Source: Flavobacteriia bacterium
GTDB lineage: Bacteria; Bacteroidota; Bacteroidia; Flavobacteriales_D; Crocinitomicaceae
Assembly (NCBI GenBank): GCA_947455255.1
Contig: CANGOA010000029.1
Coordinates: forward strand, 1 to 27,082
Length of the DNA stretch: 27,082 nucleotides
Reading direction: 5' to 3'
Part shown: positions 1 to 27,082 of the stretch, piece after piece
Layout: each line of letters begins with the position of its first letter
How positions within the stretch are numbered: the first letter of the stretch is position 1
Notes under the pieces: generated by a model
Databases searched by the model: none
What the model saw: only the letters and a program-made list of their open reading frames with translations
Told to the model about the DNA's origin: nothing
Program-made: the position numbers and the translations under genes

Positions 1-210
<210 letters not shown>

Positions 211-255
211 TTATAGATTATGCGTTATGCATTCTTGGTCATAACATAGATAAAC

Positions 256-287
256 AAATAAAGGGCGAAAATTTTCGCCCTTTATTT
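256..287. terminator. Perfect palindromic hairpin (AAATAAAGGGCGAAAA/TTTTCGCCCTTTATTT) with T/A runs on both sides. Likely a bidirectional intrinsic terminator between the convergent genes ending at 210 (+) and 300 (-).
   Basis: 9-bp GC-containing stem GGGCGAAAA/TTTTCGCCC read directly from the sequence, flanked by A-run 5' and T-run 3'. Confidence 0.6.
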
Positions 288-299
288 GTTTAATTTCAG

Positions 300-1163
300 T
301 TACATTCTCTTTTTGCAATATTCGGTCAACATTTGAAGCTCCTTAAAATCTAATGAATATACTAATCTATCCAAAGCTGTCTTTTCTGAAATCTCATTTA
401 AAAATATATTATCAGTCAATTGATAATCAATTCTTTTAACATTTTTCAGATTAGGATACCTTAAGCTAATCCCACCATAGAAATAATCTAAAGCTTTCCC
501 ATACTGTTTCAAGGAAAGATAAATCAATCCAATTTTTAGATTTGTTTCATATCTATTCGGATATTTTATTCTAATTTGATCGTATTCTTTCAATGCAGAA
601 TGAAAACATCTTTGATAAACCGATTCATCCGCAGAATAGGATAAAAAATCATATGTAGAAGTAGTATCATAAGTAATAGAACAAGATTTATTCATTCTAT
701 ATTTTACTTTGTTGGTGTAATTTTGCAATCCAAAAACCCCTGTTTCAATCCAAATATCCATTTCATTTACTTGAATTGGATTATCAAATGTTGTTTCTAA
801 TGTTTTTCCACCTACATTAATCTCAACAATACTATCATATAAAAAAGAAGAGTTTACAGATATTGAAACAAATTTACCGCTAATAGAAATTGAATTATTT
901 AATAGAATTAAAAGATAGTAGATAAAATATATTATACTAAATGTCAAACAAATAAGTAATTTCTTGTTGAATTTAAAATACAAGAAAATAAATAGTGATA
1001 AAACAAAAGAAATAGTAAAAAAAGTTATTTCAAAAGTTGAGGAAAGATTAGTAAATGCAGATTCATTTTTTGCTAATTGATAATAATATATAGACAGTAA
1101 AATAAACAATCCATTAAATATTAATATAGAAAATAGATCTATAATCTTTTTAATAAACGTCAT
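300..1163 (-). CDS. Hypothetical membrane-anchored protein. Three N-terminal TM helices, then a soluble domain ending in a TPR-like segment.
   Basis: 287-aa ORF; hydrophobic N-terminus (LFSILIFNGLFILLSIYYY..., FFTISFVLSLFIFLYF..., ICLTFSIIYFIYYLLILL); C-terminal ...LKIGLIYLSLKQYGKALDYFYGGISLRYPN resembles a TPR repeat. Confidence 0.55.
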   Translation of the reverse strand: MTFIKKIIDLFSILIFNGLFILLSIYYYQLAKNESAFTNLSSTFEITFFTISFVLSLFIFLYFKFNKKLLICLTFSIIYFIYYLLILLNNSISISGKFVSISVNSSFLYDSIVEINVGGKTLETTFDNPIQVNEMDIWIETGVFGLQNYTNKVKYRMNKSCSITYDTTSTYDFLSYSADESVYQRCFHSALKEYDQIRIKYPNRYETNLKIGLIYLSLKQYGKALDYFYGGISLRYPNLKNVKRIDYQLTDNIFLNEISEKTALDRLVYSLDFKELQMLTEYCKKRM

Positions 1164-1351
1164 TTTTCATTGATATATTAACAATATATAATTAACAAAT
1201 ATAATTAATAAACTAATTCTTATTTTTTTTGTAATCCGTAATTTATAATTCATAACTCATAATCCACTAAATAGTATCAAATATTTTTATAACTTTGTAC
1301 TCTTTTGGACTATCCAAAATAGGAGTAAAAAGCACTAAAAAATACGACGAT

Positions 1352-2410
1352 ATGAGTAAAATGAAACTTTCCGAATTCAGTTTCGATGTTCCTCAGGAAT
1401 TAATTGCACAACATCCAACAGAAAATCGTGATGATGCCAAAATGATGGTAATCAACCGAAAAGAAAATAAAATTGAGCATAAATTATTTAAAGATATCAT
1501 CAATTATTTCGATGATGGAGATGTAATGATTACGAATAATTCACGTGTTTTCCCAGCTCGTATGTATGGAAACAAAGAAAAAACGGGTGCAAAAATTGAA
1601 GTTTTCTTATTACGTGAGTTAAACAGAGAGTCTTTATTGTGGGATGTATTAGTTGATCCAGCTCGTAAAATTCGTATTGGAAATAAATTATATTTCGGTG
1701 ATGATGATTCATTAGTAGCTGAGGTAATTGATAATACTACTTCCCGAGGAAGAACATTACGTTTCTTATTTGATGGTGATTATGAAGAATTTAAAGCAAA
1801 AATTACGGAATTAGGAGAAACTCCTCTTCCAAAATACATTGATCGTCCTGTTGAACCAGAAGACGAAGAGCGTTACCAAACAATCTATGCAAAAGTAGAA
1901 GGTGCTGTAGCTGCTCCAACAGCAGGTTTACATTTCTCTCGTCAGTTATTGAAACGTTTAGAAATTAAAGGCATTGATTTTGCAGAATTGACTTTACATG
2001 TTGGTTTAGGTTCTTTTAGAACAGTAGAAGTGGAAGATTTGACTAAACATAAAATGGATTCGGAGCAAGTGATTATTCCGGAAAAATGTGCTGAAATGGT
2101 TAACAATGCAAAACGCAATAAAAAACGTGTTTGTGCTGTTGGTACAACAACGATGCGAGCGATTGAAACTTCTGTTTCAACGGAAGGAATGTTAAAACCA
2201 TTTGATGGATGGACAAACAAATTTATCTATCCTCCTTATGATTTTAGTATTGCGGATAGTTTGATTACTAATTTCCACCAACCACTTTCTACATTATTAA
2301 TGATGATTTCCGCTTTTTGTGGCCACGATTTAATGATCGAAGCGTATAAAACAGCGATTAAGGATAACTATCGTTTTTATACCTATGGAGATGTTATGTT
2401 GATTATTTGA
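1352..2410 (+). CDS. queA: S-adenosylmethionine:tRNA ribosyltransferase-isomerase (queuosine biosynthesis)
   Basis: [19 protein letters not shown]... aligns with the E. coli QueA N-terminus (MRVTDFSFELPESLIAHYP). Conserved ...AAPTAGLHF..., ...AVGTT..R..E... and ...TNFHQP.STLLMM.SAF... blocks. True start is probably the ATG at 1352 or 1361, not 1295. Confidence 0.9.
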
Positions 2411-2562
2411 TTTATAAATAAATTTTTCATCGTTCGACTTCAAAATTTAAATTAGCTACGCTGAGACTTCGTGTTCTCATTTACTGATGTAAACTGCGGT
2501 TTAAATTTATTGTCTGCCTCGAAAAATTAAATTTATAAATCAAATATGTATTATAAATTTTG

Positions 2563-2591
2563 AATGGTCGTAATTATTACGACCATTTTTT
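2563..2591 (+). terminator. Intrinsic terminator (12-bp perfect palindrome AATGGTCGTAAT.ATTACGACCATT followed by TTTTT), about 150 nt downstream of the queA stop
   Basis: Hairpin plus T-run read directly from the sequence. Confidence 0.55.
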
Positions 2592-2610
2592 GTTTATATA
2601 ATAAATCTAT

Positions 2611-3777
2611 TTATTCTTCGTCTTTATACTCAAACGGATAACCTTCAAACATTTCGGTTAATCGATGTACTTGGTAAACGCTTCGCGTATAAGCGTTAGA
2701 TAACGCAATAATACACACTGTGTCACCGCGTAGGGTTGCGTAACAACCTGTATTTCCATGCCACCAACCTGTGTGGAAAAAATACGGTTTTTTATCTGGT
2801 ACTTCTACCATTCGCATACCTAAACCATAATTTCTAGATCCTGGCTTTTCATAGCTATAACCACGGTAAATTTCTTTACGAGATTTTTCGGAAAGGAAAT
2901 CATGCGAATAAGTTGCGATGTCCATTTTAAGCAGATCTCGTGCGGTACTATACATATTTTTATCTCCGTAGATACCATCCAAGAAATCGACTGCTTGTGT
3001 TTGAAAGCGCGAATTGTAGGAAGGAGAAATTTTATTTATTTTTTCTGGTTTATCTAAAATAAAACTATTGTTCATTTTCAGAGGGTCAAAGACCAACATT
3101 TTCATTGCCTTTGGAAATTTTACTTCTGTGACTTTTTCGACTACAAGCGCTAATAAAGCATAATTAGTGTTGCAGTAAGCGAAATGGGTTCCCGACGGGA
3201 AATTAAGAGGGAAAACGTGTTTATTTAGCAATTTTAAGACATCTTGGTTGGTCATCTTTTTAGAGTGATCCCAAATACGATCAGCAAAATATCCATAATA
3301 GGGAACTCCACTACGATGTGTAAGTAGCATACGAATTGTAATGCCTTTGTAGGGGAAAATTGGCAAGTATTTACGTACATCGTCTTCTAAGGATAATTCT
3401 TTTCTATCGACCAAACGCATAATTGCTAAGGCAGTTACTGATTTACTAATCGATGCTAAATGGATGGGAGTGTTTGTTTCTAGTTTCTTCTCGTTGTTGT
3501 AATCCAAATAACCATTGACTTTTTCAAAGATGATTTTACCATTTTTAGCCACTAAAAACATTCCGTTAAAACGATCATTTCCTAGTATTTGGTTGTAAAA
3601 CGGATAAATATGCTGCCGTTTGTTAGTGATATATTGATTACTAACAGTATTAAATTTCGGTTTGTATTGTGGGATTTTTAATGCTGCTTCAGAAGATTGT
3701 TGGTGTTTAGTAGTACAAGAAGGACTTGTAGGCACTACCAAAATCAATAAAAAACAAATATGGATGATGTGTTTCAT
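2611..3777 (-). CDS. Beta-lactamase-family serine hydrolase (class C beta-lactamase / PBP-like), probable lipoprotein
   Basis: Lipoprotein-type signal (MKHIIHICFLLILVVPTSPSC); S-x-S-K active-site motif (LASISKSVTALAI) and Y-x-N motif (YCNTNY) typical of the beta-lactamase/transpeptidase fold. Confidence 0.75.
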   Translation of the reverse strand: MKHIIHICFLLILVVPTSPSCTTKHQQSSEAALKIPQYKPKFNTVSNQYITNKRQHIYPFYNQILGNDRFNGMFLVAKNGKIIFEKVNGYLDYNNEKKLETNTPIHLASISKSVTALAIMRLVDRKELSLEDDVRKYLPIFPYKGITIRMLLTHRSGVPYYGYFADRIWDHSKKMTNQDVLKLLNKHVFPLNFPSGTHFAYCNTNYALLALVVEKVTEVKFPKAMKMLVFDPLKMNNSFILDKPEKINKISPSYNSRFQTQAVDFLDGIYGDKNMYSTARDLLKMDIATYSHDFLSEKSRKEIYRGYSYEKPGSRNYGLGMRMVEVPDKKPYFFHTGWWHGNTGCYATLRGDTVCIIALSNAYTRSVYQVHRLTEMFEGYPFEYKDEE

Positions 3778-3854
3778 AGGGAAACAAAAGTAGTAAAAAA
3801 GGGATGAAAATATTATTTTATAAAGTAGTAATTCTGCTTTATAGAATTTGATAC

Positions 3855-3912
3855 TTTTTATGGGTGTAAGCCTAAAAACTTCTTAAATGTTAGAGTTTTT
3901 TATGGGTGTAAG
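3855..3912. repeat. Two perfect 17-bp direct repeats TTTTTATGGGTGTAAGC (3855-3871 and 3896-3912), 41 bp apart start to start, in the promoter region of the beta-lactamase-family gene
   Basis: Exact duplicate strings read from the sequence; candidate tandem binding sites for a regulator. Confidence 0.5.
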
Positions 3913-3941
3913 CAGAATTTGAGAGTTTGTACTCTTGTCAA

Positions 3942-4988
3942 TTATTTTTTTGACTTCCAAATATAAGCGTCTAAAATGTAATGAACAACTTGTGGCATTA
4001 TGAGAAGTGGTATCATAAATGCTAATACTTGATCACTTTCGATTAAATCAAAAAATGGATAAATCCATCCAAAAGTTTCACTGTGTTCATGCCATATCAG
4101 TGAATCCCATAATCCCTCCTCTATATATGCAAAACCAAAAATGATTAAATAGAAACAAATCCATCCCCATTTTGAAAAAATAAATTTAAAAAAATCAGAA
4201 GAACTGTTATTTAATTCTCGCTTTTCAGTTACCCATACTAAAGCAAAATAAGGTATTCCATGGCCTATTACATTCACTAATGAAAAAGTAAAGTCGTTGT
4301 TTATTAGAACTATCGAAGAATACCAGGCGAAACTAGTACTTAGAGTTATAAGCATTCGTCCAATATTCCATTTTTTATGAAATTGATATTCTTTGAATTC
4401 AATATATATGTAAACTAAGTGAATAAGAAAATAAAACATTTTTAAAAACGAAACCAAAAATGGGAGATTAATATATTTAAAATCTCCAGCTAACATCCAA
4501 TTAAAATTTTGTTGACCCTTGCAATGCCAAATTAATATTGGAACAACTGTAGAAGCATATATGGATAAGCTTAATATTTTTCTGTACCATTTATTTGCTG
4601 ATGGAAGACTATAAAGTCTAAAAAAACCGTATTGTTGACGTACAAAATGATAAACAGCAAAATAGGCTAAGCAGCTCCAAAATAAATAGGAGCTTGTAGA
4701 ATATATTAAAATCCCACCCATCCAAACAAATACCGGTAAATACTTCATTTTAAACCCAAAGTTACACCAGGCATCCTCTTTAAAATAGGTTTTATAGACT
4801 GAACTATATACATGAGCAACATCAATTGCTAATACAATTAATATCCATGAAATAGGAAAAATTTCTGTGCGTTGATTATTTAAAAATTGATTTGGCAGAA
4901 AGAAAATGCAAATTGCAGGTATTAATTGGGGAAATACAAACCAGATTGTGTCAAATTTTGGAGAATATATCCATGTTGATTGTTTCAT
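3942..4988 (-). CDS. Polytopic integral membrane protein (about 8 TM), unknown function; last gene of the 9767-to-3942 operon
   Basis: 348-aa ORF, highly hydrophobic with aromatic-rich helices; 6-bp gap to the upstream gene. Confidence 0.6.
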   Translation of the reverse strand: MKQSTWIYSPKFDTIWFVFPQLIPAICIFFLPNQFLNNQRTEIFPISWILIVLAIDVAHVYSSVYKTYFKEDAWCNFGFKMKYLPVFVWMGGILIYSTSSYLFWSCLAYFAVYHFVRQQYGFFRLYSLPSANKWYRKILSLSIYASTVVPILIWHCKGQQNFNWMLAGDFKYINLPFLVSFLKMFYFLIHLVYIYIEFKEYQFHKKWNIGRMLITLSTSFAWYSSIVLINNDFTFSLVNVIGHGIPYFALVWVTEKRELNNSSSDFFKFIFSKWGWICFYLIIFGFAYIEEGLWDSLIWHEHSETFGWIYPFFDLIESDQVLAFMIPLLIMPQVVHYILDAYIWKSKK

Positions 4989-4994
4989 ACATGC

Positions 4995-6617
4995 TTAAAT
5001 TAACAACGATTTAACAGCGTTAATACCTTGTGAAAATCCTTCTTCAAAAATTGAAAATCCGGAATAATCTGTATGCGCTAAACGAATGATATTAGATTGA
5101 ATATTTTTCTTACTAAAATTGTAATGTTTTTCCAAACTTTTTGGATATGGCGTTACCATTCCATGCCCCCATTGCTGAAAAGTCATAGATTCAATGTAAT
5201 TTTCTATGTCACTATGTAAGCCTTTCAACTCGGTTAACACTAATTCTTTCATTTCCTCTTCAGTGAGTGAGAACATTTTTATACGTTCTTCTTTAGCCCC
5301 TTGTTTATCAAAAGCGAGATAAACACTAATTACATATTTGTCTTTTAGTTGCGTAAATTCTTGGTGTTGATTATAAATATATCCAAGTCCTTTTGTGCCA
5401 AATTTTACATTATCCCAAGCCAACTCTAATCCATTTGTTTCTGGAAATGAAGATAAAACGACACTTGTAACTAACCATGGATGATGGATATAGTTATCAA
5501 AGTCTTCACTCTTCCAAAAAGGAGATTTTAAAATGTGCTTTGTGACATAAGAAGGAGTAGCAATAATTACTTTTTTTGATTTGTAAAATTCAAAGGTATT
5601 ACTCTTACAATTAAATACCGTAACTAAAGCATGGGTATCCTTTTCCACAACTTCAGAAACAATGTAATTGGTTTTTAAATGTGTTTGAATTGGTTTTCGT
5701 AACAAATTCACTAAATAACCATTTCCTTCAGGCCAAGTTAGTACGTTAGAAGGTATCGTATTGGAAGGGTTTGATTTTCTTCCTGCAAAATAATTAATTC
5801 CTGACCAAGCAGAAACTTTATCAAATCCTGCACCAAAGTCATCACGACAACAATAATCCAAAAACCAACGAAGTTCTTCCGTCACAAAATGATTATCGTT
5901 TAGAAACTTCTCAAAAGAAATAGAATCGAAAGCAAGCAATTGTTTATCTTTTGAAGCGCTTGTAATAGGAATATTAAATAAAAATAATCCATCGTTTCCT
6001 TTCATTTGTTTATATTCATTCATGCATGAAAAAAATCGATTTATTTCGTCGTTGACATGCTTACTTAATCCATAAGATGGGACCAAGCCTTCTTGAAATA
6101 AACCTCGGTATAATAAACGTTCATCTGGGGCATGACAAAGAAATTCTTCATTGTATTCTTGCGTTCCATTTTTAAATTCATTTGTAATTAATCCATACTC
6201 CTTTAAAAATGCGATTAATGGTCGATTATCAGGATTAGGAAGGGTTAAATAGTGTGCTCCAAGAGGAAAACCTGAATATTGATTTCGGCTAGAAGTTGAA
6301 TTTCCTCCGACCACATCGTTTAATTCAAACAATAAAAAATTAGAATGATTAGATTTTTGAAGTTCATAAGCAGCCGATAATCCACTTATCCCTCCACCTA
6401 CAATTATAGCATCAATTTCAATTACATCAGAATCAGTGTTTGGAATTAATTTTGCATCACGAATCAGATGACCTCGAGATTTATTAGCTCCAATCAATTT
6501 AGTACTAATTGTTCTTTTCTTGGAAGAAGAACAGCCTAATAAATTCGGAGCTACAATAAATGCAGTTCCTATTGTTCCAATATAACGAACAAATTTTCTT
6601 CTTTCCATGCTGATCAA
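4995..6617 (-). CDS. Tat-exported FAD-dependent oxidoreductase (amine-oxidase / phytoene-desaturase-like Rossmann fold)
   Basis: N-terminal twin-arginine signal (MERRKFVRYIGTIGTAFIVAPNLLGC), FAD dinucleotide-binding motif (IIVGGGISGLSAAYEL); directly abuts the upstream gene (6617/6618). Confidence 0.75.
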   Translation of the reverse strand: MISMERRKFVRYIGTIGTAFIVAPNLLGCSSSKKRTISTKLIGANKSRGHLIRDAKLIPNTDSDVIEIDAIIVGGGISGLSAAYELQKSNHSNFLLFELNDVVGGNSTSSRNQYSGFPLGAHYLTLPNPDNRPLIAFLKEYGLITNEFKNGTQEYNEEFLCHAPDERLLYRGLFQEGLVPSYGLSKHVNDEINRFFSCMNEYKQMKGNDGLFLFNIPITSASKDKQLLAFDSISFEKFLNDNHFVTEELRWFLDYCCRDDFGAGFDKVSAWSGINYFAGRKSNPSNTIPSNVLTWPEGNGYLVNLLRKPIQTHLKTNYIVSEVVEKDTHALVTVFNCKSNTFEFYKSKKVIIATPSYVTKHILKSPFWKSEDFDNYIHHPWLVTSVVLSSFPETNGLELAWDNVKFGTKGLGYIYNQHQEFTQLKDKYVISVYLAFDKQGAKEERIKMFSLTEEEMKELVLTELKGLHSDIENYIESMTFQQWGHGMVTPYPKSLEKHYNFSKKNIQSNIIRLAHTDYSGFSIFEEGFSQGINAVKSLLI

Positions 6618-8117
6618 TTAAAATAAATCACCCCACTCACGTTCAAACATGGATATTAGCACTTGATTTTCAAGTCTATTGACAACATTTGATTTGTAGT
6701 ACATGTCCTGCGGAAAATTTCTCATGTTAAGAAATTCCTTTTTGGTATAATATTTTAATCCTTTTGGTAATCTTCGTTCTTGTAATTCACTTAAATCTTG
6801 TCCGAACATAATGTATCCCCATTCTCCAAAAGAAGGAACATATGTATGATATGGAACCGTAGACATATTTGTTTGTTTTATAGTATTGTTAACACACCAA
6901 AATGATTCTTTTGCATTTAAGGGAGATGTACTTTGCATAACGACTTTCGTATTAAAATGCATGGCACTTTGAAGCATTTTGAAGAAGGTTAAAGTATATA
7001 ATTTACCCACAGAAAAATTGGAAGGATCTGGAAAATCAATAATGATTACATCGTACTTTTTCTTATTTGTATTTCGGAGCCATTGAAATGCATCACTATT
7101 AATCACGTTCACTTTATGATTAAGTAGAGAGTGATTATTTAGTCCGCTCATAATTTGATTTTTTGAAAAAAGCTCTGTCAACTTAGGATCTAAATCTACG
7201 AGAGTAATATCTTTTACTTTCGGATATTTTAAAATTTCACGGACTGCGAAACCATCTCCGCCACCAAGTATAAGTACATTTTTGCATGAGGGTGCTGTTG
7301 ACATCACAGGATGTACCAATGCTTCATGGTATCGGTACTCATCTTTGGAATTAAATTGTAAATGATTATTTAAGTATAAACAATAATGATGATGATTTCT
7401 CGTTAATACAATTCTTTGATATTTAGAATGTTTTGCATAAATAATGGATTCTCCATACATTTCTGATTCACTCATCCGTGTGACTTCATTCGAAAAGACA
7501 AATACAAAAAGTAGTCCAAAACCAGCAATTATACCGGCAGTATATATACGTTTAGCATGTTTGATTTCTGTTTTAAAATAATGAACTAAATACAGTGCCA
7601 ATCCGATATTAAATAATCCAAATAATACTGAAGTACGAATAATATTTAAATGGGGAATAAGCAAAATCGGGAATAAAATGGAAGCTAAAAGTGCGCCGAC
7701 ATAATCGTAAGTAAAAACACTTGAAACTAAATCTTTAAACTCTACTTTACTTTTTAAAATTCTCATTATTAAAGGGATTTCCATTCCTACAAATACACCA
7801 GTGATTGATATCAGAGTATATAATACAAATTGAAAATAGGCCCCAAAACTGAAACAATAAAATAAAATAGCGCTACTTAATCCTCCGACAACTCCTGTGA
7901 TTATTTCTATTTGAATGAACTTTTCAATTAGTTTCTGATTAACATACTTAGATAAGTAAGAACCAACACCCATAGAAAATAAATAGGTTCCAATAATTGT
8001 AGAAAATTGAGTTACCGAATCACCCAAAAGATAACTCGCTAAAGTACCCGCAACTAATTCATAGATTAATCCACACGTTGAAATTACAAAAATGGTAAAG
8101 AGTAATAAATACCTCAT
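6618..8117 (-). CDS. Polyamine aminopropyltransferase-like protein (spermidine-synthase fold) fused to an N-terminal polytopic membrane domain
   Basis: About 200 aa of N-terminal TM helices, then the spermidine-synthase-family SAM-binding core (NVLILGGGDGFAVREILKYPKVKDITLVDLDPKLTEL...VIIIDFPDP). Confidence 0.8.
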   Translation of the reverse strand: MRYLLLFTIFVISTCGLIYELVAGTLASYLLGDSVTQFSTIIGTYLFSMGVGSYLSKYVNQKLIEKFIQIEIITGVVGGLSSAILFYCFSFGAYFQFVLYTLISITGVFVGMEIPLIMRILKSKVEFKDLVSSVFTYDYVGALLASILFPILLIPHLNIIRTSVLFGLFNIGLALYLVHYFKTEIKHAKRIYTAGIIAGFGLLFVFVFSNEVTRMSESEMYGESIIYAKHSKYQRIVLTRNHHHYCLYLNNHLQFNSKDEYRYHEALVHPVMSTAPSCKNVLILGGGDGFAVREILKYPKVKDITLVDLDPKLTELFSKNQIMSGLNNHSLLNHKVNVINSDAFQWLRNTNKKKYDVIIIDFPDPSNFSVGKLYTLTFFKMLQSAMHFNTKVVMQSTSPLNAKESFWCVNNTIKQTNMSTVPYHTYVPSFGEWGYIMFGQDLSELQERRLPKGLKYYTKKEFLNMRNFPQDMYYKSNVVNRLENQVLISMFEREWGDLF

Positions 8118-8118
8118 G

Positions 8119-8364
8119 TTAATGAATTGCGGAAGCGATAATTATTGCAATTGCTAACATAAATCCAGTAGCCATGACTGCTAAAGCCATATTTTGACGT
8201 TCTGAGATTTCTTTCCATAAATTTAAAATTGTTATTTTTTCAATAATAACAAAAGAGATTACAAGGATCAAAATCCCTAAAAAAGAATAGATTAAAGATC
8301 CCACTACTGCATGTAAATTGATTAACTCGTTCATAGTATATTTATTTATGATGTACTTTACCAT
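8119..8364 (-). CDS. Small two-TM membrane protein (DUF350-like). Real start may be the internal Met (MNELINL..., coordinate 8334), because the ORF track's start overlaps a small upstream ORF.
   Basis: 81-aa ORF with two hydrophobic helices; 1-bp spacing to the aminopropyltransferase-like gene. Confidence 0.55.
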   Translation of the reverse strand: MVKYIINKYTMNELINLHAVVGSLIYSFLGILILVISFVIIEKITILNLWKEISERQNMALAVMATGFMLAIAIIIASAIH

Positions 8365-8497
8365 AAGGGTATCCTGATGCTCCCCATTTAGTTCCTGTTT
8401 CGTCTTTAAATAATTTAAACCCTTGTACTTGAGCCCATACTAAAAAGATAAAGGCGCCAACAAAAAGTCCGACGATTATTTTTAATTCTTTATTCAT
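8342..8497 (-). CDS. Possible unannotated 51-aa single-TM small protein (MNKELKIIVGLFVGAFIFLVWAQVQGFKLFKDETGTKWGASGYPYGKVHHK)
   Basis: Hand translation of the minus strand. ATG at 8497-8495 lies 2 nt after the upstream gene's TAA; clean hydrophobic helix; fills the otherwise empty 125-bp gap in a tightly packed operon. Below the track's 60-aa cutoff. Confidence 0.3.
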   Translation of the reverse strand: MNKELKIIVGLFVGAFIFLVWAQVQGFKLFKDETGTKWGASGYPYGKVHHK

Positions 8498-9767
8498 CTA
8501 ATCCATATCTTTTTGCTTCAAAACGATTGTAAGCAAAGTTGTATAATATTATTAATCCTGCTAGAATTCCAATTAAAATCCAATAATTCCATACACCTGG
8601 AGAAGCACTATACACTTCTAAATTAAATGGCAAATGTAAATCTGGATTAGAAGAAATAATTTTACTTTTTAAATGATATTTTCCAGAAGGAACATCTGAC
8701 ATTCCTACTTCTGTCTCATTAGAACCTTCACTCCATGAATAACCCTGATCTACTCCCGAATAATATTCGATTCCTAATGCAATTTCTCGCTCTTCACCGG
8801 TCTTTTCATTTACCAATGTGAGTTGATTTTCAATCCACTGGTTGTCAATATTAGAATTTCCTAGAAAACTTAAATAATAAGAACTGCCTTTTTCCTTCAA
8901 TTCAAATGAACGTGAAACTATTTCTTTACCATCTGTTGTGTTTGCCTGATGTATTCCTGCAACTAGATAGTCGGAATTGAAAAAGTTTAAACAAAGAAAC
9001 AGAATCGAAAATACAATTGCACTTAAAACAGCATATTTATTTACTAAATCTTTATCTAAACCTCCAAAAAATGGTTGCGCCATTCCTATTGTTCCATATT
9101 CAGATTCTATAAATGGCGTTGAAGGAAAAATAGTTTTTAGTTCAGTTTTACTTAAGTACCTTCCTAAGAAAAAATCACAATGTTTATTTTGGACTTCGAT
9201 TGACAAAAGGAGAGGTGGGTTGATAAAATCGACACACTTGATTTTACTTGTATCAACAGCATTGTAATTAAATTCACCAACGATTGCCACCGTCGAAACA
9301 TTATAAACAAACAATCGATCATAAATCACATTATTAAATGAGAATGTTTTATTTGCCTTTTTATATGCTTCTGACAATTCGTTGTATCTTATATCATCTT
9401 CCTGAATATATTCTAAATAATGATAATGTCCGTTGCACTCTGAAATAAAATGATGTTTATTAAATTGGTCAATAAATACATATTCTACCCATTTCTCATA
9501 GTTATCTTTTCTATAAGCTTTTCCTATTAAGGTAATTTCACGGTCATTAATTTTTCCTTTTTTATAAAGATAAAAACTAGTATAATCTCTTTTCCAGTTA
9601 TTTGATAAGTTATAATATACTTCAGGACTATTTCTGTGATAAATTTTATTACAATTCGGACAAGCGATAATTACATATTCCTCAGGTTGGAAAATATCCA
9701 TTTTGTGCTTGCAATTCTTACAAACAAATGTTTTATTTTCTGAATTTTGAGTAACTATGTCGCTCAT
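8490..9767 (-). CDS. Zinc-ribbon plus DUF4178-like membrane protein; first gene of the membrane operon
   Basis: N-terminal double C-x2-C zinc ribbon (CKNCKHK...CPNCNKIY), central TM (YAVLSAIVFSILFLCLNFF), C-terminal TM (WNYWILIGILAGLIILY). Confidence 0.55.
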   Translation of the reverse strand: MSDIVTQNSENKTFVCKNCKHKMDIFQPEEYVIIACPNCNKIYHRNSPEVYYNLSNNWKRDYTSFYLYKKGKINDREITLIGKAYRKDNYEKWVEYVFIDQFNKHHFISECNGHYHYLEYIQEDDIRYNELSEAYKKANKTFSFNNVIYDRLFVYNVSTVAIVGEFNYNAVDTSKIKCVDFINPPLLLSIEVQNKHCDFFLGRYLSKTELKTIFPSTPFIESEYGTIGMAQPFFGGLDKDLVNKYAVLSAIVFSILFLCLNFFNSDYLVAGIHQANTTDGKEIVSRSFELKEKGSSYYLSFLGNSNIDNQWIENQLTLVNEKTGEEREIALGIEYYSGVDQGYSWSEGSNETEVGMSDVPSGKYHLKSKIISSNPDLHLPFNLEVYSASPGVWNYWILIGILAGLIILYNFAYNRFEAKRYGLDE

Positions 9768-9797
9768 TAGTTGAATTTTGAGGTGTAAAAATAGGAT

Positions 9798-12095
9798 TTA
9801 TTCCCCTACCTCCAAACTTGCGCGATACAATTTCAACTCATCCCACGTAAACGCTTCACCAACTTTTTCTTTTAAAGGAGTAAGTGAAAGTTCTGAATAC
9901 CCTTCAAAAATATCTGCTAATTCTGAAATACGATCCGAAGTCATTACCTCATCCAATTGCAACTCACCCATTTTAATTAATTTCACAAAGTGAGAAACAA
10001 TGGTTCCTTCAGACATTACACGACTAGCAGCAATTTCAGAAAGTGACTTATTTTCACGAATTAACTCTAAAGTCACTTCATAGGTAGACTTTTTAGGTTC
10101 TTTTGAAGCTTTAGATTTTGTTCCTTTTTTCACTGAAACTTTCTCTTCTTCTTCTTCGAAAATATCGTCAAGGAATGAAGTTGGTGTTTGTAATTGTTCC
10201 AGTTTTAGTTGATCTAAAATATTTTTTCTGTAATTTAAAATTTCAGGCTTCCAGATTTTATCTTTTGTGATTTCTTCTCCTTTCAAAAGCATTTCCAACA
10301 TATTTCCAGCACGAAGCAAGGAAGTCAAAATCTCAAATTGCGCGGTTTCTAATTCTTCTAACTCTTCGTAGTATGCCTTGATTTTCTTGATACGTTTAAC
10401 CTCTTCCATTTTCTTCAACGTACTAATCGCACAGTTTTCCAACGTTTTAAAGAAATAAGCGTTCGCAGCAGTAACACGTTCAGAAATAAATTGTAAAGAA
10501 ATTGGTCGTGTAGAAAATAGTTTAGTTAGTTGACCAATAAATTTCTGTGCAGGTTCCACCATGGAATGAAAAACACTCGCTTGATGAGCAGCCCAGGATT
10601 TATGTTTTCCTTTTTCACTTTTTGAACCCAATAAAGCATAACTCGAATCATGAATGCGCCACATCGCGTCAACATCGCGCCACTCAAAAGATTTAGCTAA
10701 AAAGGTATATACAAAATGGATGGTGTCTTCTTCCAAGAATTTCTCAAGAACTTGTTCTTCTGGTTTGCTCGCCGTGTAACTCATAACCTGTTGGTCATTA
10801 CTCAAACCATTCATCTGCATCGGTGAAAGTAATACGAGACCATTTAAACTTCTCAAACGAGAAAGTGCAACATAGGCTTGTCCAGGAGCAAAAACTTGGG
10901 AAACATCCAAAATGGCCTTTTCAAATGTTAAACCTTGACTTTTATGAACCGTTATCGCCCAAGCTAATTTCAAAGGATAATGTACAAAGGTCCCTAATAC
11001 CTCTTCTTTTATTTCTTTGGTACCCTCATCGAGGGTATAACGAATATTTTGCCATTCATACTTTTCGACTTCAATGGTTTTCTTTTCTTCTGGGAAATGA
11101 ACTAAAATTTCTTGGGAGGAAATCTCTTTCACCACCCCCATTTTACCATTGTAATAGTTTTTTTCAAAAGACAAATCGTTTTTAACGAACATGACTTGTG
11201 CACCGATTTTCAATTCCAAGACCTCATCAAGTGGATACATGTGAACTGGAAATTCACCCGTAATTTCAGCAGAATATTTACGTGAATCTCCTTTTAATTC
11301 ATGAAGTGATTGTAAATTTATGGCATCCGCTTTAGCGTTATGCGTAGTAAGTGTGATATACCCCGGATTGTTTTTTACATCAAAATTAGGATGAACGTAA
11401 TCATTTAAGACCTTGATATCTGTCTCGTCAATTTGATTATTTCTAAGGTGGTTTAACAAGTGAATAAACCGCTCATCATCTTGACGATAGATTTTTGTAA
11501 GTTCAATAAATAACGGAGGATTTTCTTGAACAACTTTTGCATGAAAAAAGAAAATTCCGTTGTAATAATTTTTCAGTTCTGCCCATTCTACATTTTTGAC
11601 TACAGGAGGAAGTTGTAATAAATCACCAATAAACAATACTTGAACACCACCAAAAGGTTCATTGCGTTTTCTTATTGATCTTAACGTCCAATCGATAGCA
11701 TCCAATAAATCAGCGCGCAACATACTCACCTCATCAATTACGAGTAATTCCATGGATTGAAATAGTGCTTTACGTTTTGCTGGAATCCGAAAATGTTTGA
11801 CTAGGGTATCTTTCGTTTCCCATTTGACACGATCGTTAAATTTGGGAGTTACACCAAATTCTGGTATAAATCCAGAAAAAGGTAATTGAAAAAAGGAATG
11901 GATAGTTACTCCACCCGCATTCAATGCAGCAATTCCAGTAGGAGCAACAATGACCGCTTTTTTATGTGTTGTGGTAATGATTCGTTTCAGTAGAGTGGTT
12001 TTACCTGTACCAGCTTTTCCGGTTAAAAAAATAGATCGATTTGTTTGATTAATAAAGCGAATTGCTAATTCAGAAGTTGAAGTTGTTTCGAGCAT
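9798..12095 (-). CDS. PIF1/RecD-family (SF1B) DNA helicase with C-terminal helix-turn-helix domain
   Basis: Walker A LTGKAGTGKTTLL; Walker B-like LLVIDEVSM; helicase motif ITVHKSQGLTFE; C-terminal HTH-like segment (LSEIAASRVMSEGTIVSHFVKLIKMGELQLDE). Confidence 0.8.
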   Translation of the reverse strand: MLETTSTSELAIRFINQTNRSIFLTGKAGTGKTTLLKRIITTTHKKAVIVAPTGIAALNAGGVTIHSFFQLPFSGFIPEFGVTPKFNDRVKWETKDTLVKHFRIPAKRKALFQSMELLVIDEVSMLRADLLDAIDWTLRSIRKRNEPFGGVQVLFIGDLLQLPPVVKNVEWAELKNYYNGIFFFHAKVVQENPPLFIELTKIYRQDDERFIHLLNHLRNNQIDETDIKVLNDYVHPNFDVKNNPGYITLTTHNAKADAINLQSLHELKGDSRKYSAEITGEFPVHMYPLDEVLELKIGAQVMFVKNDLSFEKNYYNGKMGVVKEISSQEILVHFPEEKKTIEVEKYEWQNIRYTLDEGTKEIKEEVLGTFVHYPLKLAWAITVHKSQGLTFEKAILDVSQVFAPGQAYVALSRLRSLNGLVLLSPMQMNGLSNDQQVMSYTASKPEEQVLEKFLEEDTIHFVYTFLAKSFEWRDVDAMWRIHDSSYALLGSKSEKGKHKSWAAHQASVFHSMVEPAQKFIGQLTKLFSTRPISLQFISERVTAANAYFFKTLENCAISTLKKMEEVKRIKKIKAYYEELEELETAQFEILTSLLRAGNMLEMLLKGEEITKDKIWKPEILNYRKNILDQLKLEQLQTPTSFLDDIFEEEEEKVSVKKGTKSKASKEPKKSTYEVTLELIRENKSLSEIAASRVMSEGTIVSHFVKLIKMGELQLDEVMTSDRISELADIFEGYSELSLTPLKEKVGEAFTWDELKLYRASLEVGE

Positions 12096-12223
12096 TGTAT
12101 GTTAATTTTTACTTGAAGTTAGGAATAAATATCAGAATAGTGCTTATTAACAACGTAGTAATTAAATATTAAACCTAACATTATTGTATATTTATATCCT
12201 TATAAATTTAATTGACTTTTAAA

Positions 12224-14179
12224 ATGGGTGAAATTTTACAACATTATTGGTGGATAGGTGTAATTGTATTAGCTATCGTATTTTACAAATTTGTTTTGCG
12301 TGTATTCTTTGGAATGGTCATAGTTCCTGAAGACAAAGTTGGACTAGTAACAAAAAAGTTTGTTCTTTTTGGTGAAAATAAAGAATTACCTGATGGAAGA
12401 ATTATTGCAACTTTAGGCGAAGCAGGTTTTCAAGCTAAAACATTAGCACCTGGATTGTATTTTTGGAAATGGATTTGGCAATTTGAAATCACCATGGGAA
12501 ATTTTACAATTATCCCTGAAGGACAAATTGGATTAGTACTTGCTAAAGATGGTTCTGAAATTCCAACAGGTAATATTTTAGGTCGTGCTGTTGACTGTGA
12601 TAATTTTCAAGATGCTGAGAAATTTATTACTAATGGTGGTCAAAAAGGACGTCAAACTAGTTATATCACCTCTGGTTCATACCGTATCAACACCTTGCTT
12701 TTTCAAGTATCTGTAACAAATATGATACGTATTCAAGAAAGTATGGTTGGTATCGTTACTACATTGGATGGACAACCAATTGATGCAGGGAATATAGCAG
12801 GTAAATTAGTCGATGGGCACAACAATTTCCAAGATTTTGATAAATTTATTTCCAATGGAGGTAATCGTGGTTTGCAACCTCAAGTTATCCTAGCAGGTTC
12901 TTATAACTTAAATCCTTGGGCAATACAATTGGAAGAAACACCAATGACTGAGATTCCAATTGGATATGTAGGTGTTGTGATTTCCTATATTGGTCAAGAA
13001 GGAAAAGATTTAACTGGTGCTGAATTCAAACATGGAAACATAGTAGAAAAAGGATATAAAGGTGTTTGGTCTGAACCATTAGGACCTGGTAAATATCCGA
13101 TCAACAAATACATCATGAAAGTTGAATTGGTACCAACAACCAATTTGGTATTAAACTGGGCAAGTGCACGAAGTGAAGCGCATAATTTAGACAAAAACCT
13201 ATCAACAATTACAGTACGTTCTAAAGATGGTTTCCCATTTAACTTAGATGTTTCCCAAATTATTCACTTACCGACGACAGAAGCACCAAAAGTGATTGCA
13301 CGTTTTGGGAATATGAATAATCTTGTTTCTCAGGTACTCGAACCAACAATTGGTAACTACTTCCGAAATTCAGCACAAGATAGTGATGTCATTGCATTTT
13401 TGAGTACACGTAAAGAAAGACAGGATTCTGCGAAATTCCACATCAAAAAAGTATTAGATGAATACAATGTTAACGCTGTTGACACTTTAATTGGTGATAT
13501 TACTCCACCAGAATCATTGATGAAAACCCTAACAGATCGTAAGATTGCCGAAGAACAAAAAGTAACTTACGATACGCAAAAACAAGCACAAGAAACGCGT
13601 CAAGGAATGGAAAAAGAAACTGCCATTGCCGATATGCAAAAAGACATCGTTACCGCGCAACAAAGTGTAGAAATTGCAGAACGAACAGCGAGCGCAGCAG
13701 TCAAAAAATCAGAAGGAGAAGCTGCAAGTGTAAAATTAGCAGTAAGTGCTGAAGCAGAAGCAACAAAATTAAGAGCTCAAGCAGAAGCTGTAGCTACAAA
13801 AGCACGCGCAGAAGCGGAGTCATCTGCTGTAAAATTGAGAGCTGAAGCAGAGGCAGAACGTATTTCATTAACAGGTAAAGCAGAAGCAGAAAAAATCCTT
13901 GCTGTTGGTAAATCTACAGCAGAAGCATACGAATTAAGTGTTAAAGCGCTTGGTAATGAAAACTTTACCCGTTATAAAATCACCGAAGAATTAGCAAAAG
14001 GAAATGTTAAATTAATTCCAGATGTATTAATCGGTGGTGGTGCTTCAGGAAACGGATCAGCGTTGGATGGATTACTAGGACTTAAATTAATGGAACTTAT
14101 GGATCCAGAAAAGAAAGAAGGTAAGAGTATACAGAATAAACCTATTCAACGAGAAAAACCGAAAGACACCGAAAAATAA
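12224..14179 (+). CDS. Flotillin / SPFH (band-7) family membrane protein
   Basis: N-terminal TM (WWIGVIVLAIVFYKFVL), SPFH core, and a C-terminal A/E-rich coiled coil (AEAEA..KLRAQAEAVATKARAEAE...) typical of bacterial flotillins. The track's 12212 start is a TTG; the ATG at 12224 (MGEIL...) is more likely. Confidence 0.8.
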   Translation: MGEILQHYWWIGVIVLAIVFYKFVLRVFFGMVIVPEDKVGLVTKKFVLFGENKELPDGRIIATLGEAGFQAKTLAPGLYFWKWIWQFEITMGNFTIIPEGQIGLVLAKDGSEIPTGNILGRAVDCDNFQDAEKFITNGGQKGRQTSYITSGSYRINTLLFQVSVTNMIRIQESMVGIVTTLDGQPIDAGNIAGKLVDGHNNFQDFDKFISNGGNRGLQPQVILAGSYNLNPWAIQLEETPMTEIPIGYVGVVISYIGQEGKDLTGAEFKHGNIVEKGYKGVWSEPLGPGKYPINKYIMKVELVPTTNLVLNWASARSEAHNLDKNLSTITVRSKDGFPFNLDVSQIIHLPTTEAPKVIARFGNMNNLVSQVLEPTIGNYFRNSAQDSDVIAFLSTRKERQDSAKFHIKKVLDEYNVNAVDTLIGDITPPESLMKTLTDRKIAEEQKVTYDTQKQAQETRQGMEKETAIADMQKDIVTAQQSVEIAERTASAAVKKSEGEAASVKLAVSAEAEATKLRAQAEAVATKARAEAESSAVKLRAEAEAERISLTGKAEAEKILAVGKSTAEAYELSVKALGNENFTRYKITEELAKGNVKLIPDVLIGGGASGNGSALDGLLGLKLMELMDPEKKEGKSIQNKPIQREKPKDTEK

Positions 14180-14192
14180 TTAAGGAACAATG

Positions 14193-14225
14193 AAAACGAG
14201 CACAACTTTAAGTGCTCGTTTTCGT
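14193..14225 (+). terminator. Intrinsic terminator after the flotillin gene (AAAACGAGCAC-loop-GTGCTCGTTTT + TCGTTT)
   Basis: 11-bp stem with 8-nt loop and a T-rich tail, read directly. Confidence 0.6.
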
Positions 14226-14267
14226 TTATGAGAAAATGTATCTTTGTTCTTTAGAAGTTAAGCTTTT

Positions 14268-15473
14268 ATGACCGAAAAACTCCGATTTTTGAATTATTTC
14301 ATGCATCCTTCGCTCAAGGCGGGTACTCCTTTGTATGAGAAAACAAAAATTACGGTGTTGGTTTTTATTACCGTACTTTCTATCATTTCGGTGTACGGTT
14401 TTTTTTATGTCACGCAAGGTTATTTATGGGATATCAAAGCGTTACATAATTACCTTGGTATTAGCATCGTTGCATTTGGTTTAGTGCTTATAAAAAAAAC
14501 AGGAAAAACCGATTTAGCCCTGACCATTGGGTCGATTATGGGTATCTATTTGGTTTCTGCAAGTGTCTATTTATCAGGAGGTATACATTCTCATGATTTG
14601 TTGTGGTACATGGTACTCTCTGTAGCAGGATTCATGTTTATCAATATTCGTTCGGGGATAATTTTAACCTTACTTTCTTTAGTTGGAATCACGTTCTTTT
14701 ATATTTTATTTACCTATAAAATTCACGAATTTAGTACGGATGATTTTACCTCATCGATTACGTATAAATACTTTAATTTCTGCTTGATTTTATCCATTCT
14801 TGCTCTACTTATTTACATACTAGTTCGTGGAAATTTAACCTTACAAGAGCTGGTACAACTGACCAAAGAGCAAAAAATCAGGGAAGAGATTGCACGCGAT
14901 TTTCATGATCAAATTGGAAATAAATTGGCTTCCATTATGCACCTTTCAGAATTAATGCAAATGAAAAAGTCGTACGATGAAAAAGACCTTATAGGTTCTA
15001 AAATTGATCACCACGCCAAAGATGTATACGATAATTTCCGTGATTTTATCTGGGCGCTGGATGCTAAAAGTGATTTATTGGAAGAGTTGTTTATGTACTT
15101 GCGTGATTTCACAGAAGATTACTTCAAATTTTCGGACATCAATTTATTTATTACCTCATCTCCTGATCAGTTACCTTACTTAGTTTTACCTTCTAATTAT
15201 AGTAAGGAAATCGTACCGATGTGTAAAGAGATTATTACTAACATCAGTAAGCATGCAAAAGCAAGGAATGTCACGCTCGATTTTACGCTCGAATCCAATT
15301 TTCTAATTATCACCATCAAAGACGATGGGGTTGGGATGGAGAAACAAGGTTCGCGTTCTGGAAACGGATTGAAAAACATCGAAAAACGAGCACTTGCAAC
15401 TGGAGGGGAATTGATTGTCAATACGGAATTGAATCTAGGCACTGAAGTGATTTACAAAGTATTACTACCCTAG
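14268..15473 (+). CDS. Sensor histidine kinase, HisKA_3 (NarX/DesK/LiaS-type) with a 5-6 TM N-terminal sensor domain
   Basis: H-box REEIARDFHDQIGNKLASI matches the HisKA_3 consensus (R.RIAR.LHD..GQ.L). HATPase_c G-boxes present (ITIKDDGVGM...GNGLKNIEKRALATGGEL). Multiple TM helices in the first 190 aa. Confidence 0.8.
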   Translation: MTEKLRFLNYFMHPSLKAGTPLYEKTKITVLVFITVLSIISVYGFFYVTQGYLWDIKALHNYLGISIVAFGLVLIKKTGKTDLALTIGSIMGIYLVSASVYLSGGIHSHDLLWYMVLSVAGFMFINIRSGIILTLLSLVGITFFYILFTYKIHEFSTDDFTSSITYKYFNFCLILSILALLIYILVRGNLTLQELVQLTKEQKIREEIARDFHDQIGNKLASIMHLSELMQMKKSYDEKDLIGSKIDHHAKDVYDNFRDFIWALDAKSDLLEELFMYLRDFTEDYFKFSDINLFITSSPDQLPYLVLPSNYSKEIVPMCKEIITNISKHAKARNVTLDFTLESNFLIITIKDDGVGMEKQGSRSGNGLKNIEKRALATGGELIVNTELNLGTEVIYKVLLP

Positions 15474-15490
15474 TTGGGTAGGTTTTTTTT
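15465..15490 (+). terminator. Short hairpin CTACCC-TAGTT-GGGTAG followed by T9, overlapping the kinase stop codon. Possible attenuator or partial terminator between kinase and response regulator.
   Basis: 6-bp stem plus T-run seen in the sequence; weak stem, so low confidence. Confidence 0.35.
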
Positions 15491-15514
15491 GTTTACAATG
15501 TCTATCTTTGTTAT

Positions 15515-16147
15515 ATGGAAGACTTAACTACACAACGCGTTATTATCATTGAAGACAACGAAGATGTCAATGCTATTTTGGGAGAATACATCAAAAGTAG
15601 TGACAAGTTATTTTTAGTAGAATCGTACAAAAATTGCGAGGATGCACTGAAAAATATCGGTGAAGATAAGCCGCGCATTGTGTTGATGGATATCGATTTA
15701 CCAGGAATGAATGGAATCGAAGGAACCAAAAAAATCAAACAAATGAGTCCTACGACCGATGTCATCATCATTACTGTTTTTGAAAATAGTGAAAACGTGT
15801 TCTCAGCCTTATGTGCTGGCGCTTCCGGTTATTTGACAAAAAACATCAAGTGTGAGGAATTACTGTCTTCCATCGAGGAAAGTTTGGTAGGAGGTGCTCC
15901 GATGAGCATGAAAATCGCAAAAATGGTGGTTGGATCGTTTATGAAAAGTACAAAGTCACCTTTAACAGAGAGAGAAACTGAAATTTTAACGCTTTTATCG
16001 ACCGGCAAGAGTTACAATACCATTGCTTCCTTGATACATATTTCTAAGGATACGGTGAAGTATCACATTAAAAATATCTATATCAAATTACAAGTGGATA
16101 GTAAAGAAGCCGCGATTGAAGTAGCGAATAAGGAGCGGTTTATTTAA
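15515..16147 (+). CDS. Response regulator, NarL/FixJ (LuxR-type HTH) family
   Basis: REC domain (VIIIEDNEDV...VLMDIDLPGMNGIEG...) with an acidic pocket; C-terminal LuxR HTH (LTERETEILTLLSTGKSYNTIASLIHISKDTVKYHIKNIYIKLQV). Confidence 0.9.
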   Translation: MEDLTTQRVIIIEDNEDVNAILGEYIKSSDKLFLVESYKNCEDALKNIGEDKPRIVLMDIDLPGMNGIEGTKKIKQMSPTTDVIIITVFENSENVFSALCAGASGYLTKNIKCEELLSSIEESLVGGAPMSMKIAKMVVGSFMKSTKSPLTERETEILTLLSTGKSYNTIASLIHISKDTVKYHIKNIYIKLQVDSKEAAIEVANKERFI

Positions 16148-16171
16148 TATGAACGTAGCAAAACCACTAAC

Positions 16172-16846
16172 TCATCGTTGAATTAATAATTGCCTAATTG
16201 CCACCAAGTGCGAAAACAAAACGATTGGAACCACACAAGACGGCAACCAGTTAAAAGGGAAATATAAAATTGCAATGTTAGGTTGGTCGAAAGCAAACTT
16301 TTGAAACGGAAATGGAGCTGATAGTACAGCATTGGCAACGATGTTAACTAAGAGTCCTAAACAAAGGATGTTCCAAAGCAAGATTACTTTTTTGTTGAAT
16401 ACCTTTTTCACAAAACCAAAGTAAAAAATAATAGGAGCGGTAAGTCCAGATAATATGTCAAAATTTCTTCCTTCGAAAGTCATCAATTCTGGAATGGTCT
16501 TTCCGACAAACAACCAAAACAGCACAATTTCCACCGGAATTCGAATGGTATGAAGTAGGGTTAGTTTCTGAATGTCTAAACTGTCTATAAATTGTCTGCC
16601 TTTTGTAGTAATAAAAAGTCCAGCGATGAAAAGTATGGGAGGTAAAACCATCAACAAAAATCGTGGTTGACCTGTTTTCGTTACGGTATAAAATTCGGAA
16701 AGTCCAATGAAAGTCTGCAAGGCTAACCAAGAAAATAGAATAAGTAAACTTACTTTAGAGTTGTTGGTCGCTCGATAAAAAAGTCCAACGGTAAGAAAGG
16801 TTGTCAGTGCGAAAACGATGGAGATGTAGATGGGGAGGTTTTGCAT
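16172..16846 (-). CDS. Integral membrane protein (about 6 TM), unknown function
   Basis: 224-aa hydrophobic ORF convergent with the response regulator. Confidence 0.5.
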   Translation of the reverse strand: MQNLPIYISIVFALTTFLTVGLFYRATNNSKVSLLILFSWLALQTFIGLSEFYTVTKTGQPRFLLMVLPPILFIAGLFITTKGRQFIDSLDIQKLTLLHTIRIPVEIVLFWLFVGKTIPELMTFEGRNFDILSGLTAPIIFYFGFVKKVFNKKVILLWNILCLGLLVNIVANAVLSAPFPFQKFAFDQPNIAILYFPFNWLPSCVVPIVLFSHLVAIRQLLIQR

Positions 16847-16954
16847 GGGGAGGTTATTTTCTGGTAAAATTAAGGGAATATTTCTGATTTACTTCCAATC
16901 TTATTTGCGAAGAAAATTCTCTTATAATGAATTTCTACATCTATGATGGATACA

Positions 16955-17224
16955 CTAACCGTTTTCTATAAAGTCATAGATGAAATCATTGATTTGTTCA
17001 CTTTCTTCATCTAGTTTTAAAATAATTCTGGAAGCTAATTTTTCTATCCATTTATCAATTTCAGTAAAGGAATCTAAACTATTCAAAAATTGTAAACGTT
17101 CATTTTGGCTGTTAAATTCTTCGAAAAATAAAATAATATTGCCTCTGAAATCGTCATAATAATTTCCTTCCGTTTTATTCAGACTGTTTTCAAAGTATGT
17201 GATTTTTTCGGCATAGGTTGGCAT
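16955..17224 (-). CDS. Small acidic hypothetical protein (89 aa) downstream of the SMC/ABC-like ATPase gene
   Basis: ORF with a strongly acidic composition (DDFRG..FFEEF..ERLQFLNSLDSFTEIDKW..LDEESEQINDFIYDFIENG). Same strand, 88 bp downstream of the ATPase gene; start codon immediately preceded by a C8 run. Confidence 0.45.
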   Translation of the reverse strand: MPTYAEKITYFENSLNKTEGNYYDDFRGNIILFFEEFNSQNERLQFLNSLDSFTEIDKWIEKLASRIILKLDEESEQINDFIYDFIENG

Positions 17225-17232
17225 GGGGGGGG
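17225..17232. repeat. Homopolymeric G8 (C8 on the coding strand), immediately 5' of the ATG of the 89-aa ORF
   Basis: catGGGGGGGGagg read at 17222-17235; G/C homopolymers of 8 or more are rare in this AT-rich sequence. Confidence 0.6.
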
Positions 17233-17312
17233 AGGTAGATTTTGTTGAAGTTAACAGCTATAGCATCACCTGTTTTTAACCTGATGAAAGATTAGTTGAT
17301 ATCTAAAGTTTT

Positions 17313-19013
17313 TTATATTCTGAATAGTTTGTCGTTTTGAGTTAACGATAAAACTTCAAATTCACTTATGTCAATATTTGAAGGTATTTTATCCCTTAAA
17401 ATTGGAACAATATATTGTCCATTTATACTATTAGCAACTTCTACGATTGTATTTAATTGGTTGTCGTGAATGGTTTCTAATTGGTCATGCATAATAAAAT
17501 GTAAGCACTCTATGTCTAATTTGTCTGAAAATTCAATATAAGCAAAATCAAAGGCAGCTATTTGTCCTTTTTTCTTTCCCGTACTTGGATTTCCTTCCAG
17601 ATTTGTTACGATTAGTTCGTATCCTTTTTCATTTTTTTGAGAACTTAATAAGTAGGTTTCGCCATAAAGTCTGTTTGACATTACAGAGAAATATTTATTG
17701 AATTCAGTTATTCTATTTTGTATTTGGCTATCTTTTGATGAAATACCTTGATTAATAGCATCCAAATTTTTATCAATTTCAGCTAGTTTATCTAGTGAAT
17801 ATAGCCAAAGCCTTTTCTGCTCTTCTAAATTTCCTTTTCGCTCAAATTGCTTGTTTAGCTCTAAAATAGTTTTTTCGAAATCTTCTACTAATGCAGATTT
17901 GTTTAACCTTTCTGTTAAAGCATCCTCTTTCGTTCTAAGAACAATAATATCTGATTTTATTTTTCGGATTTGTTGCTCTATTTCAGGAAGTTCTTTTGTA
18001 ATATATTCTAATTTTTCAGAAATTAAATCATTATGAAACTTTACAGTATCTTCAAAAGAAACTTGAATATTTGATATCAAAGATTTTGCTTTTTCATAAA
18101 GAGATTTGATTTGACTAGTATCAATTTGAGTGTACTCTTGCTCTAAATCTTCTTTACTTTCGTTTATTAAATCTTTACGAATTTCTAGTCTACTTAATTC
18201 TGTTGCACTTCTGTTTAACTTAGATTTAATTTCATTCAGTTTGTCGACATCTATAGCATAGTTTTCATTGAGATTAAATTTATTTTTTCTTTGATTTAAT
18301 TCATCAATTTTTTCATTCAAAAGAATTAATTGTTGCTCTATCAAAGAAAGCTCTCCCTCTTTTTTTAATCTTTTTTGGAAATTTTCTTCTCTAGTTTTTT
18401 CTTTTGATAATAATTCCTTTTGATTGTGACTATCGGTAGCTACTCCAAGCCAAAATAAAAACAATGCTTCATACTCTTCAGGTCTCGTAGTACTATGTAA
18501 TAATTTGACAATATTTGCCATCTTATTTTTTTCATCTCTAATATTTTTAGAGATAATTTGCCGACATGTTGGTTTTTCAACATCCGAATTGAAAATTTCC
18601 TTTTTTAAAGCCTTGTCAAATTCTTTATTATCAGTAAAGTTTTTTCCGTTTAATTCTTGTAATTTTTTATTTCGAGCTAGAAAATTCTTCCTAATAGTTA
18701 CTCGATGTTTTTCAATCCCTTCTAAAGTATTAACTAAAACAACAGTAATAATTATTTCATTGTCTTTTAAAAAATTTTCAATTTTTGTATTCGGTTGGTT
18801 TCTAAATTCAGTGTCTTGATAAATATTTTTCCCATCTGCACCAAAACAATAATCTACTAGTCTTAAAACAGTTGTTTTACCTACATTATTGCCCGTGTCC
18901 TGTTGAGAACTACCAACATTAGTTTCATCTACAATTAAATTTATTCCCTTATGAAAGTGAATATCTCTAATTACAGAGTTTTTATTTTGTATGATAACTT
19001 GCTTTAAAAACAT
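17313..19013 (-). CDS. SMC/ABC-type ATPase with long coiled-coil insertion (LmuB-like / ABC-3C ATPase candidate)
   Basis: N-terminal ABC-like head (FLKQVIIQN...IRDIHFHKGINLIVDE...GNNVGKTTVLRLVDYCFG, Walker A GxxxGKT). About 300 aa of heptad-rich K/E/L/Q coiled coil. C-terminal head segment with signature-like STGKKKGQIAAFDFAYIEF and Walker-B-like LHFIMHDQ. Confidence 0.65.
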   Translation of the reverse strand: MFLKQVIIQNKNSVIRDIHFHKGINLIVDETNVGSSQQDTGNNVGKTTVLRLVDYCFGADGKNIYQDTEFRNQPNTKIENFLKDNEIIITVVLVNTLEGIEKHRVTIRKNFLARNKKLQELNGKNFTDNKEFDKALKKEIFNSDVEKPTCRQIISKNIRDEKNKMANIVKLLHSTTRPEEYEALFLFWLGVATDSHNQKELLSKEKTREENFQKRLKKEGELSLIEQQLILLNEKIDELNQRKNKFNLNENYAIDVDKLNEIKSKLNRSATELSRLEIRKDLINESKEDLEQEYTQIDTSQIKSLYEKAKSLISNIQVSFEDTVKFHNDLISEKLEYITKELPEIEQQIRKIKSDIIVLRTKEDALTERLNKSALVEDFEKTILELNKQFERKGNLEEQKRLWLYSLDKLAEIDKNLDAINQGISSKDSQIQNRITEFNKYFSVMSNRLYGETYLLSSQKNEKGYELIVTNLEGNPSTGKKKGQIAAFDFAYIEFSDKLDIECLHFIMHDQLETIHDNQLNTIVEVANSINGQYIVPILRDKIPSNIDISEFEVLSLTQNDKLFRI

Positions 19014-19237
19014 TTTATAATCAATCCTTTATTACCTTTTTTAATAACTCCTAAAATAAATAGCCAATCTAAAACTAACGAATATAAATTCAATGATATT
19101 TTATTGAATTTGTTTACTGAAATAAATAAATCAAAATAGTCAATTTCATTTTTAGTAAATGAATCGAGAACCTCAATTACATTAGCTCCCAAGTAATATA
19201 AATCTCTTTCTGGATTTATGTTTTTATTTACGATCAT
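19004..19237 (-). CDS. Small (77 aa) predicted alpha-helical protein; middle component (LmuC/DdmB-like) candidate
   Basis: ORF overlaps the upstream gene by 4 bp (ATGA) and the downstream ATPase gene by 10 bp, so it is translationally coupled; no recognisable enzymatic motif. Confidence 0.45.
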   Translation of the reverse strand: MIVNKNINPERDLYYLGANVIEVLDSFTKNEIDYFDLFISVNKFNKISLNLYSLVLDWLFILGVIKKGNKGLIIKCF

Positions 19238-20064
19238 AATTTTGGCGGCTCTTCTAAAATATTACAACGCATAAATGCGTCAACCATTATGATCAGTAAT
19301 CCAATTTTAATAGCTTCAATTGGTAAATCTGTAATAGGATTACTTGAGTTTTCTATAATTTTCCAAAGTTCATTTTCAACATTCTCTATTATAATATCTG
19401 CATTTGCTCTTATCCCTTCAAAATCTTTGTGCTTTCCTTTTTCTTTAAGATAAATTGTTTTAATATTTTGAAGTACAAATTCTTTTTTAGTTGAGCCTTG
19501 TTTCTCAATTTCCTCGTAAATTTTATTTAATTTCCCTTGATAAATAGCGTATTCTTCAATTACTGGCTTGAATAGAATAACATTATTGTGTGAAATTTTA
19601 TCTGTTGTATCAGGTGCATTAGTTGGGTCTTCTGTATTAGAATGATCAAATATTCGATTTCCTACAAACCCAACAATAATATTTAAAGCAGATGGATGTT
19701 TTACAAGAATAATACTTCCCGATATTAATTTAAGAATTTTGGCTTCGTGTTCTGTCTTCCATTTTTTAAGAAGAGAGACAGGAAACCTAGTTTCATTTTC
19801 TTTATTATCAATTATTGTATGATGTTCATCACAAAGTAAAATTAAATTACTAAAATCTCTTCTTTCATCATCAGTCATGTTCTCATTCCATCTTGGACCA
19901 TTTTTACTTGCTGCTTCAATGTGACAGATTTTACTTATAATAGATTGCCCATCTTCAGCAATAAGATTTTTTTCACAAGACGGTTCTGCACATTGATTAC
20001 CAGACAACTTATCAAGTCGTCTGATTGTGCTAGGTTTATATTGTCTTGCTTTATCGTTTGCCAT
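19234..20064 (-). CDS. HNH-nuclease domain protein (effector candidate, LmuA-like position) with a C-terminal domain of about 190 aa of unknown function
   Basis: HNH zinc-finger/catalytic motif near the N-terminus: C-x4-C (CAEPSC) ... CHIEAASKNG ... N (WNEN / SNLILL) ... C-DEHH (LLCDEHHTII). Confidence 0.6.
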   Translation of the reverse strand: MANDKARQYKPSTIRRLDKLSGNQCAEPSCEKNLIAEDGQSIISKICHIEAASKNGPRWNENMTDDERRDFSNLILLCDEHHTIIDNKENETRFPVSLLKKWKTEHEAKILKLISGSIILVKHPSALNIIVGFVGNRIFDHSNTEDPTNAPDTTDKISHNNVILFKPVIEEYAIYQGKLNKIYEEIEKQGSTKKEFVLQNIKTIYLKEKGKHKDFEGIRANADIIIENVENELWKIIENSSNPITDLPIEAIKIGLLIIMVDAFMRCNILEEPPKL

Positions 20065-20081
20065 TTTTATTTTTACATTAT

Positions 20082-20093
20082 TGTAAATTTACA
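20082..20093. promoter_or_regulatory. Perfect 12-bp palindrome TGTAAATTTACA, 18-29 bp upstream of the HNH-gene start codon; possible operator
   Basis: Read directly from the sequence; lies in the core promoter region of the three-gene operon. Confidence 0.3.
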
Positions 20094-20290
20094 TTTTTTT
20101 GAATAAAATCAAGCTTAAAAACGCGGTTTTATTACAAATTTTCAATGTTACACAACTGTTTTATAAAAGAAATTAGTTTGTGATTTTAAAGACGAAAATC
20201 TGTCTATAATTACTAAACTTGATACTAGACTATAGTTTTATTTATTCATTCAGCCTTCAATTTCAAGTCGATAATATAATAAGTATTTAG

Positions 20291-22324
20291 TTATTCTTTA
20301 ATAATCTTATAATTTTGTTGTAGAAAATCTCCTATTTTTAAAACATAAATGCCGTTTGAAACATTTTTTAAACTTAATATGAATTGCTCACAGTTGATTA
20401 TTCCTGAAACGATTTCTTGCCCTTTATTATTAAGAAGTTTATACGGTTTATTTATAAAATTCTGGTTCGTTTCGATAGTAATTATGTCTGTGGTTGGATT
20501 TGGGTAGATTTCTAAATCTGAAAAAATCACTTCATTTATTGAAGAAATTTGATTTGATTTTGTAGTAAAATCCCACACTGTAGACCACTGACCCCATGTT
20601 TTACCATTAGATGCTCTAACTTTCCAAAAATATTTTTTTGAAGGCAAGAGAGTTGTTTTGTAAAATGTATCTATTGTAATTTGATTCTGAGGATTTCCTG
20701 TGAAATATTGATTAGTATCAATAATAACTTCATAAGTTACAGCACCAATATTATTAGACCAATTAAATGATAAAAGTGAATAATCAACATTGATTGAATT
20801 GTTCGATGGATTTAATAAATTAAAATTTTCTAATGAATATACAGTAATGTTGATAGTATCAGAATATATGCAATGATTAGAGTCTATTATTGACAATTTA
20901 ATATTATTATTTCCAATGTTGTTAATTTTGCCTTTAAAAGTTGTTTGATAGTTATTAAATATGTCGTTTGACCAAGAGTATGACTTCATTTTTAGAGGGC
21001 CAGATAAAATTACTGAATCACCCACATAAATTGTAAGGTCCTTACCCAATGAAAAAACTGGCGGATTGGTAACACGTATATCACAAAGTGATAGTGCCCA
21101 AAGACCGTCATTATTGTTACCGTAAGCTCCAAAATACAGTAAATTATCATATATCACATAACTATTGTCGGTACCATTTAAACCAATTCCACTATTAATT
21201 CCTGGTGATAAATCATTAATTAAGAATGGATTTAAAGATGAAATTGATTGTAAATTATCGTAACACCATAATTCTCGTCCATTTGTTCCATTATCAGCAT
21301 TAAAAATTAATTTGTTACCAAAAACGTTTAAATTGCTTGGAATAGAGAAATTATTTCCACTATAAATATCCAAAGCTAAAACAGGAGAGTTTTCTCCATC
21401 ATATTTCCATAATTCAGTTCCAAACTGATTTTCATGAGCTGAAAAAAACAATGTATCATTTAATATTGTTTTAAAAGTTACAAGTCCTCCATATGGCGAT
21501 GAATCAATATCGTAAACTTTTTTTGGTGTTGAAACACCATCGTAAACCCATAATTCTGAACCTGTCCCATCATTTGCGCTAAAGTACAATTTGTTTTTAA
21601 ATTGAATAAAATCATTTGGTTTTGAGCCATTGGAAGTAGCAGAAGAATTATTATTAAGATTAATATCCAATAATATTTTAGGGTTAGATGCAGAAGTAGG
21701 GAGAGACTTGTCATAAATCCATAGTTCATCTCCTGTTGTTGAATTATTTGTAGCAGCAAAAATCATTTTATTCTGAAAAACAAATGGTTTAAAGAAATTT
21801 GAAGTTTTAATTGGATTAATTGATTGATTTACCAATTGTTTTGGATTTACAGTACTTAGGGTAGATTTATCATCATATTCCCAAATTGTTCGATTAGAAT
21901 TTGATGAAATTTCAAAATACAATTTATTATCATAAACAGAAAGCCCATTAGCACGTTGACAGATATACTTTGGATTATTTTTTGAAATCGGTTGATTGTC
22001 TGAGTATGAATATAATGCATTATTATTAGTGAAAAATAGTTTCCCATTATATTCAATGTATTGTCTTGGAAAAGTACTATTCGATGAACTATCTAAATCA
22101 ATTAATAATTTTGGATTACTAGAAGAAACTGGTAATTTATTATCGTAAACCCACATTTCATTTCCACTGATTGAAGTTGAAGCTGAAAAATATAGCTTTT
22201 CATTAAAAAGATATAAGTTTCTAGGGTAATTTCCTCCTAAACTATGAATTAGAATTGGGCTTCCTTGTTGACCGAAAATCTTTATCGAATGAAATATTAA
22301 AAAATATAAAATAAATTTCCTCAT
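20291..22324 (-). CDS. T9SS-secreted protein with ELWxxDGT-type repeats, an FN3-like segment and a C-terminal T9SS sorting domain
   Basis: Signal peptide (MRKFILYFLIFHSIKIFGQQ). Six or more repeats of the ...G.ELW.YD... type (GNEMWVYDNKL, DELWIYDKSL, GSELWVYDGVS, GTELWKYDGEN, GRELWCYDNLQ). C-terminus EIYPNPTTDIITIE...YKLLNNKGQEIVSG...NGIYVLKIG matches the Por/T9SS CTD pattern. Confidence 0.8.
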   Translation of the reverse strand: MRKFILYFLIFHSIKIFGQQGSPILIHSLGGNYPRNLYLFNEKLYFSASTSISGNEMWVYDNKLPVSSSNPKLLIDLDSSSNSTFPRQYIEYNGKLFFTNNNALYSYSDNQPISKNNPKYICQRANGLSVYDNKLYFEISSNSNRTIWEYDDKSTLSTVNPKQLVNQSINPIKTSNFFKPFVFQNKMIFAATNNSTTGDELWIYDKSLPTSASNPKILLDINLNNNSSATSNGSKPNDFIQFKNKLYFSANDGTGSELWVYDGVSTPKKVYDIDSSPYGGLVTFKTILNDTLFFSAHENQFGTELWKYDGENSPVLALDIYSGNNFSIPSNLNVFGNKLIFNADNGTNGRELWCYDNLQSISSLNPFLINDLSPGINSGIGLNGTDNSYVIYDNLLYFGAYGNNNDGLWALSLCDIRVTNPPVFSLGKDLTIYVGDSVILSGPLKMKSYSWSNDIFNNYQTTFKGKINNIGNNNIKLSIIDSNHCIYSDTINITVYSLENFNLLNPSNNSINVDYSLLSFNWSNNIGAVTYEVIIDTNQYFTGNPQNQITIDTFYKTTLLPSKKYFWKVRASNGKTWGQWSTVWDFTTKSNQISSINEVIFSDLEIYPNPTTDIITIETNQNFINKPYKLLNNKGQEIVSGIINCEQFILSLKNVSNGIYVLKIGDFLQQNYKIIKE

Positions 22325-22503
22325 TATTTTTTTGTTTATTAATTATTTACTAAATCACAATATATCTTTCACTAATTTAACTTACATTTTACAATGTAAT
22401 TATCCCCCCACAAACCTACACACTAATTTTCAACTTTTTTAGAGTATAAACACCTGTTTTTCGGTTAATTTCATCTTTTTTCTCACAAAACAACCATTCA
22501 TTT

Positions 22504-22512
22504 CCCCCCCCC
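22504..22512. repeat. Homopolymeric C9 tract in the intergenic region upstream of the T9SS gene (a C6 tract lies at 22404-22409)
   Basis: tttCCCCCCCCCag read at 22501-22514. Confidence 0.6.
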
Positions 22513-22527
22513 AGTCCCCAAAAATTT

Positions 22528-22689
22528 AATTACTACCCCCTTCGGGTAGTACAGCCACCCTATCTAAACCTGACCTTTGTTTCCGTAAGTTAGAAATTGA
22601 AACTATGAAAACAAAACGGTCAACACTTTTCAAAAAATGAACTGTTCCGCATTGCTTGTCTTAACGACAACTTGTGGATGGTCACAAAT
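22528..22689. repeat. Copy A of a ~163-bp direct repeat (97-98% identical to 25204-25366) flanking the R-M cassette
   Basis: String-for-string match to 25204-25366 apart from 3 substitutions and one 1-nt A indel; begins with the hairpin-forming ACTACCCCCTTCGGGTAGT. Confidence 0.85.
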
Positions 22690-22699
22690 TAGTAATTGA
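22605..22699 (+). pseudogene. Remnant 5' end of the SBBP surface-protein gene (duplicate of 25281-25375), truncated by a 1-nt deletion: MKTKRSTLFKK* then a 20-aa out-of-frame stub MNCSALLVLTTTCGWSQISN*
   Basis: Copy A has AAAA where copy B has AAAAA (22611-22614 vs 25291-25295), which brings a TGA in frame at 22638. Past the repeat the sequence diverges and a stop follows. Confidence 0.5.
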
Positions 22700-22780
22700 T
22701 AGAAAATCCTTTGATTTCAACCATATAAATGAAATATATTTTAGCTTTCAGATTGAGTTTAAAAGATGTACTTCTTCTGA

Positions 22781-23884
22781 TTATTTAAATCGAATTTGAA
22801 GATTAAGTTTAAAAAATAATTCTTTATTTTCTTCATATATCTCTCCAAATCCATGTCTTGAACTACTTGCAGTTTCAAGCTTCGTGTTTGCTAGTAAATA
22901 ATTTTCAAATTCGTTTTTGTTATAGATGTGATAACATAAAATTTCCCCATCAGCTTTAACAATTAAATAACCTCCAGTTGCATCGTATTCTCCTGTCCAC
23001 ACCTTTGAGGGCATCATTCCCAGAGCAATGTCTGTTAAAAAGCGTTTTATTTTGTAATTATAAAATAAATGGTTGTCAGTTGTATCAAACTTTAATGGAT
23101 TCTCTTCCTCTGTTAATTTTACTAATTCTTCAATGTTAGAATGAGAAGACGAGTAAAAATTCAACACAATGTTAGACAATATTTGAGGTAATAAACTGTC
23201 GATTAAAATTAGGTTGTTACTGAAAATGGTTCGTTGAGTTTTTACAAAAGATAATTTAGCCTCTTTTTCATTGATAACTTTAATTCTACCTTTAATATCC
23301 CTAGATAATTTTTCGCCTCTTTTTACGAAAAGTGAGTTTATCGTTTTAATGTCTATATCAGAAAATGAATGGTTTTCTATTTTATAAATAAAATTTGTTG
23401 TTTCTCCCGCATTTAATAGAGTAGAAGGATTTCCTAATTGAGATTTAATACTAAAACCTAACGATGGTTGCAGTCCTGTTCTTTGGTCATGAACTACAAT
23501 GGTAATGTCCGTTTTTGCAGAAGAACTTGCTTTCAATGAAAGACAATTTATACTTTGCATAAATTCTTCAATTTTAGGAATTGAAAATGTACCTGAATTA
23601 CTTTTGATTTCGTCTAACAAGTATTTTGCTCTTTCTTGAAATTCTGAAATAAGAATACGAAAAACTTCTTTATTGCCCGAAATTATTACAATATCGTCCT
23701 CAATTGAATATTCAAAATTCCCATTAACTTCGGAACGAAGTATTCTTAAAATTGGATAAACAAGATTTTCAAGTTTCTTTATTTCGCTATTTCCAGGATG
23801 TAATTCTTTGTCTCCTAAAAGTTTAAATAACGCATAAATTTCGCTCCATTCTCCTTTATTTCCTTTTATCATTTTTAATTCCAA
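22781..23884 (-). CDS. Putative Type II restriction endonuclease (cognate of the adjacent C5-MTase); specificity unknown
   Basis: 367-aa ORF directly downstream of, and overlapping by 29 bp, a DNA cytosine-5 methyltransferase gene on the same strand; no housekeeping-family motifs. The call rests on genomic context. Confidence 0.5.
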   Translation of the reverse strand: MELKMIKGNKGEWSEIYALFKLLGDKELHPGNSEIKKLENLVYPILRILRSEVNGNFEYSIEDDIVIISGNKEVFRILISEFQERAKYLLDEIKSNSGTFSIPKIEEFMQSINCLSLKASSSAKTDITIVVHDQRTGLQPSLGFSIKSQLGNPSTLLNAGETTNFIYKIENHSFSDIDIKTINSLFVKRGEKLSRDIKGRIKVINEKEAKLSFVKTQRTIFSNNLILIDSLLPQILSNIVLNFYSSSHSNIEELVKLTEEENPLKFDTTDNHLFYNYKIKRFLTDIALGMMPSKVWTGEYDATGGYLIVKADGEILCYHIYNKNEFENYLLANTKLETASSSRHGFGEIYEENKELFFKLNLQIRFK

Positions 23885-25136
23885 TTAATTTTAAAATCTC
23901 ATTTGCAGTCGCTTGTATTGCAGGAACAGCAACAGAGTTGCCGAATTGTTTATAAGCGGATGCGTCAGCTACTGGAATTAAAAATTCGTTTGGAAAACCT
24001 TGCAATCTTGCCCATTCTCGTGGAGTCATTTTTCGGATACCTTCACGATTTACAGTTCCTTTGATGTGTGTTGTTGGTGTAAAATCCGTAATTCTATGGT
24101 CTAAAACCAAATTTCTTTCTCTACCCATACCACCAACAACTATTGCGTTGCTGATACCGTTATCTGGAATTATTGCGTATCCAAAACCATTTCCTTTTCC
24201 TTCGTGTCGTGCTTTGTGATTAATTAAAGTTTGAACATATTGAGTGGAAAGAAAATATTTTGTTGGAGGAACTTCTTTTTCTTTGATATCTGAAAAAGCA
24301 ACTTTTTTATTTATTGGTTTAGGATATTCAAAATGTTCAATTCCTAAATCATTTCTAAAACCAACAATGTAAATTCTTTCTCGATTTTGAGGAACACCAA
24401 AATCTTTTGCATTAATAATTTGAGGTTCGGGAACGAAGTAACCTAAATCATTTCTCAATACATTTAATATTGTTGCTAATGTTTTTCCACCGTTATGATT
24501 TCTTAACCCTTTTACATTTTCTAAAAATATTGCTTTTGGTTTTTTACGTTTGATGATCTCTGCAACATCAAAAAACAATGTCCCACGAGTATCTTCAAAT
24601 CCTCCACGTTTTCCAGCAATTGAAAATGCTTGACATGGAAAACCTGCACAAAGTAACTCGAATCCGTCAGGAATAAACGCTTTTGTTTCTTCCTTTGTGA
24701 TGTCGCCAAAAGGTCGTTCTCCAAAATTTGCTTTGTAAGTACGTTTTGCTTCTTTATCCCATTCACTTGTAAAAACACATTTCCCTCCCAAATTTTGCAT
24801 CGCTAAACGGAAACCACCAATTCCTGCAAATAAATCTATGAACTTAAATTTTGGATTTTCTAAAGGAGGAAAAGGGATATCAAAAGTGTCAAATATTCCA
24901 TATTGTAAAGCCTCTTCAGCTACGACATTTGTTATCTCTTCTTCAGGATATTTATATGCTAAAATTTCTTTAGTGTATTTGATAGCATCTTTTCTATAAA
25001 ATTGTGAAACACCATTCTTGTTGTTATGCAAAAAGTGAGTAATAATCGCTTCTTTGTTGTTTTCAGGTTCAACGAGTTTGGTTTTGTATTCTTTTTCAAA
25101 TACTTTTTCCAGCGATATTTTCTCTTTTTGTTTCAT
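23856..25136 (-). CDS. DNA (cytosine-5)-methyltransferase, Type II R-M modification subunit
   Basis: Motif I FIDLFAGIGGFRLA; motif IV catalytic GFPCQAFSIAGKRGG; motif VI ENVKGL; motif VIII QNRERIYIVGF; motif X GNSVAVP. About 95-aa N-terminal extension before motif I. Confidence 0.9.
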   Translation of the reverse strand: MKQKEKISLEKVFEKEYKTKLVEPENNKEAIITHFLHNNKNGVSQFYRKDAIKYTKEILAYKYPEEEITNVVAEEALQYGIFDTFDIPFPPLENPKFKFIDLFAGIGGFRLAMQNLGGKCVFTSEWDKEAKRTYKANFGERPFGDITKEETKAFIPDGFELLCAGFPCQAFSIAGKRGGFEDTRGTLFFDVAEIIKRKKPKAIFLENVKGLRNHNGGKTLATILNVLRNDLGYFVPEPQIINAKDFGVPQNRERIYIVGFRNDLGIEHFEYPKPINKKVAFSDIKEKEVPPTKYFLSTQYVQTLINHKARHEGKGNGFGYAIIPDNGISNAIVVGGMGRERNLVLDHRITDFTPTTHIKGTVNREGIRKMTPREWARLQGFPNEFLIPVADASAYKQFGNSVAVPAIQATANEILKLIGIKNDKRK

Positions 25137-25203
25137 TCTACTTTTTCATTCTAAATTCAATTGCTAAAATACTAAATTTATCAAAGATGTCTTCGTTTGA
25201 ATC

Positions 25204-25366
25204 AATTACTACCCCCTTCGGGTAGTACAGCCACCCTATCTAAACCTGACCTTTGTTTCCGTAAGTTAGAAATTGAAACTATGAAAACAAAAACGGTAAA
25301 CACTTTTCAAAAAATGATCTGTTCCGCATTGCTTGTCTTAACGACAACGTGTGGATGGTCACAAAT
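25204..25366. repeat. Copy B of the ~163-bp direct repeat; contains the promoter/5' UTR and first 29 codons of the SBBP gene
   Basis: See copy A. Confidence 0.85.
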
Positions 25367-27082
25367 CACTTCATGGGCGAAAGTCTATATGAATTCAACT
25401 ACTTGTTCTGCTGTAGATGTGGAAGTTGATGCAACTGGTAATTCATATACCGTTGGAAGTTTTGCTTCGACGATGAACGCAAACTACGGCGTAAACACAG
25501 CAAATATGATGTCCGCTTTTGGAGCGCAAGACATTTACATCATCAAACACGATGCAACAGGAACTTTATTGTGGGCAAAACATTTGGGAGGAAGTGGCGA
25601 TGATTTACCAGTTGCTTTGGATGTGGATGCTTCAGGAAATATTGTGATTGCAGGAACATTTACTTCGTCCAACATGGATTTTGATCCAGGAGCAGGAGTA
25701 ACCTATTTATCATCTTCTGGGAGTACCGATTTATTTGTGTTAAAACTGAACACGTCGGGTGATTTTTTATGGGCACAACGTTCCGGTGGAGCTCAAGGAG
25801 AATTGATGAGCGATATTGAATTTGATAATTCTGGAGATATCTATGTTGCAGGTTCTTTTACGACCATCAATGATTTCTTCTCCAATACAAATACCTTAAA
25901 TATCGGAGCGAGAGATGCTTTTGTATGTAAATTATCTGCAGCTGGTGTTTATCAATGGGTGAAAGTAATTGGTGGTGCAGGAACGGATATCCCAAATAAA
26001 TTGACTGCTATAGGTTCAAATATTTTGTTATGTACCGATATCGGAAGTGGAAGTACAACCTTTGACTTTGGTTCAGGAACACAAACAGGAACTTTTTCAG
26101 GAACAAATACCAACGGAATTGTCTCTCATTTCTCCACAACAGGTAGTTTTCAAGGAAAATATCATTTCCCAGGAAATACAAGTACAACAAAATTTATAAC
26201 TACTGGTTCTGTTACTATGATTATTGGATCATTTGAAGGTACTATGGATATTGACCCAACCACTTCAACTAACAACATTACTGCAGTAGGAGTGAGGGAT
26301 ATGTTTATCGTAAACTTAGCTGGTTTAGTAAATGGAACCTATCGAAATCACGTACAAGGAAAAGGTTCTGCAAGTTCCGGACAACTATTCCCTCAAAATG
26401 TGGTGTATAAATTAGGTGCCAATTCTGGAATTTTAGATGTGCATGTCGTAGGTTACGCAAAAGGTTCTGCCGATTTAGGAGGAACAGTTGCTTCAGATAT
26501 TGTAGGACCGAATAGCGCAAACGAACACGCATTTTTAGCACGTTATATTTACCGAGAAGGAACAATTTATAATAACTTAGACTTTGCCGCTGATATTGCA
26601 GAATGTGGAACTGCGGCAGATTTTAGTAAAGGAACTGGGGTAGCTGTAAAATCAAACGGAGATATTCTTACCACAGGTTGGTACCGTTCTACTTCCGTTA
26701 ATTCAGTAACCTTCCAACCTGGTGCAACACCAACAATCACACCTATCTTCTCTACAAGTATTGGTTTTATGCAATACATCAAAAATTGTACGATGCCAAC
26801 AACTACAGCTGCAACAACTACTTATTCTATTTGTAGTGGAGCAAGTGCTACACTTACAGGTACAGGTGCAACTACGTATTCTTGGAACACCGGTGCAACA
26901 ACAGCAAACATCACGGTAAGTCCAACAGCAACTACAACCTATACCTTAACAGGTACAAATGGAGAATGTTCTAAAACCGATACAGTAAAAATCATAGTAA
27001 AAACTCCACCAACAACCTTGGCAACTGCGAATGATTATAGTATTTGTGCTGGAACATCGGTAACATTGAATGGTTCTGGTGC
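25281..27082 (+). CDS. Secreted SBBP beta-propeller-repeat protein with C-terminal tandem Cys-containing Ig-like repeats (5' partial; the ORF runs off the window end; absent from the supplied ORF track)
   Basis: Hand translation from the ATG at 25281 is open for all 600 codons to the window edge. Lipoprotein/signal peptide MKTKTVNTFQKMICSALLVLTTTCGW. Repeated GG.G.D......D..GN.Y..G.F SBBP-like units (LGGSGDDLPVALDVDASGNIVIAGTF; SGGAQGELMSDIEFDNSGDIYVAGSF). Terminal about 80-aa tandem repeats (TTYSICSGASATLTGTGATTYSWNTGATTANITVSPTATTTYTLTGTNGECSKTDTVKIIVKTPP, then TTLATANDYSICAGTSVTLNGSG...). Confidence 0.75.
   Translation, partial: MKTKTVNTFQKMICSALLVLTTTCGWSQITSWAKVYMNSTTCSAVDVEVDATGNSYTVGSFASTMNANYGVNTANMMSAFGAQDIYIIKHDATGTLLWAKHLGGSGDDLPVALDVDASGNIVIAGTFTSSNMDFDPGAGVTYLSSSGSTDLFVLKLNTSGDFLWAQRSGGAQGELMSDIEFDNSGDIYVAGSFTTINDFFSNTNTLNIGARDAFVCKLSAAGVYQWVKVIGGAGTDIPNKLTAIGSNILLCTDIGSGSTTFDFGSGTQTGTFSGTNTNGIVSHFSTTGSFQGKYHFPGNTSTTKFITTGSVTMIIGSFEGTMDIDPTTSTNNITAVGVRDMFIVNLAGLVNGTYRNHVQGKGSASSGQLFPQNVVYKLGANSGILDVHVVGYAKGSADLGGTVASDIVGPNSANEHAFLARYIYREGTIYNNLDFAADIAECGTAADFSKGTGVAVKSNGDILTTGWYRSTSVNSVTFQPGATPTITPIFSTSIGFMQYIKNCTMPTTTAATTTYSICSGASATLTGTGATTYSWNTGATTANITVSPTATTTYTLTGTNGECSKTDTVKIIVKTPPTTLATANDYSICAGTSVTLNGSG

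Follow-up and report, generated by a model that had tools for sequence, protein, structure and literature searches.

ABC-three-component (ABC-3C) systems were reportedly defined in 2020 by Krishnan, Burroughs, Iyer and Aravind. Their hallmarks are an ATPase split by a coiled coil, a recognised middle component (MC) encoded between the effector and ATPase genes, an effector composed of a head and a family-specific C-terminal domain (CTD), and a conserved operon. Reviews and a 2025 survey place ABC-3C within the Lamassu superfamily, HNH and SMEK effectors included. HNH is among the N-terminal domains of LmuA in a 2023 review (PMC10586767), and Haudiquet et al. (2025; PMC12663957) restrict HNH, SMEK and Lipase effectors to short Lamassu, their HNH subtype probably corresponding to the DUF2326/MC6/CTD10 clade. 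A Gln following the Walker B Asp is a general feature of LmuB and is tied in the literature to slow ATP hydrolysis. The closest short Lamassu systems are the DdmABC/LmuABC system of Vibrio cholerae (PDB 9NY5, 9NYG, 9NXX) and LmuACB of Salmonella (9HQU, 9HQX).

The locus described here is an ordinary member of this known family, with a subtype and an ATPase motif that have already been catalogued. Within the window, that is, the whole 27,082-nucleotide stretch of DNA that was analysed, three ORFs on the minus strand encode proteins of 276 aa (19234..20064), 77 aa (19004..19237) and 566 aa (17313..19013). The effector gene overlaps the small gene by 4 bp (19234-19237), and the small gene overlaps the ATPase gene by 10 bp (19004-19013), as expected from the translationally coupled trio reported in the first-pass annotation. 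All three proteins pass the curated Pfam thresholds (PF20275, PF20293 and PF10088), each hallmark of ABC-3C is present, and we detected no difference from ABC-3C in components, gene order or effector architecture. Pfam, PADLOC and fold matches agree with the earlier reading of the trio as an operon of effector, small protein and SMC-like ATPase of the Lamassu/ABC-3C kind. Very probably it is a self-contained, horizontally mobile cassette of type II (“short”) Lamassu/ABC-3C, in which LmuA (HNH plus CTD10), LmuC (MC6) and LmuB (DUF2326, with Asp-Gln) would work by a release-and-oligomerise mechanism.

The LmuA-like effector consists, on the basis of Pfam, PADLOC and an AlphaFold2 model (pLDDT 82), of a Cap5-like HNH domain, a helical linker and CTD10. 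The N-terminal HNH motif noted previously is present and conserved among homologues: its catalytic and zinc-binding core (C25, C30, H48, N73, C78, H81 and H82; 19819..19992, minus strand) reads in translation C25-x4-C30 ... C47-H-I-E-A ... N73 ... C78-D-E-H81-H82, and its residues are invariant or nearly so in alignments of 19 and 95 effector homologues. A profile match to an HNH family was duly found, but it is weak (HNH_2), and the Pfam match above threshold is CTD10 (PF20275, 43.7 bits, cut-off 28.1, aa 144-271). This domain (19252..19635, minus strand), presumably the docking and oligomerisation domain, has a highly conserved C-terminal VDAFMRCNILEEP motif. In PADLOC, the effector matches PDC-M68A (5.8e-34) as well as the CBASS SAVED-HNH/Cap5-type effector models (1e-22), with similarity to Cap5 confined to roughly the first 110-140 residues. 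Effector heads vary among the closest systems. The V. cholerae and Salmonella short Lamassu systems have a Cap4 nuclease head where the present effector has a Cap5-like HNH, and the ABC-3C locus of Clostridium botulinum plasmid pCLJ (NC_012654.1 83081-86008), which has the same CTD10/MC6/DUF2326 backbone and 39% ATPase identity, carries SMEK_N. YydB of Bacillus subtilis has a different head, of the phosphoesterase type.

The LmuC-like middle component (19004..19237, minus strand) is recognised by Pfam as ABC-3C MC6 (PF20293, 46.6 bits, cut-off 27.2, aa 4-76). A 77-aa homologue sits between the effector and ATPase genes in all related loci, and no PADLOC-DB v2 model matched this 77-aa component. 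The same database files the effector and ATPase pair, through adjacent matches to M68A and M68B, as the bioinformatic candidate PDC-M68 and not under Lamassu; our literature search found no paper on PDC-M68. Relatives are annotated at NCBI as “ABC-three component system protein” and “middle component 6”. The earlier suggestion that an HNH variant had not been catalogued is refuted by these names, by the Pfam CTD10 and MC6 models, by PDC-M68 and by the published HNH listings.

The third gene (17313..19013, minus strand) encodes an LmuB-like ABC ATPase of the SMC/Rad50 type, assigned to the DUF2326/YydD family from Pfam, PADLOC, AlphaFold2 and Foldseek. The predicted match to DUF2326 (PF10088) was obtained at 69 bits, and PADLOC scores PDC-M68B (2.5e-43, 146.6 bits) above LmuB PDLC03859 (E 7.3e-11, a weak 40 bits, but near full length at aa 1-474). 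Translation confirms the nucleotide-binding motifs that had been read from the sequence. The Walker A motif GNNVGKTT (aa 41-48; 18870..18893, minus strand) has G41, N42, G45, K46 and T47 invariant in 128 sequences. Towards the C-terminus, the ABC signature-like STGKKKGQ (aa 477-484; 17562..17585, minus strand) has T478, G479, K481, K482 and Q484 invariant in the ATPase homologue alignment, and the variant Walker B HFIMHDQ (aa 505-511; 17481..17501, minus strand), with Gln for the catalytic Glu, has D510, Q511, E513 and H516 invariant in 20 and 128 homologues. Such conservation among the homologues of both ATPase and effector means that these motifs are not chance matches. That the Gln marks a slow-hydrolysing switch is a reasonable reading, but it is not peculiar to this locus, having been published for the family.

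The AlphaFold2 model of the ATPase (pLDDT 77) shows an SMC-like head whose coiled coil folds back, as had been anticipated. The antiparallel insert spans aa 194-450 (17664..18434, minus strand), with helices at 194-219, 222-245, 250-295, 299-312, 320-371 and 374-450, and splits the beta-rich halves of the head; at about 257 aa it is shorter than the roughly 300 aa first estimated. The full translation contains no CxxC zinc hook, its only cysteines being at positions 56, 150 and 503, so LmuB dimerisation may differ from that in the Salmonella complex. Foldseek searches with the model retrieved YydD as the best match (9a6c_A, 5e-21, 17% identity), together with SMC heads, LmuB (9hqx_B, 1.5e-10) and Rad50; YydD belongs to the same DUF2326 family, in the B. 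subtilis YydB-YydC-YydD system (integrative model 9A6C). LmuB scores no better than cohesin or SMC heads, so the fold is not specific evidence for LmuB as opposed to other SMC-like ATPases. When PDB sequences were searched with a profile of the ATPase, only spurious coiled-coil matches came up and LmuB was not reached, and sequence similarity of the solved LmuB and LmuA to this locus lies below HMMER detection. The link of the ATPase to solved structures is one of fold comparison only, through a predicted model.

The resemblance to short Lamassu comprises the LmuA-LmuC-LmuB operon, an LmuB of about 570 aa whose Walker A is canonical and whose Walker B reads Asp-Gln, and a head of the SMC/Rad50 type from which the coiled coil folds back; the effector C-terminal domain is modestly similar in structure to that of LmuA. 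Where a short-Lamassu LmuB is recognised by a length of about 600 aa, a Walker A of the form Gx4GK[ST] and a Walker B of the form hhhhD[Q/S/T/E], the present protein has 566 aa, GNNVGKTT and FIMHDQ. The middle component, at 77 aa, is much smaller than in the V. cholerae and Salmonella systems. This small size, the missing zinc hook, the better scores of PDC-M68A/B over LmuB, the PDB sequence search without an LmuB match and the modest similarity of CTD10 to the C-terminal domain of LmuA would all suit a relative of Lamassu among the ABC-3C systems that has a mechanism of its own, sensing something other than DNA ends or becoming active without release and oligomerisation. We regard this as unlikely: the reviews and the 2025 survey put ABC-3C with HNH and SMEK effectors inside the Lamassu superfamily, the Asp-Gln Walker B, the short LmuB length and the gene order are all shared, and the zinc hook is likewise missing from the V. 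cholerae clade, having been lost in a validated system.

Assuming that the cassette is a short Lamassu, we infer its mode of action by analogy with Cap5 and with those Lamassu complexes of the Cap4 type whose structures have been solved. Two LmuB protomers would fold back their coiled coils and, with LmuC, grip the effector C-terminal domain, so that the nuclease stays an inactive monomer. The LmuB heads would bind ATP, hydrolysing it slowly because of the Asp-Gln motif, as has been proposed, and would engage foreign DNA ends or the replication intermediates of phages or plasmids. Such engagement may free the effector, which could then oligomerise via its C-terminal region and so pair its HNH domains, as in activated Cap5 tetramers, leading to indiscriminate cutting of DNA. 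The infected cell would die or stall, as in abortive infection, or the plasmid would be lost. The activity of Cap5 is subject to cyclic-nucleotide regulation, whereas an SMC-like ATPase complex is the proposed regulator here.

The three genes are strictly conserved as an operon. Wherever the contig extends far enough, all 38 related genome loci have the trio in the same order, most of them with the 4-bp overlap, and the order recurs in more distant metagenome relatives; conservation of the trio, which the first-pass annotation had left to be checked, is confirmed. None of the flanking genes in the window is co-conserved with the trio. DNA homology ends on one side at the ATPase stop codon and on the other at the effector gene or a short way upstream of it. 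ATPase identity reaches 84-91% between different Bacteroidota orders, which indicates recent horizontal transfer of the cassette, as judged from sequence comparison. More distant relatives are found in Desulfobacterota, Spirochaetota and plasmids of Clostridia; a search of the phage collection gave no homologue. The flanks of related loci hold varied defence genes, among them type I and IV restriction, PARIS AriA, DpdF and an NB-ARC gene with an integrase.

In the clade relative on pCLJ, SMEK_N+CTD10 replaces HNH+CTD10, an exchange that exemplifies the effector modularity by which Lamassu/ABC-3C is defined, and relatives sharing the effector C-terminal domain either have SMEK as the head or lack a head altogether. 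The HNH domain itself comes in two “alleles” whose distribution does not follow that of the rest of the cassette, the identities of HNH and CTD being 45% and 79% in locus L001, and 67% and 42% in L031. Repeated swapping of the nuclease head by recombination exactly at the HNH/linker boundary, within a clade that would form an experimentally untouched branch of Lamassu, is a tentative extension of these patterns to which we give a rather low probability.

Upstream of the effector gene lies a leader and putative promoter region (20065..20149, minus strand), delimited by blastn homology: similarity to loci L003, L006, L011 and L035 reaches window positions 20098-20149 and ends there, so that in some relatives the leader travels with the cassette, as far as aligned sequence can tell. 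Its promoter role is conjectural; a scan for sigma-70-type promoters gave matches below shuffle expectation and is uninformative for 20065..20149. The terminator scan returned a single terminator-like match, inside the effector gene, no convincing direct or inverted repeats flank the cassette, and no tRNA genes were found in the window. Since neither tRNA genes, repeats, a promoter nor an external terminator gave a signal, these searches provide no evidence on the integration mechanism or the transcript boundaries. A downstream 89-aa ORF (16955-17224) was considered as a fourth component and rejected; it has no family match and is not conserved beside the trio. Both neighbours that had been placed within about 3 kb were located, namely a surface protein carrying a T9SS sorting domain (20291-22324) and an HpaII-type restriction enzyme and C5 methyltransferase pair (22781-25136) lying 2.7 kb from the cassette.

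The distribution of the trio also bears on whether it serves defence at all. A housekeeping DNA repair module like SbcCD/Rad50-Mre11, or a selfish addiction module without a defence role, would accord with the fold matches to Rad50 and SMC proteins, with the proposal in the literature that Lamassu derived from SbcCD, and with the known toxicity of Lamassu on overexpression. There is, however, no Mre11/SbcD phosphoesterase, and we reject the SbcCD reading on domain content. Patchy distribution, movement between orders with no conserved neighbours, exchange of effector heads between lineages and variable flanks rich in defence genes leave repair or addiction a very improbable account. A Septu-like pairing of an ABC ATPase with an HNH nuclease, or an effector module derived from CBASS Cap5 (SAVED-HNH; 7RWK, 7RWM, 8FMF), to which the HNH domain is closest, is scarcely credible and ruled out by domain content, since PADLOC returned neither PtuA nor PtuB and Septu has two genes against three here, the effector ends in CTD10 and not in the SAVED sensor of Cap5, no cyclase occurs among the neighbouring ORFs, and the ABC-3C-specific middle component, CTD10 and a long coiled-coil insert typical of SMC-like ATPases are all present.

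For a short Lamassu of the HNH type, the literature that we searched yielded no report of experiments on any member, and a search on YydD gave no relevant result. What is gained is mainly a correct annotation, of a small defence cassette beside an HpaII restriction-modification system in a Bacteroidota genome, together with the recognition of the HNH subtype as widespread and highly mobile. The cassette, which measures about 2.8 kb including its upstream region, is a compact candidate for a first experimental test of an HNH-type Lamassu. If the head-swapping proposal is true and reflects selection by phage-encoded nuclease inhibitors or differing target specificities, the clade would offer a natural system for effector exchange on a constant SMC-like sensor, and would show whether activation by release and oligomerisation holds for HNH nucleases as well as for Cap4.

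The trio consists of three minus-strand ORFs, which encode an effector of 276 aa (19234–20064), a middle component of 77 aa (19004–19237) and an ATPase of 566 aa (17313–19013). The effector and 77-aa genes overlap by 4 bp, and the 77-aa and ATPase genes by 10 bp; positions and overlaps are exactly those of the first-pass annotation. The motifs it named are all present on translation. In the ATPase these are a Walker A motif (GNNVGKTT, aa 41–48), a signature-like segment (STGKKKGQ, aa 477–484) and a Walker B motif (HFIMHDQ, aa 505–511), and in the effector the HNH core C25-x4-C30 ... CHIEA ... N73 ... C78-DEHH82. Alignments of 20 locus-derived and 128 database ATPases (45–92% identity) and of 19 and 95 effectors show no or almost no variation at the motif residues, and this conservation excludes chance matches, indicating that the motifs are real and functional.

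By curated Pfam thresholds, all three proteins belong to ABC-three-component (ABC-3C) families, and the initial identification of an operon of the Lamassu/ABC-3C kind, with effector, small protein and SMC-like ATPase, was correct. The Pfam search proposed for the ATPase and effector found DUF2326 (PF10088, 69 bits) in the former and CTD10 (PF20275, 43.7 bits versus a cut-off of 28.1) at the C-terminus of the latter, while the 77-aa protein falls in the Middle Component 6 family (MC6, PF20293; 46.6 bits versus 27.2). In PADLOC-DB, effector and ATPase match the candidate system PDC-M68 (5.8e-34 and 2.5e-43, respectively); the ATPase has a weaker, near full-length match to the LmuB model (7.3e-11), and models of CBASS SAVED-HNH (Cap5-type) effectors and of HNH-bearing SduA match the N-terminus of the effector. 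A search of the trio against NCBIfam added nothing specific.

An AlphaFold2 model of the ATPase (alignment of 128 sequences, mean pLDDT 77) consists of an N-terminal head half rich in beta strands and a C-terminal head half, separated by long helices at 194–450. In Foldseek searches of the PDB, it matches the archetypal DUF2326 protein, Bacillus subtilis YydD (9a6c_A, 5e-21), heads of SMC and cohesin proteins (about 2e-11), LmuB of a Salmonella Lamassu (9hqx_B, 1.5e-10; also 9hqu), a type I LmuAB–DNA complex (9ux7_A) and Rad50, none of which was reached by a sequence-profile search of the PDB. Together, model and matches confirm the split ABC/SMC head with a fold-back coiled coil that had been read from the sequence, although Foldseek scores by themselves would not tell LmuB from other SMC-like proteins. 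The translated ATPase lacks a CxxC zinc hook; Lamassu may carry zero, one or two copies (Haudiquet et al., PNAS 2025, PMC12663957), and the hook is likewise absent in the validated Vibrio cholerae clade.

Two features had been singled out, the HNH effector as a possibly undescribed subtype and the Gln in place of the catalytic Glu in Walker B; both are known properties of the family. The review by Liu, Roisne-Hamelin and Gruber (2023, PMC10586767), which places ABC-3C within the Lamassu superfamily, already names an "HNH superfamily nuclease domain" as one of the LmuA heads. Haudiquet et al. (PMC12663957) divide Lamassu into long and short types, the latter with an LmuB of about 600 aa, a Walker B consensus of hhhhD[Q/S/T/E] and HNH, SMEK and Lipase as type-specific heads. 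Li et al. (bioRxiv 2025.03.14.643221) describe the Gln-for-Glu substitution in Walker B for LmuB proteins in general, and measured a turnover of about one ATP per minute with DNA.

As to the trio's conservation, which the first-pass annotation had put forward for checking, a scan of one genome per species yielded 38 loci with ATPase relatives at 45–91% identity. Wherever the contig extends far enough, the ATPase is preceded by genes for an HNH-CTD10 protein and a 77-aa protein, always in this order, and the 4-bp overlap recurs in most loci. The CTD10/MC6/ATPase layout and the HNH motif are also kept in more distant metagenomic relatives, among them a Desulforhopalus MAG and a "Deltaproteobacteria" record. 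Relatives at 20–39% identity occur on plasmids of Clostridium, Priestia, Acinetobacter and others, mostly labelled by NCBI "DUF2326 domain-containing protein" and "ABC-three component system middle component 6"; no homologue turned up among phage records.

DNA homology to relatives starts at the ATPase stop codon (17310–17316) and stops either within the effector gene or no further than about 85 bp upstream of its start codon, so the minimal cassette measures about 2.8 kb. No gene neighbouring the trio in the window was found beside it in the related genome loci, whose flanks hold varied defence genes (type I and type IV restriction enzymes, PARIS AriA, DpdF, PsyrT, HEC-01A). ATPase identities of 84–91% between Chryseobacterium, Flavobacterium, Pedobacter, Arcicella, Runella, Aureispira and Saprospiraceae indicate recent horizontal spread. 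On a JGI metagenome contig (Ga0535650_0000171, 1–8597), a distant HNH-CTD10/MC6/ATPase trio is flanked by a phage-type integrase on one side and an NB-ARC (STAND) NTPase of 904 aa on the other, which looks like a defence-island or mobile-element context.

The surface-protein gene and R-M cassette reported near the operon are indeed there: a secreted protein of 677 aa that ends in a T9SS (Por_Secre_tail) sorting domain (20291–22324, minus strand), 227 bp upstream, and a complete HpaII-type type II pair (22781–25136, minus strand), comprising RE_HpaII (367 aa, 444 bits) and a C5 cytosine methyltransferase (426 aa) whose genes overlap by 29 bp. The secreted protein's T9SS domain speaks for the window coming from a member of the Bacteroidota. 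The window also encodes a PIF1-like helicase that ends in an HTH_40 domain (9798–12095, minus strand), a 655-aa SPFH/Band 7 protein (12212–14179) and a histidine kinase with a LuxR-type response regulator (14268–16147). Directly downstream of the ATPase, an 89-aa minus-strand ORF (16955–17224), its start codon immediately preceded by a nine-C run (17225–17233), has no match in Pfam, PADLOC or NCBIfam and accompanies the trio in none of the related loci. Directly upstream of the effector start codon, an imperfect AT-rich palindrome (20067–20108; 24-nt arms, 71% complementary) falls in a stretch co-conserved with four related loci (L003, L006, L011 and L035); it may act as an operator or promoter element, or may have arisen by chance.

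In solved Cap4-type Lamassu complexes, the LmuA C-terminal domain is sequestered by two LmuB protomers and LmuC; the complexes bind DNA ends, and LmuA is then freed to form tetramers with an active nuclease site. The analysis here establishes the domains, the folds and the conservation of both catalytic residues and operon. By analogy, we propose that two LmuB-like protomers and the LmuC-like protein would sequester the effector C-terminal domain, and that binding of DNA ends would release the effector, which would oligomerize and switch on its Cap5-like HNH nuclease, with abortive infection as the predicted outcome. Oligomerization-activated HNH is plausible because Cap5 is itself active as a tetramer, according to the titles of PDB entries 8FMF and 9DIH.

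The effector is modular. On Clostridium botulinum Ba4 657 plasmid pCLJ (NC_012654.1; L045, 1819–4746), SMEK_N+CTD10 replaces HNH+CTD10 on the same MC6/DUF2326 backbone (ATPase identity 39%); this trio has a TnpB gene and an SPFH-domain gene nearby. That the backbone occurs with HNH as well as SMEK heads agrees well with published accounts of short Lamassu, the clade being matched by description. A Sphaerochaeta MAG (L036, 5388–5777) has a CTD10 protein of only 129 aa without an HNH head beside intact MC6 and ATPase, recalling the headless clade reported for short Lamassu, and in Pedobacter cryotolerans (L003, 4960–5780) a frameshift splits the effector into HNH (109 aa) and CTD (119 aa) ORFs; both are possibly headless or decaying variants.

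In most close relatives, DNA homology (80–87%) runs from the ATPase stop codon to 19772 (effector aa ~97) and then breaks. Identities of the HNH domain (aa 1–97) and of linker plus CTD (aa 98–276) are discordant, at 45/79%, 42/83% and 90/75% in L001, L002 and L035, and 76/55% and 67/42% in L029 and L031. Two HNH alleles, CAEPxC...CDEHH..IIDNKxNE and CAFPxC...CxNHH..ETxD, occur among the 38 loci (L001–L038), and their discordance with the rest of the cassette points to recombination: the domain is mosaic, with the alleles apparently exchanged at the domain boundary. This is the one mildly interesting by-product of an analysis in which the locus itself is an intact and ordinary member, acquired horizontally, of a Lamassu/ABC-3C subtype that had already been catalogued, with a predicted role in defence.
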